Shown in pieces: positions 1-64,000 of a DNA stretch of 64,000 nt. The position numbers and the translations under genes are program-made. The notes beneath the pieces are model-generated. The model was given only the letters and a program-made list of their open reading frames with translations, had not been told where the DNA came from and did not search any database. The DNA comes from Minisyncoccota bacterium (lineage in GTDB: Bacteria > Patescibacteriota > Minisyncoccia > Phycocordibacterales > BOKC01), in NCBI GenBank assembly GCA_030583745.1, contig CP129473.1, forward strand, positions 530-64,529. Direction: 5' to 3'. How positions within the stretch are numbered: the first letter of the stretch is position 1; every line of letters starts with the position of its first letter.

Positions 1-125
1 AAAGCTACGACCATGTGGTCGTAGAGTTGTGTGCCGGAGGCCTGCCCTGACGTTACGTCAAAAAAGGCAAGACGACAATCATCGGCTGTGTGCACGAAAC
101 CACCTGCCAGCCTTCTTTTTATTCC
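1..125 (+). other. GC-rich structured segment at the window edge ending in a hairpin plus T-run (ggctg...cagcc ttctttttatt). Possibly the 3' end of an upstream ncRNA or gene. Cut by the window.
   Basis: Several stable hairpins (gctacgacc/ggtcgtag; ggctg/cagcc followed by a T-run) in GC-rich sequence unlike the coding flanks. ORF 29..304 looks spurious. Confidence 0.25.
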
Positions 126-236
126 TAAATTCTCACTTTAAGCGGGTCAGTATTCAATATTCCAGAGCGCTCTGTTTTTTGGATATTTATGTTAATATTA
201 GAGGTGTAGCCGTTAAAAACCCTAATCTAATAACAT

Positions 237-1160
237 ATGAAAAAATCAATAATAATCATCGTTGCAATTGTTGTCCTTGCCATTCTGGGATTCTTTATTC
301 TTAACAAAACATCCCAAGAAAAATCAGAGAATCAAAATCAGGAAGAAACAGTAGAAAAGGAGAACACAGTAAGTACAACAACAGAAGAAAAAAACCTTGG
401 ACAATCCGAAGAGGGTCAAAGAGTCATCGGTAAATCTGTAAATGGTAATGACATTAATGCCTATACTTACGGCACAGGAGATACTCACCTGCTTTTTGTC
501 GGCGGTATCCACGGAGGATATTCATGGAATACGGCGCTTGTTGCTTATGAACTCATTGATTACTTAAATGAGAACAGAGATACATTGGCAGAAAATTTGA
601 GAATTACAGTTGTTCCCGTTCTGAACCCCGACGGATTGGATAAGGTTGTTGGTACCACGGGTCGTTTTGCGCGTTCTGCAGTACCAGTGTCCGAATCCCA
701 AACTATTCCGGGTCGGTTTAACGGCAACAATGTTGATCTCAACAGAAATTTTGACTGTGATTGGCAAGCAGAAGGAAGGTGGCAAACACGAACAGTTAGC
801 GGCGGAACCACTGTTTTTTCCGAACCTGAATCGCAGGCCATCAAAAAATACATTGAGACTAATCGACCAAGCGCTGTCTTAGTTTGGTATTCCGCCGTCG
901 GTGGAGTTTTTGCCTCAAATTGTCATGAGGGGGTTCTTTCAGAAACCAAAGAATTGGTGAATGTTTTTGCCAATGCTTCGGGTTATAAGCCATACGAAGA
1001 GTTTGATTTTTACGAAATTACCGGCGACATGACAAACTGGCTCGCTAAAATCGGCGTGCCGGCGATAAGTGTTCTCCTTACAACTCACGAAGCTGTGGAG
1101 TGGGATAAAAATCTCAAAGGTATTCAGGCGATGTTTGGTCACTATACTGAAAACCAATAA
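237..1160 (+). CDS. M14-family zinc carboxypeptidase-like protein with an N-terminal TM anchor. Probably a catalytically inactive paralog.
   Basis: Motifs GGIHGGYSWN and VDLNRNFDC are typical of M14 peptidases. The third Zn-ligand His is replaced (WYS versus WHS in the neighbour). The catalytic Glu is replaced (SVLL versus TVEL). Confidence 0.7.
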   Translation: MKKSIIIIVAIVVLAILGFFILNKTSQEKSENQNQEETVEKENTVSTTTEEKNLGQSEEGQRVIGKSVNGNDINAYTYGTGDTHLLFVGGIHGGYSWNTALVAYELIDYLNENRDTLAENLRITVVPVLNPDGLDKVVGTTGRFARSAVPVSESQTIPGRFNGNNVDLNRNFDCDWQAEGRWQTRTVSGGTTVFSEPESQAIKKYIETNRPSAVLVWYSAVGGVFASNCHEGVLSETKELVNVFANASGYKPYEEFDFYEITGDMTNWLAKIGVPAISVLLTTHEAVEWDKNLKGIQAMFGHYTENQ

Positions 1161-1165
1161 TACCA

Positions 1166-2050
1166 ATGCAGAATTTCTCATTTAGCACAACAAAAATAAT
1201 CCTCATTGTTTTTGTTGTGCTAGCGATTATTTTCGGCGCGACCGCACTTTTTGTTGATCGCGGTCGGGAAATACCGGAACCAGGGCCGATTATCGAGAAA
1301 GAATCAAAACCAAAACAGGAAATTATCGGTAAATCTGTCGAGGGGCGCGAAATTGAATCTTACACTTTTGGCAATGGACAAAATCACTTGCTTTTTGTCG
1401 GTGGTATTCACGGTGGCTATGAATGGAACAGTGTTCTTTTAGCTTATAGATTTTTGGATTACCTTTTTGATAATCCGGAAGCGGTCACTTCAAATTTGAC
1501 TGTTACAGTCATTCCCAACGCCAACCCCGACGGTCTTTTTAAGGTGATTGGTAAAGAAGGGCGTTTCAGTTTTGCGGATGTGAAAGTGAGCAGGGAAGAT
1601 TCAAGGCCGGGAAGATTCAACGCCAACGGTGTTGATCTCAACAGAAATTTTGATTGCAAGTGGAAGTCAGAGAGTATGTGGCAAGGTAACGTAGTAAGCG
1701 CCGGTACCGCGCCATTTTCCGAACCTGAAGCTCGGGCTATCCGCGATTTTGTTTTAAAAAACAAACTCACAGCGGCAATTTTTTGGCACAGTCGTGCAGA
1801 TGCAGTCTATGCGTCTGAATGTGAAAATGGAATTCTTCCCGCAACTCGACAAATAATGAATACTTTCTCTCAAGCATCAGGATATCCGGCTGTCGATTCA
1901 TTTGATGCTTATGGAATTACTGGTGACGTTGAGGGTTGGCTGGCTTCAATTGGGGTGCCAGCAATTACAGTTGAACTTAAAACGCACGACTCAATCGAAT
2001 GGGAGAAAAATTTGTTGGGGATAAAGGCTTTGTTAAAATATTTTAAATGA
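1166..2050 (+). CDS. M14-family zinc carboxypeptidase-like protein with an N-terminal TM anchor. Catalytic residues intact.
   Basis: Tandem paralog of the upstream gene with HGGYEWN, VDLNRNFDC, FWHSRAD and ITVELKTHD (catalytic Glu present). Confidence 0.75.
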   Translation: MQNFSFSTTKIILIVFVVLAIIFGATALFVDRGREIPEPGPIIEKESKPKQEIIGKSVEGREIESYTFGNGQNHLLFVGGIHGGYEWNSVLLAYRFLDYLFDNPEAVTSNLTVTVIPNANPDGLFKVIGKEGRFSFADVKVSREDSRPGRFNANGVDLNRNFDCKWKSESMWQGNVVSAGTAPFSEPEARAIRDFVLKNKLTAAIFWHSRADAVYASECENGILPATRQIMNTFSQASGYPAVDSFDAYGITGDVEGWLASIGVPAITVELKTHDSIEWEKNLLGIKALLKYFK

Positions 2051-2062
2051 TGTTTTGTTTAG

Positions 2063-2764
2063 GTGGGGTCTTGCTTTAATGACGGTTTAGATAACATGGA
2101 AAAAATACCCAACGAACCGGATCTAGAAAAAAAATTAATGTCTGCTGTGGAGGCGGTGTATTCTCCACGCTTGCCATATCACAATTTTGAACACGCTAGA
2201 GAAATTGAAAAAAGAGTATTGGAGATTGCTGATCGCTGTGAATCTGAAGGCGTCCCAATTAACAGGGAAGTTATCCGTCTAGCAGCTTTATTTCACGATG
2301 CGGGTTATCATTTAGACCATGTCGCGAAAGGGTGTGAGAGCAAAGAAGAGCTGTCGACTTTTATTGCCAGGGAAGAACTTGTTAAATTAAATGTTAAGCC
2401 GGAAATTATAGAAGAGGTCTTAAAGACTATTTTGGCGACCCATCGAGATGCGGAATTTACCACTAACGAACAAAAAGTATTAAGGGCAGCAGATTTAGTT
2501 TCTTTGGCTGGTGAGTTTGAGACTTTCTTGAAAAATACAGTATTACTAAAGCGCGAAATCGAGTTTTTGCGTGGGAGTGCTATCAGTTGGGAAGAATGGA
2601 AAAATTCAACTGAAAGGTTGGTTAAATTTTATCTGTCGCAAGACATCCGACTCACGAGTTTTCACGACGACGAAAACGGCAGGTCTGTATTTCATATCGC
2701 GACAATTCAGAATTTGCAGAGGTTTTTGGGGATGCCAGAATCTGAATTAAAAAAATTGGAGTGA
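2063..2764 (+). CDS. HD-domain phosphohydrolase
   Basis: H..HD motif (FEHAREIE ... LFHDAGY) typical of the HD superfamily. Confidence 0.65.
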   Translation: MGSCFNDGLDNMEKIPNEPDLEKKLMSAVEAVYSPRLPYHNFEHAREIEKRVLEIADRCESEGVPINREVIRLAALFHDAGYHLDHVAKGCESKEELSTFIAREELVKLNVKPEIIEEVLKTILATHRDAEFTTNEQKVLRAADLVSLAGEFETFLKNTVLLKREIEFLRGSAISWEEWKNSTERLVKFYLSQDIRLTSFHDDENGRSVFHIATIQNLQRFLGMPESELKKLE

Positions 2765-2796
2765 AAAAAGATTTCTGATATTATATTTTAGAAATC

Positions 2797-3768
2797 ATGT
2801 CTATCGCCCCAATAATTTTATTCCTAGTCTCTTGTGGATTGATAATTTTTGCCGGCAAGTGGGTTGTCTCCTCTCTTTTGGATATAGCCCGTTTCCTGGG
2901 TTGGAAGGAATTTGTTGTTGCTTTTTTTGCTTTTTCTTTGGGATCTGTTGCTCCGGAATTTTTCATAGGCATCTCTTCGGCCTTACACGGCATCCCGGAG
3001 TTGTCGCTTGGCAATATTATTGGCCAGAATATCTTGCTTTTGACCGTGACAGTTGCCGTCTCAGCTTTAGTTTTAAGAGGGGGAATAAGAATACAAAGTC
3101 AAACAGTTAAGGTTGGTTCGACTTTTGCGGTTATTGCTGCGGTTCTTCCTTTGATTATGGTTTTAGACGGAACCTTGTCGAGAATTGACGGATTGATTTT
3201 AATTTTTACTTTTGCTGGTTTTACCGTCTGGTTGTTCTCAAAAAAAGAAAGATTTTCCAAGATTTATCAAGATGAGATTAGTGAGTCTTCAAGTGTTGGT
3301 CTTAACACATTCTTTAAAAAAATTTTTATTTTTATCGGAAGTCTTGCCTTACTTGTGGTGTCAGCGGAAGGAATCATTCGATCTTCTCTGGGTTTTGCCG
3401 AAGGTCTCGGATTCTCGGTGCCCTTTGTCGGACTTTTGATTGTTGCAATTGGAACAGGCCTACCCGAAACCTACATATCTTTTAATTTGGCTAAAAGAGG
3501 TCAATCGTGGATGATTTTGGGCGGACTTATGGGGGCGGTGGCTTTGTCCTCGACCATGGTTCTTGGTCTGATTTCTGTAATACAACCCATTGTTATTCCG
3601 GCTTCAGAATTGGCACATCTGACTTTAGCCAGGATATTCCTGCTTTTGAGTGCTCTGTTCTTCCTGTTTTTCGTCAAAACCGGCAGACAGATTTCCAAGA
3701 AAGAAGCAATCTTTCTTCTGCTCTTTTACGCAGTTTTTGTGTTTTCGCTTCTGTATTTACCGGGTTAA
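2797..3768 (+). CDS. Ca2+/cation antiporter (CaCA, YrbG-like) membrane protein
   Basis: Two alpha-repeat signatures (GNIIGQNILLLTV and GTGLPETYISF) in a polytopic membrane protein. Confidence 0.75.
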   Translation: MSIAPIILFLVSCGLIIFAGKWVVSSLLDIARFLGWKEFVVAFFAFSLGSVAPEFFIGISSALHGIPELSLGNIIGQNILLLTVTVAVSALVLRGGIRIQSQTVKVGSTFAVIAAVLPLIMVLDGTLSRIDGLILIFTFAGFTVWLFSKKERFSKIYQDEISESSSVGLNTFFKKIFIFIGSLALLVVSAEGIIRSSLGFAEGLGFSVPFVGLLIVAIGTGLPETYISFNLAKRGQSWMILGGLMGAVALSSTMVLGLISVIQPIVIPASELAHLTLARIFLLLSALFFLFFVKTGRQISKKEAIFLLLFYAVFVFSLLYLPG

Positions 3769-3780
3769 AATATTAAACAT

Positions 3781-4374
3781 ATGAAAAATTTCTTGATAAT
3801 TATTCTTGCTCTATCTTTTTTGGTTTTTGGTGCCGCTGTTTTTTTCTACTATCAGGAAAAGAATATCTTAAATGAAATAAACAGCTTTGAGGATTGTCTG
3901 ACGCATGGTTTTCCGGTGATGGAATCTCACCCAAGACAATGCATGACACCGGACGGCAGGAGCTTTACTGAAGTATTGGAAGAGCCGGCTCCTTTGGAAA
4001 GAGATGATTTGATCGTTTTAATTTCGCCTAAAGCCGAGGAGTTTATCACAAGTCCGCTTGAGATATCAGGCCAAGCCCGAGGTAATTGGTTTTTTGAAGC
4101 AACATTTCCTGTCGTTTTGACTAATTGGGACGGACTGATTATTGCTGAACACTATGCCACTGCTAATCCGCCTGCCGGTGGAGACTGGATGACTGAAGAA
4201 TTTGTGCCATTTGAAGCATCTCTTAATTTTGAAAATCCGTATAAAGAGGGTGACCCGGATTTTATGCGAAGAGGTTTCTTGATTTTACAAAAAAGTAACC
4301 CTTCCGGACTGCCCGAATTTGATGACGCCCTAGAGATCACAGTGTATTTTTCTGATTCAGGGATTGAGCTTTAA
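3781..4374 (+). CDS. Secreted or anchored hypothetical protein (Gmad2 / immunoglobulin-like domain?)
   Basis: N-terminal TM/signal segment. No catalytic motif recognised. Confidence 0.5.
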   Translation: MKNFLIIILALSFLVFGAAVFFYYQEKNILNEINSFEDCLTHGFPVMESHPRQCMTPDGRSFTEVLEEPAPLERDDLIVLISPKAEEFITSPLEISGQARGNWFFEATFPVVLTNWDGLIIAEHYATANPPAGGDWMTEEFVPFEASLNFENPYKEGDPDFMRRGFLILQKSNPSGLPEFDDALEITVYFSDSGIEL

Positions 4375-4545
4375 TCTTGTTATCTAATGATTGAGATTGA
4401 GATTATAAAGAGATAAAGCAGGGCACCATCGTAAGACAGCGCCCCGCTGGAGGAGAGAGAGACCGTGTTTGAACAACCTATCTTTAACTATAACCCCAAT
4501 AAAATTAAAAGCAAGAATTTATCCACAACTTAAATAATTATAAAA

Positions 4546-4707
4546 ATGGAACATTATATTTGTACAGGTGGTTGCAATGGGGTGTCTCAAAACCCCGGTC
4601 TTTGCCAAGACAAAAGCTGTTCAAAACACAATAAACCGTTGATTTTTTGTGACTGCGACACTTCAGAGAATCATAGGACAGAAGAAAGGCCGAAAGATCC
4701 GCAGTAG
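4546..4707 (+). CDS. Possible small Cys-rich peptide (53 aa, MEHYICTGGCNG...)
   Basis: Uninterrupted frame with six Cys. No clear SD. It overlaps a 72-aa antisense ORF, so it is speculative. Confidence 0.2.
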   Translation: MEHYICTGGCNGVSQNPGLCQDKSCSKHNKPLIFCDCDTSENHRTEERPKDPQ

Positions 4708-4801
4708 TTTTTATTAGCGACGTAGAGCGAGAGAAATGGGAAAGCAAAGCTTTCACATTAGCGAGTCCCGATAATACCTCCTCTGCCCCGAGGAACCTTT
4801 A

Positions 4802-5995
4802 TTATCGAGTATCTTCTATACTCAAGCTGTATTTGATTCCAAACAAGACTATTATAGAGAGGACAAGAAACAAAAAACTATACTGAATATTCAAAATTTC
4901 AAAACCGGTCAAAACCCCCGCAGCGATTAGGGGTGCGACAATTAAAGCTAGCGGTCTTGAAATCCGGAAGAAACTTATGATGTCTGGCTCCCCAGCTCTT
5001 ACTTTTTTGAAGAAATAACTTTCCGAGGCGATTTCGGTAAAACTCGCTCCGACTCTCGTCATGAAAAGGACTAGCGCCCAAATTATAAAAACTGGACTGT
5101 TTAAAAAGGCCGTTATTGCGGTGCTTGACGCGATTATTAAAAAACCGATTGTCATGATTTCTTTTTCTCCAGTTTTTTTATCTGCAATCCACCCCATCGG
5201 AATTTCAAAAATAAGAAATGGCAGAAGCATAATGGTAAAAATCAAGCCGATCTCGGTCCAAGAAAAATGCAAATTTTGCGACAAGTGAATCGGCATATAA
5301 ATGACCATCCAGGCGAAGAAAAATTGCAGTATAAATTGTACCGCGAAAACTCCAAAAATATTTTTATCAGAAATAATTTTTTTAAAAGTTTCTTTCAGAG
5401 AGCTTTTTTTTGGATATTCAATCTTAACTTTTAACCCTCGCTTCGCCAAAAAGAATAAGGGTATAAGTAATGTCGCTGAAACTAGATAAATCTTCCAAAA
5501 GTCGCCGTTTGTCAGTATTAATCCGGCCAATGCAGGAGAGATGACAAATGCTAAATTGCCCAAGGTCAAATAAATACCCCTTATTCCACCAGTTTTGCTT
5601 TCTCTTTGGTCTGAATAGTTTTCTAGAAAAATGTCTAAACAAAAAAGAATGGTCATTATTGTTCCTTGATGCAAGACAAATAAGATTGCGACAAACAGCG
5701 GGTTTTCGGTCAAAGCTAGCCCTAATACTGCTAGAAATTCAAGGAATATAAAGAAAAGAACTAGGCGGTAATTTCCAAATTTGGAAATTAGCTCCGGTCC
5801 CCTGAGTAAGAAAAACAGATTTAACACCGCTCCTAGAGCAAAGAGAAAACCCAAAGAGCCCGGAGAAAAAAATTGCTCAAGGAACGTTGAGTTTATGTAG
5901 ATTATGAGAGCAAAGTGGAGTGAGAGAAGAAAATTTGAAGCCAAGATTGAGAATAAAAATCTCAACGACGAATTTATCTTTGAAAGAAAAAACAT
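4802..5995 (-). CDS. MFS-type transporter
   Basis: About 12 predicted TM segments and an overall MFS-like composition. Confidence 0.65.
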   Translation of the reverse strand: MFFLSKINSSLRFLFSILASNFLLSLHFALIIYINSTFLEQFFSPGSLGFLFALGAVLNLFFLLRGPELISKFGNYRLVLFFIFLEFLAVLGLALTENPLFVAILFVLHQGTIMTILFCLDIFLENYSDQRESKTGGIRGIYLTLGNLAFVISPALAGLILTNGDFWKIYLVSATLLIPLFFLAKRGLKVKIEYPKKSSLKETFKKIISDKNIFGVFAVQFILQFFFAWMVIYMPIHLSQNLHFSWTEIGLIFTIMLLPFLIFEIPMGWIADKKTGEKEIMTIGFLIIASSTAITAFLNSPVFIIWALVLFMTRVGASFTEIASESYFFKKVRAGEPDIISFFRISRPLALIVAPLIAAGVLTGFEILNIQYSFLFLVLSIIVLFGIKYSLSIEDTR

Positions 5996-6022
5996 TTTCC
6001 CGCTATCTCTGTTTTTAAATTA

Positions 6023-7951
6023 TTAAACTCCTAAAATTACAGGAATCACAATCGGATGCTTGGCTGTTTTTTGGAACAAAAACTGACTGATGTTCTCGGC
6101 GACATTGGACTTAACATATTCAAAGTCTATTGGATTCATGCTGACAGTCGATTCTTCAATTGTTTTTTTGATTATCAGTCTTGCTTGTTGTAGTAAGTCT
6201 TGGGACTCTCTCAAATATACGAAACCGCGAGAGATGATATCAGGTGACTTTTTTAATTTTCCAGTTCTGGTGTTAATGCTGGCGATAATGACAAACATAC
6301 CTTCTTCGGCTAGAGTTTTTCTGTCTCTGATAACAACCTCTTGCATATCGCCAACCGAGTACCCCTCAACCATCATCGGACTGTTTGGAACTTCTTCTTT
6401 GAGAATTTTCATTTTTTGACCGTTGTCGTAAATTTCGATGATTGAGCCGTTATTTGGAATCGCAATATTTTCTACTGGGGTGCCAAGAGACTGGGATAAT
6501 TCGGCGTGTTGCCTTAGCATGTAGTGGTGGCCATGAACTGGCATGAAAAATTTGTAATTTATTTTTTTGTGAATCCATTCCAGCTCGCCGCGGTTGCCGT
6601 GACCGGAAGCATGAATGTCAGAATCAAGATAGGTGATGACTTTCGCTTCCGAGCGATATAGGTTGTCTTTGAGTCTGGTGATGGCATATTCATTGCCGGG
6701 TATTATAGATGATGACAAAAGGACGGTGTCGTTTTTGCTTAGGGTTATGCTCTTGTGTGTCTTATTGGCGATTCTCATGAGCGCTGCATATTCTTCACCT
6801 TGTGCACCGGTAGCGATTAAGACAACCTTTTTTGGTTCGTAGTTGTTTATTTCGTTTACAGAAATCAAGTTTTTAGCTGAAAGGAGATTGAGTTGTTTTA
6901 TTATCTCTAGATTGGATTTCATACTCCGACCTTCTACAGCAACTTTCTTTCCGTATTTTTCAGCCAAGCTAATTATGCTTATAATTCTTTCAACCTGTGA
7001 GGCGAAAGTGCCAATGATCAGACGTCCGGTAACATCTCTTATTATTTTTTCTATATTTTTTACAACAACACTTTCAGATATTGAAAAACCTCGTTTTTCT
7101 ATGCTTGTCGAGTCCATTGTTAGAAGCAGAATTTCTTCTTTTTTGAATCGCTCGTATTGTTTCTCCTCTTCTTCAGTTGGTTTGGATTCAATGTTGTCCA
7201 CGCGGACGTCTTCTATGAAGACAATTTTTCCTACCGGTGTTTCTATGATAAGTCCCATTGAATCGGGAATTGTGTGAGAGATCGGAAATGATTCTATTTT
7301 GAAATGTTCACCCACTCTAAACTTTTCATTACCCTCGATAATCTTTATGTTTAATTCTTGCAGATGGGGAAATTCTTCTTGTCGTCTTTTTATCATCAGT
7401 GCGCCAAATTGACGCGAATAAATCGTCGGATTACCAATCGGTTCAATTATGTAGGGAATTGCGCCGATATGGTCTAAATGTCCGTGAGTGATGAAAAGAC
7501 CTTTTATTCGGTCTTTGTTTTTCATCAAATACTTTATGTTTGGAATTATAAAGTCTATTCCGGGCGTATTTTCTTCTTTGAATTGCAACCCCGCATCAAC
7601 AACAATTATGTCATTTTTATATTCTATAGCTGTCATGTTGCGTCCGACCTCCTCTACTCCTCCAAGCGGAATGATGCGAAGATTGTCGCCAATTGGTGGT
7701 ATTTGCGGAAAACTTTCTTTGGATGTTTGCATTGCCACCCTAGTCTGACGATTTCTAGGTTTTTCAAAGCGTCTCCTATTGGACGAAGGTCTAACTCTTC
7801 TTCTGTCACCACTCCCGTGTCTTCCGCTCTCTTTTCGAAATTGTGACTGGTCTTGAGCCACGTTTATTTTTTGCCCCTCTTCTTTTACGATTGAAGCAAA
7901 AACCGCATTCTTTTTTTCTTTTGGTCTCATGTCTATTATTAATAAAAACAA
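6023..7951 (-). CDS. rnj: Ribonuclease J (metallo-beta-lactamase/beta-CASP) with an Arg-rich N-terminal extension
   Basis: HGHLDHIGA motif, RNase J-like N-terminus (LRIIPLGGVEEVGRNMT) and C-terminal domain. The start codon is ambiguous (possibly the Met near 7930). Confidence 0.85.
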   Translation of the reverse strand: MFLLIIDMRPKEKKNAVFASIVKEEGQKINVAQDQSQFRKESGRHGSGDRRRVRPSSNRRRFEKPRNRQTRVAMQTSKESFPQIPPIGDNLRIIPLGGVEEVGRNMTAIEYKNDIIVVDAGLQFKEENTPGIDFIIPNIKYLMKNKDRIKGLFITHGHLDHIGAIPYIIEPIGNPTIYSRQFGALMIKRRQEEFPHLQELNIKIIEGNEKFRVGEHFKIESFPISHTIPDSMGLIIETPVGKIVFIEDVRVDNIESKPTEEEEKQYERFKKEEILLLTMDSTSIEKRGFSISESVVVKNIEKIIRDVTGRLIIGTFASQVERIISIISLAEKYGKKVAVEGRSMKSNLEIIKQLNLLSAKNLISVNEINNYEPKKVVLIATGAQGEEYAALMRIANKTHKSITLSKNDTVLLSSSIIPGNEYAITRLKDNLYRSEAKVITYLDSDIHASGHGNRGELEWIHKKINYKFFMPVHGHHYMLRQHAELSQSLGTPVENIAIPNNGSIIEIYDNGQKMKILKEEVPNSPMMVEGYSVGDMQEVVIRDRKTLAEEGMFVIIASINTRTGKLKKSPDIISRGFVYLRESQDLLQQARLIIKKTIEESTVSMNPIDFEYVKSNVAENISQFLFQKTAKHPIVIPVILGV

Positions 7952-8011
7952 ACCTGAACGAGAAATTAGGACCTCGTTCGTATTTTTATAATTAAATTAT
8001 TAGTTTTTAAT

Positions 8012-9781
8012 TTATTTTTGTTTAACAAAAATTTTCCAGATTTTATCAGTTTCAATATACCAGTTGTGAACATTTAGAAATCTGTCACTACTTTGTGATA
8101 TCAAACCCAAATCGACTTCTTTCAGTTTTCGAGGTAAGACATAGATGAAATCCGGAGAATAAATAAATATTGCCGGAGAATCTTCCAAAACTTCTTTTTC
8201 AAATTGTATGTATTTTTTCATCCTTTCGTCTTTGTTCAGGATGACTCTGGCTTCTTCAAGAAGTTTGTCAGTAGTTATATTAGCATAAAGTCCGATATTA
8301 AACCCAGGGTCATTTCTTTGAGAAGAGTGCCAGAATGGGAACAAGTCCAAGTCTCTAGCCGCGCTTATCCCAAAGAGCAGGGATTCGTAATTTCTCGGGC
8401 GAATTACGTTTTGACTTAAATCTCCGTTGGCCTCAAAAAATTTTATGTCAACTTCCGCGCCGATTTTCCTCCACTCTTCTTGTAGTATAGTAGCGACGGC
8501 TTTGAGGTCCGGCAGGTTGCCGGTAGAAATTGAAAATCTTAATTCAGAATTGCCGTCTTTGGTCTTTCTTGTTCTAACACTCTCCCCCTCTCCCAACTTC
8601 CAACCGGCACTCTCCAAAATCTCAATTGCTTTTTCTATCCTATTTGAATCTGGAGAAATGTCTTTGTCTTGTTCAAGTTGCGGTAGGTGGGCAATTGGAA
8701 CCGGACTGTTTATTGACCGACCAAATCCCAGAAGGACTTCTTCAACAATTCTTTCTTTGTCTAAAGACATATCAAGCGCCACCCTGACCTCTTTTTGTGT
8801 AAAGATTGAAGATTCGTTCTGGTTTAGAAATACTCCGAAGATTCTCGGTAGAACATTTGTTTTTACCAAGGCCCCCTTTTCTATTAAACCCGAAGCTTCT
8901 TCGGGAGAAATAGAAGATACACTCTCTATCACCCCTCTTTCAAAAGCTTCTATCAGTTCATTTTCGTTGGTATAGAATCGTAAAATTATGTTCTTTAAAA
9001 ACGGTTCTCCCAAAGTGTAATTTCTAAAAGAAGTTAAGTGATAAGAAATTGGCAATCCGTTCGAATCTTTCTTTAGACTTTTTATTCTATATGGTCCGGA
9101 TCCTACGGGCTCTATATTTAATAGACTGAAAGAAAACTGTTCTTGACTTAGGTTGTTCCAGAGGTGTTTAGGCAATATACCTAAAGTTGCATTGTCCAAA
9201 AACATAGCATATGGCTGGCTTAGTATAAAACTTATAGTCTTGCTGTCTTTTACTTCTGTTTTTACACCTTCCCAATTTGCTCTTCTCGGACTTCTCAGAC
9301 TTGGTTCTTGGATTTTGAGAACGGTGAATTCAACATCCGCGGTTGTGACCGGTTTCCCATCATGAAAATATATTTCGTCTTTCAAGATAAAGGTATATTT
9401 AAGCCCGTCCTCGCTGACCTCCCAACTTTCTGCCAAATCAGGAATGAGCTCTCCTTTCGGTGTAGATTTTAAGAGACCGGAATAAATGAGCGCTACCAAG
9501 TCTCTATCTGCGTTTGAGCCGGGCAAAGCCAAAACAGGGTTTGCAAAACGGGGTGAACCGACGATTCCCTCGACCAGAGTTCCTCCGTGTGCTGGTACTG
9601 GAACAGTTAAAGCGTAATTTGCTCGTAGTAGGAGTGTGGCGCTTGAGATTGAGAGTAGGAGAATCAAGAACAGCCCCAAGACTTTTTCCGTCAAAGAAAG
9701 AGAGTCCAAAACTTTTCCAACCTTTTTCTCGCCGGGTAATTCCCAACTTTGTTTCAATAAGATAGATGCTTTGTTTAACAT
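8012..9781 (-). CDS. ABC transporter substrate-binding protein (family 5, peptide/nickel type)
   Basis: N-terminal TM/signal. Size and composition fit SBP family 5. Confidence 0.6.
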   Translation of the reverse strand: MLNKASILLKQSWELPGEKKVGKVLDSLSLTEKVLGLFLILLLSISSATLLLRANYALTVPVPAHGGTLVEGIVGSPRFANPVLALPGSNADRDLVALIYSGLLKSTPKGELIPDLAESWEVSEDGLKYTFILKDEIYFHDGKPVTTADVEFTVLKIQEPSLRSPRRANWEGVKTEVKDSKTISFILSQPYAMFLDNATLGILPKHLWNNLSQEQFSFSLLNIEPVGSGPYRIKSLKKDSNGLPISYHLTSFRNYTLGEPFLKNIILRFYTNENELIEAFERGVIESVSSISPEEASGLIEKGALVKTNVLPRIFGVFLNQNESSIFTQKEVRVALDMSLDKERIVEEVLLGFGRSINSPVPIAHLPQLEQDKDISPDSNRIEKAIEILESAGWKLGEGESVRTRKTKDGNSELRFSISTGNLPDLKAVATILQEEWRKIGAEVDIKFFEANGDLSQNVIRPRNYESLLFGISAARDLDLFPFWHSSQRNDPGFNIGLYANITTDKLLEEARVILNKDERMKKYIQFEKEVLEDSPAIFIYSPDFIYVLPRKLKEVDLGLISQSSDRFLNVHNWYIETDKIWKIFVKQK

Positions 9782-9825
9782 AAAAATTAGCCGCCTATTG
9801 TTTAGACGCTTTTAACTTAGAAGAT

Positions 9826-10056
9826 TTAAAGCAGAAGTGCCAAGATTGAAGCCAAAACAAAAATAACAGCTAGAACAATAGTAGTGTTGAATATTGTTTT
9901 TTCAAACCCACGTCTTTCAAAATGGCTTCCGCTACCGTCTCCTCCGCCAAAAGCTCCGCCAACCCCAGCTTCTGAACGCTGGAGCATAACAAGGGCTATG
10001 ATGGCGATTGATAAAGCGACCTGTATAAAAGGTAATAAGCTCTGTATTAGACTCAT
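9826..10056 (-). CDS. secG: Preprotein translocase subunit SecG
   Basis: Two TM helices flanking a Gly-rich loop (GVGGAFGGGDGSG), as is typical for SecG. Confidence 0.8.
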   Translation of the reverse strand: MSLIQSLLPFIQVALSIAIIALVMLQRSEAGVGGAFGGGDGSGSHFERRGFEKTIFNTTIVLAVIFVLASILALLL

Positions 10057-10191
10057 TTATCAGATTATACCAGGGCTGACAAATAAAGCAAACCGTTAGA
10101 TATTGACCCGATCAATCTGATTGTTTATACTAACTGCGCTTAATAACTAAAAATGGTCGCATTTATAAGTCTTATTTTCTTTGTTTAACCT

Positions 10192-10524
10192 ATGAGCAAG
10201 AAAGATTTTCCCCCAAAAAGGTCGTCTTTAAAGGTAATTCCTCTTGGTGACAGAGTTTTAGTAAGACCTCTTTTGGAAGAAGAAACCGGGAAGAAAAATC
10301 AATTCGGGATTATTATTCCAGAGACGATTGATAAGGAAAAACCAGAGCAAGGAGAAGTTCTAGCTGTCGGCGAAGGCAGGTATGAAGATGGTAGGGTGGT
10401 GCCGATGCGATTAAAAGCCGGTGACAAGGTGTTGTTTTCAAAATACGGATATGATGAGGTAAAGGTTGACGACGAAGAACTTTATATTTTGAAAGAAGAA
10501 AGTATATTAGCAATAATAAAATAG
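10192..10524 (+). CDS. groES: Co-chaperonin GroES
   Basis: VIPLGDRVLV...GEVLAVGEG pattern. Lies directly upstream of groEL. Confidence 0.9.
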   Translation: MSKKDFPPKRSSLKVIPLGDRVLVRPLLEEETGKKNQFGIIIPETIDKEKPEQGEVLAVGEGRYEDGRVVPMRLKAGDKVLFSKYGYDEVKVDDEELYILKEESILAIIK

Positions 10525-10603
10525 GCGCTAGGAAATTAGGCACTAGGCGCTAGGGAAATTCCTAAAGCCCAAGACCTAACAACCTAAAACCTATACTCTA
10601 TAA

Positions 10604-12274
<1,671 letters not shown>

Positions 12275-12367
12275 TAGAAAAATAACGAAAAAGCACTCGC
12301 CGATAGGCGAGTGCTTTTGACTATATTTTTCATTATCCCGCTTTTATTTTGCCGGTGTTTTATCTTG

Positions 12368-12575
12368 AAACATGCGGGCGGCGAATAGCCGCATCCCTTG
12401 TCTAGCGAAGCATGTTTCCGCAAATTTTTACGCAAGATTATAATTGTATTCTGTAAGTTCAATATGAAAAAGCAAAATAAAGGCTGGGATAGTATAAACG
12501 CTGATTCAGCGCTGATCAACTCGCTGAAAAACGCTGAAAACCCCGTCCCGGCATTTGCCGGGGCGGGTTTGTTAA
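12368..12575 (+). ncRNA. Candidate small structured RNA or regulatory element between groEL and the next gene
   Basis: Nested hairpin at 12368..12417. There are four GCUGA motifs at about 10-nt spacing (12489..12530). The intrinsic terminator at 12539..12580 is not explained by any credible CDS. Confidence 0.25.
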
Positions 12576-12682
12576 TAACCCTTACTAAATCATGAGATTT
12601 TCCTGCTAAACTAAAAACTAAGAGGACCACAAGAATTGCCAAAAACTACAGACTACTAACTACTTACTACTAACTAATTTTT

Positions 12683-13939
12683 ATGCCTCCCGAAAATCAA
12701 TTTCAGAATCAAAATCAGGAGGTGAATTCTCCGAAGAAAAAAAGCCCTTTAATTTGGGCCGTAGTTTTAATATTAATTTTATTAGTCGCCGGAACGGTTG
12801 CTGGGTACTTTGCTTTGAATAAAACTGATTATAAAAATTACGAAATAAGTATAATTTCACCTGATTCAAATGAGATTTGGGAAATAGGCAAGAAATATAA
12901 AGTTGAATGGTCTATTACCCCGGATCTTTTATCTTCTCAACCGGGTCTTTTTATGCATATTGATTTAAAGAATACAGACACAGGAGATGCGGTCAAAATT
13001 TATAACGGTGCTATACCGGAAACAGAGAACTTAACTTTTCTTTTAGAGAAAGAAATGTCGGAATCGGGCTATGGTGGGGGAATTTTTGTCGGCCCAACAA
13101 AATCTATCGGGATAACCAATGGTACTTACAGAGTCAATTTAGAAATATATAAAAAAGTCTCTTGTAAGAATCATTGCGTAGATGTGGCATTTGATGTAGA
13201 GACTTTAGCAGTAGCTTCGAGCGAAATTTTTCTAATTAAATCTGAAGGATCGGTTTCCGCTTGGGAGAAAATTGTTGCTAAGCTGGACAAGACAGCCCTC
13301 AGATCAGGATGTAGCCCGTTTTATCCAGTAGATTTATATGCTGTCGCCAACGATGGAATAGAAACTTTAATCTATAAAGGTATGAAGGTTTGTAATCCTG
13401 GAGGTATTACAGAGGATGAATTTGGAACGGTTAACAAACTATTTTCCTTCGATCCTTTTATTGTCGATGGGCAAAGATTGGGTGAGGTGGTCCGCATGGG
13501 GAGCGGAGATGCTGGGTCAGGTTGGAGTCGTTCTGTTTATTTCCCTTATTCGAACCCAACACAGTATTTTGAAATAATCACATCATTCTATCAGCAGAAT
13601 TCTAGTTTTACTACAAAGTATTTAGGAAAAGAAAATAAGGTAACAGTCAAACCAGCAGATCTAACGTTAGGTAGTTGTGAAAGTCATGAAATTGCTATAT
13701 ACATGAATGACGTAAAGGTTTGGGAAATAAATGAAAATTATAAAAAATCTATTTGTGAAAATTATTACGTAGAAACGGGAGGTGTTCAAAAGGCCAGAAT
13801 TAATTATAAATATCTATTTTCAAATATTCGACCAACCTCTCAAGATTTTCATGTAATAGAGTTTAGCTGGGGAAGTCTCCATTTTAGATTCAATTTAATT
13901 GACCCAATTAATACATTCGTATTATCAGGAAAAGGATAA
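12683..13939 (+). CDS. Hypothetical secreted or anchored protein
   Basis: N-terminal TM helix. No recognised motifs. Confidence 0.5.
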   Translation: MPPENQFQNQNQEVNSPKKKSPLIWAVVLILILLVAGTVAGYFALNKTDYKNYEISIISPDSNEIWEIGKKYKVEWSITPDLLSSQPGLFMHIDLKNTDTGDAVKIYNGAIPETENLTFLLEKEMSESGYGGGIFVGPTKSIGITNGTYRVNLEIYKKVSCKNHCVDVAFDVETLAVASSEIFLIKSEGSVSAWEKIVAKLDKTALRSGCSPFYPVDLYAVANDGIETLIYKGMKVCNPGGITEDEFGTVNKLFSFDPFIVDGQRLGEVVRMGSGDAGSGWSRSVYFPYSNPTQYFEIITSFYQQNSSFTTKYLGKENKVTVKPADLTLGSCESHEIAIYMNDVKVWEINENYKKSICENYYVETGGVQKARINYKYLFSNIRPTSQDFHVIEFSWGSLHFRFNLIDPINTFVLSGKG

Positions 13940-13985
13940 TTTTATGTTATAATAACTTTCTATAAAATTAATCGTATAAAATAAT

Positions 13986-14558
13986 ATGAACGCATTCACA
14001 TATATTTTTATTGGACTTATTGTCCTCATCGTTCTCTGGGTCATAATGGCCTTTAATCGTTTTGTTCGTTTGATTAATCGAGCCAAGGAAGCTTGGGCTG
14101 ACATTGATGTTCAACTCAAAAGGCGCTATGACCTTATTCCGAATTTGGTCAACACCGTCAAAGGTTATGCTTCGCATGAAAAAGGAGTTTTTGAAGCGGT
14201 CACTGAAGCAAGGACTCGATCAATGAACGCCGAAGTCAAAGGCGATGTAAAAGGAGTAGCTCAAGGTGAAAATATGCTTGCCGGCGCTTTGAAGAATCTT
14301 TTTGCCGTGGCGGAAAATTATCCCGACCTCAAAGCCAATACAAATTTTTTAGAGCTTCAAAGAGAATTGTCTGATACAGAAAATAAAATTCAAGCAGCCC
14401 GAAGGTTTTACAATACCAATGTTAGAGATCTAAATACCGCTGTCGAGTCATTTCCGGCCAACATTATCGCTAAAATGTTTAAATTTTCTCAAAGGGACTT
14501 TTTTGAACTTGGTGAAGGGGAGGTGGCGGCCAAAGAGCCAGTTTCTGTAAATTTTTAA
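13986..14558 (+). CDS. LemA family protein
   Basis: N-terminal TM followed by the conserved LemA core (FNRFVRLINRAKEAWADIDVQLKRRYDLIPNLV). Confidence 0.8.
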   Translation: MNAFTYIFIGLIVLIVLWVIMAFNRFVRLINRAKEAWADIDVQLKRRYDLIPNLVNTVKGYASHEKGVFEAVTEARTRSMNAEVKGDVKGVAQGENMLAGALKNLFAVAENYPDLKANTNFLELQRELSDTENKIQAARRFYNTNVRDLNTAVESFPANIIAKMFKFSQRDFFELGEGEVAAKEPVSVNF

Positions 14559-14626
14559 AAATTTATAGAAAGACCCCGACCCTTACTTCATACTTTATTA
14601 TTTAAATTAAAAAATTTTTTAAATTT

Positions 14627-15079
14627 ATGGAGCAAAACCAATCGTTTGTTGAAGGACAGCCGCAACCGCAGTCTCAAGTCGCGGTTGCGGCTCTGCCGGA
14701 AGTAAAATTTGCCGGCTTCTGGCGTCGTTTTGGAGCCGGAATTATTGATATGGTTATCTTAGCCGTTGCTTCTGGAATCTTGTCTTTTATTTTTGGTGAA
14801 GCAATGCAATTTCTCGGTACCATAGTCGGCTGGCTTTATTTTGCTTTTTTTGAGAGTTCCAACAAACAGGCAACTCTTGGCAAAATGGTTTTGCGTCTTC
14901 AGGTTACCGATATTGAAGGCAAAAAACTTTCTTTTTGGCGAGCGACCGGAAGGCATTTTGCAAAAATTCTTTCCATCCTTATTTTGTTTATCGGATACTT
15001 TATGATTGGCTGGACAAAGAAGAAACAAGGTCTTCACGATATTATTGCTAAAACGCTAGTTATCAGACATCCGTTTTAG
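14627..15079 (+). CDS. RDD family membrane protein
   Basis: GFWRRFGAGIIDMVIL... RDD-like architecture. Confidence 0.65.
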   Translation: MEQNQSFVEGQPQPQSQVAVAALPEVKFAGFWRRFGAGIIDMVILAVASGILSFIFGEAMQFLGTIVGWLYFAFFESSNKQATLGKMVLRLQVTDIEGKKLSFWRATGRHFAKILSILILFIGYFMIGWTKKKQGLHDIIAKTLVIRHPF

Positions 15080-15153
15080 GTGGAATTGGGGAAATGGAAT
15101 TAATTTCTTCCCTAACCCTATACCCTAAACCCTAGTGGCTAGACCCTAATCTT

Positions 15154-16044
15154 ATGAATATATATAAGGAACAAGACAAAAATATCCGAAAGACATGGTT
15201 TTTAATGTTTTTCTTTTTGGTTGTGGTAATTGCCGTCGGCTGGCTGATCTCTTGGTACTTTGATTCACCGGGCATTCTTTATATTGCAGTCATTTTTGCT
15301 ATTCTGATGAATTTTTTCAGTTACTGGTATTCGGACACAATAGTTATCAAACTGACGCGAGCTAAGCCGGTCTCTCGCGAAAGCCACCGCGAGCTTTGGA
15401 ACATTGTTGAAAATCTCTCCATAACTGCCGGACTACCGATGCCGAAACTTTACATTGTAGAGGACTCGGCACCGAACGCTTTTGCCACTGGCCGTAATCC
15501 AAAAAATTCCGCTGTGGCGGTCACTTCCGGCCTGCTTCAAATTTTAGACCGCACGGAACTTGAAGGGGTTATTGCTCACGAGCTTTCTCATATCGGCAAT
15601 CGCGATATGCTGGTTTCTACTATTGCCGTAACTTTGGTCGGATTCATTGCGATTCTAGCCGACATTTCTTGGCGAATGGCTTTTTTCGGCGGCGGTGGAC
15701 GGCGAGATGGCAAAGGCGCCGGCTGGCTTATGATTTTGGCAATTGTGGCCATAATTTTGGCGCCAATTGCCGCGAAAGTTATTCAGTTAGCAGTTTCCCG
15801 AAAGCGAGAATTTTTAGCTGATGCTTCCGGCGCGCTTTTGACTCGCTACCCGGAAGGTTTGGCCTCGGCTCTTCAGAAAATTTCAAATTACAGCCGGCCG
15901 ATGCGACATGCTAGCCACGCTACTTCGCATCTCTTTATTTCCAATCCGTTCGGTTCACAGGGCTTTGTCGGTTTTATGAACAAACTTTTTTCTACTCATC
16001 CGCCAGCGCAAGAAAGAATCAGAGCTTTACGTGGAGAAAAATAA
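15154..16044 (+). CDS. htpX: Zinc metalloprotease HtpX (M48)
   Basis: HELSHIGNRD HExxH motif in a TM context. C-terminal M48 features. Confidence 0.85.
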   Translation: MNIYKEQDKNIRKTWFLMFFFLVVVIAVGWLISWYFDSPGILYIAVIFAILMNFFSYWYSDTIVIKLTRAKPVSRESHRELWNIVENLSITAGLPMPKLYIVEDSAPNAFATGRNPKNSAVAVTSGLLQILDRTELEGVIAHELSHIGNRDMLVSTIAVTLVGFIAILADISWRMAFFGGGGRRDGKGAGWLMILAIVAIILAPIAAKVIQLAVSRKREFLADASGALLTRYPEGLASALQKISNYSRPMRHASHATSHLFISNPFGSQGFVGFMNKLFSTHPPAQERIRALRGEK

Positions 16045-16047
16045 TTT

Positions 16048-16656
16048 TTGGGAATGTTTAAAAATTTAAGAATTCATTCAACTGTTTCTGAAAATCCGAA
16101 CTTCTTTGACAAAATTTTGGATAAAGTTTTTCTGTGGCTGATACCAAAAAATATTGTTCCGAATCACGTTACGACTTTTCGCTATCTTTCTATCCCTGTA
16201 ATTTTGTATCTTTTGCTCTCAGGCTTCCATGGCTGGAGCATAATTCTTTTTTCAATCTCGGCTTTTTCTGACGCGATTGATGGTTCTTTAGCTCGGACTA
16301 GGCGACAGATTACTGATTGGGGCAAACTTCATGACCCTTTGGCTGACAAGCTTTTAATCGGTTCTGTTGGCGCAGTGGCAGTTTCAATTTATTTGAGTTT
16401 TTATTTGATGATGGTTATTGTCATCATAGAGCTCTTCTTGATTTTAAATGCCATTATAAAAATCAGAAGAGGCGACAAAACAATAACAGCTCTCTTGCCG
16501 GGTAAGGTTAAAATGATTTTACAGTCTGTTGGCGTGGGGTTGGTTCTGCTTTTTATTGTTTTTCCTATACCTTGGATTTTGTCTTTAGCCGCCACCCTTC
16601 TCTATCTTTCAATATTTTTTGCACTACTTAGTCTTATCGTTTATAGTTCTATCTAG
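16048..16656 (+). CDS. CDP-alcohol phosphatidyltransferase family protein
   Basis: DAIDGSLAR...DPLADKLL signature motif. Confidence 0.75.
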   Translation: MGMFKNLRIHSTVSENPNFFDKILDKVFLWLIPKNIVPNHVTTFRYLSIPVILYLLLSGFHGWSIILFSISAFSDAIDGSLARTRRQITDWGKLHDPLADKLLIGSVGAVAVSIYLSFYLMMVIVIIELFLILNAIIKIRRGDKTITALLPGKVKMILQSVGVGLVLLFIVFPIPWILSLAATLLYLSIFFALLSLIVYSSI

Positions 16657-16673
16657 AATTTTTGAATATATAA

Positions 16674-16758
16674 GGAGGGTTCGCATAGCGGTCTAGTGCG
16701 CACGCTTGGAAAGCGTGTATGTCGAAAGGCATCAAGGGTTCGAATCCCTTACCCTCCG
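16674..16758 (+). tRNA. tRNA-Ser (anticodon GGA)
   Basis: 7-bp acceptor stem GGAGGGT/ACCCTCC. Anticodon stem cacgc/gcgtg with loop TTGGAAA. The long variable arm, T-arm GGTTCGAATCC and 85-nt length fit tRNA-Ser. Confidence 0.85.
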
Positions 16759-16783
16759 CATCTAACAGCTAGCACGAGGAAAT

Positions 16784-17014
16784 ATGAAATCAAAAATACA
16801 AAAGGGTAAATATAAACATTACAAAGGCAATGAATACGAAGTTCTTGGACTTGCTCATCATGCCGAGACCCTGGAACCATTAGTTGTCTATAGAGCTTTA
16901 TATGATTCAGAAGAATTTGGTCCAAATGCTTTATGGGTGAGACCGTTATCTATGTTTACAGAAGAAGTTAGGGTTGATGGTAAGAAAATCCCCCGATTTG
17001 ATTATGTTGGGTAA
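16784..17014 (+). CDS. DUF1653 family protein
   Basis: YKHYKGNEYEV...ETLEPLVVYRALY, characteristic of DUF1653. Confidence 0.7.
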   Translation: MKSKIQKGKYKHYKGNEYEVLGLAHHAETLEPLVVYRALYDSEEFGPNALWVRPLSMFTEEVRVDGKKIPRFDYVG

Positions 17015-17200
17015 GAAGCTGTTAGAACCTCAAATTGTTATACTGAATAAGCTTAAATATGCTTTGCAGGGCTTGACCGTCCAAGGTTCTCCTTCGGTAA
17101 GCTCAGGATAAATAGCCCGACGAAAAAGCCCCCCACACTAATTTTTTGCAAATTATTGGTGTTGGGGTAAAAATTTTAAGAAAAATGACAGAGTAGGATT

Positions 17201-17842
17201 ATGAAATTACATTTTACATACAACATAGAAAAAGATATAGAGAATTTCATCAATGGAACTCGAGCGGTAAATAGTAAAAAACCGACGAAGTTTCAGATTG
17301 CATTTTCTGAAAAATACGGCGACTATTTTGAAACAGAGAAAGTTAAAGAGTTTATTGAAGAGCAAGACGCGATAACTGGTTTTGACGTAAACAAGGAAAT
17401 TGTCGTCATTGAGAAGCGTTGGAAAATTGCCGAGCAGGTTTTTATTAATCGTGTAGAAAAAATATTTGATATTTCCTACCCTACACCGATTATCACTGTC
17501 TATTTAACCCACAACGAACGTTGTACTTACAATATTGAGCAAAACTACTTTTTCGTTAGAATCGGCTCGGAATTTTCCACCAACACAATAATGCACGAAC
17601 TTTTACATTTTTACACTTGGCACGCTTTCGGAAAAAAGTTGCTGGACGACGGGCTTTCAAAATTGGCATATAATGATATCAAAGAATCTCTCACAGAGAT
17701 TCTTAATCTGGAGTTTTCCGACCTTATGGGCGGAAAACTAGATAGTGGATATCCACAACATCAGGAGATGAGGGAGAAAATTCGTAATTTGTGGCCAGCC
17801 AAGAAAAACATTTTTCTGATGGTTCAGGATTTGATATCATAA
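17201..17842 (+). CDS. Hypothetical protein with an HExxH motif (possible metallopeptidase-like)
   Basis: TIMHELLHFYTWHAF. Confidence 0.45.
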   Translation: MKLHFTYNIEKDIENFINGTRAVNSKKPTKFQIAFSEKYGDYFETEKVKEFIEEQDAITGFDVNKEIVVIEKRWKIAEQVFINRVEKIFDISYPTPIITVYLTHNERCTYNIEQNYFFVRIGSEFSTNTIMHELLHFYTWHAFGKKLLDDGLSKLAYNDIKESLTEILNLEFSDLMGGKLDSGYPQHQEMREKIRNLWPAKKNIFLMVQDLIS

Positions 17843-18045
17843 TAATTGACGCAGAAATTTTTTTGGCGAATCCAGAACCCGCCCGCATTCCTCCCCAGAC
17901 CCCTCCTGCGGGCGGGAAATCAGCCGAGGCAGGGCCCCAGACAAATTGTTTCGCCCTGCCGAGTCCTTTTTAATCATTTGGGTTTTGCTCGAAATAGTTT
18001 CGAACTTTGTCCAACAAACACCGCCAATTTTCACTTTTGCCCGAC

Positions 18046-19278
18046 TCAATTTTCTAACCGATCGAAAGAAAATAAGTCATGATTTTCTACGCCTCTGCCT
18101 AAAATTATGTCTACCAAAATATTCGCAGCAATAACGCCGAAGGTTATTCCATTTCCCCCGAATCCGAGAGTAAAATATATATTTTTATAATCTTTCGGTA
18201 CTCCTACATAGCCGAGTCCGTCTTTAGTCTCGCCGAAAGTGCCAGTCCATGCATAATCGACAGATATAGGAAGGTCTTTAATCAATGATCCATATTTTTC
18301 TGTCAGAGTTTTTGTTTTTTTAGACAAAAGAGCGTCGCGGGCTTTTGGGTCTACAACTTCTTCGTCTTCACCTCCTACGATAATTCTGTTGTCGGGGGTG
18401 GTTCTTACATATAAGTATGGTCGGGATGTTTCCCAAACTAAGTAATCTCGCAGCCAATGAGAGGATAGATCGGGGAGGGGGTTGCTTGCTATTACATAAG
18501 AGCTTTTTAAATCTACTAAATTCTGGCCTAAGTAATTCTGGCTTTCGTAGCCGGTGGCGAAAACTAGGTCGCAAGTTTTAATGATGAATCCACTCGTGGT
18601 GAGTATGCCTTTTTCGCAAGTGTTTCTGTCTCCCACCTCTCTTTCGGCAATATCCGTATGCTCATAAATTTTTACCCCATTCTTTTGAGATTTTTTTATA
18701 AGTTCGTGGGTTAATTTATATGGATCAACCTCCGCTCCTTCGTGGTAGATTATTCCAGCTTCTCTGTCGATGTTATATTTTTCTTTTAATTCTTTGGCCT
18801 CTACGTAATCAACCTTGAAATCATTCTTCTTTAAGGTCTGGTACTCTTTTCTTAGATCCTCCACGTCCTCACCACTTCCCGAGAGGTAAATGGTTTTCTT
18901 TTCTTGGTAGCAACAGTCGACTCCGATTTTTTCGATAATATTTTTTATTTCTTTTACCGAGGAAAGGGATACTTTGTAGGCGCGCACTGCTTTTTCAGCA
19001 CCCACGAGCTCTATGAGTTTATTTAAGCCCACGTCCAGTTCGTAGATGAGGAGCGCAGTGCTTGCGCTGGTGCTACCTTTTGCAATTTCATCTTTCTCCA
19101 CCAGAGCGATTGTCAAACCATTTTCATTGTTCTCTGACAGCTGGTAAGCTAAGAGCGCGCCCATGATTCCGCCTCCAACAATTAATATATCGCAGGTAAT
19201 ATTTTCCTTTAAAGGTTCATAACTATATATTTTGCCATTTTGCGCGGGCCAGAGACTGATTCCTGATCGTAAGTCCAT
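18046..19278 (-). CDS. FAD-dependent oxidoreductase (DadA/glycine oxidase-like)
   Basis: N-terminal Rossmann dinucleotide motif DILIVGGGIMGALLA. Confidence 0.75.
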   Translation of the reverse strand: MDLRSGISLWPAQNGKIYSYEPLKENITCDILIVGGGIMGALLAYQLSENNENGLTIALVEKDEIAKGSTSASTALLIYELDVGLNKLIELVGAEKAVRAYKVSLSSVKEIKNIIEKIGVDCCYQEKKTIYLSGSGEDVEDLRKEYQTLKKNDFKVDYVEAKELKEKYNIDREAGIIYHEGAEVDPYKLTHELIKKSQKNGVKIYEHTDIAEREVGDRNTCEKGILTTSGFIIKTCDLVFATGYESQNYLGQNLVDLKSSYVIASNPLPDLSSHWLRDYLVWETSRPYLYVRTTPDNRIIVGGEDEEVVDPKARDALLSKKTKTLTEKYGSLIKDLPISVDYAWTGTFGETKDGLGYVGVPKDYKNIYFTLGFGGNGITFGVIAANILVDIILGRGVENHDLFSFDRLEN

Positions 19279-19448
19279 TCAAACATTGTAACATTTGGAT
19301 AGGCATCTTAATCTAATTAGTCATCAAAATCCCTATCAGTAATAGAAAAAAATTATATAATAAGATTGTCATATAAATAGAAACTAAAATCATCTAAATT
19401 ATACAGAAACTGTTAATCTCGGTTTTAGCAAAAAAATAATTAATAGAT

Positions 19449-19694
19449 ATGGTGAAGGTGGCCACAGGTGTCGCTCATAAAGTACCGAAAGATCTCAAAG
19501 ATACTTTGAAAAAAAATCCAAAGGTGTTAGAGATTTGGAATCAGCTCACTGCGCTTGCTCGTAACGAGTGGATTTGCTATGTCACTATCGTTAAGAAGCC
19601 GGAAACAAGAGAGAGACACCTCGCGCGTCTCCAAGAAGATTTACAAAAGGGTAAACGACGCCCGTGTTGCTGGCCCGGGTGCTCGCATCGTTAA
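19449..19694 (+). CDS. YdeI/OmpD-associated family protein
   Basis: Resembles the YdeI (DUF1801-like) C-terminal segment. Confidence 0.5.
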   Translation: MVKVATGVAHKVPKDLKDTLKKNPKVLEIWNQLTALARNEWICYVTIVKKPETRERHLARLQEDLQKGKRRPCCWPGCSHR

Positions 19695-19708
19695 ATTATT
19701 AATTTTAA

Positions 19709-20194
19709 ATGAATCTTGCAAACAAAAAATTTATTTTTCTTATCACGCCCGTTATTTTTTTTATCGGCACAATTTTATTTTTTATTTTAATTTTTGAATC
19801 TCCAACTGAAAAACATACGACCCCTGATATATTTTATGAAGAAAACATATTGCTTATCGGCAATTCAACGGTAAGTTTGGAGATAGCAGATACGACAGAA
19901 ACAAGGATTAAGGGTTTGTCAGGTAGAGACGGACTAGATGACAGTCATGGACTTCTTTTTGTCTTTGAAAAACCGGATTTTTACGGCATTTGGATGAAGG
20001 AAATGAAATTTGCTATCGATATTGTGTGGTTAGATGAAAATTTATCAGTCGTTGATTTCAAAAAATCTGTAGCACCGGAAACTTTTCCAGAAGTTTTTTA
20101 TCCAGTAAGCCCAGCGCTTTATGTTTTGGAATTAAATGCCGGATTTCTCGATGAAAATTCAGTCAAAATCGGAGACGTGGCCGAATTGAAATAA
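19709..20194 (+). CDS. DUF192 domain protein
   Basis: Signal/TM segment followed by a DUF192-like core (ETRIKGLSGR...HGLLFVF...IDIVWLDEN). Confidence 0.65.
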   Translation: MNLANKKFIFLITPVIFFIGTILFFILIFESPTEKHTTPDIFYEENILLIGNSTVSLEIADTTETRIKGLSGRDGLDDSHGLLFVFEKPDFYGIWMKEMKFAIDIVWLDENLSVVDFKKSVAPETFPEVFYPVSPALYVLELNAGFLDENSVKIGDVAELK

Positions 20195-20426
20195 AGTTTT
20201 CCCCAACCGTCCGTTTTCTCTCCTCAAAATCATTTCTTGTCGCTAAATTTTTCCAAATTCAGGTCTTATTTTTCAAGGGTTTTTTTGGGAGCACGGATTT
20301 TGTCTTTACAAAGTCTGTGATTTGTTTTCTCCAACGATAAAAACCTGCTTTTTTCTGTTCTGTGGAAAACTTTTTTGGGTTAAAATGTATGGGCAAAATA
20401 ATTTTATTCGCTTAACAAAAAGAGAC

Positions 20427-22784
20427 ATGGTAAAAACAGCAAAACCGCAAGGTAAAAGGTCGAATCTTATAAAGAAAGTTCAGAAAAGAAGTGGTGAAGT
20501 TGTTGATTTTGATATTGAAAGAGTTTCAAGTGCTATTTACAAAGCCATGTTGGCAACCGGCGAGGGGTCTTTTGAAGAGGCAGGTATGGTTGCGAATAAA
20601 GTTTTAGCGGATTTGGTGAGAATTTCCAAAAAACATCCAAATTTTTTGCCGACTGTTGAGGGAATTCAGAATTCTGTTGAAAAAGAACTGATGCTCTCCG
20701 AATATGTCGCAACCGCTAAGTCTTACATTCTTTATCGTGAGCAAAGAAACAAAATGAGAGTTTCTGGTTTGCAAGTTCCGGAGAAAGTCAGAAAACTTGC
20801 TGCTGAAAGCAAGAAGTATTTTAAAAATTCTTTAGCCGAATTTATCTTTTACAGAACTTATGCGCGTTGGATTGAAGAAGAGCAGAGAAGAGAAACTTGG
20901 ATTGAGACAGTTGATCGTTATGTTGGCTTCATGAAAGAAAATCTTGGAGACAAGTTAAGCAAATCTGAATATCAGGAAGTCAGGGAGGGAATTTTAAATC
21001 ACCAAGCGATGCCATCAATGCGTTTGTTGCAGTTTGCTGGTAAGGCGGCGCGTTCAACTAATGTCTGCGCTTATAATTGTTCATACATCGCGCCAGAAAA
21101 TTTTCAAGATTTGGCGGAGATAATGTATGTTTCGATGTGTGGCACCGGAGTTGGTTGGTCGGCTGAAAGTCAGAACGTTCAAAAATTTCCGCAAATAAAA
21201 ATCCAAACTGGTAAAAAGCTGCCGGCTTGTGTTATAGAAGATAGTAAAGAAGGGTGGTGCAACGCTTTTGTTTTGGGTATGAAGACTTGGGCTGAAGGGA
21301 GTGATATTGAATTTGATTATTCTAAAATAAGACCCGCTGGCGCTCGCTTGAAAACTATGGGGGGCAAAGCTTCTGGGCCGGAACCATTGAGAAGATTGCT
21401 TAGCTTTACCAGAGACAAAATGCTGAAAAAACAGGGCAAGCGTCTTTCAAATATTGATGTTCACGATATTATCTGCATGGTTGGTGACTGTGTTGTTTCC
21501 GGAGGTGTTCGACGGAGTGCCATGATTTCTCTTTCTGATTTTGATGATCAGGAAATTAGAGACGCGAAAAAAGGTCAGTTTTATATTACCGAACCGCAAA
21601 GGAGCTTGGCGAATAATTCAGCAGTTTATACCAATAAGCCGACTAGCACAGAATTTCTAGAAGAATGGATCGCTTTGATGAAGTCTGGCAGTGGTGAGAG
21701 AGGGATTTTCAACAGAGGGTCACTTGCTAAGACTTTGCCCCAAAGAAGAATTAAATTCTTGAAAGAATGCCCAGAGAGTTATTTTGACAGCACCGGAGAG
21801 AATATTATAGGAAGTATTGGAACTAATCCTTGCGGCGAAATAATCTTGCAATCTAAACAATTCTGCAACTTGTCCGAAATTGTAGCCAGAAAAGAAGACA
21901 ATCTAGATTCGCTTTTGAAAAAAATGCGTTTGGCCACCATTCTTGGTACTTATCAAGCGACCTTAACCAATTTCTCTTATCTTTCAAAAAAATGGAAAGA
22001 AAATTGTGAAAAAGAAAGACTACTCGGAGTTTCAATTACTGGTCACTGGGATTGCCCGGCCCTGAAAGATGCCAAAGTTTTGAAAGCCCTACGTGACGAG
22101 GCGGTAAAGATCAATCGACAATACTCTAAGAAGTTTGGTGTGAACATTTCAACCTGCATCACTTGCGTCAAGCCGTCAGGAACTTTGTCGCAGATGGTTG
22201 ATTGCGCTTCAGGTATGCATCCTAGATATTCAAAATACTACATAAGGAGAATTAGAATTTCAGCTACCGATTCTCTTTTCAAAATGTTGCGCGATCAGGG
22301 CGTGCCCTATAAGCCGGAGGTTGGTCAGACGATGGAGAGCGCTTATACTTTCGTCTTTGAGTTTCCAGTTAAGGCGCCTGCCGGCTCGCACATATTCAAA
22401 GACGATTTATCTGCCATTGAGCAACTTGAGTATTGGAAATTGGTGAAGGAAAATTATACCGAACACAATCCTTCAGTAACCGTTTCAATTGGTGAAAACG
22501 AGTGGATTGAGGTAGCTAACTGGTTGTACAAAAACTGGGACATTATTGGCGGACTTTCTTTTCTTCCGAGAGATAACCATGTTTACCAACTAGCTCCGTT
22601 TGAAGAAATCGATGAGAAGAAATATAAGGAAATATCAGGACGTCTTGAGCATATTGATTTTTCAAAAATCATGACTTATGAGAAGCAAGACGAGACTGAA
22701 GCTAAAAAAGAATTAGCTTGTGTTGCCGGAGTTTGTGAGGTTGATGAGATCGTTCAAACTGCGCCTTCTGTTTCGCAAAGTTAA
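20427..22784 (+). CDS. nrdJ: Class II (adenosylcobalamin-dependent) ribonucleotide reductase with an N-terminal ATP-cone
   Basis: ATP-cone (VQKRSGEVVDFDIERV). NPCGEI active-site motif and conserved Cys positions. Start taken at the Met at 20427. Confidence 0.8.
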   Translation: MVKTAKPQGKRSNLIKKVQKRSGEVVDFDIERVSSAIYKAMLATGEGSFEEAGMVANKVLADLVRISKKHPNFLPTVEGIQNSVEKELMLSEYVATAKSYILYREQRNKMRVSGLQVPEKVRKLAAESKKYFKNSLAEFIFYRTYARWIEEEQRRETWIETVDRYVGFMKENLGDKLSKSEYQEVREGILNHQAMPSMRLLQFAGKAARSTNVCAYNCSYIAPENFQDLAEIMYVSMCGTGVGWSAESQNVQKFPQIKIQTGKKLPACVIEDSKEGWCNAFVLGMKTWAEGSDIEFDYSKIRPAGARLKTMGGKASGPEPLRRLLSFTRDKMLKKQGKRLSNIDVHDIICMVGDCVVSGGVRRSAMISLSDFDDQEIRDAKKGQFYITEPQRSLANNSAVYTNKPTSTEFLEEWIALMKSGSGERGIFNRGSLAKTLPQRRIKFLKECPESYFDSTGENIIGSIGTNPCGEIILQSKQFCNLSEIVARKEDNLDSLLKKMRLATILGTYQATLTNFSYLSKKWKENCEKERLLGVSITGHWDCPALKDAKVLKALRDEAVKINRQYSKKFGVNISTCITCVKPSGTLSQMVDCASGMHPRYSKYYIRRIRISATDSLFKMLRDQGVPYKPEVGQTMESAYTFVFEFPVKAPAGSHIFKDDLSAIEQLEYWKLVKENYTEHNPSVTVSIGENEWIEVANWLYKNWDIIGGLSFLPRDNHVYQLAPFEEIDEKKYKEISGRLEHIDFSKIMTYEKQDETEAKKELACVAGVCEVDEIVQTAPSVSQS

Positions 22785-22792
22785 ACAGCAAA

Positions 22793-23833
22793 ATGTCTAA
22801 AACAAAAAAGATAAAAGTTGCTATAAATGGCGCTGGGCGTATTGGCCGATCGTTTATTAGAGCAGCTTTGGAAAGAGAAGATTTAGAAATTGTAGCGGTC
22901 AATGATTTGGGCGATATAGAAAACATCGCTTATCTTTTAAAATACGACACTGTTTATGGTAAAAGTAAATTTGAAGTAGAAATTGGCGAGCGTCAGGAGC
23001 ACTTGTCACTTGATGGTCAAAAAATTCTATTTTTTAGTCAGAAAGACCCTCTGCAATTACCTTGGAAAGAGCTTGATATTGATGTTGTCGTTGAATCGAC
23101 CGGCGTTTTTACCAAATTTGAAACAGCCAAAGTTCACTTGGAAGCTGGTGCCAAGCGCGTAGTTATCACTGCGCCGGCAAAAGACGAACCGTCTAATGAA
23201 TCGCAGGCCACAGTTTTGATGGGTATTAATGATGAGAAATTAAAAACCTGCAACATTACTTCTAACGCTTCTTGCACGACAAATGCCGGCAGTCCGGTCA
23301 TTCAAATTTTGAACGAGATGATCGGTATAGAAAAAGCACTTTTGAGCACTGTTCATGGTTATACCGCCAGTCAGAGCGTGGTTGATTCACCGAACAGCAA
23401 AAAATTCCGGCTTGGTCGCGCCGCGGCGCAAAACATTATTCCGACTTCAACCGGAGCGGCTACTGCCACAACTAAAGCCATTCCAGAGCTTGAGGGCAAA
23501 TTTGACGGCATTGCTCTGCGGGTACCGGTTCCGGCTGGTTCTATTGCCGATATAACTTTTATCGCTAAAAGAAATACTTCTGTTGAAGAGGTAAATGAAA
23601 TTTTGGAAAAAGCCGCCAAAGAAGAAAGATGGAAGGGAATTTTTGGAATTACCAAAGAACCGCTTGTCTCTTCCGATATTTTAGGAAGCCCTTACGGCTC
23701 AATCGCCGACCTGGATTTGACCCGCGTGGTGGATGGAAACCTAGTAAAAGTTTTAGCTTGGTATGACAACGAGATGGGGTATGTTCATACTTTGATTGAG
23801 CATGTAGTAAAACTTGGTCAGTATATCAAATAA
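22793..23833 (+). CDS. gap: Glyceraldehyde-3-phosphate dehydrogenase
   Basis: NGAGRIGR NAD-binding site and ASCTTN active-site Cys motif. Confidence 0.93.
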   Translation: MSKTKKIKVAINGAGRIGRSFIRAALEREDLEIVAVNDLGDIENIAYLLKYDTVYGKSKFEVEIGERQEHLSLDGQKILFFSQKDPLQLPWKELDIDVVVESTGVFTKFETAKVHLEAGAKRVVITAPAKDEPSNESQATVLMGINDEKLKTCNITSNASCTTNAGSPVIQILNEMIGIEKALLSTVHGYTASQSVVDSPNSKKFRLGRAAAQNIIPTSTGAATATTKAIPELEGKFDGIALRVPVPAGSIADITFIAKRNTSVEEVNEILEKAAKEERWKGIFGITKEPLVSSDILGSPYGSIADLDLTRVVDGNLVKVLAWYDNEMGYVHTLIEHVVKLGQYIK

Positions 23834-23849
23834 AATTTTTAATAAAAAA

Positions 23850-23905
23850 GTTGTTATCGTATCCGACCGCGTTGGGCTTGAACTTAAAGAAACACAAAAT
23901 ATATA
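23850..23905 (+). pseudogene. Short duplicated fragment resembling the rpiB 5' end
   Basis: Translates to VVIVSDRVGLELKE, compared with rpiB IFIASDHAGFELKE. The nucleotide string cttgaacttaaagaaa is shared with the start of rpiB about 200 bp downstream. Confidence 0.35.
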
Positions 23906-23910
23906 ACCAA

Positions 23911-23960
23911 TTCAACACGGCCGTGTTGAATTGGTTATATTTGTTATTTTTAGGGAGTTT
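23911..23960 (+). terminator. Intrinsic terminator after gap
   Basis: Perfect 16-bp inverted repeat (aaccaattcaacacg/cgtgttgaattggtt) followed by a T-rich tract. Confidence 0.8.
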
Positions 23961-24048
23961 AAGATTTTTTCTAAACGGTCTAAAATTTTTTAAATTATAT
24001 TTGTTGAGGGAATAAGAATTAAAAATATTACTATGATAGAATATAAAT

Positions 24049-24510
24049 ATGCAAATTTTTATTGCATCAGACCACGCCGGGTTTGAACTTAAAGAAAAAC
24101 TAAAAGTTTTTTTGAAAGAGCTTGGATATGAGATGGAAGATAAAGGCGCCTTTGAATTGAATCCGGATGATGATTACCCAGATTTTATTTCTCTTGTTGC
24201 AAAAGAAATAGCCCTTCGACAAGCTCAGGGCGATCACGATGCTAAGGGCATCGTGATCGGTGGTTCGGGGCAAGGCGAGGCAATTTGCGCCAATAAATTT
24301 AAAAGTGTCAGGGCGGTAGTTTTTTATGGCGGAGATAAAAAAATAATTTCTTTATCTCGCGAACACAATGACGCTAATGTTTTGTCACTAGGAGCACGCT
24401 TCTTAAACGAAGAAGAAGCCAAAGAGGCGGTAAAGCTCTGGTTGGAAACGCCATTTTCAAAAGACGAAAGACATATACGACGAATAAAAATGCTAGAAGC
24501 TAACAGCTAA
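24049..24510 (+). CDS. rpiB: Ribose-5-phosphate isomerase B
   Basis: MQIFIASDHAGFELKE RpiB/LacAB N-terminus. Correct length. Confidence 0.88.
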   Translation: MQIFIASDHAGFELKEKLKVFLKELGYEMEDKGAFELNPDDDYPDFISLVAKEIALRQAQGDHDAKGIVIGGSGQGEAICANKFKSVRAVVFYGGDKKIISLSREHNDANVLSLGARFLNEEEAKEAVKLWLETPFSKDERHIRRIKMLEANS

Positions 24511-25208
24511 TGATTAAAGTCATTCCCGCAATAATTCCAAAAAGTTTTCATGATTTGGAAGAGAAAATGTCTCAAGTTGTAGGGCTAGTACCCTTGGTGC
24601 AGATTGACGTTATGGATGGCAAACTCACTCCGGAAGCATCTTGGCCCTATTTGAATTCCGAAAACACTGATTTTGTAGCAATAAAAAAAGAAGAAAAAGA
24701 GTTTCCCTTTTGGGAAGAATTGGATTTTGAGGTTGATTTAATGGTTCGCCAGCCGGAAAACGTTTGGTTTGATTGGATTATCGCCGGCGCTAAAAGAATT
24801 ATTTTTCATGTTGAATCAACAGAAGATTTGGGTAGTTTGGTAAAAAATTTTAAAGAAAAACTTCCAGCCAGTGATTCAGCTCTTCATATTGAACTCGGAC
24901 TTGCGCTAGACATTGACACTCCGAACGAAAAAGTTTATCCATTTGTGCCGGAATTAGATTTTGTCCAGTTTATGGGAATTGCCAAAATTGGTTTTCAAGG
25001 CCAGCCGTTTGATGAAAGAGTTTTGGAAAAAATAAAAAGTTTTAAGCAGAAGTTTCCGGAAGCGATCGTTAGTGTTGACGGGGGAGTAAGTTTGGAAACC
25101 GCTCCTCGCTTGATAGAAGCCGGTGCAACCCGCCTCGCCTCCGGCTCGGCGATTTTTGAAAGCGGAAACATTTCTGGCACTATAGAGAATTTGAAAAATC
25201 TAGGTTAA
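24510..25208 (+). CDS. rpe: Ribulose-phosphate 3-epimerase-like (TIM barrel)
   Basis: IDVMDG and VDGGV motifs. Lies in a pentose-phosphate gene context. Confidence 0.65.
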   Translation: MIKVIPAIIPKSFHDLEEKMSQVVGLVPLVQIDVMDGKLTPEASWPYLNSENTDFVAIKKEEKEFPFWEELDFEVDLMVRQPENVWFDWIIAGAKRIIFHVESTEDLGSLVKNFKEKLPASDSALHIELGLALDIDTPNEKVYPFVPELDFVQFMGIAKIGFQGQPFDERVLEKIKSFKQKFPEAIVSVDGGVSLETAPRLIEAGATRLASGSAIFESGNISGTIENLKNLG

Positions 25209-25217
25209 AATATTTGC

Positions 25218-26117
25218 ATGTCTCACAAACTAACTGACCAAAAAAAGGACGAGCTTGCATTGATTGCCAATAATGTGAGGCAGTCAATTATTGAATCGCT
25301 GATTGAAGCCGGCTCAGGACATACCGCCGGGCCTCTTGGAATGGCGGACATTTTTACTGTGCTTTATTTTCATCTCTTAAAACATGACCCTAAAAACCCA
25401 CTTTGGGAAGAGCGAGACAGGGTGATTTTATCCAACGGGCACATTTGTCCGGTGCTTTACGCGACAATGGCTCACGCAGGATATTTTCCAGTTGAAGAAC
25501 TTAAAACCTTGAGAAAATTTGGTTCTCACCTGCAAGGACATCCTCATAGAGAATATTTACCGGCGCTTGAAACCAGTTCCGGACCTTTGGGTTCAGGACT
25601 TTCACAAGCAGTTGGTATGGCTTTAGCTGAGAGAATTAATAACGGAACTTCATCGCAAAAATTTTTCTACTGCTTAATGTCAGACGGCGAGTTGGACGCC
25701 GGAAATACTTGGGAAGGAGCGATGCTTGCCGGAAAAGAAAAGCTTTGGAATTTAATAGCGATAATTGACAGAAATAATATTCAAATTGACGGCGTTACTG
25801 AAGATATTATGCCACTAGAACCTTTGCGAGCTAAATGGGAAGCGTGGAATTGGCATGTAATTGAAATTGACGGTCATAATTTTGAAGAGATTGTGGATGC
25901 GGTTAATCAAGGTAAAGCCGTGTTTAACAAGCCGACGGTGATCATTGCTCATACTATTCCCGGAAAAGGTGTTCCTGAGTTTGAAAGAGATTTCCGTTGG
26001 CATGGAGCGCCTCCCGGCAAAGGTCCGACTGATAAAGTTCCAGCAGACAAGCAAGGAGAGGTGGCTCTTAAAGCGCTTAGGACATTAGGTGGAAAGGTTG
26101 AAAGTGAGAGTGAATAG
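25218..26117 (+). CDS. tkt: Transketolase, N-terminal (TPP-binding) subunit
   Basis: GSGHTAGPLGMAD... and GDGELDAGN TPP-binding motifs. Split-form transketolase. Confidence 0.88.
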   Translation: MSHKLTDQKKDELALIANNVRQSIIESLIEAGSGHTAGPLGMADIFTVLYFHLLKHDPKNPLWEERDRVILSNGHICPVLYATMAHAGYFPVEELKTLRKFGSHLQGHPHREYLPALETSSGPLGSGLSQAVGMALAERINNGTSSQKFFYCLMSDGELDAGNTWEGAMLAGKEKLWNLIAIIDRNNIQIDGVTEDIMPLEPLRAKWEAWNWHVIEIDGHNFEEIVDAVNQGKAVFNKPTVIIAHTIPGKGVPEFERDFRWHGAPPGKGPTDKVPADKQGEVALKALRTLGGKVESESE

Positions 26118-26144
26118 AAATAGGAAATTTAATTTAAATTTTTT

Positions 26145-26894
26145 ATGGGTAGTAATCTAAAAGACAAAGTTGTAATAATAACGGGAGGAACATCTGGTAT
26201 AGGGCTTGCCACTGCAAAGCTTTTTTCAGAGGAAGGGGCTCGTGTGGTTATTGCAAGTAATAGAGAAGAAGGTGGTGATGATATTGCACAATCTATCTCG
26301 TCTGAATGTCTTTTTGTGCAAACTGATGTTCGTGAAGAACATCAAGTAAAAAATCTAATTTCTAAGGCGATAGAAAAATTTGGAAAGTTGGATATCCTGG
26401 TAAATTCCGCCGGTGTTTATTCTTTTTCTCAAGGAGATATTGTTCAGATGCCAACTACTGATTTTGATTTGACCATGGACGTAAATTTTAAAGGTATTTT
26501 TTTGATGACAAAATTTGCAATTCCCGAACTTGCAAAAACGAAGGGGAACATCGTGAACATTTCTTCAGCTTTAGGGTTGGTGCCGGAAAAAGAGTCGGCG
26601 ATTTATTGCGCGTCAAAATCGGCGGTCATTATGTTTTCAAAAGCGACAGCTTTGCAGCTTTCAGAAAAAGAAATTAGAGTAAATTCTATTTGTCCCGGAC
26701 CAATTGATACTCCAATGCTGAGGAGTGCTTTTCCTGAAAAAGAAGAGTACGATAGCTATATAAAACTAAACCCAATGAAAAGAGTTGGAACCCCTGAAGA
26801 GGTCGCAAGGCTAATTCTTTTTGTAGCAAGCGAGAGTTCGGGATATATTACGGGAGGAGTATTTACAATTGATGGAGGAGAATCATTAAAATAA
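26145..26894 (+). CDS. Short-chain dehydrogenase/reductase (SDR)
   Basis: TGGTSGIG cofactor motif and YxxxK (YCASK) catalytic motif. Confidence 0.85.
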   Translation: MGSNLKDKVVIITGGTSGIGLATAKLFSEEGARVVIASNREEGGDDIAQSISSECLFVQTDVREEHQVKNLISKAIEKFGKLDILVNSAGVYSFSQGDIVQMPTTDFDLTMDVNFKGIFLMTKFAIPELAKTKGNIVNISSALGLVPEKESAIYCASKSAVIMFSKATALQLSEKEIRVNSICPGPIDTPMLRSAFPEKEEYDSYIKLNPMKRVGTPEEVARLILFVASESSGYITGGVFTIDGGESLK

Positions 26895-26897
26895 TTT

Positions 26898-27896
26898 ATG
26901 TTAAACAAAACCGCAAAATTAAATCCGCATATTTTTGAAAAGGACGTCGAGCAGGAACCGATCAGAAAAGGATTTGGAAAGGGGCTACTTAAAGCAGGGG
27001 AGAATGATGAAAGAGTTGTGGGGCTTTGCGCAGATTTGACCGAGTCAACCCAAATGCATCTTTTTCGGGATAAGTTTCCGGAGCGCTATGTTCAGATCGG
27101 TGTTGCCGAGCAGAATTTGGCAACGGTTGCATCCGGTATGGCGGCTATGGGAAAAATTCCTTTTATCACTTCTTACGCTATGTTTTCTCCGGGCAGGAAT
27201 TGGGAACAAATCAGAACGACAATTTGCTATAACGACCGACCTGTAAAAATTGCCGGAAGCCATGCTGGAATTTCTGTCGGTCCCGATGGCGGAACTCATC
27301 AAGCCGTTGAAGATATGGCAATTATGAGAGTAATTCCTAGAATGGTTGTAATTTCTCCTTGTGATTCAATTGAAGCAGAAAAAGCGACTATGGCAGTCGC
27401 AAAAACCGATTCACCAACTTATATTCGACTAGCTCGTGAAAAAACTCCAATAATTACCACCCTCGAAACTCCTTTTGAAATCGGTAAAGGGCAAATATTT
27501 TGGGATTCGTCATCTAACGGAAAAAATCCAGAGGTGGGAATTATTTCAACTGGCGCTTTAACTCACAAAGCTTTAGTTGTCGCTAAGGAATTGGAAGAAG
27601 AAATTCCGGTGAAGGTGCTAAACCTTTCAATTATTAAACCGCTTGATGAAGAATCTATCATTTCTCTGGCAAAAGAATGCGGAGCGATTGTTACAGTTGA
27701 AGAGCACCAAATAAGAGGAGGAATGGGTTCTGCTGTAGCAGAGTGTTTGGCCAAAAATTGTCCGGTGCCAATTGAATTCGTGGGTGTTGATGATAAATTT
27801 GGCCAATCCGGAGAGCCGGAAGAGCTTATTGAACATTACGGCATGGGGGTCTCTCATATAAAAGAAGCTGTAAAACGTGTGACAAACAGAAAATAG
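26898..27896 (+). CDS. tkt: Transketolase, C-terminal subunit
   Basis: Pyr and C-terminal transketolase domain features. Follows the N-subunit, with the SDR gene inserted between them. Confidence 0.85.
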   Translation: MLNKTAKLNPHIFEKDVEQEPIRKGFGKGLLKAGENDERVVGLCADLTESTQMHLFRDKFPERYVQIGVAEQNLATVASGMAAMGKIPFITSYAMFSPGRNWEQIRTTICYNDRPVKIAGSHAGISVGPDGGTHQAVEDMAIMRVIPRMVVISPCDSIEAEKATMAVAKTDSPTYIRLAREKTPIITTLETPFEIGKGQIFWDSSSNGKNPEVGIISTGALTHKALVVAKELEEEIPVKVLNLSIIKPLDEESIISLAKECGAIVTVEEHQIRGGMGSAVAECLAKNCPVPIEFVGVDDKFGQSGEPEELIEHYGMGVSHIKEAVKRVTNRK

Positions 27897-27897
27897 A

Positions 27898-29016
27898 TTA
27901 TCTAACGGTTTCGTAAACTTTTTCTATCGGCTTTTTACTGAAGACAATTTGCCAGAGCTGATATTTTCCGGACCTAAATCCTCCGGCACAAATTAATAAA
28001 TAGTATTTCCAAAGGCGATAAAACTTTTCACCATATTTTTCTTTTATTTCCGGCCAATTTTTGTCAAAATTTTCAAACCAAGCCATCAAAGTCGGGTCGT
28101 AATATTTGCCGAAATTTTGGAGGTCATGGGTGATAAATAGATTATCAGTAGCGGTAAAAATTTGTCCCAAGGAAGGTAAAGCCATACCGGGGAAAATATA
28201 TTTTTCAACCCATCTAGTTTCTGACTGTCTTTTGTTTGGAGTTTTATATATTCCACCGAAGCAGTGAAGCAGAAACATTCCTCCATCTTTTAGATTTTTG
28301 TGAGCTGATTGCATATATTCCAAATAATTTTTATGCCCGACATGTTCAAACATTCCCAGAGATATTATCCGGTCAAATTTTTCATCTACTTTTCTGTAGT
28401 CTTGGATTCTAATATCTACCGGTAAACCCCGGCACGATTTCTTGGCATATTCCGCTTGATTTTTTGAAAGGGTGATACCGATGCACTTGGCGCCGTATTT
28501 TTCCGCCGCAAACTTAACAAAACTGCCCCAACCACAGCCAATATCCAAAACGCTCATTCCGGGCTTTAAGCCAATTTTTTGACAGACCAAATCCAATTTT
28601 GCTTCTTGAGCTTCGTCCAAATTTTGGGCGTTCTTCCAATAACCGCAGGTATAAGTCATTCTTTTATCCAACATCAATTCAAACAAATCATTTCCGATGT
28701 CATAGTGGTGCCGAATCTGTTTAAATACATTTGATTTTTTCTGCAGATTAAAAATTTTTTCTTTTAAAAAAATTCCCCAAGTCGCCCAATGATTTTTAAA
28801 AGCCAAAGAAAAGTCGGCTTTTATCAAACGTTCCAACAACTCGTCGATTTGTTGACAATCCCAAAGGCCGTCGACGTAAGCCTCGCCCAAAGCGGTTAGT
28901 CCGCCGAGTTTAACTTTTCTAAAAACTTTTTTGTCGTTGACTTGAATATCCCAAGGTCGGCCACCATTTATTTTTACGTCGGCTTTTTCCAAAATCTTTT
29001 GAAGTTTTTTATCCAT
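27898..29016 (-). CDS. Cyclopropane-fatty-acyl-phospholipid synthase family SAM-dependent methyltransferase
   Basis: VLDIGCGWG SAM motif and CFA-synthase-like length and composition. Confidence 0.8.
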   Translation of the reverse strand: MDKKLQKILEKADVKINGGRPWDIQVNDKKVFRKVKLGGLTALGEAYVDGLWDCQQIDELLERLIKADFSLAFKNHWATWGIFLKEKIFNLQKKSNVFKQIRHHYDIGNDLFELMLDKRMTYTCGYWKNAQNLDEAQEAKLDLVCQKIGLKPGMSVLDIGCGWGSFVKFAAEKYGAKCIGITLSKNQAEYAKKSCRGLPVDIRIQDYRKVDEKFDRIISLGMFEHVGHKNYLEYMQSAHKNLKDGGMFLLHCFGGIYKTPNKRQSETRWVEKYIFPGMALPSLGQIFTATDNLFITHDLQNFGKYYDPTLMAWFENFDKNWPEIKEKYGEKFYRLWKYYLLICAGGFRSGKYQLWQIVFSKKPIEKVYETVR

Positions 29017-29021
29017 ATAGT

Positions 29022-30017
29022 TTATTCCAACTGTTCCGGTTTATAATTTGCCGGCGCTTTGGCCAGAAATTCTTCCAACTTTTCTTGGCTCAAAAGGCCT
29101 TCTTGGGCGCCGATGTATTGAACAACAGACATTGAGTTTATCGGTCCCCAGACAAGGGCCTCGGGAATTGATTTACCTAAAATTAAAGCGCAGGTAAAAG
29201 TGGAGGAAAACGAGTCGCCGGCGCCGGTGCGATCAACCGGAGGTTTAGGGTCCGGATACATCGGCATATGCCAGATTTCTTTACCATCATAAGTGTAGGC
29301 ACCTTCCGGACCATCGGTAATAACGACAATTTTCGGCCCCAAATCATGCATCGCTTTCAAGAGTTCCGGAATTTCCGATCCTTTTTTATTTGTGATTTTT
29401 TGCGCTTCCTCTTTGTTGCAGAAGAAAAGCTCGGTTAGTTCGTATAGGTCCTTCAGTTTTTCGGCGCCCAATTTAATCTGAAAAGTGCCCGGCTGAAAAG
29501 CCAGTTTGATTTCCGGATTTTTTCGCAACCAGTCGGCAATCTCGAGATGATGCGGAAGGGAATTGGAAGCTAATGAGCTCAAATAAATCCATTTTGGCGC
29601 CGGATTTATTTCCGGTAATTTATAATCGTATTCTTGGTGTTTGACCAAAATTGTTCGCTCTTCTTTGTAGCGTAGAACAAAGTGATAATTTGATTTCATC
29701 CCCTTATGAACTTGCACATAATCTGTCGCTACTTTTTCTTTTTTTAATTGAGCCAGTTGCTCTTCGCCATAAGAATCGTCCCCCATATTTGTCAGGAGGG
29801 CCGAATTAAGTCCTAAGCGGTGGGCAGCTACAGCGGCGTTCGGACTATTGCCCACGGCCGGCACAATGACCACATCTCGGAAAGGTAATTTTTCACCGAA
29901 ACGCATACAAAGCTCCTTACTCTTTTCAGGGTTGTCGGTTTCTATCCAGGCCTCTTCAAGCTCAATAAAAGCGTCTGTCACAATATCGCCAATCGCCAAA
30001 AAATCAATTTTAGACAT
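29022..30017 (-). CDS. PfkB-family carbohydrate kinase
   Basis: C-terminal TGAGDSF motif and N-terminal GG motif. Confidence 0.8.
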   Translation of the reverse strand: MSKIDFLAIGDIVTDAFIELEEAWIETDNPEKSKELCMRFGEKLPFRDVVIVPAVGNSPNAAVAAHRLGLNSALLTNMGDDSYGEEQLAQLKKEKVATDYVQVHKGMKSNYHFVLRYKEERTILVKHQEYDYKLPEINPAPKWIYLSSLASNSLPHHLEIADWLRKNPEIKLAFQPGTFQIKLGAEKLKDLYELTELFFCNKEEAQKITNKKGSEIPELLKAMHDLGPKIVVITDGPEGAYTYDGKEIWHMPMYPDPKPPVDRTGAGDSFSSTFTCALILGKSIPEALVWGPINSMSVVQYIGAQEGLLSQEKLEEFLAKAPANYKPEQLE

Positions 30018-30066
30018 GTGGAAATTATATCACAAAGAAATTCGCGTTAATGATACAATTATTTTT

Positions 30067-31029
30067 ATGAAAATTTATGTGACGAGAAAAATTCCCGAAG
30101 CAGGAATAAGTCTTTTAAAAGATAAGGGTTATGAAATTGATGTCAGCCCGCATGACAGAGTGTTGGAAAAATCGGAGTTGATTTCCGCTCTGAAACAAAA
30201 GCCGTATGAGGCGGTTTTGTGTCTTTTAACCGACAAAATTGACGCGGAAGTTTTTGATGCTGTTCCGACAGCCAAAATTTTTGCCAATTATGCTGTCGGA
30301 TTTAATAATATTGATATTGAAGAAGCAAAAAAGCGCGGGATTGTTATAACCAATACGCCAGATGTTTTAACCGACTCTGTTGCCGAGCACACCTTTGCTT
30401 TAGTTATGGCAATTGCTCACCGAATTGTTGAAGCCGACCAATTTGTTCGCGATGGAAAATATGTCGGCTGGGCGCCGGAGCTTCTACTCGGCGCGGATAT
30501 TAAAGGTAAGACCTTGGGAATTTTAGGCGCAGGTAGAATCGGCTCGCAAGTCGCTTTTCAGGGCAAGAATGGTTTTGGTATGAAAATTGCTTATTACGAC
30601 ATCAAGCCGAATTCTGAAATTGAAAAAGAGTTTGGAGCAACCTTTTATCCGTCAGTGGAAGGATTACTTGCTGTTGCCGACTTTGTTTCGCTTCACGTGC
30701 CACTTTTGGATTCAACTCGGCATTTGATAAATGCCGACCGCTTGCGGAAAATGAAAAAAACCGCCTATCTCATAAACACCTCGCGCGGACCGGTGGTGGA
30801 TGAAAAAGCGCTTTTTGAAGCGCTTCGCGACGGGGTAATTGCCGGCGCCGCTCTGGACGTTTTTGAAGAAGAGCCAAAAGTTTATCCGGGGCTAGAAAAA
30901 CTGCAGAATGTTATTTTAACTCCTCACATCGCTTCGGCTACTTTTGAAACTCGTTCCAAAATGTCTGAAATGGCTGCCGAAAATATCATCACCTTTTTTG
31001 AAGGTCAAGAACCGCCGAATGTGGTCTAG
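30067..31029 (+). CDS. D-isomer-specific 2-hydroxyacid dehydrogenase (glyoxylate/hydroxypyruvate reductase-like)
   Basis: GILGAGRIG NAD motif. Conserved catalytic Arg/Glu/His in a formate/glycerate dehydrogenase-like fold. Start taken at MKIYVTRK. Confidence 0.85.
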   Translation: MKIYVTRKIPEAGISLLKDKGYEIDVSPHDRVLEKSELISALKQKPYEAVLCLLTDKIDAEVFDAVPTAKIFANYAVGFNNIDIEEAKKRGIVITNTPDVLTDSVAEHTFALVMAIAHRIVEADQFVRDGKYVGWAPELLLGADIKGKTLGILGAGRIGSQVAFQGKNGFGMKIAYYDIKPNSEIEKEFGATFYPSVEGLLAVADFVSLHVPLLDSTRHLINADRLRKMKKTAYLINTSRGPVVDEKALFEALRDGVIAGAALDVFEEEPKVYPGLEKLQNVILTPHIASATFETRSKMSEMAAENIITFFEGQEPPNVV

Positions 31030-31280
31030 GCGCTAGGTTTTTAGGCTCTAGGGTCTAGCCAATAGGGTTTAGGGCGTAGTCCGCCTCCGCCAGTTGACGG
31101 AGGCGGCTTGGCTGGAAAAGCCCTTATCGGGTATTCTATGAGTTAACGGGTGTTGAACTTTGGGGTTGAATTTACCTACGCGAGTATTGACATATTTATT
31201 AAAATATGATAGGTATATTAACGGAATTCACAGGGTGTTCCTGTGGAAGTTCTTCGTTAGCTTGCTGAAAGGAGCAAAGC

Positions 31281-31946
31281 ATGAAGCCTCGTACAGTTCG
31301 GGTCCTCTGCAGGGGTATTTCGCCCATTCTCATGGACCAGATGACAGAGGAGACCCTCGACAGCCTCGCAACCAGCGTCCGGCAGAACAAACCCAAGGAC
31401 AGACCGTTTGCGGATGTCGCGGAGGAGAAAATCTACCGCGACCCTATGACAGAGCGCATCGGCATCCCCTCGGAGATGCTCTTCGCTTGTTTGGTCGCAG
31501 CGGGCCGGAAGGTCAAGAACGGCAAGAGCCAGATCTCCACAGCAACCTCCTCGACCGTTCCGGACTTTCTCGAGATCCCCGACTTTTTCTTTCCGTTTCT
31601 CGGCATCCCCGAGAACGTGGAGCCGCGATCGGAAGACGAGAGGCAGCACTGGAAGGTGGATAAGAGACGAGGGCGTCTGCCCATCAACGGAACCGCTGTC
31701 TGCCTCATCCGTCCCCGCTTCAACAACTGGGAATTCAAGGTCACAGTGATCTACGATGCCGACAAGATCGATGGTTCTACGCTGAAGGCTCTCTTTGTGA
31801 ATGCCGGCAGTGGCCAAGGTCTTGGTTCGTTCCGCCCCAACTGCAGGGGTACCTTCGGGAAGTTCGTTGTCGTTTCTTGGGAGGAGACGGCCGGCGCTGT
31901 GAAGGAGGACGAGACGGAAGAGACGGACGTTCTCGCGGCTGCATGA
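31281..31946 (+). CDS. Hypothetical 221-aa protein with a C-terminal glycine-rich loop (possibly RAMP/Cas6- or Cas7-like). Unverified.
   Basis: Strong SD (aaaggag, 6 nt before the ATG). GC-rich with good coding periodicity. Segment FVNAGSGQGLGSFRPNCRGTFGKF is reminiscent of RAMP glycine-rich loops. Terminator at 32007..32045. Overlapping antisense ORFs are treated as spurious. Confidence 0.5.
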   Translation: MKPRTVRVLCRGISPILMDQMTEETLDSLATSVRQNKPKDRPFADVAEEKIYRDPMTERIGIPSEMLFACLVAAGRKVKNGKSQISTATSSTVPDFLEIPDFFFPFLGIPENVEPRSEDERQHWKVDKRRGRLPINGTAVCLIRPRFNNWEFKVTVIYDADKIDGSTLKALFVNAGSGQGLGSFRPNCRGTFGKFVVVSWEETAGAVKEDETEETDVLAAA

Positions 31947-32006
31947 CTGTGTGAAGTCAAGTCCAGCATCCTGGACTATACTCTAGTTAAGTACGCTCGC
32001 GTGCTC

Positions 32007-32045
32007 AAACCCCGTCGCTTCACCGTGGCGGGGTTTCTTTTCTAA
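32007..32045 (+). terminator. Intrinsic terminator after the 221-aa gene
   Basis: Stem aaaccccg/cggggttt followed by tttcttttct. Confidence 0.7.
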
Positions 32046-32134
32046 ACATCCAACGGTTTATACTACAGTCAAGTAGAGTCTAGCAAGGTAGGGTTAGGTC
32101 GAGTGCAATAGAGTTCAGTAGTTCAGTATAGAGT

Positions 32135-32681
32135 GAAGTTGCTAAAAAGTAACTTTGCTAATTAGAGGAGGTTAAAATTGTAGTGACGTGTAGTTCTGTT
32201 CCGTCGTCTGCGGTGGGGTGAAGTATACGGCAGAATCTTCGAAAGGGGATTCTGTCAATTATATATCGTGTCGTCCACTACAGTGCAGTTCGGCAAAGTT
32301 AGGTACGGTGGTCAGGTGGCGATTTTCGAGAGAAAGCCGCCACCTCTTTGCTTTCGGTGCGGTGTTTTGGGGTCCAATACCATGAACTATTGTGCAACAA
32401 GAGTCTTCGAAAGGAGATTTTACTGTTTTTAACTACAGCTCCCCAGACTACTCTTAGGTAGTGTTGCCTGACGCAAGGTATAGTGCAGGGCAGAATCTTC
32501 GAAAGGAGATTCTGTCGCTTTCTTCAGTGGAGTTAAGTTACCTCCCGTCGCGTATAGTCCACTACACGTCAGAATATCTGAAAAGATATTCTGACATTTC
32601 CTTGGTCTGTAGCAACCTGCAGTAAGGTGGGCTCCAGTATAGTTTAGTTCAGGTTAGAATCACTGAAAAGTGCTTCTAACA
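32135..32681 (+). repeat. Array 1: seven non-identical hairpins about 80-97 nt apart, capped by GNRA tetraloops (6x GAAA/GAGA, one AAAA)
   Basis: Hairpins: 32135-32156, 32231-32254 (cagaatcttc GAAA ggggattctg), 32315-32344 (..GAGA..), 32399-32421, 32491-32514, 32570-32593 and 32653-32680. Stems differ but keep pairing through compensatory and G.U changes that only pair on the + strand RNA. Motifs ACUACAG and GUAUAG recur between hairpins. Confidence 0.7.
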
Positions 32682-32744
32682 CTTACGATTTAGGTGGTGT
32701 GTAGTTCACTTAAGTAGACTCCAGCAAGCTACAGTATTGTACAC

Positions 32745-32785
32745 AACCCGCTTCGTCTTAAATGGTGAAGCGGGTTTTTGTTTGA
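32745..32785 (+). terminator. Intrinsic terminator closing array 1
   Basis: Stem aacccgcttc/gaagcgggtt followed by tttgtttg. Confidence 0.75.
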
Positions 32786-32872
32786 CAAGATCCAAAAAAT
32801 ATGTATTCTTGTTACTGGAAGTTCATTGTGAACTTGCACCATCTGAAACATCTGGAATATTGGAGATCAAGA

Positions 32873-34741
32873 ATGACAACAGAAACGAGAAAAAGAGGCG
32901 CTCTGAACTTGGAACGCCTTGCGGGAAACTTCCCAAGCCGATTCTCAAGAATGAGAGTTGCGCAGGAAGAAGCACTCAAATTCGTGGCAGAAAACGGCTC
33001 AAGCATTGTCGAAGCACCAACAGGGTCGGGAAAGACTGCGATTGAGATTGCCATTCTACGCGCTGGACAAGAGGTGGGAATGGAAACTCTCTTCCTCATC
33101 GTTCCCAACAAGACGATCCTCGGACAAATCAGAGAAGAGTTTCCAGGTGATGTGAAAGTCGCATTGGGACGAAACGAGCATCCGTGTCTCTACTACGAGG
33201 AGAAGAAGACAGAGATTACAGTTGAAGGAGTCAGGCTTCTGTCAGATGATCCTGAAAGCATCAAAGCGGATGAGATTCCGTGCTCGATGCTTCTTGATTG
33301 TCCGCATCGAGTTGACCAGGAAACTGGAGAGACTCACACAAAGGGTGCCTTCCCGTGCCCTTACCTTCAGCAAAAGTACGAGGCCAAACAGGGCGGTATC
33401 GTGCTTTGCACGATGTCTTTCTATCTCTTCACACAACTTTTCAGCAGAGAGTGGGAACGGCCGAATATCTTGGTGATCGATGAAGCACATCGCATCGCCG
33501 AGGTCTTTCGAAACGCTCTGTCCTACGAAATCTCTGATCACCACATCGAGAAGGCGGTAGGAATCCTCAAGCTCATTGGAGCAGGAGAAGAATCGACAGC
33601 GCTGGAGTTGTTTCTCAAGAAGATGATTAGAATCATCAAGGGGAAATCCAGAGGGAAGCTGCCTCTCCTCGAACCAGAGGAGCTCTACACCTTGATAGAG
33701 ACGCTATCACTTATCGACACCAAGGAGTTGGGAAAGAAGGTGAGTGGCGCGGTCAAGGAAGGCAAGCTTAACGCCAAGGCAGACAGAACAACGCTTCGCA
33801 AGCTCGAGGTGCTGATTCGAGACTTGAAGCGCTACATTCGATCTTTTGAGTTCTCTATGCCGGCTTCCAACCGACATGCTCTCAACTACACCTACGCCAC
33901 CTGGCGCGAAGAAAAGCAAAAGGGTCAGAAAGTCCAGTACCAACTGGTCATCAAGGCCTACTATGTCGCCCCGCTCATCAAGAAAGTGATGGGCGATACG
34001 ACGGTCTCTTTTTCCGCCACCATTGGCGATCCGGATGTCTTTGGTTTCGAAACCGGAATCAGAGATCCGTTCGTTAGCTTGGGCGGACACTTTCCAGCCA
34101 ACAACACCAGAATCTTTATGCCCTCGGACACTCCGAATCTGGCTATGAATGCCAGGTCAAATCAGGAGCCAACCAGGGTTCTGCGTCGGATCGCCAAGGC
34201 CTGCAAGCGATTTTCCCAAAAGGGAATTCGTTCGCTGGTCGTGGTAGTTTCCAATGCAGAGCGAGACAAATTCCTAATGCTCGCGGAAGAAGAAGACGTC
34301 TATGCTATAAGCTACGGCAACGGAGTCACCGCAAGGGATGCCGCCCAACTCTTCAAGGGAGGAGAAGGTGATGTTCTCGTTGGCACTGCCTCAAACTACG
34401 CTGAAGGTGTTGATCTTCCAAAGAATCTGGCACCGGTCATCTTCGTCCTCCGACCCGGATATCCGAATCCAAAGGACCCGGGCACAATCTTTGAGGAGAA
34501 GAGATTTGGTAGTCAGCGCTGGCAGATCTGGAACTGGAGGGTGATGCTTCAGGCTCTTCAGGCTCGAGGCAGAAACCTGCGAAGCGTCAACGATATCGGC
34601 GTGACTATCTTCATCTCCCAGCAGTTTAGGCGATTTGTTTTCGCATCTCTGCCGGAGAGTCTGAAGGAGTCATATGTTCGTGACAAGACCTTCGATGAGT
34701 GTGTCAATAGTACTCTTGAACACCTGAATAGAGTCCTGTAG
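32873..34741 (+). CDS. DinG/XPD (Rad3)-family SF2 DEAH helicase with a 4-Cys (putative Fe-S) insertion
   Basis: Walker A is EAPTGSGKT and motif II is VIDEAHR. Four Cys lie between motifs I and II (HPC, IPC, DCPH, FPCPY). The C-terminal helicase motif LVGTASNYAEGVDLP is DinG-like. SD GGAG precedes the ATG at 32873. An alternative start is at 32801. Confidence 0.75.
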   Translation: MTTETRKRGALNLERLAGNFPSRFSRMRVAQEEALKFVAENGSSIVEAPTGSGKTAIEIAILRAGQEVGMETLFLIVPNKTILGQIREEFPGDVKVALGRNEHPCLYYEEKKTEITVEGVRLLSDDPESIKADEIPCSMLLDCPHRVDQETGETHTKGAFPCPYLQQKYEAKQGGIVLCTMSFYLFTQLFSREWERPNILVIDEAHRIAEVFRNALSYEISDHHIEKAVGILKLIGAGEESTALELFLKKMIRIIKGKSRGKLPLLEPEELYTLIETLSLIDTKELGKKVSGAVKEGKLNAKADRTTLRKLEVLIRDLKRYIRSFEFSMPASNRHALNYTYATWREEKQKGQKVQYQLVIKAYYVAPLIKKVMGDTTVSFSATIGDPDVFGFETGIRDPFVSLGGHFPANNTRIFMPSDTPNLAMNARSNQEPTRVLRRIAKACKRFSQKGIRSLVVVVSNAERDKFLMLAEEEDVYAISYGNGVTARDAAQLFKGGEGDVLVGTASNYAEGVDLPKNLAPVIFVLRPGYPNPKDPGTIFEEKRFGSQRWQIWNWRVMLQALQARGRNLRSVNDIGVTIFISQQFRRFVFASLPESLKESYVRDKTFDECVNSTLEHLNRVL

Positions 34742-34799
34742 CCTACAGTTTGGTGCGCCAAGTTATTCTAGCGTTTTCTAGAGTCGGGTTCACTACACA

Positions 34800-34835
34800 A
34801 GCGTTCCGAGTAAAATCGGGACGCTTTTTTGTTTG
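34800..34835 (+). terminator. Intrinsic terminator after the helicase
   Basis: Stem agcgttccg/cgggacgct with a G.U pair, followed by ttttttgtttg. Confidence 0.7.
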
Positions 34836-34946
34836 TTATTCCTTTTTTATAAAAAATATGTTATAAAAGTTTTTGGCTTGTTCTTTATAGTTACCTAAAC
34901 CATTCTTTTCTGCGGTGCACTGCCGTATCCTTTCGTGCCCTATAGA

Positions 34947-35243
34947 TCCAGATCCTCGAAAGAGGTTCTGGATAATTTCAGTTACCTCATGTTCTGTACG
35001 GTATGCTGTCGTAACCTTCTCTGAAGGTCTAAACTCCTGAAAGGGGGTTTAGACGATTTTCCAGTAAAGTTCGGCTCAATAACGTAGCACTTACTAAGAT
35101 GCAGGACAGATAAGACAGAGATGTTTTATCTTGTCATTACCAGACTGGTTAGATACAGTGAGGTTAGGTGTCGTGAAGTTGAGTTTAGTCATCTGAAGTC
35201 GTCTGGACTATACGACAGCAGAGATTGAAAAATCTTTGCTGTC
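34947..35243 (+). repeat. Array 2: four or more GNRA-capped hairpins (GAAA, GAAA, GAGA, GAAA) at about 80-110 nt spacing
   Basis: Hairpins: 34947-34972, 35027-35054, 35108-35131 and 35214-35243. The upstream (GUAUAG-like) and CUACAG motifs are the same as in array 1. Confidence 0.65.
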
Positions 35244-35319
35244 ATTGCTCCCTACCCTATACCACTCTTCACTACAGTGTATCCCGGTGTTCTCAAGTGG
35301 TTTTCAGTTAAGTACACAA

Positions 35320-35350
35320 GCTCCGCTTCGGCGGGGCTTTTCTATTGATT
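35320..35350 (+). terminator. Intrinsic terminator closing array 2 (UUCG tetraloop)
   Basis: gctccgc ttcg gcggggc followed by ttttctattgatttt. Confidence 0.7.
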
Positions 35351-35371
35351 TTCAAATAAAATTATGCGACA

Positions 35372-36037
35372 ATGGCAATTATGCTGACTTTAGAAACTAA
35401 AATTCGTAATAAAAAAGGCAATCAAACTCTTCGTAAAGAAGGGTGGATGCCGGCGGTTTTTTATGGCAAGAAAGAGCCAGCCACAGCTATTGCTGTTGAT
35501 TCTGTTGCTTTCGGCAAGGTTTTGAAAGAAGCTGGTGAGTCATCCGTCGTAATATTAGAGACCGAAAGTGGCCAGAAGCAGGCATTGATAAAAGATGTTC
35601 AATTTGACCCAGTAACTGACACACCGAGACACGCAGATTTTTATGTTTTTGAAAAAGGTCATAAGCTAGAAGTTGACGTTCCGCTTGTGTTTGAGGGCGT
35701 TTCGCCTGCTGTTAAAGAGCTTGGTGGAATTTTAGTTAAAGTTTTGCACGAACTTAAAATCAGAGCTATGCCGAAGGATTTACCGCATGAAATAAAAATT
35801 GATATTTCCACACTTAAAGATTTTGAAAGTCAGATATTAGCCAAAGACATAAAGTTGCCGGAGGGCGTTGAGCTTCTTGAAGGACCAGAGGAAGTCATAG
35901 CGCTTACAGAGGAAGCTAAAGAAGAAATTGAGGAAGAAGTTGTCGCGCCTGATTTGTCTTCGATTGAAGTTGAAAAGAAAGGCAAGAAGGAAGAGGAACC
36001 TTCTCCTGAAAGCGGTGGAACAGCAGAAGAGAAATAA
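35372..36037 (+). CDS. rplY: Ribosomal protein L25 / general stress protein Ctc, with an acidic C-terminal tail
   Basis: N-terminal L25 fold sequence (LETKIRNKKGNQTLRKEGWMPAVFYG). Confidence 0.85.
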   Translation: MAIMLTLETKIRNKKGNQTLRKEGWMPAVFYGKKEPATAIAVDSVAFGKVLKEAGESSVVILETESGQKQALIKDVQFDPVTDTPRHADFYVFEKGHKLEVDVPLVFEGVSPAVKELGGILVKVLHELKIRAMPKDLPHEIKIDISTLKDFESQILAKDIKLPEGVELLEGPEEVIALTEEAKEEIEEEVVAPDLSSIEVEKKGKKEEEPSPESGGTAEEK

Positions 36038-36082
36038 TACCCAGAGAGAGTTCTCCGACCTATTGGTCATAACCGCTGTTTA

Positions 36083-37450
36083 ATGTTTAATTTAAAATCA
36101 TTTTCTAAAAATCTATCTATTTTTTTAGTCGTGGGACTAGTTTTTTCTCAAGCAGTCTTTTCTTTACCAACCTTCGGTCAATTAAGTGAGAACTTGGAAA
36201 GGAGGGAGTCGGAACTGCGATCTGAACTGTCTGATATAGAAAAAGAGATCGCAATCTGGCAAAAGGAATTACAGCAAAAACAAAACCAATCGGCTTCTTT
36301 TGAGAGAGACATCGCGATTTTAAATGCCAAAATAAAAGAAGCCCAAGCAACAATTAGGGCTAGGAATATTGAAATAGAAAGACTTGGCCGAGAGATAAAC
36401 TTCCGGCTTCAAACGATAGACGAGCTTGACTCAAAAATTGAACGGAGCAAAGAATCCTTGTCCCAGCTTATTCGTCGAACAGACGAAGCACAATCTTTTT
36501 CATTGGTAGAAATTGTGCTAAGTAATGAAAATCTTTCAGACTTTTTGGTTAACTGGGATGATTTTGAATCAATCAATAAAGCTCTGCAGGTGTCTTTTGT
36601 TGAGATTCGAGACGCCAAACATCAATTGGAAATTGAAAAGGAACGACTTGGTGTTCAAAGAAATAAAGAGGTTGATATAAGGGCTTCCAACGAAGCAGAG
36701 AGGAGAAGAATAGAACAGAACGAAGCAGAGCAAAAACACCTTCTGGAAATTAACAGAACACAAGAGCGAACTTATGCTCAAATTGTTGCTGAAAGACAAA
36801 GAAAAGCGGCGCAGATAAGAGCGGCTTTGTTTGCTTTGCGCGATACGGCAGCGATTCCTTTCGGTGATGCCCTACGTTATGCCGAAGCAGCCCAACAAAA
36901 AACCGGAGTCCGCCCCGCCTTTTTACTTGCGGTTATTACTCAAGAGTCAAACATGGGGGCGAATATCGGAACTTGCAATCGACCACAAGACACTTTGAAG
37001 TGGAGAGAGATAATGCCGGGACCTGATGACATTGCAAAGGGATGGTCTAAAAGAAATGATCAAGCGGCCTATTTAAGAATTACTAGCGAGCTTGGCCTTG
37101 ATCCGGATTCAATGCCTTTGTCTTGCCCGTGGGGCAATGGCTGGGGAGGAGCAATGGGCCCGTCGCAATTTATTCCAACAACCTGGGAAATTTATAAATC
37201 AAAAGTAGCAACAGCTTTAGGAAAGTCAGTTGTTAGCCCCTGGGATCCACAGGATGCTTTTATGGCCTCATCAATTTATTTAGGTGAACTTGGGGCAGGT
37301 AATGGAGGATTTACCGCAGAGAGGACGGCGGCTCTAAGGTATTATGCCGGTGGTAATTGGAATAAACCACAGAATGCTTTTTATGGTGATCAGGTTATGG
37401 CTCATGCCAGAAGAATTCAAGAAGAAATGATTGACCCGCTTAGTTTCTAA
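36083..37450 (+). CDS. Secreted coiled-coil protein with a C-terminal lytic transglycosylase (SLT-like) domain
   Basis: Signal/TM, long coiled coil, then AVITQESNMG...MGPSQFIPTTW transglycosylase signature. Confidence 0.7.
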   Translation: MFNLKSFSKNLSIFLVVGLVFSQAVFSLPTFGQLSENLERRESELRSELSDIEKEIAIWQKELQQKQNQSASFERDIAILNAKIKEAQATIRARNIEIERLGREINFRLQTIDELDSKIERSKESLSQLIRRTDEAQSFSLVEIVLSNENLSDFLVNWDDFESINKALQVSFVEIRDAKHQLEIEKERLGVQRNKEVDIRASNEAERRRIEQNEAEQKHLLEINRTQERTYAQIVAERQRKAAQIRAALFALRDTAAIPFGDALRYAEAAQQKTGVRPAFLLAVITQESNMGANIGTCNRPQDTLKWREIMPGPDDIAKGWSKRNDQAAYLRITSELGLDPDSMPLSCPWGNGWGGAMGPSQFIPTTWEIYKSKVATALGKSVVSPWDPQDAFMASSIYLGELGAGNGGFTAERTAALRYYAGGNWNKPQNAFYGDQVMAHARRIQEEMIDPLSF

Positions 37451-37574
37451 ATTTTAGGATACCTCGAGCTTTTTGCCTTTAGACACGTTGGTCTTGGCCC
37501 ATAGTTGGAAAATTATACAGAGACTTGCATTTATCTATTTTTTCCACTATATTTATGCTGTTTAATAAAAAATT

Positions 37575-37856
37575 ATGAGAAAAGATATACATCCACCATA
37601 TTTCCCCAAAGCGGTTTTTGAGTGTGTGTGCGGAAAAGAAATAAAAGTCGGCTCTACGAAAGAGAAGATGAGTATTGAAATTTGCGATAATTGCCATCCG
37701 TTTTACACCGGGCAGGACAAAGTTCTTGATACTGCCGGTCGAGTAGAGAAATTTAAAGCCAAGAGGGCTTCTGCTAAAAGCGAAAAGATAAAATCTTTAG
37801 CTGAAAAGAAGGCCGACAAGAAAAAGAAAAGAGAGTCATCTAAAAAAGAATCTTAA
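37575..37856 (+). CDS. rpmE: Ribosomal protein L31 with a Lys-rich C-terminal extension
   Basis: MRKDIHPPYF...CxC...CxxCHPFYTG zinc-ribbon L31 signature. Confidence 0.88.
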   Translation: MRKDIHPPYFPKAVFECVCGKEIKVGSTKEKMSIEICDNCHPFYTGQDKVLDTAGRVEKFKAKRASAKSEKIKSLAEKKADKKKKRESSKKES

Positions 37857-37866
37857 ATTATTCTGT

Positions 37867-37905
37867 GACAGCCCCGTTCCGCCTTTCTGGCGGAACGGGG
37901 CTGTC
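37867..37905 (+). terminator. Perfect 17-bp hairpin terminator after rpmE
   Basis: gacagccccgttccgcc tttct ggcggaacggggctgtc. Confidence 0.7.
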
Positions 37906-37923
37906 TCTTGGTAAAATAAAACC

Positions 37924-38886
37924 ATGGAAGACTTGGAAAAATTTCGAAATAATCCAAAAACCAGTTTCCTATTCTCGGTTTTTGAAAAATTAGGAAAAGA
38001 GAGTAGTGAAGTGAGAGAAATGCTTGAAAAAGACCCTGGTTTAAAGGAATTGTCCGAGGAGGAATTAAGTAGTCTGGAAAATCAAAGACTTGAAATTCTT
38101 CAACAAATGACAAATTTGCTCAAAGAGGAAGAGTCCGAAGAGAAGTTTCCTAATGAAATTATACTTGAAGTTCGAGCTGGTGCTGGCGGAGAAGAAGCGG
38201 CGCTTTTTGCCAAGCGTCTGGCTGAAATGTATGAAGAATATTCAGTTAGACAAAACTGGTCTTTTAGAAATATAGATGAATCAAGGAGTACACTTGGAGG
38301 ATACAAAGAAGCTTCTTTTGAAATCAAGGGCCGTGGTGTATTTGAAAAACTAAGATTTGAAACTGGCGTTCATCGTATCCAGCGAGTACCTCCAACAGAA
38401 AAGTCAGGTCGAGTTCACACCTCAACTGCTTCCGTCGCGATATTACCGATCAGAAAAATATCTAAGATTGAAATCAATCCTTCTGATTTGGAATTTGAAA
38501 CTTCCAGATCTGGTGGAGCAGGTGGCCAAAATGTTAACAAGGTAGAGACGGCAGTGAGAATAATTCATAAACCGACCGGAATTGATGTTCGCTCAACGGC
38601 CGAGAGAAGCCAGCTTAAGAACAAAGAAAAAGCTCTTAGCATATTAACCGCCAAACTCGAAGCATTACACGAAGAACAAGAAGCAAAAAAATATTCCGAA
38701 CAAAGAAAGAGCCAGATAGGTACCGCCGATCGTTCGGAAAAAATCAGAACGTACAATTTTTTACAAGATAGAATAACCGATCATCGGATAAAGAAGAGTT
38801 GGTCGCAAATAGAAAACATTCTTGCCGGAGAACTTGAAGATATTATTGAAGATTTAAGCAGTTCTAATCAAGAATCCAAGGTTTAA
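37924..38886 (+). CDS. prfA: Peptide chain release factor 1
   Basis: GGQ motif ([11 protein letters not shown]). RF1-type recognition region [14 protein letters not shown] (PxT-like). Confidence 0.8.
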
Positions 38887-38964
38887 TCCTGGAATTTGCA
38901 CAAGTTTAGTATATTTGTTAGTATCTCTACTCGTATTGTGTTGTGATTTATACGTTTTAAATTT

Positions 38965-39678
38965 ATGTCAACCGGAATGATTTCAAAAGACACTGATCTT
39001 AAAGACCTGCTTACGGCAGGAGCTCATTATGGTTACTCAAAATCGAGAAGACATCCTTCGGCAAAAGAATTTATTCTCGGTTCTAAAAATAACATCGAAA
39101 TTTTTGACTTGGAGAAAACCTTGCCACTTCTTGAATCAGCCAAGGATTTTGTTAAAAACATTGTTGCTAATGGTGGCCAAATTCTTTTTGTGGGAGCAAA
39201 AAGCGAAGCAAAAAATGCCATAAAGACTGGTGCGGATTTAGCGGAAATGCCTTATGTGACAAACCGATGGATTGGTGGGACGATAACTAATTTTCCAGAG
39301 ATCAAAAAAAGAGTAGATAGGTTGCAGGATCTTCTGGGACAGAGAGAGAAAGGAGAATTATCAAAATATACAAAAAAAGAGAGATTGCTTTTGGACAGGG
39401 AAATTGAAACTTTGGACAAGATGTTTTCAGGATTGGTCTCTATGAAGAAATTGCCAGCCGCTATATTTGTTATTGACCCAAGAAGAGAAAAAACCGCTGT
39501 TGCCGAAGCAAAAAGAAAGAAAATTCCGGTTGTCGCTTTGGCTGGCTCGGATTGTGATCTAAAGCAGGTTGAGTTTTCTATTCCGGCAAACGATGCTTCA
39601 ATGGCCAGCATAAAGTATTTTGTTGAGCAGATTGTCGAAGCGATAAAAATTGGAAGGAAACAACAAAAGTCAGAATAG
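38965..39678 (+). CDS. rpsB: Ribosomal protein S2
   Basis: S2-family N-terminus (LLTAGAHYGY) and overall length. Precedes tsf. Confidence 0.85.
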   Translation: MSTGMISKDTDLKDLLTAGAHYGYSKSRRHPSAKEFILGSKNNIEIFDLEKTLPLLESAKDFVKNIVANGGQILFVGAKSEAKNAIKTGADLAEMPYVTNRWIGGTITNFPEIKKRVDRLQDLLGQREKGELSKYTKKERLLLDREIETLDKMFSGLVSMKKLPAAIFVIDPRREKTAVAEAKRKKIPVVALAGSDCDLKQVEFSIPANDASMASIKYFVEQIVEAIKIGRKQQKSE

Positions 39679-39709
39679 AGAATTAAGTTAAACAAAATGT
39701 TTTTATAAA

Positions 39710-40288
39710 ATGATTTCCACCGACCAAGTAAAAGAATTAAGAGACAAGACGGGTATTTCTATAATGCAATGTCGAAAAGCTCTCGAGGAAGCGGGTGGCG
39801 ACATGGGTAAGGCCCAAATCATTTTGCAAAAACAAAGCAAGGCGGTTGCCGAAAAAAAATCTGACAGAGAATTGAACGCTGGTGTGATTCAGGCATATAT
39901 CCACTCAAACGGTTCGGTTGGAGCCATGCTTGAGCTTACCTGTGAGACCGATTTTGTTTCGAAGAACGAAGAGTTCAAGAATCTTGCTTATGACTTGGCA
40001 ATGCAGGTTGCGGCCACCAATCCGAAATATTTGTCTAAAGAAGACATAAGCCAAGAGGCCAAAAAAGAGGCCGCTGAAGTTTTTTCTAAAGAGGTTGCAG
40101 ATAAGCCGGATGAATTAAAAGAAAAAATATTGTCTGGCAAGCTGGACGCGTTTTTTGCTGAGCAAATTTTACTGGAACAACCATTTATTAAAAATCCTGA
40201 TATCAAGATTGTTGGACTTATAGAATCAGCAGTTCAGAAATTTGGCGAAAAAATCAGAATTTCAAGATTTAGTCGGTTTTCGATATAA
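39710..40288 (+). CDS. tsf: Elongation factor Ts (short form)
   Basis: N-terminal UBA-like VKELRDKTGISIMQCRKALEEAGGDM. Confidence 0.88.
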   Translation: MISTDQVKELRDKTGISIMQCRKALEEAGGDMGKAQIILQKQSKAVAEKKSDRELNAGVIQAYIHSNGSVGAMLELTCETDFVSKNEEFKNLAYDLAMQVAATNPKYLSKEDISQEAKKEAAEVFSKEVADKPDELKEKILSGKLDAFFAEQILLEQPFIKNPDIKIVGLIESAVQKFGEKIRISRFSRFSI

Positions 40289-40333
40289 AATCGGTCTTTA
40301 GTGCACTGTTTTTAGTTTTGAAGAAAACACAAA

Positions 40334-40720
40334 ATGTTTTGGCTTCTCACAATATCAATTGTTCTCTTGCTGTGTTTTGTCACCTTTAAGTTATGGGAAA
40401 TTAAAAAGGGTAGGGTATCTTGGCTTAGTCGAACACTCTCCTCTCAGGACGAAAGGGTTAGAAGTTTTTTTATTTTCTTGATTAGAAAAGGTCACGAAAT
40501 AAATAAAGGAGTCAGAATTTTTATTTTTTCTCAATTTCCATCCGCTTGCTTTTTATTACTTGAAAAAGCAGTCTCCAAAGCATCTGGCCACTATGATCGT
40601 CTTAGAAGTTATATTCGAGGTAGATTAAAGATTAAAAAAGACCGACCCCACACCTCGCATTTTTTAAAAGAAATTGCTAAAGTGAAAGAAGAGAGGACAA
40701 ACAAAAGGGAGCCAGAATAA
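40334..40720 (+). CDS. Hypothetical small membrane protein
   Basis: One N-terminal TM. Basic, with no recognised motifs. Confidence 0.4.
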   Translation: MFWLLTISIVLLLCFVTFKLWEIKKGRVSWLSRTLSSQDERVRSFFIFLIRKGHEINKGVRIFIFSQFPSACFLLLEKAVSKASGHYDRLRSYIRGRLKIKKDRPHTSHFLKEIAKVKEERTNKREPE

Positions 40721-40753
40721 CCTCTTTGTTTTTATTGAAAGGTGATAAATACT

Positions 40754-40826
40754 GCCGCCTTAGCTCAGTTGGTAGAGCAACACTTTTGTAAAGTGAAGGT
40801 CCTCGGTTCAAGTCCGAGAGGCGGCT
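40754..40826 (+). tRNA. tRNA-Thr (anticodon TGT)
   Basis: Acceptor GCCGCCT/AGGCGGC, D-arm GCTCAGTTGGTAGAGC, anticodon loop TTTGTAA, T-arm GGTTCAAGTCC. Length is 73 nt. Confidence 0.85.
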
Positions 40827-40860
40827 TCAAAGTAAATTTCTACAAAATCTGGATAATAAG

Positions 40861-42204
40861 ATGATACAGGGCAATTTAATCTTTCTTCTGATAATTTATG
40901 TAGCATCTCTCTTTCTGATTTCTTGGCTGGTCTCCAGAAGACAGCAGTCCGAAGATTTTTTGATTGCCGGCAGGAACAGAAAAAGTTGGCAAATTCTTCT
41001 CTCAAAATTTGCCTCATCTATTGGTGCCGGATATTTTATAACCTATACTGGTTTTGCTTACGAATACGGCGTTGGTATTTTTGGAATGTTTATCGGAATG
41101 TTTGCCGGCTTTTTATTTTTTGCATATTGGGCGGCACCGAGAATTGCTCGTGGCTCAAAGGAAGGCAAATTTTACACCATCGGTCATTTTGTTTATAGCA
41201 AACTTCAGAACGATAAAGCCAGAATTTTAGCTGACATTTTTTCAAGTGGCATTCTTTTTGGTTGGTTGTTAGTTGGGGTTATTGGTAGTGGCAAGATAAT
41301 CGCTGATTTTGAACTTCTTTCTTATAATCTGGCTGTCGCGGTTACAAGTGTAGTAGTTTTGGGATATTTGCTTTTAGCTGGATTCAGGGCGGTTATTTTA
41401 ACCGATGTAATTCAATCAGCCGTTATTTTTATTTTGATGACTGTTATTACTTTCGGCATCATTCAAAACTCAAGTTTTTCTGAATTGCATTTTTCTTCTG
41501 CGAGCGAGCTTGATCTGGGTGTTGCGTTTGGTTTCTTCCTTTTTGGAGTGTTAAGTGTTTTTTCTTATTCCGACAGATACCAACTGTCCTACGCCGCCCA
41601 AGACGAAAGGGGTCTGAAAAACGGTCTTGGTTTGGCGATTCTGCCGATTGGTATAATCGCCTATTTTCTTTTTCTAATAGGCGTTTTTATGGCTAATCAG
41701 GTTCCGGGCTTGGACTCTGGACTGGTATTTACCGAGGCCTTAAAACAGTTTCTAAATCCCAAACTAGTTCCTCTCGCTATTGTTTTATTTTTTGCCGGGA
41801 TAATGAGTTCGGCTGATACTAATATCTATGCTATTTCTTCTCATTACGCTCTTTCCAAACCAAAAAGTAAAAACTACGCTAAGGATGTCCGGTGGGCAAT
41901 GGTTGGGCTCACCGCAGGACTGACTGTTCTGGCTATTATTTTCCCTTATGTGGTTAAGGTCTCTTTAGTTGCCGGCGCGATCTCACTTTTATTGTCTTGG
42001 CCTATGATTTATGTTATTTCCGGCGGACGAAATCCTAACAGATTTATAGGATCAATTATTACTTCAACTTTGGGACTTATAGGAGCTCTTGTTTTTCTCG
42101 GTCTGGAGCCGACGGCAGCAATAGTTATTATTCTCTTTGGTCCGATCGGTCTTTTATATTCTGGATGGAAAATTAAAAAGGCGGGAAATTGTATTCCTAG
42201 CTAA
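40861..42204 (+). CDS. Sodium:solute symporter (SSS) family transporter
   Basis: About 13 TM helices with SSS-like N-terminal composition. Confidence 0.6.
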   Translation: MIQGNLIFLLIIYVASLFLISWLVSRRQQSEDFLIAGRNRKSWQILLSKFASSIGAGYFITYTGFAYEYGVGIFGMFIGMFAGFLFFAYWAAPRIARGSKEGKFYTIGHFVYSKLQNDKARILADIFSSGILFGWLLVGVIGSGKIIADFELLSYNLAVAVTSVVVLGYLLLAGFRAVILTDVIQSAVIFILMTVITFGIIQNSSFSELHFSSASELDLGVAFGFFLFGVLSVFSYSDRYQLSYAAQDERGLKNGLGLAILPIGIIAYFLFLIGVFMANQVPGLDSGLVFTEALKQFLNPKLVPLAIVLFFAGIMSSADTNIYAISSHYALSKPKSKNYAKDVRWAMVGLTAGLTVLAIIFPYVVKVSLVAGAISLLLSWPMIYVISGGRNPNRFIGSIITSTLGLIGALVFLGLEPTAAIVIILFGPIGLLYSGWKIKKAGNCIPS

Positions 42205-42311
42205 CGTTTTAAGGAGTGAGTTTTTCAAAAATAATAAAATTTTTTACAAATTAAAGAATGAATATTAAGGACTTGCGATGTCCTTAATATTTTGAGATGT
42301 GATTTTACTTA

Positions 42312-43448
42312 TTACCTGATCTCGGCGCTAAATTGTCGCTTGGTCTCTTCTTCTATTTTTTTGTGGAGTTTTTCAACTTCGTCGGAAGTTAGGGTTCTGT
42401 CCATTGAGCGGTAAATAATTCGGTAAGTGTAGCTTGTTTTTCCAACACCAAATTTTTCAGCATTTTCGTATTTATCTAACAATTCAACTTCTTCAATCAA
42501 ATCACCGCCAATATCTCGGATCAGGTCAAAATAGTTGTTAGGTACGAAACTGTTATGAACGATGAAGGAAATGTCGCGCGGGGCAGGCGGAAACTTGGAA
42601 ACTTCCTGAAACTTAGCCCCTAGTTTTAATTGTTTTTTTACACGTTCGTCTTCTGACCAAAGCAGGCGAATATCCGGCAGATCCATGCTTAAAATTGCCA
42701 ATCTTTCCAAGCCGAAGCCGAAAGCCCAACCACTCCAAACTTTTGAATCAACTCCCAAATTTTCCAAAACTTTTCCGCTGACAACACCAGCACCCAAAAC
42801 CTCTATCCATCTGTCACCGATTTTAACTTCTATCTCCAAGCTCGGATCAGTATAAGGGAAAGTGTCGGGATTAAAGCGGTATTCAATGTCCGGACCGAAA
42901 ATTGTTTTCACAATTTTGTTCAAAATATCCTCCAAATCTTCCCGTCCGATGTTTTTTTCCTCACGCCGACAGAGAAACCAGCCGTCCATCTGATGAAAAA
43001 TGTTCATGTGATTCCTATCTATCTCGTCTTTCCGGTAAACTTTGCCGTGAGAAAGAGCCCCGACACTTTCTCCGCGATTAATTTTTTCCCTAACCTCTTG
43101 CTGTTTGAGGTGAAAATACCACATAACGGTGGTATGAGGGCGGAGGATGAAATCATCGTTTGCAAAATAAGTGTCCGACTTTGAACGTACTGGGTGGTTG
43201 GCGGGAAAATCAAATAAATCAAAACTGATTTCAGTTGAGACGATTTCTGGCGCTTCAACTTCGTCAAAATCTTCAAAATCTGACATCGCCTTTATTTTTT
43301 GAGCAAGTTCGGCAAGTGGGTTTCCCGAGGTTCTTGAAAGATCCGGCATTTCTAGAAATCGAATCATTCTCTTAGCTTCAGGGTCCTCTCGTTTTTCTAA
43401 TTCCGTTTTTAATTTAATTTCTTCTGAAGAGTTGACTATTATTTTCAT
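42312..43448 (-). CDS. pheS: Phenylalanine--tRNA ligase alpha subunit
   Basis: Class II aaRS core with FPANHPVR and MDGWF-like motifs. Start taken at MKIIVNSS, not the upstream in-frame extension. Confidence 0.85.
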   Translation of the reverse strand: MKIIVNSSEEIKLKTELEKREDPEAKRMIRFLEMPDLSRTSGNPLAELAQKIKAMSDFEDFDEVEAPEIVSTEISFDLFDFPANHPVRSKSDTYFANDDFILRPHTTVMWYFHLKQQEVREKINRGESVGALSHGKVYRKDEIDRNHMNIFHQMDGWFLCRREEKNIGREDLEDILNKIVKTIFGPDIEYRFNPDTFPYTDPSLEIEVKIGDRWIEVLGAGVVSGKVLENLGVDSKVWSGWAFGFGLERLAILSMDLPDIRLLWSEDERVKKQLKLGAKFQEVSKFPPAPRDISFIVHNSFVPNNYFDLIRDIGGDLIEEVELLDKYENAEKFGVGKTSYTYRIIYRSMDRTLTSDEVEKLHKKIEEETKRQFSAEIR

Positions 43449-43533
43449 ATCTAGAAAGATTATCAAATTCAATCTAAATTTGGAAGTTGAAAGCCCCGCG
43501 CCGGCGTACGCCGGCGCGGGGCTAATTTGAGAC

Positions 43534-43793
43534 AAAAAAATCCACCCCGACGTTTTCACGTCGGGGTGTGTATGGGCTACTTGCCCACCCTCTTCTGCTC
43601 ACCGCACTTCGTGGCGGTGGGCCGAACGGTCTGCTGTCTTCGAGGTGTCAGCCACGGTTCTGTCCGTGACCGATCCGTTCTGTGACCCTTACGGAACCGA
43701 CTGTCGGAGGAGTTGCGGGTTTGGTACGCCATCGTGTGTCTCCTTGATTGAAAGGAGTGTGTACCTGTGGGTGCGCCCTGTGCGCACCCATCT
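43534..43793 (-). ncRNA. GC-rich leader-like transcript upstream of pheS with its own promoter and terminator. May be a regulatory leader RNA and/or a 51-aa Arg-rich peptide.
   Basis: Minus-strand -35 TTGACT (43823-43828), 17 bp, -10 TAGACT (43800-43805). Terminator hairpin 43542-43568 followed by a U7 run. GGGUGG upstream is complementary to the terminator 5' arm CCACCC, giving an antiterminator alternative. The embedded ORF 43577..43732 has SD AAGGAGA. Confidence 0.35.
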
Positions 43794-43950
43794 TTTGATA
43801 GTCTATCATATAATAGACAGAAAGTCAAGTATATTGTTTAAAAAAACTCTCGAACTCTTTTTAAGCATATTTTCCCTTTGTTTTTCAGACCTTTTGCGGT
43901 AAAATAAAACTAAAGGTTTTAGATTCACCCGCTGTTATTTGGCGGGCTGA

Positions 43951-46032
<2,082 letters not shown>

Positions 46033-46218
46033 ACCTGAAAATTGCGAACTGCTTCGTTGTGCTGCGAAAAATGTTTCTCACCGTATTGTCACATACGGTT
46101 CGAAACATTTTTCTTGCGCGTCTCGTATCTCATCAATTTTCAGGCCTAGATAAAATCATATTCGGAAGTCCAACTTCCGAAATTTGACGTGGGAACTTTA
46201 ATTTTGTATATTTTGGAA

Positions 46219-46790
46219 GGAAAGTCAGCCAATGTAGGATGACGCATTTCTTCGGTCGCCCGGATGGGCTCAAAGGAGCGGATGCTCCAGGAGAAAATCA
46301 ATGTACACCAGAGAGGAAATAAAGGCTCAAGTTCGACTGAAGCGGCTATTCCGAGATTTTCCATGGCTCTGGGCACTTCAGAACCATTGGGCTCATTGGA
46401 ATTCTGTTCAAATCGAGTCAATTACCCTCATGAGGTTGTCTAGAGATTTTTCTCTATCTCTAGACGGGGGAACTTGGTGGGTCAAGCTATCATCGGGTGA
46501 CGGATTAACCCATCCTCTTGGACTTATAAAAAAGCTCGATCTGACTTCTGGTGCTGTTTCTCTTGCCACGGCAACTATAAGGAGCATACCAGGGATTGAT
46601 TACAACAAGATCGAGTTTTTGATCTTTCAGAGTCATGGGGGTCGTGGGGGTAATCTGTCTACAACAATCTATCGCGCTCCGCGCGGTCAGAATCTCCACC
46701 AGATGTGCTGTGAGGCGGCTGGGATTCGGGCCAAGAGCTGATCAACGCCATTTTGCCCCGCGCGACGTAGTCGCGCGGGGAGTTTCTTTT
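46219..46790 (+). ncRNA. Candidate large (~570 nt) structured non-coding RNA of unknown class
   Basis: Near-consensus promoter: TTGACG (46184-46189), 17 bp, TATATT (46207-46212). Strong terminator at 46756-46792. GC-rich in an AT-rich genome with many perfect hairpins. The only ORFs are W/R-rich, protein-unlike frames. Confidence 0.4.
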
Positions 46791-47073
46791 TCCCGCACAC
46801 CTGTTTTTACATCGTTGCACTTACATTTCCGTAACTTCCGTATTCAAACCTGGTAAGTCCTTGTAATTTAGTAAAATAATGTATAATTACCAATTATGGG
46901 AAAAAGAGATACCGGAGTAGGGAAAAGAAAAAAATCTCGCTCCAAAAAAACAAAAAAACGACTGGCGATAAAGTATGAAATGCTCTCAAAGCGTCAGGCC
47001 GGCAAAAAAAAGCGCTAATTAATTTTGTTGCCGAGACGGCATCCTTTAGCCAAACTATTTTAGTTTTTGGTTT

Positions 47074-48159
47074 GTGAATTGTGTTTTTTTTGCTATATTT
47101 TTCTTAATGGAGAGATTTTTAGACATTTTGAATTTTAAATTGGGAGAAAGTCTTGTTTCTGACTATCTATTGGCTGCAGCAGTTTTTCTTATCTTACTGG
47201 CTGTTTTTTCGGTTTTTAATAAATTTATTTTAAAATGGCTGGAAAAACTAGCTTTAAAAACCAAGACCGACTTGGACGAGACATTTATTTCCATTGTAAA
47301 GAAACTGCGTCCGCCCTTTTATTTCTTTTTGGCATTTTATTTTGCTCTTTGGTTTATAGAAGTTCAGGAATTACTCTGGAAATTTTTGACTGTTGTTTTG
47401 GTAGTCTGGGTCGTTTATCAAGCGGCGTTGGCTTCAAATATTTTAGTTGACTACGCCGTTAGGAAATTTACTAGAAAAGAAAAAACCGAGGGGACTAAAG
47501 GCGCAATTAAACTTATCGGTAAGATAAGTAAAGGCGTTTTGTGGGTGATTGCTGTTCTTTTTGTTCTATCCAACTTAGGTGTTAATGTTACCGCGCTTAT
47601 GGCCGGCCTCGGCATTGGTGGTATTGCTATTGCTCTGGCTCTGCAAAGTGTTTTAAGCGATCTATTCAGCTCTTTCTCAATTCATTTTGACAAGCCGTTT
47701 GTGCCGGGTGATTTTATTATTGTTGGCAGTGATATGGGAGTAGTGGAGCACATTGGCATCAAAACTACTCGCTTGAGAGCTCTTCAGGGCGAAGAGATTG
47801 TTATTTCCAATCAGGAATTAACCAGCGCTCGGATTCACAATTTCAAAAAAATGAAAGAACGGCGGGTTACTTTTTCTTTTGGTGTTGTTTATGGAACGCC
47901 CAACGATAAATTAGAAAAAATTCCCAACTTTATAAAAGAGATTATTGATTCAATTGATCTGACGCGATTTGATAGGGCGCACTTCCACAAATTTGGTGAC
48001 TCGTCTTTAGATTTTGAAGTTGTCTATTATACCCAATCTCCAGACTTTAACGCTTATATGAATGTCCAACAGGAAATTCACTTGCGTTTGAAAGCAATTC
48101 TTGAGAAAGAAAAAATTGAAATTGCTTTTCCAACCAGAACTGTTCATTTGGTGAAATAA
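47074..48159 (+). CDS. mscS: Mechanosensitive ion channel, MscS family
   Basis: Three N-terminal TM helices plus the MscS beta domain (GVNVTALMAGLGIGGIAIALA). An alternative start is at 47107. Confidence 0.8.
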   Translation: MNCVFFAIFFLMERFLDILNFKLGESLVSDYLLAAAVFLILLAVFSVFNKFILKWLEKLALKTKTDLDETFISIVKKLRPPFYFFLAFYFALWFIEVQELLWKFLTVVLVVWVVYQAALASNILVDYAVRKFTRKEKTEGTKGAIKLIGKISKGVLWVIAVLFVLSNLGVNVTALMAGLGIGGIAIALALQSVLSDLFSSFSIHFDKPFVPGDFIIVGSDMGVVEHIGIKTTRLRALQGEEIVISNQELTSARIHNFKKMKERRVTFSFGVVYGTPNDKLEKIPNFIKEIIDSIDLTRFDRAHFHKFGDSSLDFEVVYYTQSPDFNAYMNVQQEIHLRLKAILEKEKIEIAFPTRTVHLVK

Positions 48160-48297
48160 TAAAAAAATTTTATTTCCCAAGTGAATTCTCGGGTTGAGTC
48201 GAATGTTTTGTGTGCGAATGTTTGGGCGTCAAAAGTGCTCGGATATTACCACTCAAAACATTGACTATTTTTTTCTTTTAGTGTATAATGGAAAGGT

Positions 48298-49503
48298 ATG
48301 TTAAATACCGAGCGTTTTTTATTTTTTATGAATAAATTAAAGTTTAAAAAATCAATATCAATTATATTCTGTCTTTTCAGTATTTCCTTGCTTTTGGCTT
48401 CTTCTGAATCTCTGGCTGCCGGCCCGGCGCTTTCCGGAAGTTGTTTTACCAATCCGTCTTCAATCATTGTCGGACAGTCTGTAACATGGCTTGTTGATGT
48501 TGGTGGCGGAGACGGTCTTTATTCTTACAGCTATCTTTGGTCTGGTTCTGATAATCTAAATGGCCAAAATTCAAGTATGACCAAGGTATACAATACTCCG
48601 GGTATAAAAACCGCTACTGTCAGAATAAGATCCGGCAATCAGCAAATTTTTAGAAATTGCAGTGTGGTGGTGGAGACAGGGACTGTCTCTGTATCCGGCA
48701 ATCTTGGCCTTAACGCTTCAAATCAGAGCGTGCAGGGTGCTAATGGCCATGTTTTAGGCGAATCGGCTATTGCGGACCCTTTTATTGCTGGCTGTGTAGC
48801 CAACAAGGATTCTGTTGAGATTGGAGAAAATATATTTTGGACCGCTTTGGTTCCTTCTGATTTTAAAGACAAAAGCTCTTATTCATGGAGTGGTTCAGAT
48901 AATTTGTCTGGTCAGACCGAATCGGTTTCCATTTCTTACAAAACTATGGGAGTGAAGACTGCCACAGTTGTTGTCTCGTCCGGCGAAAAGCAAACCACTG
49001 CCAACTGTTCAATTGATGTAATAGGAAAAGGCGGTGTAATTCCGGTTGTTTCTGGCTCGGCTTCTGTTAATAATTTACCAGAAGTGGGAATTGTCCCTTT
49101 AAACTGGCGTATTCTTTCTTATCTTATTTTGATTATTGGAGGATTCGTACTTTTGTCTTTTGTTTTGGTTTTGAGAAAACAGCGGAATGCTGAAAGGCAG
49201 AAGATGTCTTTGGCGTATTCTGAAAGCATTAAACTTCCAGCACCTGAAGATAAAAATAAAAAAGAGATATCAGAGATAATTCAGTCCGAGGCCAGAGAAA
49301 GAAAGGTTCTGGTTTCCGCCGATGCACTTAATTTGCTAGTTGAAAAATCGGGAGGTGATTCTGATAAGGCAATCAAGTGTCTTGACTGTGTGGTTTCGGA
49401 AATGAAAGAGCCACCCTATTCAACTATTCCCGGCGAAGAAAGATTGCCGGTTGTCGACAAAGACGAGGTCGAAAAATGTTTTTTGAGAAACAAAGACCTT
49501 TAA
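48298..49503 (+). CDS. Hypothetical cell-surface protein with two PKD/Ig-like repeats, a TM segment and a cytoplasmic tail
   Basis: Signal peptide. Internal repeat (SGSDNL.GQ...KT.GVKTATV...NCS). One TM near residue 270. Confidence 0.55.
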   Translation: MLNTERFLFFMNKLKFKKSISIIFCLFSISLLLASSESLAAGPALSGSCFTNPSSIIVGQSVTWLVDVGGGDGLYSYSYLWSGSDNLNGQNSSMTKVYNTPGIKTATVRIRSGNQQIFRNCSVVVETGTVSVSGNLGLNASNQSVQGANGHVLGESAIADPFIAGCVANKDSVEIGENIFWTALVPSDFKDKSSYSWSGSDNLSGQTESVSISYKTMGVKTATVVVSSGEKQTTANCSIDVIGKGGVIPVVSGSASVNNLPEVGIVPLNWRILSYLILIIGGFVLLSFVLVLRKQRNAERQKMSLAYSESIKLPAPEDKNKKEISEIIQSEARERKVLVSADALNLLVEKSGGDSDKAIKCLDCVVSEMKEPPYSTIPGEERLPVVDKDEVEKCFLRNKDL

Positions 49504-49516
49504 ATTATTTTTGATC

Positions 49517-64000: not shown

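Follow-up and report, generated by a model that had tools for sequence, protein, structure and literature searches.

The 64,000-nucleotide stretch of Minisyncoccota DNA analysed here (the window) carries on its minus strand a GC-rich unit that lies directly upstream of pheS and in the same orientation, and the question it raises is whether this unit regulates pheS as an attenuator-like leader or is a gene in its own right. The initial annotation had offered both readings, a leader that switches between antiterminator and terminator structures and a tiny Arg-rich protein. The unit consists of a promoter, a 5' hairpin, a Shine-Dalgarno (SD) sequence with an ATG, a 51-codon open reading frame, and a terminator with an 11 bp stem and a U7 tract (Table 1). 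On the sequence evidence described below we consider it likely to be a self-contained, unannotated microprotein gene, and not a leader of pheS.

Table 1. Features of the unit and of the adjacent pheS boundary (positions in the window).
Feature	Positions	Strand	Evidence or detail
-35 hexamer TTGACT	43823..43828	-	Promoter scan
Extended -10 TATGATAGACT	43800..43810	-	TG 43808-43807, hexamer TAGACT 43805-43800
5'-terminal hairpin, 8 bp: GGGUGCGC, loop ACAGG, GCGCACCC	43769..43789	-	Fold and covariation
SD AAGGAG (43745-43740), predicted to pair with upstream CUCCUU (43757-43752)	43740..43757	-	Sequence and fold
51-codon ORF MAYQTRNSSDSRFRKGHRTDRSRTEPWLTPRRQQTVRPTATKCGEQKRVGK, ATG at 43732, TAG at 43579-43577	43577..43732	-	Frame conservation and substitution pattern
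Hypervariable ORF core, swapped as a block between strains (A1, A2, A3)	43572..43722	-	Allele comparison
Intrinsic terminator CACCCCGACGU, loop GAAA, ACGUCGGGGUG (stem 43568-43543), then U7 (T7 at 43540-43534)	43534..43568	-	Fold and allele comparison
Perfect 32-nt GC-rich palindrome AGCCCCGCGCCGGCGTACGCCGGCGCGGGGCT, between terminator and pheS	43492..43523	.	Sub-threshold hairpin-type Rfam hits only
Putative pheS promoter (TG 43465-43464, TAATCT 43462-43457) and pheS ATG (43448-43446)	43446..43465	-	Comparison with relatives

The promoter noted in the initial annotation, TTGACT and TAGACT separated by 17 nt, is confirmed and is in addition extended by a TG within the spacer; a consensus promoter scan lists the same site. 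The TTGAC of the -35 hexamer is invariant in all relatives, TATGATA(G/A)nnT is kept in each of the three clades defined below, and the exact combination TTGAC-N13-TATGATA occurs only twice in the window and is confined to this unit among the 165 loci fetched. Transcription is predicted to start near position 43793, as placed by promoter spacing. The GC-richness of the ~260-nt transcribed stretch is likewise borne out, with a GC content of 0.57–0.61 over positions 43475–43774 compared with 0.41 for the whole window, such that the unit forms a 60% GC island within a Paceibacteria genome of 41% GC, and the transcript is also U-poor (13–19% U). The terminator is as first described, with eight GC pairs in its 11 bp stem; it is found in every allele, its formation is worth 14–22 kcal/mol, and its loop is inverted in alleles A2 and A3 (GTGAAAAC versus GTTTTCAC). 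It does not lie just before pheS as had been stated, because ~90 nt separate the two.

In three related clades the unit occupies the gyrB-pheS interval: clade A, comprising the window, L161, L081/82, and L169–L175; clade B, represented by L001; and clade C, comprising L083/L165 and L163. The promoter, 5' hairpin, SD and ATG, open frame, and terminator are common to all three clades, nothing else is conserved, and synonymous sites between the clades are saturated (pS about 0.7). The equal architecture at an equal position in these relatives indicates that the unit is more than a chance arrangement. The clade A and clade B peptides are joined by tblastn with E values of 1e-3 to 1e-4, at the syntenic site only, and synteny together with a weak motif suggests that the clade C peptide is homologous to them. 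Searches of 80 related pheS loci with the unit using blastn and nhmmer gave no match, and nucleotide similarity is thus limited to the closest clade; a peptide-motif regular expression combined with a GC-island scan of 80 related pheS loci recovered the unit in L001 only. The window peptide gave no match in a word-indexed search of 5.8 billion proteins, and the same search with a six-allele profile returned only two alleles, both already in our set. The sole phmmer match among 1.84 billion representatives (P0121) was judged spurious, as it is a 608-residue tandem-repeat translation with a score summed over ten repeats. No allele matched Pfam, NCBIfam, PHROGs, PADLOC, PDB sequences, or phage genomes (the last by tblastn), and nothing specific to the locus was found in the literature. 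The unit is absent at pheS in most relatives and is most likely confined to a small group of Patescibacteria (CPR).

Several features of the reading frame are those expected of a protein-coding sequence. Across eight variants from the three clades, sense frame 0 is the only frame without internal stops; ORF lengths are 141, 144, 156, 159, and 177 nt, and L083 and L163 of clade C differ by a 3-nt in-frame indel. In two close pairs the ratio of synonymous to non-synonymous changes in frame 0 is 4/2 and 8/5, with the other five frames giving 0–2 synonymous changes of six and 3–5 of 13 and hence no excess; these are small counts, with six and 13 substitutions in total. For the window and L161 the ORF pS/pN is 0.10/0.02 (Fisher P = 0.035), its pS agreeing with the pheS value of 0.105 for this pair, and for L083 and L163 it is 0.24/0.05 (Fisher P = 0.004), again in agreement with pheS (pS 0.21). 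Codons 1–28 of alleles A2 and A3 give a pS/pN of 0.84/0.32 (Fisher P = 1e-4), where, as for the other distant allele pairs, the codon alignment is protein-guided and biases pN downward. pN is below pS in all comparisons made. The peptide motif SDxR[FYC]R[KR]G...EP[GW] is also retained through different codons (CGC/AGA and AGA/CGG), as in A2 and A3, where SD.R[FY]R[KR]GF and EPG are spelled with different codons. The frame therefore appears to evolve as protein-coding sequence, from which we infer that it is translated, and the conserved SD and ATG, the single open frame, the frame-specific synonymous excess, the in-frame indels, and the motif kept through codon switches all favor the tiny-protein reading of the initial annotation.

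The 51-residue peptide was correctly described as SD-preceded and rich in Arg and Thr, with ten Arg and seven Thr and a net charge of about +10. The window version of the motif, SDxRFRKG, lies at 43708–43685 with EP at 43660–43655, and its general form is [DE]-x-x-x-R-[KRS]-G followed after 8–10 residues by [EN]-P-[GW]. AlphaFold2 run on the single peptide sequence gave no secondary structure (pTM 0.15), and the peptide is predicted to be disordered. The SD is positioned 7 nt before the ATG, and this spacing is kept in all three clades, with AAGGAG, CAGGAG, or AAGGA situated 6–8 nt upstream. The anti-SD pairing with CUCCUU is present in clade A only, where L161 and L172 have a different loop; the UUCA that had been pointed out as a possible Phe specifier is indeed present in the RNA sense, at 43752–43749, in the loop of this predicted hairpin. 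In most assemblies the ORF is skipped by gene callers, and the clade C ORF is called as a gene in the JGI annotation.

The RNA also has properties of its own. All eight pairs of the 5' hairpin are kept in six sequences with none broken, four pairs have changed at both positions from GC to AU, and the loop fits NNRGG; in L172 the hairpin contains one C-A mismatch. The transcript folds far better than its shuffled versions (z = -5.6, with a second z-score of -4.8), but the consensus fold of the relatives retains only the 5' hairpin and the terminator, with no conserved interior helices, and the alleles fold differently. The GC3 of the ORF is 0.70–0.75, whereas 0.40 is expected for an identical peptide encoded with the codon usage of the neighboring genes (P < 2e-4). 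This GC3 excess, and the fact that the entire transcript including its untranslated regions is GC-rich and folds unusually well, show that there is a constraint at the RNA level beyond what would be expected of an ordinary protein gene. Enrichment of CsrA-type GGA motifs was considered and set aside, since by eye their number is close to that expected. At the gathering threshold Rfam reports only tRNAs in the whole window and no T-box; at E ≤ 10, positions 43350–43950 give no T-box or other leader, and five related loci give neither a T-box nor a match to any other family. No covariance-model match was seen to known structured RNAs (6S, tmRNA, RNase P, SRP, and other Rfam sRNAs).

The interior of the ORF is hypervariable between strains that are otherwise nearly identical. 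When the window is compared with L081 over 4 kb, 92 of the 156 differences fall within positions 43560–43739, and eight contigs with an identical encoded GyrB carry three alleles, A1, A2, and A3. The allele interiors differ at about 50% of bases compared with ~1% in the flanks, such that at least three deeply diverged alleles are situated between flanks that are ~99% identical, and pS between alleles is 0.69–0.84 compared with 0.08–0.10 in pheS. One allele is a mosaic, and variation in the neighboring gyrB and pheS does not follow the allele. In several independent samples A1 recurs without a single base change, as does A2, which shows the alleles to be discrete and stable. The possibility that A2 is an inversion of A1 was rejected, as their peptides align without any change of frame or orientation.

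Between the terminator and pheS there are further elements that bear on how pheS is transcribed. Clade A has the palindrome, which in L163 is degenerate and within which Logan contigs end; it probably serves as an insulator or a second terminator. A block TGATAATCTTT(C/T)TA lies 8 nt upstream of the pheS ATG in clades A and C, and the corresponding L001 sequence, TGATACAAT, lies 9 nt upstream; the consensus promoter scan at pheS chose a different hexamer pair that is not conserved. pheS has no SD, and its mRNA is therefore probably leaderless or nearly so. As far as can be read from the nucleotide sequence, pheS would have an extended -10 promoter and a transcript of its own, and the unit would be independent of it. 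Relatives have gyrB-pheS spacers of only 49–101 nt without a leader, or have unrelated genes upstream of pheS.

With these observations in hand the competing explanations can be weighed. The attenuator reading, in which transcription stops at U7 and read-through is achieved by an antiterminator or by a ribosome masking the terminator, in the manner of a T-box, pheM/pheST, or pyrBI-like leader, is favored by the position of the unit, which directly precedes pheS and shares its strand, by a pheS that has neither an SD nor a strong consensus promoter in the scan, by the window stop codon ~8 nt from the terminator stem, which would allow a terminating ribosome to overlap the stem, and by pairing of the nascent 5' arm elsewhere with a probability of 0.3–0.8. 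The complementarity said to connect an upstream GGGUGG to a terminator arm CCACCC is in part real, as five base pairs can form (GGGUG:CACCC), but the arm reads CACCCCGACG, not CCACCC, and in the predicted fold the GGGUGGGC segment forms its own small hairpin with a GCCCA around the stop codon. The GGGUGG region reads GGGCGGG in the near-identical L161 allele and has no equivalent in clades B and C, and the minimum-free-energy and centroid folds retain the terminator in all alleles, so that a switch with a pairing of just 5 bp that is neither conserved nor part of the predicted nascent-RNA fold is not upheld. The distance from stop codon to terminator stem varies across alleles (about 8, 22, 50, 15, and 19 nt), and the Phe codons (one of 51 in the window ORF and 0–3 in other alleles) agree with the earlier argument against a Phe leader peptide. 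The suggested T-box or other leader finds no match even at E ≤ 10, and the Phe_leader model reaches 16.5 bits, where its cut-off is 55, and does so on the wrong strand. The terminator is strong and is followed in clade A by a second hairpin of 15 bp, the extended -10 block 8–9 nt before the pheS ATG is conserved, and the gyrB-pheS slot of relatives is short or occupied by other genes; we regard an attenuator as very unlikely, and the analysis removes a false lead in that it gives no evidence for a new type of pheS attenuator. A non-coding or dual-function structured small RNA, for which the ~260-nt transcript is the product and the ORF incidental or secondary, is less easily dismissed, although we think it unlikely. 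It accounts for a GC content of 0.60 in a 0.41 genome with little U, for the folding z-scores, for a GC3 far beyond what the peptide requires, for the covariation in the 5' hairpin, and for the dedicated promoter and terminator, and it agrees with the omission of the ORF by most gene callers. However, the shared hairpins are terminal only, with no conserved structure in the interior and no Rfam family match, and an RNA-only model leaves unexplained the one-frame substitution pattern, the SD and ATG, the in-frame indels, and the multi-nucleotide codon switches. The transcript may still combine the role of an mRNA with a function at the RNA level.

The remaining alternatives concern the origin of the variable segment. 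It could be a functionless remnant of GC-rich foreign or mobile DNA in a variable slot, with an ORF that is open since stops are rare at high GC; we estimate that a 50-codon frame at 60% GC is open by chance ~20% of the time. The contents of the gyrB-pheS slot do vary by lineage, there are other variable islands in the neighborhood, and at 31281 the window contains another GC-rich gene, which matches a phage family and has a promoter of the same type; a viral-contig scan with a 221-residue GC-rich protein gave no match. A lack of function is nonetheless hard to reconcile with a promoter, 5' hairpin, SD, ATG, and terminator kept over three clades with saturated synonymous sites, with pN below pS throughout, with a single identical frame open in eight of eight variants, and with identical alleles that persist in independent samples, and this explanation is quite improbable. 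CPR genomes are rich in diversity-generating retroelements (DGRs), and the segment could be a target of localized hypermutation such as a DGR variable repeat, particularly as the variable block extends as far as the ORF's 3' end, beyond which lies a GC-rich hairpin. We consider this extremely improbable: the 64-kb window has no copy of a template repeat, no reverse transcriptase is present among the neighboring proteins scanned, and ~50% of positions differ, involving all four bases and indels and not template adenines only. Furthermore, the identity of A1 and of A2 across samples implies that there is no ongoing mutagenesis, and the divergence between L161 and A1 is exactly the background synonymous rate. 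We thus favor the microprotein gene, with an additional RNA-level constraint.

Among known systems, the closest in general form are the small Arg-rich bacterial proteins of the DUF1127 family, such as YjiS in Salmonella and members in Agrobacterium (PMC11707872, PMC12501420). Both these and the gene described here are stand-alone genes encoding Arg-rich proteins of about 50 residues or fewer that are often missed by annotation, but no model in Pfam or NCBIfam, DUF1127 included, matches our peptide. Our peptide is also predicted to lack ordered structure, is hypervariable from strain to strain, and is limited to one small Paceibacteria group, with a GC3 far above that of the genome. The ribosomal protein bTHX of Thermus, Bacteroidota, and chloroplasts (PSRP4) is similarly tiny and very basic, and its sequence, which we take to be GDRRTRRGK...YRPRKK, resembles by eye the SDNRCRRGY...WRPRRR of L001. 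However, the spacing differs, no match at E ≤ 10 is found to PDB chains or to the Thx models of Pfam and NCBIfam, and alleles diverged by 50% within one species would be unexpected for a ribosomal protein.

The E. coli pheM/pheST attenuator and the T-boxes of aminoacyl-tRNA synthetase genes likewise place a promoter, a short ORF or leader, and a terminator before a PheRS gene, but here there is a single Phe codon, no conserved antiterminator, and no T-box or Phe_leader match, extra elements intervene between terminator and pheS, and the unit is missing at pheS in most relatives. Pherotype loci such as comC, agrD, and comX are polymorphic peptide loci with discrete alleles and conserved flanks, and the likeness extends to a short ORF with few deeply diverged, stable alleles in near-identical genomes and to recombinant mosaics. 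Unlike these, the peptide is highly basic and hydrophilic and has no signal or leader-cleavage motif, and no adjacent processing or receptor gene co-varies with it, the neighbors being gyrB and pheS.

We propose that a near-consensus sigma-70-type extended -10 promoter starts a transcript of ~260 nt that a strong intrinsic terminator ends, and that pheS mRNA is made separately in a leaderless or nearly leaderless form. A strong promoter and SD, hairpins at both ends, and a low U content suggest an mRNA that would be stable and abundantly translated. Its product would be a disordered, Arg-rich peptide whose composition suggests binding to nucleic acid, either RNA or the ribosome, possibly including the hairpin of its own mRNA. 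The allelic diversity may result from fast protein evolution together with short-tract homologous recombination in a species complex, possibly upheld by diversifying selection. An extended version of this proposal is a balanced or diversifying polymorphism, in which an abundant disordered Arg-rich microprotein exists as a few ancient discrete alleles shuffled by intragenic recombination and acts as a strain-specific determinant, with the folded, GC-rich, U-poor mRNA as a second selected layer. We offer it as a speculative and rather unlikely reading; if true, these ultra-small symbiotic bacteria could use the determinant in interactions with, for example, a host cell, a competitor, or a phage, and the benefit of the mRNA layer would be stability or a second function as RNA.

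Annotation of CPR/Patescibacteria genomes, in which genes are largely of unknown function, systematically overlooks small proteins, and this ORF offers a concrete case, with a clear protein-coding signature yet skipped by most gene callers. It combines two unusual traits, deeply diverged alleles within genomes that are ~99% identical, and a synonymous-site GC content far above that of the genome. If selection maintains the allelic diversity, then the locus would point to an interaction at the strain level in these so far uncultured organisms.

The GC-rich segment between gyrB and pheS is, as the initial annotation had it, a promoter-to-terminator unit whose elements can be located (table below), with a GC content of 0.57-0.61 against 0.41 in the window and an RNA that folds far more strongly than shuffled versions (z = -5.6). 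In our classification it represents a microprotein family that is new and of narrow distribution.

Elements of the unit upstream of pheS
Feature	Position	Strand	Remarks
-35 TTGACT	43828-43823	-	from sequence
TG-extended -10 TATGATAGACT	43810-43800	-	from sequence; consensus scan gives the same site, 17-nt spacer
8-bp hairpin GGGUGCGC/GCGCACCC	43789-43769	-	few bases past likely transcription start
SD AAGGAG	43745-43740	-	7 nt upstream of ATG at 43732
51-codon ORF	ATG 43732 to TAG 43579-43577	-	
Terminator, 11 bp, 8 GC pairs	43568-43543	-	U7 at 43540-43534
32-nt perfect palindrome	43523-43492		between terminator and pheS
ATG of downstream gene (pheS)	43448	-	

Eight sequence variants were compared for coding potential, and only the sense frame opened by the SD-preceded ATG is stop-free in all of them. 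Two close pairs have synonymous/non-synonymous changes of 4/2 and 8/5 in this frame, against 0-2 of 6 and 3-5 of 13 synonymous in the other five. The corresponding proportions (pS/pN) are 0.10/0.02 between the window and the same-species locus L161 and 0.24/0.05 between the related loci L083 and L163, where pheS pS is 0.105 and 0.21; because the ORF matches pheS in pS and has low pN, within an allele it evolves under purifying selection, with synonymous changes at the background rate. An indel of 3 nt, which keeps the frame, also separates L083 from L163. In the multiple alignment a peptide motif emerges in which 8-10 residues lie between [DE]-x-x-x-R-[KRS]-G and [EN]-P-[GW]; R14, G16, P26 and R32 are invariant. 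Two alleles from the window's own species, A2 and A3, encode S-D-x-R-[FY]-R-[KR]-G-F and E-P-G through different codons (TCG/TCT, GAC/GAT, CGC/AGA, AGA/CGG and GGG/GGA), and over codons 1-28 their pS is 0.84 versus a pN of 0.32 (Fisher P = 1e-4), although throughout these comparisons few changes were counted and the protein alignment guided those of distant sequences. As judged from sequence comparison, this frame-specific pattern is characteristic of a translated ORF, and it supports the tiny Arg-rich protein that was one of the two original readings.

Nucleotide similarity to the unit was not found among 160 pheS loci, and the same architecture occupies the same gyrB-pheS position in three clades: A, the window's own species (L161, L081/L082 and later L169-L175), B (L001/L162, PheRS 86% identical) and C (L083/L165 and L163, PheRS 85% identical). 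In L164 (78% identical) an unrelated AT-rich 75-aa ORF fills the slot, and in 34 loci that share the gyrB/pheS arrangement, spacers of 49-1649 nt hold other contents. Six elements are conserved, namely TTGAC, TATGATA(G/A)nnT, the 5' hairpin, SD plus ATG, an open frame 46-58 codons long, and the terminator. The RNAalifold consensus retains just the 5' hairpin and the terminator; all eight hairpin pairs are held, four having changed on both sides and none being broken, and the alleles fold differently, with no common interior structure. The only other exact TTGAC-N13-TATGATA match in the window is the promoter of a second GC-rich unit (31187-32040, +), whose 5' hairpin is CACAGG/CCTGTG and which also has an SD, a 221-aa ORF (31281-31946, ~60% GC) and, near 32005-32035, a terminator. 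Its protein has no Pfam match and matches phage family phrog_4652 (E = 1e-17), and Logan contigs L166-L168 carry identical copies in the same synteny. In the gene-poor stretch just 3' of this gene (32217-32595, +), amid odd low-complexity 'tagggt/tagtt' sequence, the hairpin motif CAGAATCTTCGAAAGG(G/A)GATTCTG occurs four times at irregular ~80-260 nt spacing, and positions 15118-15148 form a related 31-nt inverted repeat with 31049-31079.

The small ORF is hypervariable between strains. L081 is ~99% identical to the window outside it, yet of its 156 differences over 4 kb, 92 fall within 43560-43739; identity runs through ATGGCGTACC (43732-43723) and resumes from the terminator onward. Exact look-up of the window GyrB returned eight contigs from different samples carrying three alleles: A1 (base-identical in the window, L170, L171, L173 and L175, with six substitutions in L161), A2 (L169 and L174, as in L081 and L082) and A3 (L172). 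The last of these is mosaic: close to A2 in the 3' half (pS 0.14) and saturated in codons 5-28. Between alleles pS is 0.69-0.84, the level of pheS between clades (~0.67), compared with just 0.08-0.10 for pheS of the same strains. Since each allele is identical across independent samples, ongoing hypermutation is excluded. A diversity-generating retroelement was also rejected, as the window has no template copy of the region, no reverse transcriptase was seen among the neighboring proteins scanned, and indels occur as well as changes at all bases. The pattern is consistent with old, discrete alleles that would have been moved by short-tract recombination. A second small divergence hot spot covers pheS codons 4-26 (43371-43438, -), where 13-14 of 68 nt distinguish the window from both L161 and L081 (IIVNSSEEIKLKTELEK versus IKVNSLEEVKLKEELKK), pheS being ~99% identical elsewhere. 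L161 goes with L081 in this patch and with the window in the small ORF, which implies that recombination has taken place between the two.

Several other features were seen in these strains. The terminator loop (43551-43560) is flipped between alleles, reading GTGAAAAC in A1 and GTTTTCAC in A2 and A3 on identical stems; this minor inversion in the hairpin borders the variable block. Six Logan contigs (L170-L175) stop in or beside the 32-nt palindrome or the terminator, probably an assembly artefact of the palindrome, so that the small ORF and pheS seldom share one short-read contig. On the far side of gyrB lies a second variable island (46138-46837, +), whose 146-aa ORF (46301-46741; no family match, GC-rich 3' end, CCCCGCGCG hairpin terminator) ranges over 106-168 aa, or is replaced or absent, in strains with identical GyrB (L161, L169-L174). 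About 1 kb (40971-41968) inside a 447-aa sodium:solute symporter-like ORF (40861-42204) is missing from L081, L161 and L169, with a 7-nt overlap at the junction, reflecting either a deletion there or an insertion in the window.

The synonymous composition of the ORF is anomalous. GC3 is 0.70-0.75 in every allele and clade, against 0.40 expected for the same peptides with the neighbors' codon usage (P<2e-4), and U makes up 13-19% of the transcript versus 27% in neighboring genes; amino-acid composition explains neither. In our reading this bias would reflect selection favoring an mRNA that is stable, folds strongly and is poor in U; biased gene conversion at a recombination hot spot or a second, RNA-level function would be alternatives. 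The GC maximum of the window (0.73) lies elsewhere, in a long CCN/CCACCT repeat run (52281-52502, +) that would encode a Pro-rich tract of a 542-aa protein without a Pfam match (ORF 51852-53480).

The other original reading, an attenuator of pheS, is not supported. The proposed GGGUGG/CCACCC antiterminator was inaccurate, as the 5' arm of the terminator is CACCCCGACG and complementarity extends over just 5 nt; the GGGUGGGC segment pairs locally with GCCCA in the predicted fold. No antiterminator is conserved, terminator formation is worth 14-22 kcal/mol, the distance from stop codon to terminator stem varies from ~8 to ~50 nt between alleles, the ORF has a single Phe codon, and clade A has a further hairpin past the terminator. 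Rfam, run on the whole window at the gathering threshold, gave no family at the unit, and there was no match in five related loci; at E<=10 over 43350-43950 no T-box was found, Phe_leader scored 16.5 bits (cut-off 55) on the opposite strand, and the other matches were sub-threshold, on the palindrome. Moreover, pheS has its own -10-like block, TGATAATCTTT(C/T)TA 8 nt upstream of its ATG in clades A and C and TGATACAAT 9 nt upstream in L001, of the same TGAT-A form as the extended -10 of the unit, and gyrB-pheS spacers of 49-101 nt suffice in relatives. The position of this block and the absence of an SD at the pheS start suggest an mRNA that would be leaderless or nearly so. In L163 (2740-3000) a ~230-nt insertion parts the conserved promoter-like block (CTGATAATCTTTTTAGGTA) from the pheS ATG, the two adjoining in its close relative L083.

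The genome is that of a member of the Patescibacteria (CPR, Paceibacteria), and all 160 fetched relatives of the downstream protein are from CPR metagenome-assembled genomes or contigs. This protein (42312-43448, -) is a single-chain PheRS of 378 aa with a class-II catalytic core and an FDX-ACB domain, a mitochondrial-type layout unlike the alpha2beta2 form of bacteria; its length and pair of domains recur in thousands of CPR homologues (5953 at E<=1e-100). The gyrB-like gene diverges at 43963, and the wider neighbors are housekeeping genes (RF-1, S2, EF-Ts, tRNA-Thr, ThrRS, DnaE, MscS and L25).

The database searches made returned no homologue or family for the peptide; the sole match among representatives (P0121) was a repeat artefact, and a likeness to bTHX seen by eye was not borne out by any profile search. 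Another possible unannotated basic microprotein is a very lysine-rich 40-aa ORF (46896-47018, +; MGKRDTGVGKRKKSRSKKTKKRLAIKYEMLSKRQAGKKKR) with genome-typical AT-rich codons and no family match. The peptide of the unit is very basic (net charge ~+8 to +10) and AlphaFold2 predicts no secondary structure for it. It is comparable in kind to small arginine-rich bacterial proteins, for instance the DUF1127 family (PMC11707872, PMC12501420), although not a member of that family. From its composition and expression signals it is most likely an abundant, disordered, nucleic-acid-binding microprotein, and the family to which it belongs is noteworthy for two properties, its strain-level hypervariability and its anomalous synonymous GC.
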